Assembly: GCA_951406725.2 (NCBI GenBank)
Contig: OX597825.1
Location: forward strand, 50,592,001 to 50,656,000
Length of the DNA stretch: 64,000 bases
Source: Octopus vulgaris
Taxonomy: Eukaryota
Direction: 5' to 3'
This document shows positions 1-64,000 of the stretch, piece by piece. The position numbers and the translations under genes were made by a program. The stretch's first letter is position 1. Each line of letters begins with the position of its first letter. A model generated the notes under the pieces. It was not told where the DNA came from. It ran no database searches and was given only the letters and a program-made list of their open reading frames with translations.

Positions 1-124
1 ACCACATGGTTCCGGGTTCAGTCCCACTGTGTGGCATCTTGGGAAAGTGTCTTCTGCTATAGCCCTGGGCCGACCAATGCCTTGTGAGAGGATTTGGTAG
101 ACGGAAACTGAAAGAAGCCTGTCG

Positions 125-169
<45 letters not shown>

Positions 170-375
170 TTGTGTGTCTGTGTTTGTCCCCCTAGCATTG
201 CTTGACAACCGATGCTGGTGTGTTTACGTCCCCGTCACTTAGCGGTTCGGCAAAAAGAGACCAATAGAATAAGTACTGGGCTTACAAAGAATAAGTCCCG
301 GGGTCGATTTGCTTGACTAAAGGCGGTTCTCCAGCATGGCCGCAGTCAAATGACTGAAACAAGTAAAAGAGAGTA
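1..375 (+). mobile_element. tRNA-derived SINE, family A (octopus-type), 5' end cut by window edge
   Basis: B-box-like GGTTCCGGGTTCAGTCC, internal (TA)n/(TG)n and tail CAGCATGGCCGCAGTCAAATGACTGAAACAAGTAAAAG. Similar copies at 7298, 35236, 41591 and 63175. Confidence 0.85.
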
Positions 376-674
376 AAAAAAAGAGAGTATATATATATAC
401 ATATATACACATATACATATACATATTCACAAAAAAAGACAAAAGCCGAAGACACGTGGTGTAGACAACAAACAGATATTTATATACATATCTATCTATC
501 TATCTATCTATCTGTCTATCTGTCTATCTATCTATCTTTCTATCTATCTATCTATGTATATATATCTATATCTATCAATCTATCTATCTATCTAAATATA
601 TATATATATAGTACATTTAAATATTTGTTGTGCAAGATTTTTTATGTGAAGTCGTGTGTTGAAACAGATATTGT

Positions 675-1018
675 TGTATTTAGGAATGGTCATTTTGCCA
701 GTTTAGCCAATAAAAACACACGCACTATATATTTGGTGTTACTTTGCTTCAGTGTTATTTATTTTTTACATTAATCTTAATCTTATTTCTGCCAGAGTTC
801 TTTCGTCACACACCTGTGACCGCATCAGTGGTCCTTTGTTTTCTTCTTACTTATTTGTGTCTCTCCTTACTAACCGTCAGCCATTTTGTATTTCTATTGT
901 ATGTCTTCATTTGCGCATGCTTATATCTCTATGTGCATTTATGTTTATTTAGTGTGTGTATGTGGGGGATGCCTGTAATATTTGTATCTTCTGTTTATAT
1001 ATGTTCATGTAATTTGTA
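675..1018. repeat. Pseudo-LTR arm 1 (inverted repeat with 2775-3118)
   Basis: Base-by-base reverse-complement match of ~344 bp. ORFs 744+ and 2828- are near identical. Confidence 0.95.
792..831 (-). ncRNA. Minimal type I hammerhead ribozyme motif in the Penelope pLTR (variant core)
   Basis: CCA-CUGAUGCG-GUCAC(AGGUGU)GUGAC-GAAA-G(AA)C-UC^UGG. A more decayed copy is at 2962-3001 (+). Confidence 0.6.
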
Positions 1019-1351
1019 ATTTTATATGTTCATGTAATTTGTATTTTGTATTTTTTTTTGTTTTTTGTTTTTGTTGTTTTTGTTTATTCTTGTTTTGTTC
1101 ATGTGTTTACATCCACCCATTATTATCATTACATATGCTTGTATGTATGTATGTATGTATAACAACAATACTAGTAATAATAATAATAAATTGAATCGAA
1201 AAAAAAAAATATATATATACATATACATATATACATATATATATATATACATATACATATACATATATATATATATATATATATAGTTATTTATTTCTAT
1301 TAGTTTATTTATTTATCTGTGTATTTATTATGTTTTCAGGATCCTCTATCG

Positions 1352-2774
1352 TCATATGTTGTGGTGTATGTTAGTGCTCCATTCTAGTTTTCTATTCAGG
1401 CTAGGTTTATTTTCTATTATGTGTGTAGCTTCTGTAATTTGTCTAATTGTTGCATCTGATCTATGTGTGGATAATATTTTAATTTCTATGTTATTGATTG
1501 ATCCCCCGTGTTCTTGTTTGGTGTGTTGGTACAGAATCGATGAGCTTTTACCTTCCTTGTGTTGTCTCCAATGCTCATTTACCTGCTCTCCTATGCTTCT
1601 TGCCGTTTCCCCTACGTATGTCGTTGTCTTGTTACTGCATCGTCCCTCTATACATCTTATACTATAGACTACATTTCTGGCTTTACAGTTTGTTTGAGGG
1701 CTAAATCTACATACAGTACAGTACTTATCCGTACAGGGGTTCTACTAAAAGGATAGGTTCTACCAATTATAGATTTGATAGGGTTGCCTGACTTTTCAAC
1801 AACCTTAATTCTTAGCTTAAGTTTGTCTAGGGTCCTTCTAAAGCGATATGCCAGTTCACCTCCAGGGATGGTGTCAACGAACATGACACTCTGGTATTTA
1901 TGGCTATCATACCAAGAGTTGGCCTTCCCTATTTTCTTTTTTGTCCTTTCTATAGTGTTCCATGACTTGTTCCTATAGAGTGGGCAAATACCATTCCTAT
2001 CATTACATAATATATAATCAATTTTTTTAATGGCTCCTTTGTATACTCTGATCCTTTCTTTATGGCTGTAACCTGAGAACTGCATGTGGTGAATGAAATA
2101 TTGTATGTGTCTCTTTAACTCTGTGGGCTCGCACATGCATGACACATTTCTCATTATTCTGACGAGGTCTGCCATCAAAATATTGAATTTGGCATTGTCC
2201 GCAATGGCTGAGTTCCAGTGGATCAAGTATTTTGAGGCCATAGGTTTGGCATAGTATGAATGAAGGATTTGTGTTTTATTATTCACAATTTCTAGCCAGA
2301 GTTCAGTGTCTAGTACTGGTAGTCTATGGTTGGGGTGTTTAGTGGGGTAGTCTATTGTGACCTTAATACTCTGGTGGATGGAGTTAGCTATTTGCTGGAT
2401 GCTCTCCATAGTATTAGTTTCTATTACTATATCAACATTACTCTCTTGTGGGGGTGCCTTTACCACTATGTTGATATCATCAACATAGCGAGAGTACATG
2501 TTTACAAGTATGGAGTTCTGTGTTAGGCGTTCTTTAAGCCTTCTGTCCCACCATACCATGAAAAGATTGGCCACATCACCAGTGATACTAACGCCGATGG
2601 CTGCCCCCTCGTCCTGGGCATATATTTTATTATTAAACTTAAACGTGTGACCTTTTAGGGTAATTCTTATACTAGCTCCTAGTGCATGTGCGATCATTTT
2701 CTTTATCTGATGGACATTTGCGGAGCTCCGTATGGCTCTGGTCCATCCGCGCCATCTTTCTATATGTGTCTTCC
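1352..2774 (-). pseudogene. Penelope-like RT-thumb-GIY-YIG polyprotein, N-terminally truncated, one frameshift near 1737
   Basis: ORF 1669-2811 has RT motifs QDEGAAIG, YSRYVDD, LPVLD and YAKPM. After the frameshift it reads CTDKYCTVC...CKARNVVYSIRC...TYVGETARS...EH...H...H...EATHI...LNRKLEW (GIY-YIG with Cys/His motifs), stop at 1352-1354. Confidence 0.9.
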
Positions 2775-3118
2775 TACAAATTACATGAACATATATAAAC
2801 AGAAGATACAAATATTACAGGCATCCTCTACATACACACACTAAATAAACATAAACGCACATAGAGATATAAGCATGCGCAAATGAAGACATACAATAGA
2901 AATACAAAATGGCTGATGGTTAGTAAGGAGAGACACAAATAAGTAAGAAGAAAACAAAGGACCACTGATGTGGTCCCAGGAGTGTGATGAAAGAACTCTG
3001 GCCAAAATAAGATTAAGATTAATGTAAAAAATAAATAACACTGAAGCAAAGTAACACCAAATATATAGTGCGTGTGTTTTTATTGGCTAAACTGGCAAAA
3101 TGACCATTCCTAAATACA
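2775..3118. repeat. Pseudo-LTR arm 2, inverted, fused at the 5' truncation point of the RT
   Basis: Reverse complement of 675-1018. Confidence 0.95.
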
Positions 3119-3492
3119 TATATATATGCATGCCAGCATAGAAGGCAGACATTAAACAATGATGATGAATAAAATAGTTTGATTCAAATTCGATGATACT
3201 CTGAGTTTCAAGGATGATGCTAATCTTCAGCCATTTTGAATGAGAGAAGTTGAAGGACGTCATTTGTTATTACAATTAGGTGGGCTGTAATTGGTCAAGG
3301 AAGGTCACATGGTGCTGCAGTTTGATGTTGGTATATCAGCAATAATAGTTACTTGGAAAATATCACATGGTGAACAAGAGCTCTTTGATAGGGCTGCTAT
3401 GTCACTACAATGATGCTTCTGGCTAAGAGTGGGTTTACTGAGAAACTAACATTTGTGGACGATCCCCAAACCCCCTCTCCTCACCCAAGAGG

Positions 3493-4165
3493 ATTAGAAA
3501 AAGGAAAATTATCTGGTATAACCCTGCTTTCAATCTAGAAGTTTTTACCAATGTAGTTAGGGGCTTCCTGTTGTTAATTAAAAAACACTTCCCCAGAGGC
3601 CACAAGAATCACAAACACTTCACTTCCCATAATGACAAGATAAGCTGCTCCTGCTTAGACAACATTGCATCTAAAATCACACACACATCAACAAATGTAA
3701 AAATGCACCTGCAGAAAGCCCAACCTCAAACTGCAACTTCCGAAACCACACCACCTGCCCGTCAGGGCTGTAGAATACAGATCATCTCTTACACCATCTA
3801 ACGGCATCACTAGGCACTATATGAATATGACAGCTAATGACTGCAAGGGAAGATACTTCCTGTACACGCACTCATTCAGATTCAGAGACAGAGAGAACTC
3901 TACTGCCTTGTTGCAATTTCTATGGAAACTCCATGACCTCCAAGACAAAACACCCAGCATCAAATGGTCTATTGTTGACAAAGTTCCACCATATTCACCT
4001 GGCACCCCTAACTGCCGGCTCTGCCTCCATAAAAAACTGCATATCTTCCAACAATCTGCAGTATCTATCAACAAGAAATATGAGCTATCTTACTGCTGTC
4101 TCCAGAGGTATGCCCTTCTGGCAAATTTCAAGCCACTAGGCACTGACAACCTGGATATACCACCT
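3493..4165 (+). mobile_element. Degenerate Penelope-like element C-terminal fragment (thumb/GIY-YIG)
   Basis: RKRKIIWYNPAF...LIKKHFP...KISCSC and HSFR...STAL...WKL...IKWSIV...CRLCL..KL...NKK.EL in broken frames. Confidence 0.75.
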
Positions 4166-4504
4166 TAGTACCAGCTGCTAGCCTACACTGCCTGCACCAA
4201 GGTCACTGTCACCAACCAACCCTCATGAGCAGGACCACCAATTACCAATCTCCAGTGCTTGTTATGCACATGTACACTCATATATACATGTGCATGCAAG
4301 TACATGTGCAAACATGCATACATATGCATGCACACATATATACATATGTACATATAAATGAAAATGCATGTGTATGTGCATGTATATATATATATATATA
4401 TACATACATACATATATATTTATGTGTGTGTGTGTGTATGCATGCATATATATGTATATATATATGCATGCATACACACACACACAAATATATATGTATG
4501 TATG

Positions 4505-4536
<32 letters not shown>

Positions 4537-4620
4537 CATGTGTATATGTGTATGTGCACATTTATGCATGCACTAATGTGCCCATGCCCACACATATTCG
4601 TTTGTGCATGTGTGTGTGTA

Positions 4621-4843
4621 CGTGGGGGTGCTGAAAAGTTCCTGGCTTTAAGGGTCTCTTGAAAGGCCTGGTTGGAGGCCCAACCTTCTTAGTTCTTCAG
4701 CAGGGCTTAGAAAAACTGAAGGACCACTGCAATATTCAATATGTGTCTGAATTTGAGAGTAAAATATGTTAAATGAAATCATAATTAACTGATCCTCTTT
4801 TATTTCCTTTTACTCAAAGGCAGGAACTTTTCAGCACCCCTTC
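4621..4843. mobile_element. Mariner-type MITE
   Basis: TIRs GGGGTGCTGAAAAGTTCCTG / CAGGAACTTTTCAGCACCCC, TA on the left, ~220 bp, non-coding. Confidence 0.75.
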
Positions 4844-5112
4844 ACACACACACACACATGCATACACACACACACGTGCATACACACACACATGCACATG
4901 CACAAACATATATGAGAGGGTCATTGAAAATACAATACCAGTAATATCATATCAAGAAATGATTCAACTAACCCTACCACTTCCCTATAGTTTTGGGCCA
5001 AAATAAGAAACCATTGTTATTCCTTATTAAGTTAAAATCTTGTCACTGCCAAATTTCTCTTCTATCTTTTCTGGTGTTAATAAATTAAATATTAACCAAC
5101 TACTCTGCCAAG

Positions 5113-5327
5113 TGATAAGCTGGCAGAATTGTTTGTGTGACTATCAAAATACTTAGTGGTGTTTCTTCTGGTTCTTTGCATTCTGAGTTCAAATCTTACT
5201 AAGGTCAGCTTTGCCTTTCATCATTTTGACAGTTCATGAAATAAAGTACCTTTCAAGTATTGGGGAAAATTTAATCAATTTTCCCCCTCACCTCAAAATT
5301 GCTGGCCTTGTGTCAAAATTAGAAACG
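5113..5327 (+). mobile_element. tRNA-derived SINE, family B (degenerate)
   Basis: GCTGGCAGAA head, GAGTTCAAAT B-box, TTTGCCTTTCATC core and GGCCTTGTGTCAAAATT tail shared with many copies. Confidence 0.7.
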
Positions 5328-5497
5328 ATATTTGTGACCTTGTACCTTTCCTGAATCCTTTTGATGATCCATATATATGCTAATGAGGTCCATCAGTAGC
5401 TGAGGTGAACTATCATTTTAGACTGAGGAGGGAGAGTCAGTTTAAGTTCTGTCACTTGGCATCAAACCATTTCTTATTTCTCTTTATGTAAGTTATG

Positions 5498-5539
<42 letters not shown>

Positions 5540-6113
5540 AGATCATGATTTTACTGCATGTTTGGCAATCTGTGTACCTCTGCATATCATTCTGTGACAA
5601 TGAGTGTATGCATGACAGTTCATATAATAATGTATGTTTGTGTTATAATGTGTTGGTTTGTGTTTGTTTAGATTCTTGCATATTTCTGAGTGTGATTATG
5701 TATCTGCTTGTGTGACAATATGTGTGTATGTGTATGAAACAGTTTGTTTCTCTATCATTGATATTGTTTGTTTCTCTGTGCATGGTGTATATAACAATGT
5801 GCATATTTGTGTTTGAGTGTGAGCATAGAACAATGTGCATACGTTTCCGTGTGTGACACTTCACATATATTTGTCCATGGGCTTGTCAATTGGCATATGT
5901 GTTTATATGTGTTAGTTTATAGTCAACATCAGTCTCAAAGTGGACTGCTTTCTCCCACAGTCCCTTATACATTGCGTATGTCACAGGCTAACACAACTGC
6001 AGCCATCAATCATTACAGACAACCCTATTTTTACATTCCAAACAGTCCTTATTAACATACGACTATATTTCTAGGTTTATTTTATATTTCATCATTTTCT
6101 TCCTACTTTCCCA

Positions 6114-6159
<46 letters not shown>

Positions 6160-6192
6160 TCACATGTATGTACTACATACATATATGTATGT

Positions 6193-6236
<44 letters not shown>

Positions 6237-6258
6237 AGATATATGTATATAGAGGTAG

Positions 6259-6295
<37 letters not shown>

Positions 6296-6451
6296 CTATT
6301 TTATATTCATGCAAGAACATCTATATCTATCTATCTATCTATCTATCTATTTATCTATATATATATTCCTACTTCCTTATCTAAGATAGCTTTTATCAAA
6401 TGGACAGCTTCATCAATCAATGAAACACAGACATTCCTTTATAATGCATGG

Positions 6452-6661
6452 TCAGTAGGTATTTGTCATTGTGGCTGAAATGGTAGAATGTTGACCAAAA
6501 TCATTTGGAATATTTAGATCCAGCCCTCTAAGTTTCTGTTGAAATTCTGCAATTGTTGTCTTTACATCTTTACACTTCATCCCATTAAGGTTAAGGAAGT
6601 CAAATACCAGTAATGTACTGGAGTCAAATGAATCAAACAAATTTCTGTCTTTGGAACAAAA
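6452..6661 (-). CDS. Candidate terminal coding exon of an unknown host gene
   Basis: Non-repetitive open frame FCSKDRNLFDSFDSS...MTNTY* after a TTTAG acceptor; phase-compatible with candidate exon 14807-14883. Confidence 0.3.
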   Translation of the reverse strand, partial: FCSKDRNLFDSFDSSTLLVFDFLNLNGMKCKDVKTTIAEFQQKLRGLDLNIPNDFGQHSTISATMTNTY

Positions 6662-6839
6662 CTAAACAATGTATTACTTTAGGTGTGTATTTTATATATT
6701 TTTTTCTCCTATTATATATTGAAAGCTGATGTATATATCTAAATACTTTATCTTTGCTAGAGTAGCATATATTTTAGGCACCTCTAGAAGATAAAGAAAT
6801 TATAATTATTATTATTCTAACTACTATGCATCCTGCAGC

Positions 6840-7220
6840 TTAGAAACACATTGCTTTTCTCAACACATGAGCTTCTCCAAATATTGTTGCCAATGAAATA
6901 CTTCCTATGAAGTTTGGTATTTGCAGATTTTGAGGCCAGAATATTGCTTTCTTTGGAGATGGTCAACAGTCCCATGTGCACCGACCATATCAGGTACTAC
7001 ATTCAATATTTGAGGTTCTGTGGATGTGTTTCACTTCCGATGCAATGTCTTGGTACTTCCTGACTTTCTATTTTCTGTCTTCACAATATTATGGTCTGCA
7101 GCTATAGCTACATAGATGAAGGTCCATTATTTGAACTCCTTTCATAGGAGAGTGATATATGGTCAGTTATATTGCAACTCCTTATCCATATATATAGGTA
7201 TATCCCACGTGAGTTTCAAC
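6840..7220 (-). mobile_element. 3' fragment of an RLE-type (R4/Dong-like) LINE
   Basis: Degenerate RLE-region peptides (VAIAADHNIVKTE, MVGAHGT), similar in style to the C-terminus of the element at 29301-32990. Confidence 0.5.
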
Positions 7221-7297
7221 TGACCAAAACTACGACAAAAACCACCACCACCACCACCACTACTACTACCTCACCACCACCACCACCACCACCAAGA

Positions 7298-7655
7298 GGC
7301 TTGCTTCCAAACCACATGGTTTTTGGTTTGGTCCCACTGTACGGTACCTTGGGCAAGTATCTTCTATTATAGCTTTGGACCAAGCAAAGTCTTGTGAGTG
7401 AATTTAATAGATAGAAACTAAAAGAAGCCCATCATAAATATGTGTGTGTGTGTTTGTCCTGCATAATCACTTGGCAACTGTTGTTGGTGTGTTTATATCC
7501 CCATAACAAAGTAGTTCAGCAAAAGTGATCAATAGAATAGGTGCCAGGCTTTAGAAATAAGTACCATGGTTGATTTATTTGACTACAAAATTCTTCAGAG
7601 TGGTGTCCCAGCATGGCCACAGTCTAATGACTGAAGCAAGTAAGAGAAGATAAAA
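7298..7655 (+). mobile_element. SINE family A
   Basis: Colinear with 1-375. Confidence 0.8.
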
Positions 7656-8384
7656 GAAGAGATGGGCTGTCAAAAAAATTCTTTGACAACTGCGCCTAAA
7701 AACAGAATATAAATGAGAGTATTTTACATCAAGACATGCACAATTTAAATGGAAAAAAAATAATGACTTTTTTTGATATTAATGACAAGAGAGTGTACTT
7801 TTAGTTACTTGTCTAGCAACAACAACAAATGTGAAGGAAAATTTCAACAAAGAAAACAATATCACCACCATCAAGGAGGTTTCCTGCTTAACATCCACCA
7901 CCACAACAACAACAACAATACAGACTGATTTCTTACAACAACTTCACCACCACCACCAAAAACACTACTTTTTTTATATTTTCCACCATTGATGCTACCA
8001 CTAATGCCAGCCACGTTTGTTGTAGCTGCTAGAATCACCAGTAATAACAACAGCAAGAAGAGCAGCATAGATAACAGTAAGTGAACCGTAATAGCATCTT
8101 AAAGCACCAACAGAGTGGGCATTTGCACTGCTACCAAGAACACAACTACAGCAATAACCACAACACCAGCAGCAATAGACACCACTACTGCCATCATGAT
8201 GATGACAACAATGACCACCACCACCACCACCACTGCCACTGTCACTGCCACCACTGCCACCACCTCCGACACTTTTATCATTGTCACCACTGGTGGCGGT
8301 GATGACAGTGGCAGCAGTCTGGGATCATTGTGCAGGTGCTACTCTTCATTAAATCATACATGATCCATAACATCTCAGACATCA

Positions 8385-8560
8385 TTCGCCTTCTGGGTGG
8401 GCAAGAGCTGCATAATATTGCTGAGGGTAGAAATCCATGGTGCCACCTATGTGAGGAGACAGGCCACTTGAGAACTTTCTTCCCCCAACAGAAGACAGGG
8501 AAGCATAAAATCCACTTACTGCCAACACCAGGTCACCAAAAACCTCAACAACAAAAGCGG
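8385..8560 (+). mobile_element. L1/Tx1 ORF1 relic with zinc knuckle
   Basis: EGRNPWCHLCEETGHLR (Cx2Cx4H, degenerate CCHC) upstream of an L1/Tx1 ORF2. Confidence 0.5.
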
Positions 8561-9469
8561 CACTAATTCCAGAAACCACTACATCAATAACAACAGGAAC
8601 ATCATAATCAGCAAATGCTGGAAGAACACCAACACCAGCAACAACAGCAACACCAGTAACTCGAGTAGCAGATGCACCCCCCCATACTTTCAATGGCAGA
8701 TATAATAATAATAATGGACACACACATCATTCAGGGGTTCTCTCAACAAAGCTCTCCTTCTTCCTCCCTCCTTTTGTCTGCTCTAACCTCAAATACATAT
8801 AAAAACTCACATCCTGATTCCATTAATATGAATAGATCTGCATCATGCAGTGAAAATGAGGGGGACCCCTACTTCCAAAAAAAACCCAAACAACCAAAGA
8901 CTCAAAATTAAGAACAAATCACAATAAAACATCATGCCTCACACCAACACACACACACACACCAAAACCCATAAAAAACACATACAAAACGCCAGACACA
9001 CCTACAGCAACACCAACCCATCCAGTACCACAATCATCAACATATGAACTGCTATCACAACCAATTCTACAAACACTACCACAACTGCAACAACCCATGG
9101 AATGGAATATTATGCCAACATCAACAACCAGCCTCAAAATTACTAAACTTTATGCTAGTGAGGAGGTCCAACAAAAAAAGTGATGATCCTCGTGAGGGAA
9201 GGATATTGAGAGAGGTGTGATCTTCGGCACCAACATTGTTCAAGTGCCAGAAATACTGATGATGGTGTGAAGCCTCTGGACTCATATAAAAACATTAGAG
9301 AGAGCTTCCTTTGCAATGTGGGAACTACTAATATAAAAGCCATGAGTAGGCTTATAAGATTCCCCAGGGTACCCCAGCACGTTATGGATGTTGAACCACC
9401 TGACTTTTAGCAGGGCCCAGTGTGTAAACAGATGCCCTTTGTTTCTTTTCCAAACACTTTCTGGTCACC

Positions 9470-12461
9470 ATGGTGAGTGTAAGAATAGATTCTTTAAATG
9501 TTCGTGGTCTATGGTTGCCCTGGAAGCAAGGTCGCTTGCTCAATGATCTCAGGTCAATAGCTATTAGTGAAACTGGGATTTCTGTCAGTGAAACTGGGCT
9601 GTGAGTAAAACTGGCTATCAGTGAAACTGGGATTTCTGACACATGCATTCTTGGAAGATTTTGAGATCTATACCTCTCTTAGTCAACTTGAATGAAAGGT
9701 GAGATAGCAATGCTGTACTTGAGGTATGGATGATCTTCATGGGCCCAGGTGGTACGTTGGTGGCTCTGAATGTAAGCAATAGTGAAGGTGGTGCTTTTAG
9801 ATTAGTTGCTGGGGTGGGGTAACCAGATTTCTTTCAATTTGGGGATTTTCCTTGGGACATCTTGCACTTTAGTTCTAGTGGGTGATTGGAATGCCATTTT
9901 GAATACATGCTTGGATAAGGTGGGGCTAGTCGATAGAAGGTGGGTGTAAAAACCTCACACACCTGTTCAGTCACTTTCAAGTGGCTGACAGGTACCAGTT
10001 AGATTTCCCAAATGCACCAATGTAGACATGGGTAAAATGAATTGGGTCTTCCAGATCGTATCGAGATAGAGTATTTTGGAGGCTGGCAGATTGAAGTAGC
10101 ATGAATTGTTCACAATTCAAAGTCACCGGTTACACAGTCCACAAATTTGTGATCTGTTTGGTGAACACCGATAGAATCCATAGGCAAGGCTTCATATACT
10201 GGAAGCTGAATACATTTTTCTAGGTGCTTGAAGCATTCATAGATCAGACTAGCAAGTCAAGAACCAATGGTGGATTGTATTGAAAAGGGCTATTAGAACA
10301 AAGGTGGTAGGGTTTAGTAAAGAAATAGTGTTAGAAGAATCTAGGGCAGAGAGACACCTAGTTAGGAAGTGAGAGGGGCACTAAGAAGTGGTATAGTGAC
10401 TGACATACTGGCAGTGAGATTGGCTCTTGATCAATTATCTAATACCAAGCATGAAGGTTGCATTGTCAGAGCTAGGTTGCATGTACTTAAGACACAAGGG
10501 GACAAGAGCTGTTTGATGTGCCTGGGTGGTAGAAGTGCAACGTTGCAACAAAACTACAATTCAGTCTTTGACAGGCCAAGACAGGAGCATGCTGCTTGAA
10601 TCCAAGCAGATGTGCGTGGAATTTCAGTAGTACTTTACCCAACTGTAAGGAGCACGCTATGGGGCAGAGCTGGAGGTTGACTTCACCTACCTTGATGGCA
10701 TGCCATGACTTTCAGTCAGGGATGCAGAATTCTGCAAAATGGTGATAACAACAGCAGACATACAAGACACAATGACGTGCTGCACAAAGGAGAAGTCTCT
10801 AGGACTGGATAGTCTGCCCTTCAAGCTTTATTTACAAATGCCACACTTGCTTGAGTATCTCTTGTCTACTGTTACTGGCTGCAGAACAAGAGTGTTCTCA
10901 GTGCTGTTACCCATGGCAGAGTGATGCTGTTGAGAAATAGCTTGAACAAAGGAGACCAAATAGACAATTTTAGTCCCATAACTCTACTGAACACAGATTA
11001 TAAGATTCTGGCCAAGGTGTTAGCCAAGAAGTCGGTGTTTGTTGTCTATAAGCTTGTTGGTGACATGCAGGCATGTACTTTCTAAAACAGATCTGTCCAA
11101 GACAACCTACACCTAACATGCTACAGTATAGAGAGGGTAGGTAAAGAACCTAGCATAGGTGGGGTCTCATCAATTTGGATAAACCAAAACCGTTTGATAG
11201 GGTCAACTACCTATACATGGAGGCTGTCTTCACAGCTGCCAGTTTCAGTCCTGGTTTCAGAGGCTAGATTGCTGTAATGTACAATGACATCTGTTCAGTG
11301 GTCAAAGTATTGTCCCTTTTTTTCCCTTCAGAATCGTTTAATATTGCATGTTCAGTCTGTCAAGGATGCTCGCTCTCACCTTTTCTGTATGTGCTGGCTC
11401 TCAAGCCATTTTTAAGGTAATTAGATATTTTGAGGGGCATCCAGAGTGTACTAGGATGCAGAAGATTTGTGTCAGCTTACGTGGATGACGTCACTGTAAT
11501 AGTGTTAGGCATCTCAGAAATCAAGGTGGTTGGCAGTACATTAAAGGAGTATGAAGATTAGCATTAAGGGAGCAAAGATTAGCTTGGATAAGTCAGTGGA
11601 CCTGCAGCTCAGCACATGAGTAGGCAGGTCCATGTGTCCAACAGCTTCATAGGGTGCCAGATGTAAGCATTGTTTGGGGTCTAGTTTAGTCTGGACCTCC
11701 AGGTGGACAAGAACTGGGGGGCAGTGATGAGTAGTGTGGCAAGTCACAACCAGAAACGGGCAAGAAGGAAGCTGTCTCTAAAAGGTTGGGAAGAGGTGGT
11801 GAATGCATACATTGCTTCTGTCATCCACTACTGACTGATCCTTGTCTTTTGCCCATCTTTGAGGCTGATCTAGCTTGAGCACTTGCTCTTCCATTTTTCC
11901 TGGAAGGGAAGTGTTAGACAGACTATCTGCTGCCAGGAGCCACTGGGTAGAGGACTGGAAATGCCATGCTTAATGATGTGCAGACATGCACTGAGGCTAG
12001 CAAGCAGGTGTGGTCACCGTTTGTCAGAGAGGATTTTTCCTCAGCTCATCTAATTGATGGAGCCACAGTCCTCAGTTAAGCCTACATCAACTTCTTCAAG
12101 TTCTACTTGAAAAGGAAAGTGAGGGAGGAGAGGGAAGTATTGCCTCTCAGTGTTATTGAAAAGTGGATGAATGTGGTGAGGATGGCCCTTGTGAATGGGC
12201 CTACTTTGAATACGGAGAAGTTGAGAAGGAGAGAGGCACCTGCTGAGGTGCCTTTGGTGGTCAGGGTAAACAGAATATGTGGGGTTCTTTGGTTGTCCCT
12301 GGGAGGAACTCCTCACTTTTGGGGAATTCGATTGTTGAATTTTTGTTGTTTATTGTTCTTGTTTTATTTTATACATGAATTTTTGTGCTAAGCCTCACTT
12401 GTCCCTTGTGTTGTATTGTCCCTTTTTGTTTTGTGTTTGACCCTTGTGGCCAATAAAGAAA
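9470..12461 (+). mobile_element. Decayed L1/Tx1-clade LINE ORF2 (APE + RT) with 3' UTR
   Basis: In order: MVSVRIDSLNVRGL, LVGDWNAI, WKLN, KSLGLDSLP, PITLLNTDYKILAKVLA, FDRV, QGCSLSP, AYVDDV; many stops; ends CCCTTGTGGCCAATAAAGAAA. Confidence 0.85.
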
Positions 12462-12548
12462 AGATTACCCTCCCCCACTACTTCTGCTCGTGATCAGAGA
12501 TGCACATATCATCAACCACTAAGGGACATGGTCAACTGCTTAAGGTCA

Positions 12549-12549
<1 letters not shown>

Positions 12550-12629
<80 letters not shown>

Positions 12630-12630
12630 T
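12550..12630. repeat. (ATT)n microsatellite
   Basis: Seen directly. Confidence 0.95.
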
Positions 12631-12636
12631 AGTCAT

Positions 12637-12845
12637 GGGCTAGCAGTTTCATTAGCAGCCAGGCAAAATGCTTAGTGGTATTTCGTCCATCTTTATGTTC
12701 TGAGTTCAAATTCTACGAAGGTCAACTTTGCCTTTCATCTTTTTTGGGGTTGATAAAATATGTACCAGTTGAACACTGGGGTAAATTTGATCAACTTGGC
12801 TCCCTCCTCAAAGCCTACATGCCTGGTGCCAAAATTTGAAGCCAT
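12637..12845 (+). mobile_element. SINE family B
   Basis: B-box GAGTTCAAATTC, TTTGCCTTTCATC core, (ATT/ATC)n tail. Confidence 0.75.
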
Positions 12846-14689
12846 TATCATTATCATCATAATCATCATGATTATCCTTATGATTATTGTTGTTGTTGTT
12901 GTTATTATTATTATTATAATCTTGATAATCTTAGAGAAAGGGAAATGAAGATTTATAACCATTTGAGAAGTTATCTAAGGAATCAAAGTTTTATTCTATA
13001 AAGTGGATATTATATGATAAATTGTATATCACACAGTGTTGTTGAGAGAATCTGATAATTAAGTAGACTCATACAATAAATTGTCATAGAGAATAACAAT
13101 ATATGATAAATGATATATTTAATGGGTATATAACAGAGATAATTGTATTGGATAATAAAAGGATAAAATGAAGTTGAATAAATGAAGAATATTTCATAAT
13201 TGAGTGTTTCATATAGGTTAAAGTACAGTGTAATTGTGTTATAGATAAATGGTTATATTAAAATTAGTGTATTGAATGTGCTTTAGATTGCATTTTATTA
13301 ACCTCTTGTTATTTCTGCTGGGTTGGAAAGGTTTGTAAATATACATGTATCAATCATGGTGTCGTTGTCTAAGCAGGGTTTGTTTGTAGTTTGCAGTCAA
13401 TGATCATGTTTTAGCTTGTTAACTCTTTTCGTTTTACTGGCATTTCTGAGACAACGAAATGGTAGTGTCAAAAACGTAGAAACAAATAATTAATCATTTT
13501 AACAGTACTTAGCAATGGTTGTCTATTTGTTATTTTGTCTCAGCTCATCCTTAATCTAACAGAACTATTATGAAAGACATTCCAATCATGACTGTCCTGT
13601 CTTACAGGTGTAGTGAATTACATTATCTAATGTATCCTTCTCTTTTAATGTCAGGGCAGTGTAATTTGAGGGAAATTTGGCTGCTAATTCTGGCAGGACA
13701 AGCAGCTGTTAGGAGGCTCAATATTTCATGAATATTGTTATCTAGTGTTATTTAGCTCTAGGTCAACCCTGATTGAATAGACAAATCAGTTTCATCAATG
13801 AATGATATTCACATGATCAGTCAATAAATTATCAGGTGACTGAGTATTCCACATATACTTGTATTTATAAAGTAATTCCCAAGTAGACTCAGAGGGCTAC
13901 AGTGTATCAATGACTGCACCATTGAATTACTGGTACAATTCATCTGATGGACTTCTACACATTTTCTGACTATCCTGATTTCACCCACAAGGTTTGGCTT
14001 GACCGATGGCTGAGGCCAGTAGTACTTGCTCATGATGCCTGCAGCTCAGCAGCTGGAGAGGCTGGTCCATGTCATCTGAAAGTGTCATAGGGTGCTGGAT
14101 GGAAGGACTGATTAAATTGATTGGAGTTTGATTTGGTTTGGATCTCCAGGCTTGACAAGAATTGGATGGAGACAGAGATGATGAGCCAGGTGCCAGTCTC
14201 ACCCGGAAATGGTTCGGGAGGAAGTGGTTCCTAGAGAAGTTGGGCAAAGGTGGTAAATGCATATATCACTTCCACCATATGCTTCTGCCTGATCATCATC
14301 CCTTGCCCTGCTTTGTGGTTGATCAAGATGAAGCACTTGCTCTGTGACCACATGATTGTGAAGAAAATATTTATAATCTATTGGTCATGCTGAATAGCTT
14401 AATATCAAAGACAATCCTGCCATGACCATCTTGTTTGTTTCTTATATGGAGGGAAGCCAGGACCACATTAAGCAAGATGTCTTTTTCTATGGCAAGCAGG
14501 GTATGACGAGGGAAAATTGGTTGCTATTTCTAGCAAATTGACATATACTGTCTCATTAATTGGGCATGCAATCAATAGAAATGATTATGGATATAGTTAT
14601 TGAATGGTTAATATTGATTTTCAAGTAGAGTGGTGCAGTAGTTGGCATGATTGAATTATGTTGCATTAGATGTGCAATACCTCTCTCAG

Positions 14690-14786
14690 GTCAACACCTC
14701 TCCTGATCAACATCAACTCCCTGGGTCAACATAACCTCCCTGGGTCAACTATGCCTCTCTGGATGAACATCTCTCAGGAATCAACA
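14690..14786. repeat. Degenerate ~19-bp minisatellite (TCAACATNNCTCCCTGGG)
   Basis: About five imperfect units. Confidence 0.6.
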
Positions 14787-14806
14787 GACAATCAGGGTTA
14801 GCATAC

Positions 14807-14883
14807 CTCTACCCAAAACATATTTGTGGTTTCATCTTCACTAAGATGCAAAAAACTCAACCTTGTTATATTTCCGCAAGTAA
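14807..14883 (-). CDS. Candidate 77-nt internal coding exon
   Basis: CTTTCTAG acceptor, GAG|GTATG donor, open frame xTCGNITRLSFLHLSEDETTNMFWVE. Confidence 0.3.
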
Positions 14884-14889
14884 CTAGAA

Positions 14890-15407
14890 AGATGATGGTG
14901 GCAGTAGTGGTGATGATGATGATGGTGGTTGTGGTGGTGGTTGTGGTGGTGGCTGTGGTAATGGCTGTGGTGGTGGTGTTTGTGGTGGTGGTGGTGGTGG
15001 TTGTGGTGATTGTGGTGGTGGTTGTAGTGATGGTGGTGGTTGTGGTTATGGTGGAGGTGGTGGTGATGGTAGTGATCATAATAGTGGTGAGAGTGGTGTT
15101 GTTGGGGTTGGCGGTCATCATAACTTTATTGTTGGTGTTGGTAGGGTTGATCTGGTTCAGTCAAATACATCAAACCCATGCTGTTATATGTATTTCGTTT
15201 ATAGCTTCCAAAAGATGCAATGACAAAGATGAGGATAACAGGAAAAAATTCTCTTATCAGATGTTCATGACTAATGATGCTGGTAGGAGGAAGCAATATA
15301 CTATATTTGTTGTCCTCCTCCTTCTCCTCCTCCCACTTCTCCTCCTCCTCCTCCTACTACTACTACTACTACTGCTACTGCTACTACTACTACTACTACT
15401 ACTGCTG

Positions 15408-15443
<36 letters not shown>

Positions 15444-15660
15444 ATACTACTACGTCGTTGTCATTGTCATTGTCATCATGATCATGATGTTCATCATTGT
15501 TATTGTTGTCTTCGTCATCATCATCATCCTCCACCACCACCACCACCACCATACCTCCCCCCAGCAGCAGCAGCAGCAGCAGCACCACCACCAACACCAT
15601 CACCACCCCCCCCCCCCAGACCGCTGCCGCTGCCGCCACCACAACCACCGCCACCACTAC
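14890..15660. repeat. Compound trinucleotide low-complexity block (GTG/CTA/CAT/CCA)
   Basis: Explains the poly-V/L/P ORFs. Confidence 0.9.
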
Positions 15661-16286
15661 AAGTAACTGCTATAGATAGGTGTTCAAATCTCTCTGGAAA
15701 TATTTCTTTATAACAGTAAGGTCCTCTGCTCTTTCTGACACTATTATCTTATATACATGGTTGAAATAGTTCCATTAGAATGGTTCAAGAGCCTCAGTTT
15801 GTTAGTAGAGAGAGTTACAGTCAACTGAATTAACCCTTAATATGTTTATAGTTACTTATTATTTGGTTTTATAAGTATTATCAGAGCAGAAATAAATTGT
15901 AAAATAAAATCCATATATATTTTTGTTTTGGTAACACTTTTGTCAACCTGTTGGCCTCTTTTATAAAGCTAATATTATCTACAAGAATACTGAAAATTAT
16001 ATATATATAAAAAATAATAATAGAGTCTTTTATTACTGACTTTTCATTCTCTTGTAGATGTTATATTCTTACGAAGACCTCAATTAGTTGGACTTTTCAT
16101 AACGTTGACTATAAAAGTGAGTCTAGAAAGCGAAATTAATAAAATAAAACCAGCAGTGATCAATGATAACTTTTGAAATAGGTTAATAGATAAAATTTAT
16201 CTAAATGTAATATACAATGGAAAATATTCTACAATAGGAACAGTGTAGACTGCAACATAAATACAATGATGAAATTACAATATTAA

Positions 16287-16325
<39 letters not shown>

Positions 16326-16360
16326 AATATATATATATACATATATAAATACATACATAT

Positions 16361-16407
<47 letters not shown>

Positions 16408-17164
16408 TAAATACATACATATATACATATACACATATATAAATACATACATATATACATACATATATACATATATATACATACATATACATACATATAT
16501 ATATATATATAATAATTGTATGTATATATATATAATCTATATATTTATGTATGTATATATGTATGTATGTATGTAAATGCGTATATAAGTATATAGAAAA
16601 ATGTTAAATACTGTTAAGTATGAGAATACATACTGAAAAGCAGATGAAAGAATAATTACAAAGATCGGCAAACATAATGCTAACATAAATGACTGTGGTG
16701 TTGGTCAAATAACGTAATGATCAAACAGTTGTTACACTCTATCTTATTGGCCATCAGTGATGTTTTTGCTGGCTCAATCTAACCGGTTGTTAACCAGGTA
16801 GTGAACAGTTTACTTCTTGCTGTATACAACTATATTGGAGTAGCACTGATGAGTGCGAGGCTGGGCTGATCTGCAGTCCTTGCTGCCATTTTGATTCCAT
16901 CTATGACTATATAGCATGGGGTGTGGAGGAGGTTCTAGATTGGTGTCTATCAGGATCAGAAACATCTTGACGGACAACATGGAGACAAAGTCTTCAGTAC
17001 TACTCTTCCAATAAGGAAACGGTTATAAGATGGAGAATGCACTTGCACTTGCAAGATACATACTCAGATTGACATAAACTCATATCCCAAAGTATGTGTA
17101 CACATATGTACATATGATAATTGTAATTGTATGAGTGTGTGTGTGTATACATACATATATATAT

Positions 17165-17204
<40 letters not shown>

Positions 17205-17221
17205 CATTCATACATATATAT

Positions 17222-17700
<479 letters not shown>

Positions 17701-18424
17701 ATGCTTGCACAGATCAGATAGAATTTCATGCGGTAGATTTTTCAAATACTTCTTGGGTCTGGCCTTGCTGTAACAAGGTGGCTCGCTTGTTCTGTAGATC
17801 TGAGAAAACGCTACCAACTGGAACTTTACTCCTGGTAGGACCACTCTAAGCAGGCCAGTCTCCGGAGGAGAATCCAGACTAATGGCAACCCATGGTGTGT
17901 GAGCTCATCCTTAAAAAGGCAGCCCCATTATCCGACTTGTTATGATACTGGCCAGAAAAATATTGCGTTGTCTGACATCAGGACAGATCCCTGTATGCTT
18001 CTGAGCAACAAGATGATGTCATCTCGGAGGATAAAGACGGGACTGTGAGTGATGGTGTAGGGGCTGGAACTGGTGGAACTGGTTGGCTCTAAGTCTGATG
18101 ATCCATTTTGGCTATTAACCTGGAATGATCCCAGCCTCATTGAGCAAGATCAACAGATTTTCTACAGCTGGATGTTTCTCCTCTCACCATCCCCCTACTC
18201 CACACTGGTTTCCAATTGAGGTAATCTTTTGCTTTGGCCAGATGTGTTTTTCATGGGAGACTAGAAATGAATATCACTTGTATAATGATGCTCATTTACA
18301 AGCTGCACATGTATCAAGACAATGTAAACACATATACATTATTATATATATACACACACAAGCACGTACACACACACACACACGCGCGGGTAAGAGTGTG
18401 GTTGTTACTTTCTGTTGCTTCCTT

Positions 18425-18717
18425 TCAGCACGTAAAAAGCACCATCCGAACGTGGCCGATTGCAGCGCCGCCTTGACTTGCTTCTGTGCCGGTGGCACGT
18501 AAAAAACACCAACCGATCGTTGCCGCTGCGAGCCCCCCTGGCACCTGTGCCGGCGGCACGAAAATAGCACCCACTTCACTCACAGAGTGGTTGGCGTTGG
18601 GAAGGTCATCCACCTGTAGAAACACTGCCAGATCAGACTGGAGCCTGTTGCAGCCTCTTGGCTTCCCAGACCCCGGTCACACTGTCAAACCCGTTAAACG
18701 ATGATGATGATGATGAT
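18425..18717 (+). mobile_element. RTE-like LINE 3' UTR / derived repeat
   Basis: Three GCACGTAAAAAGCACC-type units and a CGTTAAAC(GAT)n tail. A related tail is at ~3125-3168. Confidence 0.55.
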
Positions 18718-19088
18718 TCTCCGTATTTGTTTCTCTCTCCTTTCTCTCTCACTTTCCCACTCTCTTACTTTTCTTTTCTCTCGGACTCTCCCTCGCTTTC
18801 TCTTACTCTCTATCTTTATCTCTCTCTCTCCCATTTATAAACAACAGAAGATCTTGAGTAAGTTGAGAAATAAAATATTTAGAAAGATCAATGAGAAATA
18901 TGAGGCAGTGGCAATGGAAAGGTCTGCTTCAAGGCAGACAGCAAAACACTAACATTTAAAAGGGACAGACGAACTTGCGAGCTGAATAAAAATAATACGA
19001 TATTGGAAATCAAAGTTTGAAGGGATAGAATCTGAGGATAGTAGAGTCACCATGGCTGGCATTTCTTAACGACGGCCAGCAACGTAGT

Positions 19089-19292
19089 GACAGTTTAACG
19101 GCTGGCGTAAAATTCTGAACTTGATGTAAAAGAAAATTCGTAAACACCAAGTTTTGAAGTGATTCTTTCTCACGACAGTAAACTCACCATGGCAAGCATT
19201 CAAAACTTCTTTATCATGGACGGCAACACATTGACGATTAAAAGGCTGGCGCAAATTTTTTAGCTTGATGTAACAGAGAATTGCTAAACACC
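19089..19292. repeat. Two ~60-bp direct repeats ~144 bp apart
   Basis: GGCTGGCG(T/C)AAA...CTTGATGTAA..AGA.AATT..TAAACACC occurs twice. Confidence 0.7.
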
Positions 19293-19857
19293 CGCTCCTT
19301 TAAATTTTAATCTCCTTCCAGCCCCATTTAGACCCCTTTTCACATTTTGGTTAATATAACCCGATTTCATTCGGGTCTACTGGGGCCACATTTTATAAGA
19401 TGAGGAATTTTCTCCTAGAGGTGACGCCTTCATTTGAGGAAAAAAATAGTTGTCATGCAAACTTGCCAGCACTTTTAACATAGGTGTGCATATTTTCAGC
19501 TGAATCGACCGACTACGTAATGCACACATTATATATATATATGTATATATATATGTGTGTGTGTGTGTGTGCACGCATTATATATACAAATATACAAATG
19601 AGATATATATCTGTATAAATTAAATTAGAGATAAAACCACTAATAGGCAAATCAAACAGTGAAAAACCAAAAACGAAAACATAAAAAAAATATAATATAG
19701 AAAATATATAAAATATAAAATTGAAAAATTTAAATTATTTAAATTGAAAATAAAAATTATTAAATTATATTTATAATTTGTTTAAAAATATATATAACTA
19801 TGAAAAAGTATGTAAAAGTTTAATATACATAAATACAGATATATACACTTTGTATAT

Positions 19858-20085
19858 ATACATTATATATACATATTTATATATAGAACACACACACACA
19901 CACATACATTATATATACATATTTATATATAGAACACACACACACATACATTATATATACATATTTATATATGGAACACACACACACACACATACATTAT
20001 ATATACATATTTATATATAGAACACACACACACACACATACATTATATATACATATTTATATATAGAACACACACACACACATAT
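19858..20085. repeat. ~45-bp minisatellite, about 5 units
   Basis: Repeated ACATTATATATACATATTTATATATAGAAC(AC)n. Confidence 0.85.
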
Positions 20086-20819
20086 AAATGAACGCAAGAA
20101 TATCTGATTCATAATATTTGTTCTCATGCTTGTGTGTTGTTGGTGACAGACATATACTTAAAAGAACGCCGCCGAAGTGATGGGAAGGTAGGAAACAGAG
20201 TCAGTGAAAAAGAAAGGAAATAGCGAGAGTGACAGATACTTTAAATAACGGTAGTGGACTTCTCAAAGTTATATATGAAGGGGAGTAAGAGAGGGAAAGG
20301 AGGAAATAGCGTGAGTGAGGAAGATGGCCCCTATCAACCACACTTTTTAAGATAGGGATTTCTAAGGTAGCCCACGAGCATCGTCACCTCATTCTACATG
20401 TCCCTGTAAATTTTGGACCGAATCGGACGGGACGTAGTGGCATTGAAAGCGATCCAAGCGGTAAAAACGCATTTCAGTTTTATATATAGAGAAGATATGT
20501 ATAAAATATAAATTAGAGATAAAACCACTATTATGCAACTCAAACAGTGATAGACATAAACCAAAACATAAATAACAAATAAAATATAATTTTATAAAAC
20601 ATATAACTAGATCTCAAAGGTATAAAAATTAATAATCAATATAACATGCTTCTTTCAGTTTCTGTCTACCAAATTTCAAAATAAGATCATGGCTGACAGG
20701 TGCTGTGCAGTGGAATTGAACCTGATGTCATATAGCTGATAAGTAAGCTTCTTTATCACACAGCTGTGCCTGCATCTATAGAAGTGATAACATATATATA
20801 TATATAAATATCAAATTGG

Positions 20820-21025
20820 TGAGTTGGCAGAAATGTTAGCATGCTGGGCAAAATGCTTAGCAGTATTTCATCTATCTTCAAGTTTTGAGTCCAAATTCTA
20901 CTGAGGTAGACTTTGCTTTTCATCCTCTTAGGGGTTGATAAATTAAATACCAGTCATGTACTGGGGTTGATCTAATCGACTGGCGCCCTCCCAAAAATGT
21001 TGGGCCTTGTGCCTTGAGTAGAAAA
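20820..21025 (+). mobile_element. SINE family B
   Basis: Full head-core-tail similarity to other copies. Confidence 0.75.
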
Positions 21026-21464
21026 GACTATATATATAATATCTCTAGAATATCTCCGGTAGTAATCTGCACTAGTGCAGACCCTTTGCATATCAACCTT
21101 CTCCAGCACTCTCTCAACAATCTAGGAGGGCCTGCACCCTCCCCGGCCACTATTAAGTAGATTACTGGAACTTTGGCTGCTATGACTAGTCTTGAGATGA
21201 ATACTGGTGTGGTTTCCTGTTGCCTTCTTCTGACAGGTGAGATTTGAACTCAGAATGTGGAGCTACGAGATGTACTATAAACTATTTCTGTTCATGCATT
21301 AATGGTTCTGCCCCTTTCCTACCCACAGAGCATCATGAAACAAAGCGTTTTGCTTGAGAGCACAACTTGCTGCCCAGTTCAAGAATCGAATCCATGATCT
21401 AGTTATCATGAGTGCAGCATCCTAACCATTAGGCCACAGGTCTTCACACATACACATGCATGCA

Positions 21465-21532
<68 letters not shown>

Positions 21533-22439
21533 CATACTGATACAGATACAGACACACACACACGCATACTGATACAGATACAGACACACACATACACAGG
21601 CACACACAAATACTCAATGTGTGTGTGTGAGAGTGTGTGTATGTATCAAGGCATGTGGCCTAGTGGCACACACACACGACCACACACACACACACACACA
21701 TACACACACACACACAACCACACACACACACACACACACATGCATAAATAAATAGATTGATTGGTCATTGGATAGATAGATAGATATACAGATATAGATT
21801 AAATAAGAAAGAGAGACAGAAAAAGACACACAGACAGACAAGAGAGTAGCATCAATAAAAGGGAGAAAGAGAAAGGAATATGGAAAGGGAGATGTTATGA
21901 AAATATTCCAAGATATCTTGTGTGTATTTGGATTGGGACAGCAATATATTATTGCCGTTTATATTTAGAAAGTGCAGGATTTTATATTTTATCTTCTGAA
22001 ATAAATCAATTTTGTTTTGCAGACATTCTGGGATATTTTATTGGAGTTTGTCCAATTAATAGGATTCTTGAGGTCGTTGTTGATGTTTAGACTCCAATAA
22101 CTGTCTACTGACTGTTTTAAGTGGATTGATCTGAGCTCCAAACATTTGGTGTAATGTGAGTTTCATCTTGTTAGTCTTGTGTATCAGTGTATTAATTATT
22201 GTTGTTGATTCTGTACTGGTTGTTATTGATCTTGTATTTGTAGAGGTTGCTGTGGTAGTTGTTGATGATGTTTTTAAGACACCCTAGTCAAATCTGCAAG
22301 AACATTATCATAGTCTAGAAATAGCTATTAGTCAGTTTTGGGTGTGACCTTCTGGTGAGATCCATAAGGTCAATTGAAGCATGTTTGTCTGGATATAGTC
22401 TGGTTTTGGAGCACTTCATGTTATGAAAGTAATATTCGT

Positions 22440-22905
22440 TTCAAGTTTTGACACAAAGTCAGCAAGTTTGGTGGAAAGCATTAAATCGATTACATTGAGC
22501 CCAGTGCACTACTGGTACTTATTTTATTATTGACTCCAAAAGGATGAAAGGCAAAATCAACCTGAGCAGAATTTGAACTCAGAATGTGAAGATGGACAGA
22601 ATGCCACTAAGCATTTCGCCAGGCATGCTAATGACTCAACCAGCCTCACGCTTATGATTCAGCCAACTGCCTTAGTTGAAATAGAAATATTGGTTTCAAG
22701 TTTTGACACAAGATCAGCAAGCTTAGTAGAAGGGGTTAAGTCAATTACATCACCCCCAGTGCTCAACTGGTACAATATTTTATCAACCCTGAAAAGATGA
22801 AAGGCAAAGTCGACCTAATCGTAATTTGAACTCAGAATGTAAAGACAGACAAAATGCTGTTAAGTATTTTGCTCAGTGCATTAACAATTCTGCCTGGTCG
22901 CTGCT
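22440..22905 (-). mobile_element. Two adjacent family B SINEs
   Basis: Two GATGAAAGGCAAA...ATTTGAACTCAG units (22440-22650 and 22690-22905). Confidence 0.75.
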
Positions 22906-24257
22906 CTTCGTTATGAAAATAATATATTAGCACTCATGTTGATATTGTTTATAGAGGAAGGAATAGATATGAGATCATGGTTTAGCAAGGATTATGTTGA
23001 ATGTAGTGTCATAGAATGGCTTGTTGTTTTGAGTGCAGTATGGTAGGGTGTCTGTGTTGAATAGGTTGTAGTTTGGTAGTGTAAATGTGTAGTGTAGCTA
23101 TGTTGTGTGAAGTATAGTGTGATAGTGTTGGGTGTAGTGTGGTAGCATGGATTGGTAGGTGGGCTGAAGCATGGGTTCTAGTGTGCAGTAAGAAGTGTAG
23201 TGGGGTATTGTAATTGTATTTTTGAAGGTATTGTGTGGTAGTATGATTTTGTTGTGTTGTGAGTAGCATTGCAATATTGTATAGTTGTGTAATATGATTG
23301 TCTGTGAATAGTTTGGGCTACGGCTTTTTTCTATGAAAACTTTAAAATAAGACGAAAAAAAAAAACCTGTAAGAACAGAAGGGTCTTCTAAGTGGAAACA
23401 CTCTCAGGGTCTTGATTATCTTCCTTATATGTGATATGTGGTGAGGTGAGTAAACGTATGTATTAGTATGTGCGTAAGTGTGTGTATACGTGTGTGAGTG
23501 TGCGTGAGTGTGCGTGCGTGCGCGTATAGGTGTATTTGTATGAAAAAGGTTGTATAAGAGTTTTTTTTATAACTCTTTAAAGAATTGCTCACTTGAAGAG
23601 AGAGAGAGAGGGGGGAGAAAGAAAGGAAGAGATGGGGAGAAATTGAACGAGAGCGTAGGAAAAAGGGGGAGAGAAGGAGTGATTTCTGAGCAAAACATTC
23701 AATTTAATATTCTGTTTCATCCAAGTTGCTGTGATCATAAACTGCTCTTAATATCAATCAGAAGGTGATCAAATAGGCTAATATATTGAACACTAGTTTC
23801 ATTTCGTTCTTTTATTGTGTAGTTTCAAATCCTGTTATTTTTCACATTCCGTTTACCAACGGTCTATAAATGCGGTACCAGTGATATGTTGAGAACATTT
23901 ATAACCTTCTCCTACACATGAAGTGACATGGTGTCTTGACAAAGCACAAAAATCAATAAATTATTTTGATTTCATTGGTGGGCACCACGCAAAAAATCTA
24001 CATATAGAAGGAGTAAGACAATGTGGCATTCATGCCTTTCTCCGAGCTGTAGATAAGTAAAATAAGATGAACTAACAACAACTGATAATCAGAACTTGTC
24101 CATAGATTCTAATTTAAGGAACTTAGTGATTTCTTTACAGTAGGCAAGTTTACTGAGTCGGAAGAGCGTCAGACAGGATCACATATCACTTCTAGTATTT
24201 GCTGTAGGTTCAAATCCTGCTTCATATCGCAGTAAAGATAGTAATAATATTAATAAT

Positions 24258-24540
24258 TGCAAATTTTGGCACAAGGCCAGCAATTTCGGGGCGAGAGGGT
24301 AAGTTGATTACATCGACCCCAGTACTCAACTGGTACTTATTTTATCGACCTCGAAAGGATGAAAAGCAAAGTCAACCTCGGCGGAAATTGAACTCTGAAC
24401 GTAAAGTCAGACGAAATGACGCTAAGCATTTTGCTCGGTGTGCTAGGTACTCATTTGATCGGCCCTGAATGGATAAAAGGCAAAGTCGACCTCTACAGAA
24501 TTTGAACTCAGGTGTAAAAACAGACGAAATACCGATAATA
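24258..24540 (-). mobile_element. Family B SINE pair; the second is interrupted by the mariner and continues at 25794-25828
   Basis: SINE consensus GACGAAATACCGCTAAG|CATTT..GGCGTGCTAA is split by the transposon. Confidence 0.75.
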
Positions 24541-25791
24541 TTGGGTTGTCCGGAAAGTTCGTGCCTATTTTTAAAAGAAAGAAAAAGGTCAATAAATACT
24601 TGCCATTACATTTTTAATGAACCAAATATGAACCATTTTGTTGCACAATGCGTTTCCATCTTTCCTTTAACTTGAAAATACCCTCTTCCCAGAATTGATG
24701 TGCTTTCATGGCAAAGAATTCATCAAGGTATCTTTTTACGTCATCCAAAGAACTGAAATTTTTACCCTTAAGACTATTCTACAGAGACCTGAATAAGTGG
24801 AAATCCAAAGGAGAAATATCTGGTGAATATGGAGGGTGGGGTAACACATCCTAGTCGAGCTGCAGCAAATTTTGTCTGGTTCCCAAAGAAACGTGCAGTC
24901 TTGCATTATCATGTTGGAAAGCAACACCCTTCCTGTTGGCCAATTCTGGACGTTTCTCTTCAATTGCTGCTTTTAACTCGTACAGTTGTGTGCAGTATTT
25001 CTTGTTACTTGGGAGAAGCTAATAGTACAGAATTCCTTTCCAATCCCACCAGACACAAAGCAAGACATTTTTAGGGTGAAGACCCGCGTTTGGGGTGGCT
25101 AACGGTGGCTCATGTTGCTTACTCCAGAATCGCTTCCTCTGAAGATTTCGGTAGCTAATCCATTTCTCATCACCTGTCACAATTTGCTTTAAAAGAAGGC
25201 GCGTTTTCATTCCGTTTATAAAGTGAATCACCGAGGGAAATGCGATCCAAAAGGTTCTTCTCACTCAGCTCATGTGGTACCCAAACATCATAGCGATTTG
25301 TGTACCCAAGCTTTACCAGGTGCACATGAACGACGGATTTTGATAGGTTGAGGCTTTCTGCCAATTCTCGAGTTGTGCAATGTGTGTTATTCTCAATTAA
25401 TGACTTGATTTAGTCATCATCTGTAGTAAATGGTCCGCCTGATCGCTCTTTATCAATAAGGCTACAATCTCCAGCTCGAAACCTTGCGAACCACTTCCGT
25501 ACAGTTCTTTCGGATAAAGAAACATCACCGTAAACTGTGCATATTTCTTTGGTTGCTTGTGAGGCATATTTTCCTTTACGGAAAAAGAAAAGCATCCAAT
25601 GCCGAAAATAAACTTTCTCATCTTCCATTTTAAAGGGTTACAGAATTAACACAGGTCATAGGAACATAAATCTTCTTCCACGAAAAGATAGCTTAATCTG
25701 TGCTCTAAATGGAGGTGTAGTCAAATCCCATGTTCTAAAATAAGTCGAAAGGTAAGCTACTATAAATCGCACGGTTTTCCGGACAACCCAA
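24541..25791 (-). mobile_element. Near full-length mariner (DD34D) transposon, inactivated
   Basis: TIRs TTGGGTTGTCCGGAAA / TTTCCGGACAACCCAA, TA duplicated on both sides, 1251 bp. Confidence 0.93.
24614..25628 (-). pseudogene. Mariner transposase pseudogene
   Basis: HTH region, WVPHEL, TGDEKW, HDNAR and HPPYSPDISPLDFHLF motifs, with stops and frameshifts. Confidence 0.92.
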
Positions 25792-26099
25792 TAATTTTGT
25801 ACGGCGTGCTAAGGATTTGGCCAGCTAAGAGTTTACAAAAGGATACGATATGTTATGATTTGATATGATCTAGGTTACAAGAAGGCTTGAGAAGGGTAAT
25901 ATAACAACAACAACAACAACAATCACAATACTACCATTATCAACAATAACAGCAGCAACAGTAACATTAGTTTTTGTTTTATTTACTACTAAGTATTTAC
26001 AAAAAGGTACTAATCGATACAATACCATATGGGCGTTACATAAAAGCATGTAAACAGTAAAATAACATAAAAAATTCAAACAAGAAATAATTCCTCAAA

Positions 26100-27800
26100 G
26101 CTAGAAGAGAATTCTGAAGGCTGCTTGTGTAAACACCACAAAACCACAGTTATTCCAGACACTAGGTCAAAGGCCTTCTCTCTATTCTCATCCAGCAACG
26201 AATAGGTGCATGCTCAGAGCAGGCCCATTCACTGGAAAGCAGCACCTCCCTCTCCATCCTCACTTTCCTTTACAAGTGAAACGCGAGCAAGTTGATAAGG
26301 GCTTAACCAAAGAGGAAGGTATCTGTCTCTAATCTTTTAAGTTTGGTCTACTACTTAACCTCTTTTGTTAAGAGCAGTAGGTTGATGAACACTGCATGTC
26401 CTTCCCGGCCAAAGGAATGTGGTGAGACGATCTTCACAATAGACTCAGCTGATAGCTTGATCAGTCCTATACGCGACAGTAGTGTTTTCGACATAACTCA
26501 GTAAGCCAGCAATGTTCGGGCACTGGACGATTGCATGCAGAAGAGGTTTGTCGCTCTGCAAGCATTTTAGGCAGGACCAGCTGAAAACACTCCTATGGCA
26601 TCAATCGGAAATGATCTCCGGTGATACTGCCAGGCCTGAGATTTATGGAAAAATTCCATGAGCTCCAACTTGAAAGCGACCTGGAATAGATCAGCCAGTT
26701 GATTCTCGTGGAAGCCCAGATCTCTCCGAGAACGTCGTCACTCTTGCCCGATCTATAGAATGCCAAAGTGGAACGTCCACCGATAGCTTTGCTCGATTGT
26801 GTGCCTGACAACACTTTAGGTGCCAAGTGCACTGCCTCGGTCTGTACTCAATATCCTCCCTCTATTGAATGAAATGGAGATCGTCGTGGATAGAACTGTT
26901 CATCACCAATTAGACCATTGACAAGCGCCAGCCTTTATGCTAATACCTTGTCCAAATTTTGAAATATGCGATTACTAGAATTATGGGCTTTAAATGATCA
27001 ATGTGAGTTACAATACTCGAGTCCTTTCTCTACTGGACAACCACTTATCGACTTACAGTACTGGGTATTATCCCGTCTTGCTACCAGTTGCAGTAGATAT
27101 ATGTCTATAAGTCTCCAAATTAGTCTGGCATATAAAAATAAAGTGCGTGGAGTAAGCCAACCGAACCAGGTGATGTATCCAATCATCCCTTCCCATTTAT
27201 CAGTAGTTGTTACCCCAATATTTCATTTCACTTGCCGAGAGTCACGGCAAGCCATCGAGGTTGACATTGAAATCCATCCTGTGTTCCGGCCTGACATTCT
27301 TCCTGAAGTGCTTCTGGAAAGCCGTACGCATCTGCTTAGGGTTTAATAACATGCGCCCATTATGGTTTACCAAGGTGCGAATAGTGGAATTCTTGTCCCG
27401 TTGTGTTTCTGATATACGGGCTCATCGAACGACTTTTGTCCACTCTTGTCTAAGATCTCGTGCGATAGTTCTGAGAATGCCCTCATCGTGCTTCACGATA
27501 AAGAACTGGAATATTTCGAGGGTCAATCACGCCATAAGCACTTCTGCTGCGACACATTTTCTAAGCGTCGCTTCTAAGTTCGGAATCTCCGTCTATTCTA
27601 CTTTTTCCTCTGCCAGAACTTCCTTACTAAACCTTACCACCTCCACTCTTATTGCCCTTTTCAGGGTGAATCACCGTTTGTTGCTGATGATTATCTCCAT
27701 CAATATCAGCTTAACTAATTTGCATATCTGGTTTCTGTAAGCTTTGTCGGCAAATTCACATCAAGCGTGCGGTATTTTCCCCCTAGCTACGTTTGTTTTG
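26100..27800 (-). mobile_element. Internally deleted L1/Tx1 ORF2 relic
   Basis: The post-endonuclease linker resembles 10300-10750 (KHDEGILR / KHEGCIVR; NSTIRTLV), followed by a C-terminal CLKC...H...CP motif. The RT core is not seen. Confidence 0.6.
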
Positions 27801-28333
27801 ATGCTCCAGATAAATCTGAGTCACACTTCTATTTGCTGCTGTGTCACTTGTTCTATTTTCCGTTTTTTTAAAAAAATCCTGTCATTTTAGAAGTTATAGT
27901 TTTCAGATTGATTTTTCTCTTAGAGGGATTCAGATATGCTTAATTTGACGTTTAGGCTCAGTTTCGTTGGGAAGTTTTTTAGAATTTGTTTTTAAATGTT
28001 GGGGCGCAAATTTAATTACTTCCTCCTGCTGCACGATGTTTGCAAATCCAGGAACTTTGAATGTCTTAATTGTAGTGTCTTGATTTTTAGCTGTGTTGGG
28101 GTTAATAATGGTGGTGGTGGTAGTGGTGGGTGATGGTGGAGGTGGAGGTGGAAGTGAAAGGCTTTGATGTGTTGATCTGGCAACTTGCTTTTTCTTCATT
28201 CTGTTTTCACGCTCTTTCTTGATGTTGTTCCGTTCTGTCACTGATAATGGCAGTGGTGGTAGTAGTAGTATTACTTTCACACATCTTTTCATTTGTGTTG
28301 CTTTCATTGCTGTTGTTGCTGATATTACTATTG

Positions 28334-28628
28334 TTTATCCCCACTTAAGCGCAGATGTTCAGTTAGAACAAACTATACTGCGATAGTTACCATGGTAGAA
28401 ATTCTCATATTGGCTTTTGGTACCACATGCACTCTTATTTGCATCGCTAGCGGGAAAGAAAATCCATGGCAGCTCCAGCATTGAAGATGGCGGTGATTTA
28501 TCTCCCTGCTTTTGTGATATAAACAAGAGTGCATTTTGTATCAAAGGCCAATATGAGAATTTCTCTCATGGTATCCATAGCAGTAAAGTTTTGTTCTAAC
28601 AGAACATCCACGCTTCAGTGGGGATAAA
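28334..28628. mobile_element. Foldback MITE with ~120-bp inverted arms
   Basis: TTTATCCCCACTTAAGCG...AGAACAAA...GAAATTCTCATATTGGC...TGCACTCTT pairs with the reverse complement at the right end. Confidence 0.85.
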
Positions 28629-29014
28629 TATTACTGCGCGATATTGATACTGCCTCTGTCGTTAATAAGTATTGCTATTGTTGTTCATACATTCTCTGTT
28701 AACAGGTAATAGTGCGAAATTATTATTATATTAGCTGTTAGAACACCTAACTGATCCCTGGCTTTGCGAAGCCACAGTATTTTTTTTTATTTAGGTATAT
28801 AACTTCGGTATCAATAAGTTTCAAAAGCCGTCCCAAAAGGGCAAGAATTTCACAAAGCCAGCATATCTTAGGATGCTGGTTGGCTTAATAAGAAAATGGT
28901 AGAAAAAAAAAATTACTTATTTCAAAACAACAATATTCAGTGACAACTTATGAGTTTCAAAACGACATCTTTCTCCAACAAACATAACAACAACAACAGC
29001 AAAGACGACGACAA

Positions 29015-29230
29015 TGGTTTCAAATTTTGGCCCAAGGCCAGCAACTTCGATGGTAGGAGGTAAGTCGATTACATCGACCCCAGTGCTCAACTAATACTTA
29101 TTTTATCAACCCCGAAAGGGATGAAAGGCAAAGTCGATCTCGCCGGGATTTGAACTTGGAACGTAGAAACGGGCGAAATGCTGCTAGCGAATCATTTTCC
29201 CCGGGGTGCTAATGATTCTGCCTGCTCGCT
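29015..29230 (-). mobile_element. SINE family B
   Basis: Full-length similarity to other copies. Confidence 0.8.
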
Positions 29231-29239
29231 TTAATAATG

Positions 29240-29294
<55 letters not shown>

Positions 29295-29300
29295 TAATAA

Positions 29301-32300
29301 CCAGGTTGGTGTCTGGCGGGGTTGAGCCTGTGTCATGCTTAAGAAGGCGACTCAATAAAACCACCGATGGTTGTGCCAGCTCAACACGAACATTCTCAGG
29401 AGTGAAATTTTCAAATACAAAGATATGAAATAATGAATTGAACGAGACTAGCACGAAAAACTGTGTACAGGAGTGTAGGTGTGGACTCTCGGAGTCTTGA
29501 CTAGTAACCCACCTAGAGATGGTGTCACGATAAAAATACTGGTGGTTGCACAACCTTACAAATGCTACATCTAAACGAATGATGTCAAAATTAAATAATA
29601 ACCACAACTGCGCGGACGGAACTGTTAGCAATGAAGGTGTCGCGCACGCAGGCAAGGAGTATCTGATCAAGCTCCGGCAGGTCGTCATTTGATCAGGACC
29701 AAAATTGCAGTCAAAAGTGCAAAAGAAAAAGATGTAAACAAAATAGTAATAGACTGCTGGCTGTGAAGTGAGCCAAATAAAAGGTGATTCATGAATCGAA
29801 TGAAGAGAAAATGGCTTGAAAAAGGAGGTTTTGAGGCATCTGCGCGGTGACTGATACATCAAGCAAGAGTAATCCGTAGGAATGACTGGATTACGGGTGT
29901 AGAGATTGAAGAAAGCCAGAGAAATATAATAAAAAAAGAACAGCAGTAGCAGAAAGCAGAAATAAAGGGGTAAGAAATGAAGAGCATGAAACAGATGGAA
30001 ACCGCAGAGTACCAGAGAATACTGATAAAGTAGCTAATGAAGGCGATCTAGATGGACAAGTGACAGTAAGTATTGCACAAGATTTGAATGATGAAGAGGA
30101 GATTTTAGAAATGTTGTAAAGTAAAATATCTGTTGGGAACAACGAAGTACCACCAAATTTAATACATATGGACAGGAAACAAGTGAGGAAAGCCACAGGC
30201 AAAGTAAAAGACGTTTTAAGCTTGATTAAAACAGAAAACATGAGTGAAACAAACTAGTTAATCATAGTTGCTGCTAATATCGTAGCTAACATAGTAGGCT
30301 ATAAGCGAAAAACTGAAGATATAAAAGCAAATGGAAAGAGAGAACCAAACTGGAGGAAGAGAATACTCTTCCACCAGTTTGGTTCTTTCTTTTCATTTCT
30401 GTTTTCTGCTACTGCTGTTTCACTCTCCTTCTGTCTTCTGGAGAAGACACTGAAAGAACTGGAGCAATTGAATTGGACAATGAGAGGAGAGCTCAAGAAT
30501 AAGGTAGTAATCGGTAATTTGAGTGGACAGTACAGGTTAGAAGAAAGGGGAAATCAAACGGTATATGAAGAACTGAAACAAAAGGTGACAGCATTAAAGA
30601 CCAAATTGAAAGATATGATGCTAGATGCAAAAGGTTCGAACAGAACAGACTGTTCCAATCAAATAGAAAGCGTTTATTCGAAGAAAGAGAAGGAAGCCAA
30701 CACCAGGAAGTGAGTCCACATGCGGAAGAGTAGCGAACAAAGGTGGAAAGACAACTTGCAAATATACCAAAACAAAAGGATGTTAGAATTAATCTATAGT
30801 GTGACAGAAGTTTAAAAAATAGCAAATTGGCTGAAGAACTTTGCACAGTTGCATGAAAAGATCATTGCGGAACTGGATGACTGCCTACAGCAAGGTCACG
30901 TCCCTGCCTGGATAACAAGTGTTGGACGAACGCTTTTATTCCTCAAAGATCCCTTGAAAAGGAATTTAGCATCAAATTTTCTACCTACAACCTGTTTACC
31001 ACTAATTTGGAAGCTGATGACCTGTGTCATAAGTTATACAACCATCTGGAAAATAACAGAAAACAAAGTAGGGTAACAAAAGATCATTTATTAATTGATG
31101 AAATGATAATTAGAAATTGCAGACGCAGATTGACGGAACTGAATGTAGCAAGGCTAGATTACAAAAAAGCATCTGACATGATACCACACAGGTGAATAAG
31201 TAAAACAATAAGCATGTTTGGAATAGCAAAAAAATACGGAGAAAATGCTTAATGAAAGTATGAAACATTGGAATACTAAATTGATCGGAGGAAAATAAAA
31301 ACTCGGAAAAGTGAACATTAGACATGGAATATTCCAAGGTGACTGCTTATATCCATTACTATTCGTATTGGTCATGACACTGTTCACTATGATGCTACGA
31401 AAAGTTAAAATTGCTTACGATTTGGGAAAAGGAAATGGTCAGATAAATCATCTTTTCATGGATGATGTAAAGGTTTATGTAAAAAATGAGAAACAGCTTA
31501 AAAGTTTTGCACATACTATCCGCCTTTTCTCAAATGATATAGATATGGAATTTGGGATAGAAAAGTGCGCTATATTGTAAATGAAACGAGGAAGAATTGA
31601 AACAAGCCAGGGAACTGAAACGCCGAATGGACAAACAATGAAAGCAGTTGAGAAAGGACATGGGTATAAATACTTGGGAATACTGGAAGCAGATGAAATA
31701 AAAAGGAAAAAAATGAAACAAATTACCAGTACGGACTACACATGGAGAGTCAGAAAATTACTGCAGTCAAAGCTGAATTCCAAAACTCTTACTGAAGCAA
31801 TAAATTCAAGAGCAGTATCCTTAATCAGATTTAGAGCTGGAATTATAGAGTGGACCAGAAACGATATAAAGAAACTTGACAGAAAAACTAGGAAGTTGTT
31901 GACAATGTATGGAGCCCACCATCCAAATGCTGATATCAATTGGCTGTACTTCAGGAGAGACCAGTGTGGAAGAGGCTTAATCGTAGCAGAAGAATGTGTA
32001 CTGATGGAAAGAAAAGTCTAGTTGAGTGTTTACAGAGCAGCACAGAAAATCTATCAAAGACAGTTAACAAAGAACAAGTGATGAAATACGTAATAAGAGA
32101 AAAGGACAAGAATGAAATACAAAAGAGAACACGTCAGACAGATTGAAGAAAAATCTCTGCTTATCCAATTTTGAAGAGCCACTGAAGACGTGTGTGGAAA
32201 AAAATCCTTGGCTTAGTTAAGAAAAAAGAGCAATTAAAAAAAGAAACAGATAGCCTACTTGTAGCAGCCTAAATTCAAGCGATAAAAACAAACAACTCGA

Positions 32301-32990
32301 GAAAAAATATATATGGAGAGAATGTGTCAGAAAAATGTAGAGCTTGTGGAACTTGGAACAAGACAGCGACACACATTGTGGAATAATGTCCTAAGTTGGC
32401 ACAGGAAGTATGTAAGAAATGGAGGCACAACCATGTTGTAAATGTTATACACTTGAAACTGCCAGAAATAGTGATTTGAAGCAGGTAACACATGGTACAA
32501 TCATCGACTCGAAAGAGTACTGGAGTCGGAGAAATGTAAGATCTTGTGGGACTTTCCTATTCAAACGGACAAAAGTTAGAAAATAATAGACCAGATATAA
32601 CGATTGTAGATAAGGAAAAGTGAAGTTGCTTGCTTATCGACCAATCACGCTCGTTTGATTCCAGGATCGTAAAGAAAGAAGAAAAACAGAATAATTTAAT
32701 GTTTGAAATAGGAAGAATTTGGAGCATGCAAACAGTAAAGGTCGTGCCTATAATAATTGGTGTGTTGGGTTCAGTAAGCCAAGATTTAGGCAAATGGCTG
32801 AAAGAGATTGAAATAGAATGCCCGGTAGAGCTCCTACAGAAAGTTTGTCTCTCAGGGACATCAAGGATTATCAGGCGGGCTCTAAGCACTTAAAAGACTA
32901 CCGAAAACTTGCAGGCACGTAAGGTTACAGGTAGTAACCCGCTAACCGCATAATTCCTACTACGAATAAGACTGAGCCTGAGCCAAACTA
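29301..32990 (+). mobile_element. Near full-length decayed R4/Dong-clade non-LTR retrotransposon in a (TAA)n tract
   Basis: GRTLLFLK, LDYKKASDMIPH, GIFQGDCLYP, HLFMDDVK, FGIEKC, YKYLG, GRGL, CRAC..H..C, KILWDF, RPDI and VVPIIIGVLG (RT, CCHC, RLE). TAA repeats lie on both flanks. Confidence 0.88.
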
Positions 32991-33000
32991 AAATAATAAT

Positions 33001-33147
33001 GGTTTCAAATTTTGGCACAAGGCCAGCAAGTTCGGGGTGGATGGGTAGTCGATAACATTGACCCAAATGTTCAACTGGTAATTATTTTATCGATCCTGAG
33101 AGGATGAAAGGCTAAGTCGACCTCGGCAGAATTTGAACTCAGAACGT
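33001..33147 (-). mobile_element. SINE family B, 5'-truncated
   Basis: Tail and core present. Confidence 0.75.
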
Positions 33148-34461
33148 ACTGCATAGTATTCTTGATTTGATGTGAAGATTGGCTGCGATGTGAGAAGAAT
33201 GACATTTCAGAAGATACACATCAGCACAATAAATTTAGATGTGCTGGTGGTGGTTGTAGAGATATTTGAAGTTGTGATATTCATGTTTTAGTGACTTTGA
33301 ACAGGATACAATCCATATAATGGACATAATTAGACTTACCACAAAACACAGAATGTTATATATAAATGAATATCAAATGATAAGAGCTACAGTCTTGCTG
33401 GAAACAGAGTCTTTAGTATTATTTGCGCAATATTTTAAAGAAATCTTTGCCATGAAAGATATCAATTATCTCAATCATAGAGTTAGGTAGGAAGAAGCGA
33501 AATTATATAAATTCAGGTCGCAACTGTGCCGCAACCACATTTTTTTGTGTCTTTAGTTCAATGTAAAGCAGCGGTAGGTTGGATCCCGTAGGAAGCCATG
33601 CTTTTGGCGCTTTTATTATCTTCGTTTAGGCACAACACCAAGTGCATATTACCTGAGTATATAACTAGTATTTATGTTATTAAACCCACAGGGAGACAGT
33701 GGTAAACGTCATAAAGTAACCAGCAACATTTAGGATCAAAACACCCAGGAATGACATTATGTAAAGAATTAGGTTTGTTATATAAGGGATTGGATACCCT
33801 CTTTAAATGTCCACCGAGACATTTAAATGCGTAAATCAGGTACCTGGTTCTTGAAGAAATTCCAATATAAGATTGAAACTAATGTAGCTGAAACCTTTTA
33901 TTGTGTTTATGATATTGTATTTATAAATAAGGTGTTTACACCCGTCTATACATATTGTTTTAGCTAAAACCTATTGACATATAGTGTTATACAATATAGT
34001 ATACCAGTATACTTTCATTTATGTATGTATGTGCATACGTGTGTGTATGTGTGAATGTGTGTGCCATGACATATGTAAATACATATACATACATACATAA
34101 ACACACACACACACACACATATATATAAATAGTGAAAGAGTAAGAGAGAGGGGAGAGAGAAAGAGAGAGCGCGGAGGGGAAAGAAAGAGAAAGGAGAAAA
34201 AGGAGAAAAGGAGAGCAGAAGAGGGGTATGGGGACTTGTTGCGGAGAAACAGTAGAAATTAGCTTGAGGTGTTACCTTATTTTAAACCCCACTTATGGTG
34301 TAGAATATTGGTTTTCCTGTCCATAACACCATCATAGAAAGTCAACGTCTCCCAATAAGGATTGAAAGAAAAATAACAGAAAAAAGAATCATTGACATCG
34401 CACAGAAAAAACAGTTAACCCGGGGCTATGTAAAGTGAAGTAGGTTGTGGTATATTTAAAG

Positions 34462-34493
<32 letters not shown>

Positions 34494-35235
34494 TGTATGT
34501 ATGCATGTATGTATGTCTCTATGTCTCTCTTTCTCATATGTATGTATATATATATATATACACATACATGTGTACATTCATACAAACACATATGTATACA
34601 CACACACATATACACACATACATATCCTCTCTCCATCTTCATATACATACACTCATGTAGATATGTGTTTTCTCTTTCATTCTCTCTCTTTCTGTGTGGA
34701 TGTTTGCGTGGTTGTGCGTGTATGTATTATGTGTGTTTGTGTGTGTGTGTTTATATACCTGTTCATATACTCCTATCAAACAGGTAATAATATCAGGTAC
34801 AAGTAATAATATACGACGTAGCAGACTGCACAGTAGCACAGCAGCAAAACGTTCGACTATCTCTAACAAACCAGTGCGGCGGTTTCAATCGTTGATTGAA
34901 GCTGCTTTAAAATCTCTATATTACCCCTCGCCTGTTATTGTAAATGCTGTTGAGCATCTCTAAAACACCACAGTAAATCTAAATGTTAACCAAGAACAAG
35001 ACAGTAATAGAAATTGTTTTTAACACTGATTTAGTTTACTGAAGAGAACACAATATTTTGTGATTCACGCCCTGACTTTGGATTTATAGTGTTAATGAAA
35101 TAGTGTGTGCTTGATGCAGGCTAAGCTTTTCACTTCATTTATAAGGTATTTCTTATCACTAAGTACGAAGAGATACATTTATAGATGGAATGAATGGGAA
35201 TATATTGCCTTTAATTCGATAGTTTTCTTTTATAC

Positions 35236-35645
35236 ATTTTCTTTTACTTGTTTCAGTCTGTTGACTGCGGCCATGCTGGAGCACACCAGGACTTGTTTTT
35301 TTAAAGCCTAGTACTTATTCTAACGGTCTGTTTTGCCGAACAGCTAAGTTATGGGGACATAAATACACCCCAATATCGATTGTCAAGCGGTGATGGAGGC
35401 GGAGAAACTAACACACACACAATTACATATATATATATGTATGTATACATGCATATATATATATATATATATATAGATATAGATAACGGGTTTCTTTCAG
35501 TTCCCGTCTAACAAATCCACTCACAAGGCTTTGGTTGGCCCAAGGTTATAGAAGAAGTCACTTACCCAAGGTGCCACTCAGTGGGACTGAACCCGGAAAC
35601 ATGTGGTTGGGAAGTAATGTCTTACTACACAACCACGCCTGCGTC
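35236..35645 (-). mobile_element. SINE family A
   Basis: Reverse complement of the 1-375 / 41591 family. Confidence 0.8.
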
Positions 35646-35671
35646 TATTACAGGTAAAGGTGGACTGAATT

Positions 35672-35870
35672 GGTTTCAAATTTTCAGCAGTTTCGGGGGA
35701 GGGAGTAAGTCGATTATAACGACCCCAGTACTCAACTGGTACTTATTTTAATCGACTCCGAAAGGATGAAAAGCAAAGTTGGCCCTGGCGGCATTCGAAC
35801 ACAGAACGCAAAGACGGACGAAATGCCGCTCAGCATTTTGCCAGGCGTGGTAACGATTCTGCCAGCTTGT
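35672..35870 (-). mobile_element. SINE family B
   Basis: Core and B-box present. Confidence 0.75.
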
Positions 35871-36337
35871 TGTCTTTAATTGCGGACTGAATTTAGATCT
35901 TATTTAACCAGATCTTGAATCTTCGTCTTGGAATTCGTTCCTGTTAAATGTCTGTGCACTGAATTAGTGTTTTTAGAAAATGAAATATAAAAGTTATAGT
36001 TAAGAACAAAATTTCCTCATATGTAGGCAGTGGGGGTAAGTATTGTGTTCATGCTTTACCGAGAATGTTTTGTAGTGTAAATGATCTCCAGATGTTGTCT
36101 CTCAAAATCGACGTATTATTGCATAGATTAAAGGACCGATATACACTGAGATTGGGAGATAAACTTAATGGCCTCGAGCGAGGTTGTTCTGTTACGGTCA
36201 GTAGATGTGTTCGAAGCAGTAGACATTAAGCTATGAAATAACGTAGTTACACTAGTTGCTATGTACCTCGTCGTGTTATCAAATAATAGCCCTAAGACAC
36301 ATCAACACTGTAAACTGGATTTGCTTTAAATTATACC

Positions 36338-36567
36338 TATTTCTTTATTACCCACAAGGGGCTAAACACAGAGGGGACAAACAAGGACAGACATAGGTAT
36401 TAAGTCGATTACATCGACCCCAGTGCGTAACTGGTACTTAATTTATCGACCCCGAAAGGATGAAAGGCAAAGTCGACCACGGCGGAATTTGAACTCACAA
36501 CGTAATGCAGACGAAATACCGCTAAGCATTTCGCCCGGCGTGCTAACGTTTCTGCCAGCTCGCCGCC
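36338..36567 (-). mobile_element. Young intact family B SINE (L1/Tx1-like tail) with 13-bp TSD
   Basis: TSD TTTAAATTATACC at 36325-36337 and 36568-36580; head GGCGGCGAGCTGGCAGAA; B-box GAGTTCAAATTC. Confidence 0.9.
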
Positions 36568-37555
36568 TTTAAATTATACCGTTGAGTGCGTATATGTGGA
36601 GAGGATGGGATCCGTTAAATTAAGTTAACACTCAACCCGCATGAGTATCCTTCTCCCACTGAGTCCGTAACACATAAGTCTCTCTACGGTAGTGGCGAAC
36701 GGTAGGAAAGATGGTTTATGATACGGTAACAAAGGATGATTTGGTTACTTTAGGTAACTGGGTACATGCCCCTTTTTCTTTTCGTGTGGAGTGGGTCAGC
36801 ACCTCTTTAACGCGTCTTTTTATTTGTAGCAATGTGACTACTTTACTTGTCTCTCCACACCTCTTACACCTAAATAACGTTTTGTAGAAAGGGCATAGTT
36901 GATATTTTGAAGCTAATATAATTGGAATGGATGCTTTAAAGGCATTAGAGTTGAAATAAATGATTTGTAATGAAATGTGACATAATGCAAAGAGACGTAC
37001 TTCACTATCTTCGAAGTCATTATATTGATACCCGCCAAATAATGTTATTTAGAATTATGCATGAACACCACACAATACCATATGGCGATGAATCTAAATT
37101 TTCATTCTCATGTAAATGTAAGTCAACATCAATAATAAGGAAAGAAAAGAAGAACTCAACACCTTAGACGGAGTGAATATTAATGTCTTGGTGTTATACT
37201 TCTATCTTACAGCTTTCTCTTACCTGCGGACAAGAAACTTCAAGTAACAAAATGCTGTATACTCGAGATGTAACATATGCACATATATACATACATAATA
37301 TACATTACACGTACACATACATACATATATACATACATACATACATACATACATACATACATACATACATACATACATACACACACATATACATACACAT
37401 ATACGCATATATCTAGTATCATGGTTGATAAACAACATCCAAAATGCAGGCATTCATTACAAATACGTAGAATAATATAAATGGGCTATCGAATAGCTTA
37501 AGTTCCACATTCACACAGGTTGTATTTCTCCACATACATGTTTATAGATATTGAA

Positions 37556-37697
<142 letters not shown>

Positions 37698-37706
37698 AAA
37701 CTTCTC

Positions 37707-37784
<78 letters not shown>

Positions 37785-38836
37785 AGTGTGTGTGTATACA
37801 TACATACATACATATATATATATCCTGCGATGGACCGCCGTCTCGTCGAAAGGGTAATATAAATGCTACAGAATCTGAGAAACCGGACTTACAAACATAA
37901 AGCTCGGGAAGGACATTAGATCCTTTTTGGTATGCATATATATGTACGTACAATGGCACGCGCGCGCACACACACAAATGCGCACGCACATTTTTATGCA
38001 CACTTCATGTAAATAATTCTTATAGCATTTTGTTAAAATGCATTATTCCTTCTTTGCTGTCTCACGTGTTGAAATTTGGAGATGCTAGGAAAAATATTTT
38101 TGTTGAGACTCAAGAAAGAACAAACATGTTGGATAGAGATATCCATATTCTATCAATTGGAGAGGAGGGTATAATGGTGATGTCGGAAGAGAGTGGATAA
38201 TTTTTTGAAGAAAATATAAGGTTCAGAAAATAGAATAAAGCTAGAGAAAATCCCATGTAAGAGAATTTCAAATGTCTGGGAATATGTTTTTTAGTTCAAT
38301 AAAGGTGGTTATTTCCCCAGATCCGTAACAGGTACTTTTCAAAGTGTTTGCATTTCTTGAAAGTCCTGATGGGTGCTTTTGACTCAAAAGGTTTTGAGGA
38401 TTTTTCTTTTCTTGGGATTCACTGTCATTTTTGTAAGGCTTTTGATGATATTCAGTTTAAAGATGTATTTTTATTTTAATTGCTTGTTGTAGTCTGTTAA
38501 TTTTGGGGTCACTTTTATATATACCTAAACGAGTATGTATGGTTATAAAATCTTAGCTTAAATTTCTCTCGTCATGCGTTTGCGAGTTTTATGTAATAAA
38601 TCTAGGTTGGGTTCAAGAGAGGTGAATCATGTCCCATAAATTATGGTGCTGCAGATTATATTCAGTAATCATGTGTATGTTTTCTTGCATATCCTTGTTT
38701 ATTTCTCACCATTCCTACATACCTACCTACCTACCTGCTTACCTATTTATGTATCAAACTACCTACCAATATATTATATACCTACCTATCTAACTACCTG
38801 TCAATCAAACTGTCATTCATATTCACGTTCCTACAG

Positions 38837-38906
38837 GTGGAGCTTCTGTTAGAAATGCAAATAACAAAAATAGTACAGATAATGGTTTTAGTACATCAAA
38901 TGACGG
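38837..38906 (+). CDS. Candidate small exon (xGASVRNANNKNSTDNGFSTSND)
   Basis: TTCCTACAG acceptor, open frame, GG|GTAACT donor. Confidence 0.2.
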
Positions 38907-40232
38907 GTAACTTTTAGGAGTTGTATCTGTTAGCCTATGAGCTCCTCTCACTACCACCAAATCGTCTGCGTCCATATATAGGCGAATTTATACTAGTTGT
39001 TCTCGTATTAATTTACTTATAACTATCACTATGAAATAACTATAGATTTTACATTATATTATCAATCCTACATTATCATTGCGCATATTCATATTTACTA
39101 AAATGTTTAAGGATTTATTTAACCTAAATGGTACAGAAAAAGCTGTAACCAAATACTTAGCTATTTTATACTCCGCGACTGAAGGAAACTTCATGGATTG
39201 GATTTCCGGTTCCTCTTTCATTTGCTATATATTTAAGTGTGTGAACATGTGTCTGTCAGTCTGTCTGTATGCATGCATGAATGTATGTATGCATACGTCA
39301 CATGTTTCTCTACAGTTCCCGTGACATAAATTCACTCACAAAACATTGACTGGTAGAAGACACCACTCAATTGCCGCGACGTGGGATTGAACACAAAATT
39401 ATATGTCTGTAAAGTGAACTTCTTGACTATATGTCTATAAAGTGAACAGCTATGTCAGTGCGCGCACGCACACACACACACGCGCGCACACACACACACT
39501 CTCTCTAAAGAAGTAATACGTGTGATGAACTATATTTGTGCTGTAGCGGCGTTCGTGCATTGCTCTACCTGAGTGTCTCTACTGCTTCAGGTAAATCTGC
39601 GAAGAATAAAAGCGATAAAACATTAAGAGGTAAATAAAATGGTAAAAGAAACGGCATTGTTCCTAAAAAGTTGCAATGACAGAAATAAAAACGAAATAAC
39701 AATGTGAGAGTTAGGTGATTCCATTTGGGAAGAACTGAAGACATTATTGGAACTATTAATTTATAGAATTAGTGGCACATAAAATACCAGGTTTTGGGAT
39801 TTTATTGAAGACTTACAGCTAGGACAAGAGAAGACTATATAGAATATGGTCTGAGAAGTAAAATATACATTTACACACTCACACACACACACACATACAC
39901 ACACACGCGCACACATACACACGCACACATACACATACACACACACGCACACATACACATACACACACACGTACACATGCACACACATACACACACACGC
40001 AAACATACACATACACACACACACTCCTTGTCTCTTTTGACACACTCTCAGTCAAGTATCCCTACATACACTTATGCACATACACGCACACACAGAAACA
40101 TAAAAATACATTTATGTACACGTATCGCTATACATATATACGCACCCCCACACGCACATGTCTGTATGTCTGTCTGTCAGTCTGTATGTATGTATGTATG
40201 TATGTGTGTATGTATGTATGTATGTTTGTATG

Positions 40233-40267
<35 letters not shown>

Positions 40268-40815
40268 ATATGTGCGTATATGCATACGTACATACATATA
40301 TAAAATGAATGTGTATATGTATTTATTTTTTCTCTTTCTTTCTTTATAGGTGTGTGTGTGTCTGTTTTGTGAATACACACACACACACACACACACACAA
40401 ATGTGTGTGTATATACATAGAGAAGTAGATAAGACAAAATGAGAGAAAGAGAGATAGTGCGAGAGTGTATGCGTGTGTCTGTGTGCGTGCGCGTAGACTG
40501 CAGTGAATTGCGGTCGGTAGCAAAGTGGCTAATGTTTTATTAGTGTACCATCGCGTGTTGCTGCTACACAACACAACAGACACGTAAAATAAACCAAATT
40601 ACAAATGTCCATTGAATATTGGTAGATAGAACTAAAATAAACCATGCCACGCGCACGCGCGCACACACGGACTCACTCGCGCATACATGCACTTATATAC
40701 GAATGTACTCAGACATATACGTACATATACTTACACACATAGATATGTATATATATATATAAATATATATGCTTATATGTGTGTGTATGCGTGTATGTGC
40801 ACGTGAGTGTATATG

Positions 40816-40874
<59 letters not shown>

Positions 40875-41545
40875 ATCTATATACATATGTATATATACGC
40901 ATATAAATAAAGAGTAAAGTATATATATGAATATATACACACAGGCATATGCACGCACATATTTATATAGGTATATATTTAAATTCACATACATAGGTAT
41001 ATGCATATATTCATGCTTACATAGATATACATACATCTATATATATGAGAACCTACATATACACGTGAATATGTTTATGTGTAGAGACAATTGTATGTAT
41101 GTATTTACATTCATTGAATGAATGTATATGTATGTATACACATACAGTCATATACACTAAAGTGTACATAGACACACACATACACATACATACACAGATC
41201 AACACAAATGCATACACACACATTAAATGTGGTATACATTTATTCGTACAAATGCACATATATGAATATGTTCATCTCTATAATATAAAAGTGTGTATGT
41301 GTGTGTGTGTGTGTGTGTGAATGAGTGCGTGTGAGTATGTGTAGTCTCAGTTGTGGCTGTGTGGATAAAAAGTTCGTTTCGCAACACTAGGGTTTCGCGC
41401 TCGATCTCTATTGTGCGCAACACCTATTGTGGATCCGGGTCGAGAAATGAGTGAAATTTAGAGTGAATTTGATGCACGGAAATATGGAAAATAATTGTAT
41501 GTAAATGTGAGAGAGACTGAAAATGTATGCGCGCGCACATACACA

Positions 41546-41576
<31 letters not shown>

Positions 41577-41590
41577 TGTACACACATACA

Positions 41591-41960
41591 GGTGCAGGCG
41601 TGGCTGTGTGGTAAGAAGGTTGCTTCCCAACCATGTGGTTCCGGGTCCAGTCCTACTGCATGGCATCTCGGGCAATTGTCTTCCGCTATAGACCTGTGAA
41701 TGTATTTGGTAGACGGAAAATGAAAGAAGCCCATCGTGTATGGATATATATACATATGTCTGTGTGTCTGTGTTCGTCCCCCACCACCATCGCTTCACAA
41801 CCGATATTGGTGTGTTTACATCCCCGTAACTAGTAGTTCGGCAAATGTGGCGGATAAAATAAGTACTAGGCTTACAAAGAATAAGTCCTAGGCTCGCAAT
41901 TTTCGACTAAAGGTGGGGCTCCAGCATGGCTGCAGTCAAATGACTGAAACGAGTAAAAGA
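41591..41960 (+). mobile_element. Full-length SINE family A
   Basis: A-box TGGCTGTGTGG, B-box-like GGTTCCGGGTCCAGTCC, family tail. Confidence 0.85.
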
Positions 41961-41980
41961 AAAAAAGAATAAAAGAATTA

Positions 41981-43777
41981 TCTTATATATAAATGGCAAT
42001 TTCTGTCTGTCTGTCCACCTGTCTGTTACCATCTTGCTGCCGAAACCTGGGAACCAATGTTTATCAAACTTTGTATGCATGTTGAACTAACATCCACTTC
42101 AATTATAGGCGAATTGGATTTCAATAAAAATCAATAATGGACTGACTACGGAGTTTGGGCTATTACATGATAAAATGAGAGGGGAGCAAAAGTGTTAGGT
42201 TTAGGGAAATGTGGCATAATGAGAGAAGGGGCGGAGACAGGAAGAGATAGACATACAGTGGATATGACAGAAGACAGAGAGAACGACAGACAGGGACGTC
42301 TTCCATATATATCAAAGAGAATTTCTATATGTGTGCGTGCGCGCGCGTGTATGCGCATCTTCCTTATGCATTCGAAAACTGAGTTGCCGATTTTGACGTA
42401 TGGGGTACCAAAGATTCAGTAATGTTGCAACTACCAAACAAACTTTATTTTCATTTACATATTTGCATTACAAAACTTTTACGTTATAATCTTTTCTATA
42501 AGTCAACTATCATATACACTTTGTATCACGACGACAAGGACGATGATATCACATTTTCTATATGAGTATGTACCTTAAAAGAAATCCATTTCTCTATGTT
42601 TTAAGGAAATACAGTCACTCTCTCCCTGTCTCTCTCACACATTCACACGCGCACCCACACATATATACAAAAAATATGTATGCATGTGTATTTATGTACG
42701 TGTATATAAAAATGTGTGTGTATGAGAGAGAGAGACAGAGAAAGAGAGACCGAATGAGTGCCATTTACACATGCATGACGACACACACCTTCACTTACTC
42801 TTTCTCCCACGCACACACGCGCGCACACATACACGGACACACACACACACGTCCATTTCATATACACGTACATACATCGTTCACTTTGTCCTCTCTTTCA
42901 CTTTCTACTCTCACTTCATAGCAAATGTCGCAATTTCACTTTCTCTTTTCTTTCAATTTCTGCTCTCTTCAAGGCATAAAGAAACGACAAATGTTTACGG
43001 AAATTAACGAATACATTCGAGAACTGAGTTGCCGATTTTGACGTATGGGGTATCAAAAGATTCAGTAATCTTTCGGCTAGCAAATAAACTTTTTCGTTTA
43101 CATATATAAGCATTACAAAAATTTGACATAATAATCTTTCTGTAATTCAACTATCCTAAGCAATATTTCATACGACGACGAGGTCACATTTTCGAAATGT
43201 GTGTGTACCTTAAAAGACATCCATTTCTCTACACGTTATGAGGAAATACAGTCACTCATTTTCACATGCGCACGCACACATACATGCAAAAAGATGTATG
43301 CATATGTATTTATGTATGTTTATATGAAAGCTAATGTGTGTGTGTGTGAAAGAGAGAGAGAGAGAGAGAGAGAGAACGAGTGAGTTCCACTTACACATAC
43401 ATGCAAAAAATACATACATGACAACACACACTTCACTCACTCACTCCTCTCTCACTCTCACACACACGCACACACACACGTCCATTTCATATACACGTAC
43501 ATACATCTTTCACTTTCTCCTCTCTTTCACTTTCTGCTCTCACTTCAAAGCAAGTGTCACCTTTTCTCTTTCTCCTGTCTTGCATTTTCTGCTCTCTTCA
43601 AAGCATAAAGAATTTTAAAGAATTTACGGAAATTAAAGAATAATCATATGATCCCATATGATCGACTATATGATCGAGTTGACAACTTTCCTGCTTCAAA
43701 CGAAAGACTACCATAAAATAACTTCCTTAGGCGCGCACGCACACACACACGCACACACACACACGCACGCACACACA

Positions 43778-43836
<59 letters not shown>

Positions 43837-44961
43837 ACAATAGGTAAAACTTCTGTATGAATTATGCACGTGCATAGTTACTGTTCAAATCCAATTGAAA
43901 TCACCATTTTCTGTTCTCTAATTAGTGTTTGTGATGAGTGTATTTAAAAACCTGATCTTCGATATAAATTTAAAAGGAAGTATCCCAGAAATCCTGTCCT
44001 TAACCTATTGTTTCTAGCGTGTCCGATATTACATTTGCACCGTGCCCCTATTTTTTTCCTAAATCTCTCCCGATTCCTATGTTTTCAATACAGGAGATTA
44101 GGATTTTGCCCAAAAAGAACTTCTTAATATTTTCCTTTTCTCCCTCCCCCAATTTCTTCAATTTTTATTGTTTTCGAAATTCTTTCTTGCTAATCCACGA
44201 AGCAAAAAAAAAAAAAAAAGAAAGAAAAAACAATGTACGAATCTTTAAGGATTTTCTTATTTCTTTTTACTCAAAGAAACACTAAAATTTCCTTCCCAAA
44301 CATCCACCCATCACCTCACCACTTTAAAAAACCCCTACAAACTCCCAATGTTTCACTTTTAGCTTTTTGGAAAGGGGCGAAGTTTCTTCAGAAATAATGT
44401 CATTTTTCTGTTGTTTCTAGCATGTCGGGTTTTCTGGTGGTGCTCTAATATCTTTTACGTCAGTTATGTCAGTACAATTCTACGCATGCGCATAGCATTT
44501 TTAAAGCGGGTAGGTGTTGGATGGGCGAGATGGAGGAAGAGGTATTGAGTATTTAAGAAAGATTAAACTTTAAAAGAAGTATGTATTTCCCAGATTCGTA
44601 ATCTCTGTATTTTTCAACATGGATAAAAAGAAAATCTATAAAAAGTTACGAATTAAGAAACTATGGGGGGAAGGGGGGATTTTGAAAACGTAATTTCTGG
44701 GTAAAATTGTATCAACCTCCTTTCATACGATGAAACAAGTCATAGTTTGTGATCCTTCTTAAGAATAAAAAGTAGTTCCAAGCAAACCCATGCAAATTGT
44801 ACCCTCCTCACTTCACTTTTAAACAAAGAATAATTTCTATTACGCCAGTAATCCAGTTCACTATTTATCAGCTGTGCAGATTCTCCCTATAAGAACGAAG
44901 CAAGTAACACAATATAGCTATAGATCATAACATCCGGGCAACGTCAAGATTGTACTGCTAG
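41981..44961 (+). mobile_element. Non-autonomous Helitron (~2.98 kb)
   Basis: A|TCTTATATATAAA 5' end followed by (CTGT)n; 3' imperfect hairpin ATCCGGGCAACGTCAAGAT then CTAG|T. AT insertion site, no TSD. Confidence 0.7.
42369..43642. repeat. Tandem duplication, ~645-bp period, inside the Helitron
   Basis: CATTCGA.AACTGAGTTGCCGATTTTGACGTATGGGGTA at 42369 and 43014; matching ends TTTACGGAAATTAA.GAATA. Confidence 0.9.
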
Positions 44962-44965
44962 TGTG

Positions 44966-45023
<58 letters not shown>

Positions 45024-45226
45024 GAGAGAAAGAGAGAAACGTTGGGATTTATATGCATACGTATTCGTGTGTGTACGTTTACATGTCAAATTTTGTAAAT
45101 TCATACATGCATATGCATATACATATATGTAGATTTATGTACATATATGTGGGTATTTATGCATATAAATGTGTGCATATATAGATATATACATACATAA
45201 ATACATACATATATGTATATATATGT

Positions 45227-45293
<67 letters not shown>

Positions 45294-45310
45294 TGTACAT
45301 ATGCAAATAT

Positions 45311-45958
45311 GCATATATATATATTATTTATATTATTATATGATCGAACGTCACGCATCCATTTCCAAGTAAGCTTTATCTTAATAATTCTGATGCGAAA
45401 CTATTCTATCACTATCACTGTTCCTCTCTCTCTTCCTCTTTCTATATTCTTTTTCTTTCCCACCCTTTCTCTAATTCTTGTCCTCCTCCACCGTTCTCTC
45501 TCTGTCCCTCTCTCTCTCACACTTCCTCCTTGACTATCTCGTTGCTCACATGTGACCAGCGGCCATCTTCTCCTAACTCGAATTTCTTTCTTCTCGTTCA
45601 GCTACAAAGGATAGCACGCATTTTTATCTGTCTCCTGTCAAAGCTTGTTCTCCAGCGTTCACCACTTCACCTCGTTATGGCTTAACAGCCCATTTCCGTT
45701 TTTTTATACTGTCCTGTTTTCGTTACCAGCTTTGTTACTTCTGCAAATCCCAAATTTTATTTAATTTGCTTTGCGGGAGCGACAGTTTTGACGAAGACGC
45801 ATCTTGTCCTAACACTCGAATTTGCGGAGTAGATAAAACAGTGGACAACTGATGAGCGGATTGTTCTTCATGTTGCCTGTCTTTTTTTTTCTGTGTTTCT
45901 TTCATTGTTCAAAAAGTTTGTTTTCCCTGTGTTTGTAATTCATGATGTCCCGTACCCA
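45311..45958 (+). mobile_element. Non-coding dispersed repeat between (TA)n tracts, carrying a rearranged hammerhead-like motif
   Basis: Homologous fragments at 17341-17700; motif at 45798-45858. Confidence 0.55.
45798..45858 (+). ncRNA. Rearranged hammerhead-like motif (degenerate)
   Basis: CGCA-UC^UUGUCC ... CUC-GAA(UU)UGCG ... GGACAA-CUGAUGA-GCG. Confidence 0.5.
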
Positions 45959-45965
45959 TATATGC

Positions 45966-46019
<54 letters not shown>

Positions 46020-46056
46020 ATTTGCATATATATATTATTTATGCATACACACACAT

Positions 46057-46091
<35 letters not shown>

Positions 46092-46654
46092 CATGAACAC
46101 ACACATCTTTTATCATTCACATGTTTCCTTCACTGAACTGCGATCATGTTGGAGCACCACCTTGAATGGTTTACTTAAACAATTCACCCTAGGGCTTATT
46201 AATCAGCTGAACTATTAAGTAACCTTGTCAAGTAGTGGTGAAAGAAACCGCTCTCCTCAGAAGTAGATGACCATGTAGATTTCTAACACAATGGATAAAC
46301 CATGTTTAACAAATTTATATCAATACTAGAAACCAAAATAATTACATTATTTCCTTATGTTATATTTGTTGCAGATTGATTTTAGAAAAAACTTGCATAT
46401 CTTATTAAGACTACAATAATATAGAGAGTAACAGAGAAAAATAGTGGGAGTCAAGACATTGGAGTGGTGAGATAGGTATTTATATTTTAAAGGTTTTATG
46501 CAGCATGTAATCTACAATGATTGAGAATTAAATCTATTGGGATTTGACAACTGTGTTCTTGTCGATACTGATAAATCAATTAATGTCAGACAATCTATCA
46601 GAACCTTATTTTACAGAAACCACATATCTAGCTTTATCTACATAAAAGGATATG

Positions 46655-46800
46655 TCTCAGAGCTTCCAGTAGGAGAATGATTGAGCCACCTCAAGCGATG
46701 ATGAGCCTCCTCTGTTCGCCTGTCTACGGGAGGGTATTACGTTCAGGGTCGAAACACCCGATGATCGTTGGATAATCTCTGATGACATCAGTTTCTCCTC
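46655..46800 (+). mobile_element. HERO-like retrotransposon 3' end fragment
   Basis: Same GAAACACCC...CTGATGA 3'-UTR architecture as 47474-47590. Confidence 0.45.
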
Positions 46801-47473
46801 GTCAAAGCTCCAGTCACTTTGGTGACTGGAAAATAAGCACCTTCTTCTAGGTGTTATCGATAACACACACACATACATGCATGCATGTGTGTGTGTTTAA
46901 GTATATATGTAATTGTATTAAACAGTATAAGTTGGTTATTATTTCATTACTTTACAGTTTCTCTCACATAATTCCAGGAATGACTAGTTCAAGAAGAGAA
47001 CACTCTACATGTATAGATTATATACGTGCATATACATGCATGTGTATATTTGTGGGTACCTGTATGTGTTTATATATGTTTAAGTGTGTGCGTGTCAGTT
47101 TTGTGGGTCAATATAAATGGCTTGAATTAAATATGAAACTTGCAACGAAGCTTATATTCATATGTTTAAATATTGTTTAATAAAGATAGTTTTATCCTCC
47201 ATGTGACCATTGACACTTCCCTTGGTTAACCCATATGGCTGTCAGCATCCAAAGTAGGAAAAATAATCGACTATCCATTATTTTTACATTTGTTAAAGCC
47301 ATCGTCAGGATTCGCTTACTTAGTACTCAGCTCATGACACCTATAATAATAGTTGACCATATACACGGCAGTAGTTTATTTAACAATGTGACTTGTTTAT
47401 TTACACAATAAATATAGTAGTTTATTATATAATATGTCAGTTTAGTCTGAAGATACATCTTGCGGATACTATT

Positions 47474-47536
47474 GAATACATCTTCAGTAATGTTTCTGAG
47501 GTCCCAGGGGTTTCGGTGGTTTCAACATCAGACCTT
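47474..47536 (-). ncRNA. Rearranged hammerhead motif in the HERO-like 3' UTR
   Basis: G-GUC^UGAUGUU ... GAAA-CC ... AACAUUA-CUGAAGA: intact core, 7-bp stem I, 3-bp stem III, weak stem II. Confidence 0.6.
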
Positions 47537-48620
47537 CGCCCAGTTGACCAGTCAGCGTTGACAAAGTCCAGCTTGCATCCAGTAAAAATAAATCACTGAC
47601 CCACCCTTTTTGCCCAAAGCCACTTCGTAGCCTTCTTTGCATCTTCAGTGATGAAATTAATAGCCCCAATTTTTGCTACGCCAGTAATTACAAACTAAGT
47701 TCATTGCTGAATGAACGCCCAACAAAGCCTCGACAACTCACTTCTGTCACCTCGCAACATGCCTGCCAGCACCGTGTTCTGCACTGCTTTACGAGCTCCT
47801 GATATTTGGTATCTCTCTCTCTCTCTCACAAGTTTCTTCCATGTCTTCTTTCGAGGGCATAATCAGTTTTCATATGATTGTTCGTTCGGTGGAACTTTAG
47901 CAGATCACCATGTCTAGGTGAAGATTTATTGATACAATGTGACTTGGGAAATTTAACCGTTGCACAAGATCTCCTCTCAGTTGACAGTCTGGTGCTATGG
48001 TAAATAGGTATAATGATCGTTGAAACTTCAATGAATACAAGGCCTGACTAGTTCAGTAAGAGAACACTTTACATGTATGGAGTATATACATACATGCATG
48101 TATTTGTGGGTGCATGGGTGTGTTTATATGTGTTTAAGTGGGTGAGTGCCAGCACCGTTTTCTGCATTGCTCTACGAGCTCCTAGTATTTGGCAAGTCCA
48201 TTTCATGAGTTTCTTCCATATGTGTATGATGAATAGGACTTCTCTTTAGCTCTGAGAAAAGTGATGATGATGGTACATATTGGACTGAATGACTTTTCTG
48301 TTGATATCCCCTCTGCAATTGTAATGAGCACCTGGTCATACCACCGGTGGTAGCAACCATCAGTTAAGGCCCTGAGGCAGCTGTTGAGATGTTGAAGAGC
48401 TCTTCTTTCAATACACAAAGGATAAGACGGTGTTTCTCTCCTGTTCCATGTGCGAAAATTTGGGGTCTTGGTAATGTGTTATATTATAGACAACCTGGAT
48501 TAGCAGTCTGACACGTTAGTGTCAGCACCCAACAGACATCTAACCAAATAATATCCCGCTGTTGTATATTGGTTCATACATATGACTGTAGCATGTTATA
48601 CAATTACAACAGTTAATTCT
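47474..48620 (-). mobile_element. Decayed, rearranged HERO-like (RLE) retrotransposon 3' part
   Basis: LCIERRALQHLNSCLRALTDGCYHRWYDQVL (CCHC plus RHD-like motif) and C-terminal KATKWLWAKR; internal duplication 47764/48147. Confidence 0.65.
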
Positions 48621-50134
48621 CTACTCAATAAGAGAATAACGTATAATACAATATAACAGTTACTTATTTACACAATATGATGACAGTACCTTTGGTTATA
48701 ATTTTAAGCACATAAAATTTTTAGCCCCCGCCCCGCCAGGTAATTAATATTCATAACCAACCGATATTGAAATAAAGTCTGTCTACTTTTCATTATCTTT
48801 GTCTCCCTATCTCCTTCAGTCGCTCTTTGTTCCTTTGTCTCTCTCACTCATATCTTCAATCGTGTGATTCTGATACATTTAATTTCACCTGGTTCTGTCC
48901 TTTTTCTCTGATTGTTTACCGCTTTCTCTCTCTCTCTCCTTCTCGCTCTTCTTTCGCTTTCTCTTTGAATCACTCATTCCCTTTGTCTTTTCCTCAACCT
49001 TATCTCTCCTTCTCTCACTCTTTCTCCCTCTTACCAATCCTCACTTTTTACTTGCATTCTCCAAATGACCCATTTCTCTCCAACTTTAATCTCTCTCTTT
49101 CTCTTTCCCTCTTCTCCTTACTTCAAATCTCTTACATTATTTTCTCCTTCTTTCTCCTTGTCTCTCTTGCCCCTTTCAGTTTTTCCAGTTCCTTTCAGTT
49201 CCCCCTCCCCTCTCTCTTTAATTCCTTTACTCATATTTCTCTATCTTTTACTATCGATCTCCACCCCTACTATATCTCCATCTTCAAGAGAAGCCTTAAA
49301 ACCTTTCCCTTTCACTATTAAAGTACTAAACACAAATTGAAAATATAAAACTAAATTTTAACTAGATTGCTAAACTACGGTCTATAATTAGCCAAAAATG
49401 AATTAAAGGCTTGCACCAGCAGCACCAGCAACAATTACAGCAGCAACAGCATTAAAAACTGGGTACATTTGCCTGTTACAGAATTCTTTTGCTGGAATCA
49501 TTAGCGCTGGAGTCTAATGGTTTACAAATTAACATTAATCTTGTGGATTCTAAATGTGCCTTTTCTTTCCACATCATTACTTGTATTCCATAACTTTGAC
49601 TTTCATCAAACACATTGCTATTAATACTGTGTAAAGCAATATTAACATTATTCCCAGCGCTCTAGAATTTAGTTTCCATTCGAAAGAGGCTAGTTAGTGG
49701 GGGAAAACAAGACACTTGCAGACATTTTATTTGTAATTAGCAGTGATAAAAGTAGCCAAGTATAAATGAAGGAAGTTCAAGTTTAAATTGATGTTTGGAA
49801 GCGTCCAATCCTAATCTATCGCTCCCAATCCTGCCATGTTCAAATTCTTTAAATGAAGTCGTTAACAGTTGTTGTTGCTGCTGCCGTTATTGTTGTTCAC
49901 TGAAATATTGCCGCTAACAACCGATATATTTGTATTTTTTCACATACACAGACATGTTGTCGCTCCTGACATATATCTGCTGAGATGGTGGCAATGGCAA
50001 TGGTGATGAAGATGCTGATAGTAATGGCGATTATGATGATGATAATAATGCCAATGATGATGATGATGTTGATGGTTATGATGATATTTATGGTCATGAT
50101 GATGATAATGGTGATGATCAATATGAGGATATGG

Positions 50135-50165
<31 letters not shown>

Positions 50166-50690
50166 GATGGTAGCGCTAGTGATGATGGAGGTTATGATGA
50201 GGATAAAGATTGTGATGGTGGTGGTGATGGAAACGAGGATGATGTGAGAATGGTAGGTGTTATGATGATCGTAATGGTGCTGATGATGATGGTGACAACG
50301 ACGACGACGACGACGATGATGATGATTATGGTGGTGGTTGTGGTGGTCATGGTTGGAGACAATGATGATAATGATTGTGAATATGCATGGCAATAAAGAA
50401 GAGCGTAGACTATTGCAAAAGAGGTGGTGGCAGTTGTGGGAGCGGTGGAGGTATTAGTTGCTGCAACTGTGGAATATTGGAGATTGAAACTTGACATTCT
50501 GGATGTACATATGTTATGATCGAATACCTATAGGAGTTCAGACTTTAAGATCACATACCAACAGATGTATAGATGTCATGATCGAAATATCGTGATAAGA
50601 TATAGATGTTAAGAGGATGAGATTACACACCTACAAGCTGTTAAGATCGCTTGCCTGCAAATATTAAGATCTTAAGTAAACGCACTTACA

Positions 50691-51084
50691 GTTAGCACGC
50701 CGGGCGAAATGCTTAGCGGTATTTCGTCTGCCGTTACGTTGTGAGTTCAAATTCCGCCGAGGTCGACTTTGTCTTTCATCATTTCGGGGTCGATAAATTA
50801 AGTACCAGTTACACACTGGAGTCGATGTAATCGACTTAATACCTATGTCTGTCCTTGTTTGTCCCCTCTATGTTTAGCCCCTTGTGGGTAATAAAGAAAT
50901 AGGTATTTCGTCTGCCGCTACGTTCTGAGTTCAAATTCCGCCGAAGTCGACTTTGCCTTTCCTCCTTTCGGGGTCGATTAAATAAGTACCAGTTACACAC
51001 TGGGGTCGATGTAATCGACTTAATCCCTTTGCCTGTCCTTGTTTGTCCCCTCTATGTTTAACCCCTTGTGGGCAATAAAGAAAT
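50691..51084 (+). mobile_element. Head-to-tail dimer of family B SINE with L1/Tx1-like tail
   Basis: Two near-identical units (50691-50902, 50902-51084), each ending CCCCTTGTGGG.AATAAAGAAA. Confidence 0.9.
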
Positions 51085-51218
51085 GAATATATTAAGATCA
51101 CGAACCAACAGATGCATAGGTGTAATGATTATACACCACCAGATGTATAATCATTAAATGGTAATGTTCTGAATGAATTCAAAATGAGACATGTAGATAT
51201 GCTACATGTGCATCTGTA

Positions 51219-51540
51219 GGAGGCGCGTGGCTTCGTGATTAGGGTATTCGTTTCGCGATTGCGAAATCGAGAGTTCAATTTCCGGTGACGCGTTGTGTCC
51301 TTGAGCAAGACACTTTATTTCACGTGGCTCCACTCTACTCAGCTGGCAAAAATGAGTAGTACTTGTATTTTGAAAGGCCAGCCTTGTCAAACTCTGTGCC
51401 ACGCTGAATCCCCCATGAGAACTACGATAAGAGTACACGTGTCTGTGAAGTACTCAGCCACATGCACGTTAATTTTACGAGCAGGCTGTTCCGTTGATCG
51501 GATCAGCTGGAACCCTTGTCGTCGTAACCGACGGAGTGCC
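51219..51540 (+). mobile_element. tRNA-derived SINE, family C
   Basis: GGAGGCGCGTGGCTT head, GAGTTCAATTTCC B-box, GTGTCCTTGAGCAAGACACTT core. Partial copy at 21330-21440 (-). Confidence 0.75.
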
Positions 51541-51923
51541 AGTTATTTGTAGAAATCCACGTTCATTTATGGGTGTGTCGTGAAGTTAATGTATGTTTGT
51601 GTACATTAAATATCACACGCTCACCTGCATACATTTGTGCGTGGGTGGTCGCGTGAGTGTGTGCATATATGTATGCGCGTGTGTGTGTACGTGTCTGTGT
51701 GTGTGTGCGCATGCGCACGTGAGAGAGAGAGAGAGAGAGTAGTGGGGGAGGGAGAATCAGCGTGAACAATAAACTACCGTATTAAAACAATAGAAATCAG
51801 AATATGGTTGTGTTATGCTGTTCGGGAATGAGGGGAATGGGTGGGGGTGACTTGATAATTAGAGGAATAGCAAAGAGGAAGACGTAGAAGAAGAGAAAGA
51901 AGACAATACAAAAGAGAATAAGG

Positions 51924-51960
<37 letters not shown>

Positions 51961-52174
51961 TCCGTATTTGTATTCCTATGTGTATGTTTGTGACCGTGAG
52001 CAAATTTGTGCGTTGGCGTATGTGTATGTTTTTAGCGTGCATTCGCGCTTTTTCTTTTTACTGTGTGTATGAGGAAAGAACGTGTTTTTGCGAGTATAAA
52101 GTGTACTTGTGTGTATGAGTGTGTGTATATGAGCGTGCCTATATGTGCACGTGCGTATCTTTGTGTGTGTGTGT

Positions 52175-52214
<40 letters not shown>

Positions 52215-52664
52215 TAATGTGTGTGACTGAGGAGTGTGAATTTATGGTTTTGTGTGTATGTGTGTACGTATGTAGCTGTATATGAGTGTGTATGCATGTG
52301 TGTGTGACTTTGTGCATGAATAATATGAATGCGCATCAGTGCGTATGAAAGGGTGCCTTTGTGGTTGGGTGAATGCGTGAGTATGATGGTGTGTTTTGTG
52401 GGCTTTCTTGGATGTGTGTGTTTGTGGCTATGTATGCTGATCTATAGTTGTAACTTTGTGTATGTGCGTGTGTTCATTGCAATGAAGCTATCAATTTTGT
52501 GAAAATTTCGGAATTATATGTTTGCTTTTAATGACTTCATGGACACAAACAGAACACATATATACAGATATATTCTCACTCATACATATGTAAATGCATA
52601 CATACATACATACATACATACATACATACATACATACATACATACATACATGCATGCATGCATA

Positions 52665-52708
<44 letters not shown>

Positions 52709-52804
52709 CATGCATACATACATACACACACATATTGATGTTATTATTGCCAGTTGTAATAAAAACAATTTTACATTAATCTGAAGAGTTACTCTATGCT
52801 TTTG

Positions 52805-52839
<35 letters not shown>

Positions 52840-55466
52840 TCACAGGTATTTAGAGACATTCACACATACACAAACTTACAAAAACTCACGCACACGCACA
52901 CGCACTCACTCACTTAGAAAATGATTCTAAACTACTTGGTATCTTATTTGAGAATGACCGTCCTCGGAGCAACAATAACAACAAAATCAAACATACTTGA
53001 AACCTGTTACAAACGTTTTGAAATTTTTCATTACAGCCTTAAGGTAGGAAGAAAATCAGCTGTTTTGAAGTAAAAGATTTTATTAACACACGCGAAATCC
53101 ATACACCGTTGATCCAGGAAGCAGTCCGACTCTCGAAACCCAACACACATATTCCAAATTACACTCAGATCAGACGGGGGCATAGCCTATCACAATGGAG
53201 ATGGCCTCATAACATATAAAAAAAATCTTGCATCGTGTACACAGATATTATAAATGACATTCGTAAACTATTTGAAGACCACGTTAAACATATATACATG
53301 TGCGTCTGTGTGTGCATGAATAAATACACACACACATACATATACATACAGACACACACACACACACATATACATACGCTAATATAGATATTAACTGTAC
53401 TACCAGATTTCGCATTCCAACTAAACACTTTAGCATTATCACAAACTAGCACAATCTTATAATCTTAACAGCATCAAAAAAGCTACCATGTGGTATTTCT
53501 TCCGACATTTGCTTTCAGAGTTCATATCCCTTCGTAGTCAACTTTATTTTTCATCTTTCGGTAACCAATAAAATAATTATCAGTCAAGTTCAAGGGCAGG
53601 TTTAATCGACTAACTCCTTCCCACCAATCTTTTGACGTTTGACTATATTATGAAATTATTTCTCTGACTCACACGTTGTCGCACATTTTTGAGGACGTCG
53701 TCTTTTAAATCATCGATACCAATAGTTCACATTAACCCACTCTCTATAAAGTGTCTCTTTCTCTCCCCTTCTCTCTATCGGACACAAGTCTTTATGTGTC
53801 TGATATAGACACATTCTCTTCCAGAATATTCACGGGTGAAGTATGTATCAGAGTATTTGATGTGGCATTTAGAATACCTCTTTACAAGTTCCAATTCAGG
53901 GAGATAGATTGGCAGAATTAGTAGGACGTCAGATATAAAACCTTTCAGTATGTGGTTCGAACCTTTGTATCCTCAGTTCAAATGCTGCCTAGTTCCCTGT
54001 CATTAGCCAGTGTTAATCACTCTGCCCGCGAGCATGTCGTCTAACTCTCAATTCGACAACGTAGATAGGTAGTTTTACAATCATCAGCGATGACTTTCGT
54101 ACAATTGAGGATAGATAACGAGTTCATAGAAGCAAGATCGGTTGTGGTGTGAGTTCCAATCTTATAAAGGTTAATTTTGACTGTCCATCAAATATGGGGC
54201 TGTTACAATGACTTAAAGGCGTTCTCTAAAAAATTGTGGCTTTCTGTTCGGTAACGATGACATGAATGTATTATTTTTAGTCCTTTATATTCTGAGTTCA
54301 AATTCTACCGATGTCAGTTTTACATTTCATCCTTTCGGGATGGGGGAATAAATTAAAATACCTGTTGGGCATTTAATCGATCTACTCGGTTACAACTTTT
54401 TTCTTACATTTCCTGGCCTTCTGCCACTGTTAGAAATCAATATATTAAATATATCAAAGTGATGAGTCACCCAAACAGTAGTGTGTTCTATTATATATCA
54501 TGCGGTATTAGAGTATGGGTTCTTTATGTTATAAGTTCAAACCCTACTAGTTTTAAGCTGATCTTTCCACTATCCAGGGTCAATAAGACTAAGTACCAAT
54601 CGAGTACTAGGCTTCATTTAATCGATTATCACCTATCTATTGATACTTGTGGTTTTTTGTCAATCTAAGAGATCGATATATTTCAAGAGATCTCCAGGTA
54701 GCGGTATTATTTTCCTTGCTGAGGAATCGAGTAAGTGCCAAGTTCAACTGATTCACATGATGCTGCTTTGCCTAACTCTATCTGATATATCTCCAAGACT
54801 GGCAGTTATCTTCTAAACAATCTCCAGTATTTTCACTACTCGAAGAAATCAATAAGTTTTCTCACTATAGATTCTGCTTTCGTAAACAAATTCAAACCGT
54901 ATATGTATCGAGGCATAAATATAAGTATATTCTTGCGAGGAGAAGAACCATACACATATGTACACAGTTGCACACGTATATATTTATTTATTGTGTGTAC
55001 AGATATACTCATAAATACGCAACACCTGAAAAGACGAACACATACACTTACATAAATATTCGTACTTATAACATCTACATCTACATGAACATAGATTCAC
55101 ACGCATATATATATATATAAATATATACATTGTTTGTGTGAATAAGGTTTACAGATGCAGAAAGCACTCAATACCCCAGGGTTGGAAGGTTTTTATATTT
55201 CTTTAATAGATTTCATGTTTGCAGATTATATTCAATTCAAGTTCAAAAGATTTGACACATTCCGTTTTTGTGAACCGAAACGGAAAATATTCTGTGAGTA
55301 ACCTATTAAAGAATATATATACGTAAAATATACAGTCGTACTCATACACGCGCGCATATGTATATATGTAATGTGTGTGTATTTGTGTATATATACATAT
55401 GTGTGTGTGCATATGTATATATGTATATATATATATATATATACATACGTATATATGTATATATAT

Positions 55467-55511
<45 letters not shown>

Positions 55512-55984
55512 CGTATATATGTATATACATACATGGGTAAATCGAAAATTAAAAATAACAAAACAACAAAAGTCAAAAGGATTTACACAGTGAATGTATA
55601 AGGCTGACGTTCAGTTTAAGCAGGAAAAAGATTGGGTGTATAATGTTTCGCTCATGGCACTTTGTCAGAAAGAGGAGGGAAGGAAAAAGGTTCAAGGAAA
55701 GCATGTGTTGTTACATAACTGAAGTGACCGGAAATGGAGAGAGATAGAGAAAGTGTTTTTTTAATGCAGGAGAGTGCGAAAAGGGGAAATGTGTGTGTGT
55801 GTGGTATCTGTGTGCATGTGTATTTGTGTTTACGTGAGTGATGTATGCGTAAGGAAGTGGTACCGGACAGGTTCATAGCAGCAGTTATGCATACATACAT
55901 ACATACATACATACATACATACATACATACATACATACATACATACATAATACATACATACATACATACACACATATATACATA

Positions 55985-56145
55985 TATAGTTGAAATTTAC
56001 AGAACAAAAACCGAAGATAGGTGTATAAACAAGCAAGTGTACTAGTTTGACGCTCGGGAACGTGAGGAAGTCTTTTATGTTTCGAGCCTACGTTCTTCAG
56101 CAGAAAGGAACACGTGAAAATAAACAGAGAGTGAATAAGAAGAGA

Positions 56146-56148
<3 letters not shown>
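55985..56148 (-). repeat. Dispersed repeat (second copy at 63636-63795) with minimal HHR
   Basis: Colinear ~160-bp match between the two copies. Confidence 0.85.
56072..56107 (-). ncRNA. Minimal type I hammerhead with variant core
   Basis: CUUU-CUGCUGAA-GAAC(GUAG)GCUC-GAAA-CA-UA^AAAG. Confidence 0.55.
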
Positions 56149-56185
<37 letters not shown>

Positions 56186-56189
56186 GTAT

Positions 56190-56725
56190 ATAAACAAGGG
56201 TACAAATACAAATACCCATTGCTAGAAATAGGAGTAAAAAATGACTCGAATTGCTACATAAAGCACAAACCTCATGAGGTACTATTTGTACCTTTGCTTA
56301 TTAATTTACCTTTAGGTTTTAATTGCTTACAGGTCACCTATATTATAATATATTTAATATTTTATATTTTGATTATTCTATACACTTTGACCTTTTCGAG
56401 AAAAAGAGAGAGTTGCACAAAGCAAGCTATCCTTTTAATCCGGAGTATCGCTAAGATCCACTGATGAGAATAAAGGTAAAAACTATCAGAGTTCGAAATA
56501 ACACAATATGGAAATATCAGTTTACTTCATTTTGTGAGTTTATCTCACCATAGAAAGGTGCTTTTGCTTGCTCCCTCGCTTTTCGTTCACTCAAGAGGTT
56601 AGTGCTTAGTGTGGCTATTCGAGTCATTTTGACTCTTATTTCTAGCAATGCTGGCACTATTTGTACCTTTATTTATTAATCTACCGTTAGGTTTTACTTG
56701 CTAACGGGACACCTGTATTATAATA
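56190..56725 (+). mobile_element. Retrozyme/pLTR-like 375-nt partial tandem unit with inverted 5' piece
   Basis: Direct repeats 56278-56350 / 56653-56725; inverted repeat 56190-56277 / 56591-56676; central HHR. Confidence 0.7.
56457..56512 (+). ncRNA. Type I hammerhead ribozyme, canonical core
   Basis: UCCA-CUGAUGA-GAAU(AAA)GGUA(AAAAC)UAUC(AGA)GUUC-GAAA-U(AACACA)A-UA^UGGA. Confidence 0.75.
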
Positions 56726-57330
56726 CATGTAGTATATCTTTAATATATTAGTATATTATCTTTTTGTATACATATATATTATAATTATTATATACATAAT
56801 TATAACTAGGGATAATTATAACAAGCGTCTTTTGGCGTCTATTTTAAGCGCGTGGAGAGGCTTATAGTCAATAACTTGTTATAATTATGTATATAATTAT
56901 TATAATATTTGTAAAACACCATCTCTCCATGATTTCCTTTCTTCTCTATCTATCTGTTTACCTCTCTTTCTTTCTCACTCTCTTCCTTTTCCCCTTTCTC
57001 TCTCTTTCTTTTTTATCTCCTCCATCTTTCTCTCTTTGTCTCTCTTTCTTTCTTTCTGTCCCTCTTTTCCTCACTAAAAGAACACACACACACATCAAAC
57101 GTTACATTTCTGTCAAAATACCGAAGCAAGAATAAAAGAACACACACACATATATATATTCATGTTCCAGTTATTTTATAGCGTGAGTATCCTCTCTTTC
57201 TCTATCTTTATCTGTCTATCTCTATCACTCTACCTCTCTATTTTCTCACTCTTTCATTCTCTCTCTCTCTTCCTTCCTGTCTTTCTTTCTCTTTATGTCT
57301 TTCTCCTTCCGTCGTCTATCACTTTCCTTC

Positions 57331-57367
<37 letters not shown>

Positions 57368-57454
57368 TCCCTCCCTCTCTCCCTCTCTCTCTCTCTGTTT
57401 GTCGTCTCTCGCTCTCTCTGTTCCCCTCTCTCTCTTCCTGTCATTCACTCTCTG

Positions 57455-58629
57455 AACATTACTTCCCAGGAGGTTGGACTGCCCATTCAACATTCAAGTT
57501 ACCTTTAGATTTATCTAACAAACAAGATCCAGTTTGTAACGTATCTAAAAATTCTGCAATGAGTGAACTAATACAAAGATGTCACTTAATTGACTGGGAC
57601 GAATGTACCATGTCCCACTAAAAGGCTTTTGAAGCTGTGACAGAACATTACGAGACATTAGAAATTGCAATGGGAAATGTCACAGTATTATTGTCAGGAG
57701 ATTTCCGACAAACACTACCAGTTGTTCCTAGAGGAACAAAAGTGGATGATCTCAATGCTTCAATGAAGTCTTCTGTATTATGGCATCACGTGAAAACACT
57801 TCAGCTTTCAAAAAATATGAGATTGAGATTTTCAAGATATCAATCAGCTGAACTATTTGCAGAGCATCCTTTAAAACTCGGTGAAGGGAGAATTCCAATT
57901 AATGAAGAACTGTTTCTTACACTCAACCCCATATGTAATTCAACTCATTCTATCGATGATTTGGATGAAACCTTTCCTAATCTTCTTCATAATTGCAACA
58001 ATAAAGATTGGATCTGTGAGCGTGTTATCCTGGCTCCAAAAAAATGTTGCAGTACATAGCATTAATAATATGCTATTGAATAAGCTTCAGGAAGAAATAT
58101 TCACTTACTCAATTGACAGTGTTGTTGATGATCAGGATAGTGTTAACTATCCTATCGAATTTTTGAACTCACTAGGACCACCAGGTACAGCTCCTCGTTG
58201 TCTTCAGTTGAAAAAGGGACTCCTATTATCCTATTGTGTAATTTGTCTCAACCAAATTTATTTAATAGGATAAGATGAATTGTGCACAAACTTATGAGGA
58301 ACTACATTGAGGTAAATATTCTCACAGGTTGTGGTAAAGGTGACACCGTCTTCATTTCTTGAATACCAGTTATTCCATCTAATGTCACATTCCAATTTAA
58401 AAGGTTACAGTTTCTTATCCGAGTTTCTTTTGTCATGAGCATTAATAAAAGTCAGGGCCAAACACTAAAAGTTGCTGGATTGCAACTTCAAGAACCATGC
58501 TTTTCATATGGCCAACATTATGTAGGAGCATCACGTGTGGGAGCAAAAGCTAATCTTTTTGATTATGCACCCCGAAATATAACAAAAGATATTGTTTATA
58601 AAGAAATATTCACTCTTAATGCAACATGA
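57455..58629 (+). pseudogene. Helitron PIF1-family helicase fragment
   Basis: LPGGWTAHSTFKLP, WDECTMSH, LLSGDFRQTLPVV, ILAPK, YPIEFLNS, MSINKSQGQTL and GQHYVGASRV, with stops and frameshifts. Confidence 0.9.
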
Positions 58630-58713
58630 ATAATTCAATAACTTAATTTTCCAATGCTATCATTACATTCAAGAATGACTAAATTACCTATTTCAATGAA
58701 CTGCATTATATTC

Positions 58714-59560
58714 CATGGAAAAATGCGAGCAAGAGAAATAATATTCTTAAGATTATAAATATGGAAAATTACAGGAGAAGTTAATACACTTGGAAAAGTT
58801 CAGAACCACTTATTACATCAGGTAAAGTACGGAACATGGACATTTTCACTTAAAATATTGCAGCTAAGGATAAAATTTCGAATAAAATATTTAGATTTAG
58901 AAAATATTAGCTTTTATTAAAACTAAAAATTCTATTACAAGATATTACTTCTCTTTATTATTACTTGTTACTGCTATCAAATATAAAAATTGACTCCATT
59001 AAAACATTTTTTGCACTTTAAAAAAAATTCTTTTTTTTATTATTAATTAACAATCGGAAATTTGAAAATAAGTCGTTTATAATTAGTTAGTACAATAAAT
59101 AAAACAATACAAAAATTAGCTATATATTACAGTCAAATCTACCTATAACAAAAACTTCACAGTAAAATTTGCTTTAGTTATTGCCAAGTCTTCACATTTT
59201 TAGTCTTGAGTCGATGCCTATTTTTTACATAATGAATTTGCTTACCATATATACTATTATGCTTTGCATAAAACTTTAGCTATATTGGCTCTCATGTTTT
59301 AAGTATTCTGGTGTGTTGATATTTTAGCAAAATGATGGTATCATTTTAATTATAATGCTACTTTGTAAATTAAAATCAAATAATCTTTAATATTCAAATT
59401 TTACCCTTAGCTGCAATATTTTGAGTAAACCTTTTCTTATTCTGTACTTTACCAGATGTAATAACTTGTCCTGAACTTTTCCAAGTGTAATAACTTGCCC
59501 TGTAATTTTCCAGGTTTATAATCTAAAGAATATTATTTCTCTTGCTCGCATTTTTCCATG
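58714..59560. mobile_element. Element with ~170-bp terminal inverted repeats, inserted in the Helitron 3' region
   Basis: 58714-58883 is the reverse complement of 59391-59560 (CATGGAAAAATGCGAGCAAGAGAAATAATATTC...). Confidence 0.8.
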
Positions 59561-60384
59561 TAATCCATATTTTTTCCAGGCTATGGTATTATGCTAATTA
59601 ATAATGATGTGTCAAATGTATCAATTAGCGGTGTCGTTGATAATCTTTTCCTTACCTCAATGACGCCGGTGACATATATTAATGTCCTTATAGAACTATA
59701 TTCATAAAAAAGTATAGAACTATATTATGGCCCTCATATTTGAGAAACAAACACTCATAACTTTTTCCTTTAAAGTTTCATTGCATGAGATTGATACCAT
59801 GAAATTCTTCGAATTGAGCTCTATCATTTAATTTTTGTTAAAATATAGTCCGTTTTTAAAATTAAAAAAAGTTGATTATGGTTATATATTTTTTCGTGAT
59901 ATTTTACATCACAACATTTTTTATATAAATTTTTGTTGCATGGGACCAAAACTAGAAACTTCTTCATGCTTTCTTCAACCATTGAAGCTAAGATAAATAT
60001 ATTTTGCTTTTAAAATAAAAAAGTTATTTAGATCTAAACTTGATTGGTGGCGTTACTTACTCTCCTATAACGCTGCTACAAAATTTGATGTAAACTTTTT
60101 TTCTACTGGTCGAAATCTCAATGTTTTAATGCAAAAATATAGCTAGGGACCATTCCTCTTCAAAAATGACAACAGTTTTCAATTTGATTGATAATTGAAT
60201 AAGCTACAAGCTCTTAAAGATGCTGCGTGTGAGTAAATTGCAGCCTTAAGAATATTATTCAACTATTACCGTAGTTGAAGGATAATTGACATTACAGTAT
60301 TGATAATTAAATTAAAAAATAAAACTAACTATTATCATATAATAAACAAACAGAAGTTCATCTCTTTTCTACTTCAATTATTAA

Positions 60385-61180
60385 ATGAGATGGACGCTTT
60401 CAAGAGATCAGTCAGCTGAACTATTTGCAGAACAGCTTTTGAAACTCGGTGAAGGGAGAGTTCCGATTGATGAAGAACAGCTTCTTACACTCAATGCAAT
60501 ATATAATTCAGCTGATTCCGTCGATCATTTGATGTATGAAACCTTTCCTAATCTTCTTCCTAATTACAACAATACAGATTACATCGGTGACAGAGCTATC
60601 CTGACTAAAAGAATATTCCCCTACATACCATTAATAATATATTATTGAATAAACTTCCAAAAGTATTCACTTATAGCTCAATTGACAATGTTATTGATGA
60701 TCACGATAATGTCAACTACCCTATCGAATTCACTACAACCACCAGGTACAGCTCCTCATTGTCTTATGTTGAAAAAAGGGACTCCTATTATGCTATTACA
60801 TATTTTGTTTGAATCAAAATTAATCAAGATATTTTGTCTGAATTAAAATTAAACATGATTAATTGTGTACAAACTTCATTGATTCAAACATTCCCACTCT
60901 TTGTAGTAAAGGCTTATGTACCCCGAAATAAAACAAAAAACATTGTTCATAAAGAAATATTCATTCTTAATGCAGCATAAATACTTCAGTAACTTCATTT
61001 ACCATTACTATCATTACATTCAAGAATGACTAAATTATCTATTTAAATGAACTGTATTGGATAATAGTCATTATTGTATTGATAAATAAAATAACACATA
61101 CAACTAACTTATTATCATGTAATAAACAAACAAAATATCATGTATGAAAATAATCTTGTTTCTACTTTTCTACAATTATT
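60385..61180 (+). mobile_element. Second, partially deleted copy of the Helitron helicase 3' region
   Basis: SRDQSAELFAEQLLKLGEGR...ETFPNLL matches 57815-58000; the 3' flank matches 58560-58710 plus 60280-60385. Confidence 0.85.
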
Positions 61181-62376
61181 ACATGTTTTTCTCTTATAAA
61201 TATATATCATTGCCGTTGCTGCATGGATAAATAAAAAAAATACATACAACCCACTTATTGTCATATCATAAACAAACACAAGATCATGTATGATATTGAT
61301 CTTTCTTCTACTTCAATTATTACATCGTTTTCTCTTCCAAACATATACACATACAGGAGGAGTAAGTTATACATACAATAATACATTCAACGTGGTTCCC
61401 GATAAACAGTATATATATATATATATATATAAGGTCTAATATCTAGTCTTATCAGTTTAATATATATATATGCATATATATATATATATGTATATTAATA
61501 TCATCTTAGTACTAACCCCATCACCTACATTTGAAATTCCCCTGCTGTAATCAGCTACCAAATGCTATCACACTGTAGGAATAATTTTTTTGCTGGATTT
61601 AACGTGGAAAACTGTCAATGTACGTAGCATTCTTACAAAATGATTTATATTACAAGATGAAATGATCAGGCTATAATCCAGATCACAACAATTGTTTCTG
61701 TTGCTAAATTTCCCATACTTTACACATTATTATATAAATATGATCCAACAATTGCTGTGTACTTTCACGTCATCGGGTGAGTGGTTTTGAGAGCACTTCC
61801 GGATCATCTATAGTTTCCCATTGTTTTATACCCATTTTCTTATTTTAGCATTCCCTTGATAAAGAGTAACACGTAATTTAAATAGACATAATTCAAAGTA
61901 TACCAAATAAATTATTAGAAATAAATAGATCAAAATTATTCAATGGAAATAAAAGCATCAAAATTATAAAATATAACTTAACAAAACTTCAAACTCGTTT
62001 TTTTCTTTAGCATAAACAGATCTCACATTTTAAGAGTTGCTTTATAAAGATAGATTAACATCTTAAAATATTAATGTTGCCAAAATATAAACTAACAGAA
62101 ATCCTTATCTCTTTTGTCTGTAAGCGTTTTCCATCAATGGACGCGTGGTCAACTTATTGCTCTAGCGGGATACCAAATTATCTGTCAGTTTGCTCATGAG
62201 ATTAATTTTAATTTTAAGTGCCCTTGGTTGCCCTCACAGTCATTAATAGATGCTATCAAGCAGGAAGAATTTATTCGCCTGCACTCTTATACACATATGT
62301 TCATAGAGATGTTTCTATCTATCTATCTATCTATCCAACCATCCATCCATTCCTCCATCCATCTATCTATCACCAT

Positions 62377-62453
<77 letters not shown>

Positions 62454-62546
62454 AACAAACACACACCAAATGGTGTGTTTTTATTATTGCATATTTAAAC
62501 GTAGCACAACCATAAGACGAAAAGTACAGTTACTTGTCTGTCAATG

Positions 62547-62594
<48 letters not shown>

Positions 62595-62607
62595 ATATGT
62601 ATATATA

Positions 62608-62682
<75 letters not shown>

Positions 62683-62803
62683 TATATATATATAAATGGA
62701 ACAAAACGCAATTATAACGTTCAGACAGATAGACGATACAAAGCCGGACAAGAGAAACAGCAATTAGAAGGACAGGCAAAAGAAAAAAAAACGGGTCATT
62801 CTT

Positions 62804-62868
62804 GACTTTCTTTCGTCAGTCAAGTCCCAGAAGTCACGACCATTCCGGGTCGTGACACTTGAGATGGT
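62804..62868 (-). ncRNA. Rearranged hammerhead motif in a non-coding repeat (~62695-63110)
   Basis: ACCA-UC^UCAAGU ... GGAA-UGGU ... ACUUGA-CUGACGA: perfect 6-bp stem I and 5-bp stem III. Confidence 0.55.
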
Positions 62869-63174
62869 TCGATCTGGTTACCCCCAAAAAGTCTAAGCTA
62901 AGAGCATTAGACCCCTTGTAAGAAAGCTAGTGAATGTGTACGGCAACAAAGACAAACAAAAAACGGAGAACAGGGTACACAATTACGAATACAAACAACA
63001 AGAAATAACAACAGTTGTCTTTCGAGTGAGAACGAATCAAATTGAGCTGATGTGTATGAAGTGAAAGCCTAAAGACAGGAACATATATACATTAAATGTG
63101 ACACATACATGGCTGTTATAATTTAACACAGTTGCAATATCCTGCTCAGGATTTGTAGCAATTCATATATATTT

Positions 63175-63585
63175 TATGTTTTACTTGTCACAGTCATTAC
63201 ACAGCGGACATGCTGGGGCACCACCTTATAGAATTTTCAGTCGAATGTATCGACCCACAGCATTTATTTTTTAAGCCTGATAATTATTGTATCAATTTCT
63301 TTGGCCGAACCCCTACGTTACGGAGACGTAAACACACCAGCGCCTATTGTCAAGCGGTGGTGGAGGACAAACACACTCACGTACGCGCGCGCGCATACAC
63401 ACACACAGATATACATACCTATATATGACAAGCTTCTTTCAGTTTCCGTCAACTAAAACCACTCACAAGGTTTTGCTTGACTCGAGGCTATAGTAGAAGA
63501 CACTTGTCCAAAGTGCAACGCAGTGGAACTGACCCTTGAACCATGTGGTTAGGAAGCTAGCTTCTTACCACACAGCCACGCCTGT
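63175..63585 (-). mobile_element. SINE family A
   Basis: Reverse complement of the family A sequence. Confidence 0.8.
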
Positions 63586-63610
63586 ATGTATGTGTGTATG
63601 TGTGTTTGCG

Positions 63611-63641
<31 letters not shown>

Positions 63642-63726
63642 GAAATTTACAGAAAAACAAAAGACGAAGACAGCTGTATAAACAACAAGCAGATGTATTA
63701 GTTTAACACTCGGGAGGTGAGTAAGT

Positions 63727-63762
63727 CTTGTACGCTTCGAGCCTACGCTCTTCAACAGAATG
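63727..63762 (-). ncRNA. Second, decayed copy of the minimal HHR at 56072
   Basis: CAUU-CUGUUGAA-GAGC(GUAG)GCUC-GAAG-CG-UA^CAAG. Confidence 0.45.
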
Positions 63763-64000
63763 GGACACGAGGAAATAAACAGAGAGAGAATTAAAAAAAA
63801 AAAACTTTTGGCGGTCAATCATGGTGGCTGGCTGGACAAGGGTAGTTTGAGAGGAGAGCTAGGAAGAAGGGGAGATAATACAGTATTGGTAATCCCAAAA
63901 CAACGGTGCGCATGCATATGTGAGAGTGTGTAAGTGTGTACATGTGGATAGGAGCTGGTGATTTTGACGTGTGGATGTGTGCGTGTGTAAGTGTGCGCGT

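Follow-up and report, generated by a model that had tools for sequence, protein, structure and literature searches.

A broken retroelement in the genome of Octopus vulgaris carries, beyond its coding remnant, letters that read like the catalytic core of a hammerhead ribozyme, and the locus raises two questions: whether these letters belong to a genuine hammerhead, and what such an RNA would do at the 3' end of a LINE. The stretch analysed (hereafter the window) comprises 64,000 nt of contig OX597825.1 (assembly GCA_951406725.2, positions 50,592,001 to 50,656,000). A sequence-only reading had described in it a 63-nt rearranged hammerhead with an intact core, about 55 nt after the ORF stop of a HERO-like element, and had proposed for it either self-processing of the 3' end or recognition by the reverse transcriptase (RT).

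Results

Motif copies in the octopus window

The core letters were found on the minus strand where they had been claimed, namely GUC at 47533–47531, UGAUGUU at 47530–47524, GAAA at 47514–47511, AACAUUA at 47494–47488 and CUGAAGA at 47487–47481, and the claimed stem I of 7 bp was likewise confirmed, one of its pairs being G.U. These letters are not a product of chance, since the box pattern matched once in the window and in 0 of 100 shuffles, and since a stricter descriptor, requiring stems I and III in addition to the core, matched once in the 64-kb window and at none of the 23 loci, chance matches by letter, that a pattern scan of viral contigs returned, none of which had the stems. The extent and the stem set of the earlier description need revision: the true fold covers about 110 nt and six helices, no stem II had been named, and stem III amounts to only three pairs, followed by two A.C mismatches.

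Read 5' to 3' along the minus strand, the fold begins with the 5' strand of helix A (47574..47581), which makes eight pairs (-7.5 kcal/mol in the window copy) with the strand directly after CUGAAGA, that is, directly after A9 (47473..47480). Hairpin H (47550..47573), weak in this copy, lies between helix A and the 5' strand of helix B (47547..47549), which we read as stem II and which has three pairs here against five in intact relatives; its G47549 is G10.1, the partner of C11.1. There follow the 5' strand of helix X (47539..47543, five pairs), by comparison the equivalent of the stem I–II interaction helix of type-SGC ribozymes; the stem III strand with the GUC triplet (47531..47534), the predicted cut falling between 47531 and 47530; and the 5' strand of stem I (47524..47530). 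The segment 47509..47517 holds the 3' strand of stem II (47517–47515), the GAAA box and the stem III partner (47511–47509), and is followed by the 3' strand of helix X (47496..47500) and by the segment 47481..47494, in which the 3' strand of stem I (47494–47488) runs into the CUGAAGA box. The element tail occupies 47447..47472, and likeness to relatives stops near 47450.

Folded as a single sequence, the window copy did no better than shuffles (z 0.0 to 0.8), and its tail can pair back onto the CUGAAGA box (13 pairs, -10.6 kcal/mol). As a conserved off-switch this hairpin was rejected; it is present in 6 of 22 representatives, like shuffled tails. The window stretch is present whole in three DNA-type sequencing runs, in which other copies are mostly less than 90% alike, so the HERO-type family looks old in its octopus host; one contig of a putative RNA run covers 47527–47692 and is uninformative on cleavage. 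Given three pairs each in helices B and III, the weak hairpin H, the copy-specific hairpin hiding CUGAAGA and this divergence among copies, the window copy, its intact core notwithstanding, is decayed and probably inactive.

The covariance model described below found two further copies in the window, both with different stem sequences: a more decayed one at 46690..46804 on the plus strand (E 4e-8) and a third at 62802..62930 on the minus strand (E 4e-6). In the latter, helices A, X and III and stem I are complementary by eye and the GAAA box reads GGAA. No ORF remnant was detected by tblastn beside either copy, and candidate readings are insertions truncated to a very short length, or non-autonomous elements carrying a HERO-type tail. 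Rfam gave no match at gathering score in the window, where only chance snoRNA matches were returned.

The host element

Upstream of the motif lies the broken 3' part of a HERO-type LINE ORF of the restriction-like endonuclease (RLE) class, comprising the zinc-knuckle region and the endonuclease (47596..48460, minus strand) and holding stops, frameshifts and a local duplication (48147–48192 repeats 47764–47809 by self-blast). Residues 894–1115 of the intact ORF of relative L043 matched this remnant in tblastn with E values of 5e-16 and 2e-11, and a 45-aa piece of the remnant found 43 homologues; the homologues carry the Pfam domains RVT_1 and zf-RVT. A quick tree, without labelled HERO or outgroup rows, grouped the closest family with the Danio rerio RT BAC82600.1. 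We take BAC82600.1 to be HERODr, and we write HERO-type throughout, a label given by architecture and by this accession link and not by a labelled tree. Intact relatives (L030 and L043) have a single ORF with RT, a CX2CX8HX4C-type knuckle and a PD-(D/E)xK endonuclease, of which the window retains only the broken C-terminal part. Passages on the HERO clade of R2-group LINEs describe a single ORF with RT followed by a CCHC knuckle and a PD..D endonuclease, and no fixed target (PMC3636483, PMC2790886); the flanks beyond the tail vary among our family members (judged by eye), a fixed target site being absent, as stated for HERO. The passage in PMC2790886 also states that HERO lacks a Cys-His motif upstream of the RT, whereas a CxC..H motif is present close to the N terminus of L043 and of L030.

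The stop that had been placed about 55 nt before the motif turned out not to be the end of the ORF. The TGA at 47595–47593 aligns with a Trp that is invariant in ten proteins (alignment A3), and relatives read through this position; most likely, then, the TGA arose by decay. In the family closest to the window copy the ORF stop falls within hairpin H of the motif itself, as it does at 25 of 46 related loci, drawn from 6 of 14 families; at 15 of the 46 the called stop precedes strand A, at distances of up to some 520 nt, a few of these being misframed calls.

Some further features of the elements and the window deserve mention. A subgroup of the RLE LINE proteins (P0065, P0067, P0068, P0071, P0073 and P0076) contains a NADAR domain (PF08719), which in P0068 spans residues 1109–1263 (E 3e-33), in the C-terminal region near the endonuclease. 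The motif-bearing part of the remnant is flanked on either side by the copies of a 129-nt local duplication (46970–47098 and 48034–48152, 79% alike). Other RT remnants in the window, at 1669–2814 (minus), 10757–11549 (plus) and 31082–31607 (plus), are not of HERO type and were recognized by a weak RVT_1 match and weak tblastn matches.

Distribution among relatives

Conservation across HERO copies had been offered as a check on the motif, and it was found. Loci were fetched by protein alone, to avoid selecting for the RNA, and among the best 80 of 127 metagenome stretches encoding a relative the motif was present at 65, by descriptor or by a covariance model built from 21 motif copies. A perfect core with stems I and III occurred within 1200 nt of the RLE match at 46 of the 80 by descriptor; these 46 are thus selected for the core and for stems I and III, and the 21 copies behind the covariance model were of the same kind. 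Elsewhere the descriptor matched only three times in 620 kb, counting both strands, and two of the three are 5' copies of the motif. Among the 15 loci with no motif call, seven contigs end within 200 nt, five are broken or truncated copies and three are distant rows (L098, L102 and L105), in which the motif was absent from the 322–1405 nt examined. Motif-bearing rows are scattered over the entire endonuclease-domain tree (a quick tree). Rfam gave no match at gathering score in sets of 15 and 14 related loci, and a single sub-threshold Hammerhead_3 match, of 21.9 bits, was seen in L097.

Protein scans of viral contigs found no relative, and a search of plasmids gave no match. Prokaryote genomes yielded only two tiny contigs in marine bacterial assemblies (L024, 507 nt, and L025, 353 nt); these encode a eukaryotic LINE endonuclease, stop at the ORF and are probably contamination.

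Core letters and fold

In 64 model-aligned copies, C3, U4, G5, A6, G8, A9, A13, A14, A15.1 and U16.1 are kept in 61–63, G10.1 in 60 and G12 in 58, while any of the four letters occurs at N7; at position 17 A, U and C are seen, and G in 0 of 63. Changes of G12 to A and of C11.1 to T would fit CpG decay. The hammerhead features CUGANGA, GAAA and NUH with H not G are all in place, and stems I and III flank the cut site, with covariation across the families. What departs from a hammerhead is the three-way junction: stem II is not continuous with CUGANGA, and its equivalent, including G10.1–C11.1, is supplied by strand B from upstream. The description as a rearranged hammerhead core is supported, and this core is conserved across the HERO-type clade; the fold is no simple S-G-C permutation.

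The strands follow one another in the order A - H - B - X - III - NUH^ - I - B' - GAAA - III' - X' - I' - CUGANGA - A'. All six helices (A, H, B, X, III and I) covary in an alignment of 21 copies that MAFFT built from the letters without structure: 93.5% of cells are paired, against 33–40% in slid controls, and in 27 of 31 pairs both partners vary. RNAalifold, unaided, identifies four of these helices, A, H, X and III, which are nested. Helix B reaches at least five pairs in 14 of 14 families, compared with 16% of cross-family swaps, and begins with G in every family; helix X is 85.6% paired and covaries. Nothing separates A from H or H from B in 19 of 22 representatives picked by hand, with positions chosen by best pairing.

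The strand before GAAA thus pairs with the upstream strand B, and the strand after CUGANGA with strand A. We infer that B is stem II with the usual G10.1–C11.1 pair and that, because its 5' strand comes from upstream, the chain is broken between A9 and G10.1. Helices A and H may close this break as a four-way junction, with the core stacked on B and A on H, though the opposite stacking is conceivable and would disrupt the core. Helix X would do the job of the contact between stems I and II, as the interaction helix does in type SGC.

The block order S, G, C of the type-SGC hammerheads is present, but the motif is not of that type, since no pairing joins the strand that follows CUGANGA to the one that precedes GAAA. 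A direct stem II between these strands is 41% paired, with 0 of 21 copies paired at the first position, equal to shuffles in a control that treats related copies as independent; allowing a 1-nt bulge raises pairing to 56%, with covariation at shuffle level, and five pairs are reached in 0 of 14 families. The motif is predicted to work like the SGC and CSG types, yet it falls outside SGC membership.

Position of the motif within the element

Self-processing of the 3' end, as the sequence-only reading had it, is not borne out by the genomic copies, whose 3' ends lie at family-specific positions about 35–165 nt past CUGANGA and which keep both sides of the cut site. Since the element ends that far beyond the core, cutting does not make the 3' end or the start of the cDNA.

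Nine loci (L029, L047, L050, L053, L054, L058, L071, L097 and L103) run from the motif and its tail into a 5' UTR, and none of the nine runs from the tail into the middle of an ORF, in a sample biased by locus anchoring. All three elements that could be traced to their own 5' UTR (L030, L043 and L048) carry another motif upstream of it; in one case, contig L030, the sequence starts 1 nt past the predicted cut, and the 5' copies of L043 and L048 reach upstream of the predicted cut site. L071 is a partial tandem with unique flanks, at which a target duplication of at least 7 nt was not found; its two copies, 96% alike, resemble other family members at least as closely as they resemble each other, so an origin from a single template is neither supported nor contradicted. 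The tandems of L050 and L058 are not simple assembly loops, because their overlapping ends differ by 7–10%.

The start of the 5' UTR is itself conserved across distant families (L043 113–230 and L071 6416–6540, and also L054, L053, L050, L047, L029, L030 and L048), with a CCAGTGAC word followed by several short GGAAAGAC/GGAATAG/GGAGAGAC-like repeats, and is possibly a promoter or an RNA structure. A distant lineage (L097 at 2120–2690, L103 and L095) has a conserved 3' UTR of 570 nt before the motif, in which L097 shows a weak, sub-threshold SRP-like stretch (2345–2422).

Discussion

From the conservation, pairing and arrangement observed among the relatives, we consider it probable, on balance, that the motif is a new hammerhead wiring whose intact family form cuts multimeric or read-through RNA after NUH into unit lengths. 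Our wider working hypothesis, put forward tentatively and with less assurance, is that HERO-type LINEs across animals and other eukaryotes use an active split-core hammerhead to make self-ligating, circular, unit-length RNA that is reverse-transcribed past one unit, amounting to a Penelope- or viroid-like cycle in an R2-group LINE. On this hypothesis, cleavage at one motif and again at the next would free a monomer with its two ends still held together by helices A, B, X and III, and this pairing would favour either closure into a circle by ligation or a bridged nick. Reverse transcription would then start internally, at the family's tail, and overrun one unit, which would give rise to head-to-tail and terminally redundant copies. 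Since genomic copies keep both sides of the cut site, the template for reverse transcription must be uncut, religated or bridged, and this is an extra assumption of the cutting model.

The main rival to cutting is the other option of the sequence-only reading, recognition by the RT, which we regard as unlikely, if deserving of serious attention. A catalytically silent fold derived from a hammerhead would serve as a docking site for the element's RT, and tandems would arise by template jumping or by insertion of the element into its own tail. LINE RTs bind at the 3' end of their element, where the motif sits; the cDNA spans the cut site, and the link between A9 and G10.1 is broken. A precedent comes from a Penelope element, whose hammerhead, according to a section of PMC11167929, was dispensable for insertion in vitro, with no reads ending at the cut. 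Docking does not, however, predict an exact catalytic pattern across families whose motifs are only about 50% alike, with G never at position 17, N7 free, G10.1–C11.1 and A15.1–U16.1 fixed and G8 and G12 kept, nor that helix B, seemingly in conflict with the hammerhead, should provide, in register, the stem II that is otherwise missing. A ribozyme fold retained to dock a protein would also be unusual.

It is also conceivable, and to our minds improbable, that the ribozyme cuts as a regulator: a ribosome finishing the ORF would unwind A and H and keep the ribozyme off, and only untranslated RNA would be cut and lost. Where the stop codon lies in hairpin H, at the 25 loci from six families, strand A must be translated, as this reading supposes; yet at the 15 loci with an earlier stop call the fold is unchanged, and the 5' motif copies are left unexplained. 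That an ordinary type-SGC hammerhead, its stem II formed by the strand after CUGANGA, trims the 3' end is scarcely credible, for although the block order fits and 44 of 64 copies have, at the second base past A9, a G that could pair with C11.1, covariation already contradicts it and the element ends beyond the motif.

Hammerheads with additional helices were reportedly described by Weinberg in 2015. In the literature covered, the motif is unreported in HERO or RLE LINEs, and the break between A9 and G10.1 is without precedent. The HERO passages of PMC3636483 and PMC2790886 mention neither a 3' ribozyme nor terminal redundancy. The motif resides in a mobile element found in many eukaryotic genomes, and it escapes the standard Rfam models; should it prove to cut, it would offer an RNA cycle open to testing in a LINE clade that is of interest for inserting genes.

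Among retroelements, R2 shares the RLE layout. As described in PMC6765202, HDV-like ribozymes of R2 and L1Tc are self-cleaving RNAs that free the LINE from its co-transcript; these lie in the 5' UTR, whereas the HERO-type motif has a hammerhead core and lies at the 3' end and also upstream of the next 5' UTR. Penelope-like elements carry hammerheads in their pseudo-LTRs, and a hammerhead-made circular intermediate has been proposed for them (PMC4209133). According to the relevant sections of PMC4209133 and PMC11167929, they share with the HERO-type elements a hammerhead in the terminal repeat of an autonomous retroelement, head-to-tail and partial tandems, an internal start of reverse transcription and the circular intermediate, which is a proposal in both. 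They differ in their GIY-YIG endonuclease class, as against RLE, and in having minimal type I motifs thought to act as dimers, in contrast to the large, monomeric, pseudoknotted fold seen here. The plus-strand hammerhead of chrysanthemum chlorotic mottle viroid is said in a passage of PMC3705267 to tolerate an extra base between A9 and G10.1; the insertion is at the same point of the core, but it is one base rather than a break of the chain with two helices.

The nearest relatives in wiring are the non-circularly permuted hammerheads of types SGC and CSG (Eckert, Friedrich, Weinberg & Weinberg, 2023; PMC10085705). As far as the parts of that paper drawn on here go, these share with our motif the order of cleavage site, GAAA and CUGANGA, a short linker from stem I to stem II, the full core, and an extra helix that links stems I and II at their distal ends, set off by 1 nt from a five-pair stem II; the validated SGC-1 likewise has a five-pair stem II, 1 nt and then the I–II helix, and carries an extra U between A9 and G10.1 (oligonucleotide table). 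In the same account CUGANGA and its adjacent paired strands are assumed to be uninterruptible, as block C, and type SGC is found only in metatranscriptomes, with none in the genomes of known organisms. Unlike type SGC, the HERO-type motif draws the 5' strand of stem II from upstream of the cleavage site and so breaks block C, has two extra helices (A and H), closes all three inter-block linkers and has its ends inside block C. The published count of six hammerhead permutations assumes unsplittable blocks, and the HERO-type motif splits one of them, with strong covariation; if it does cut, it would represent a new hammerhead architecture and, in the literature searched, the first chromosomal member of the non-circular class.
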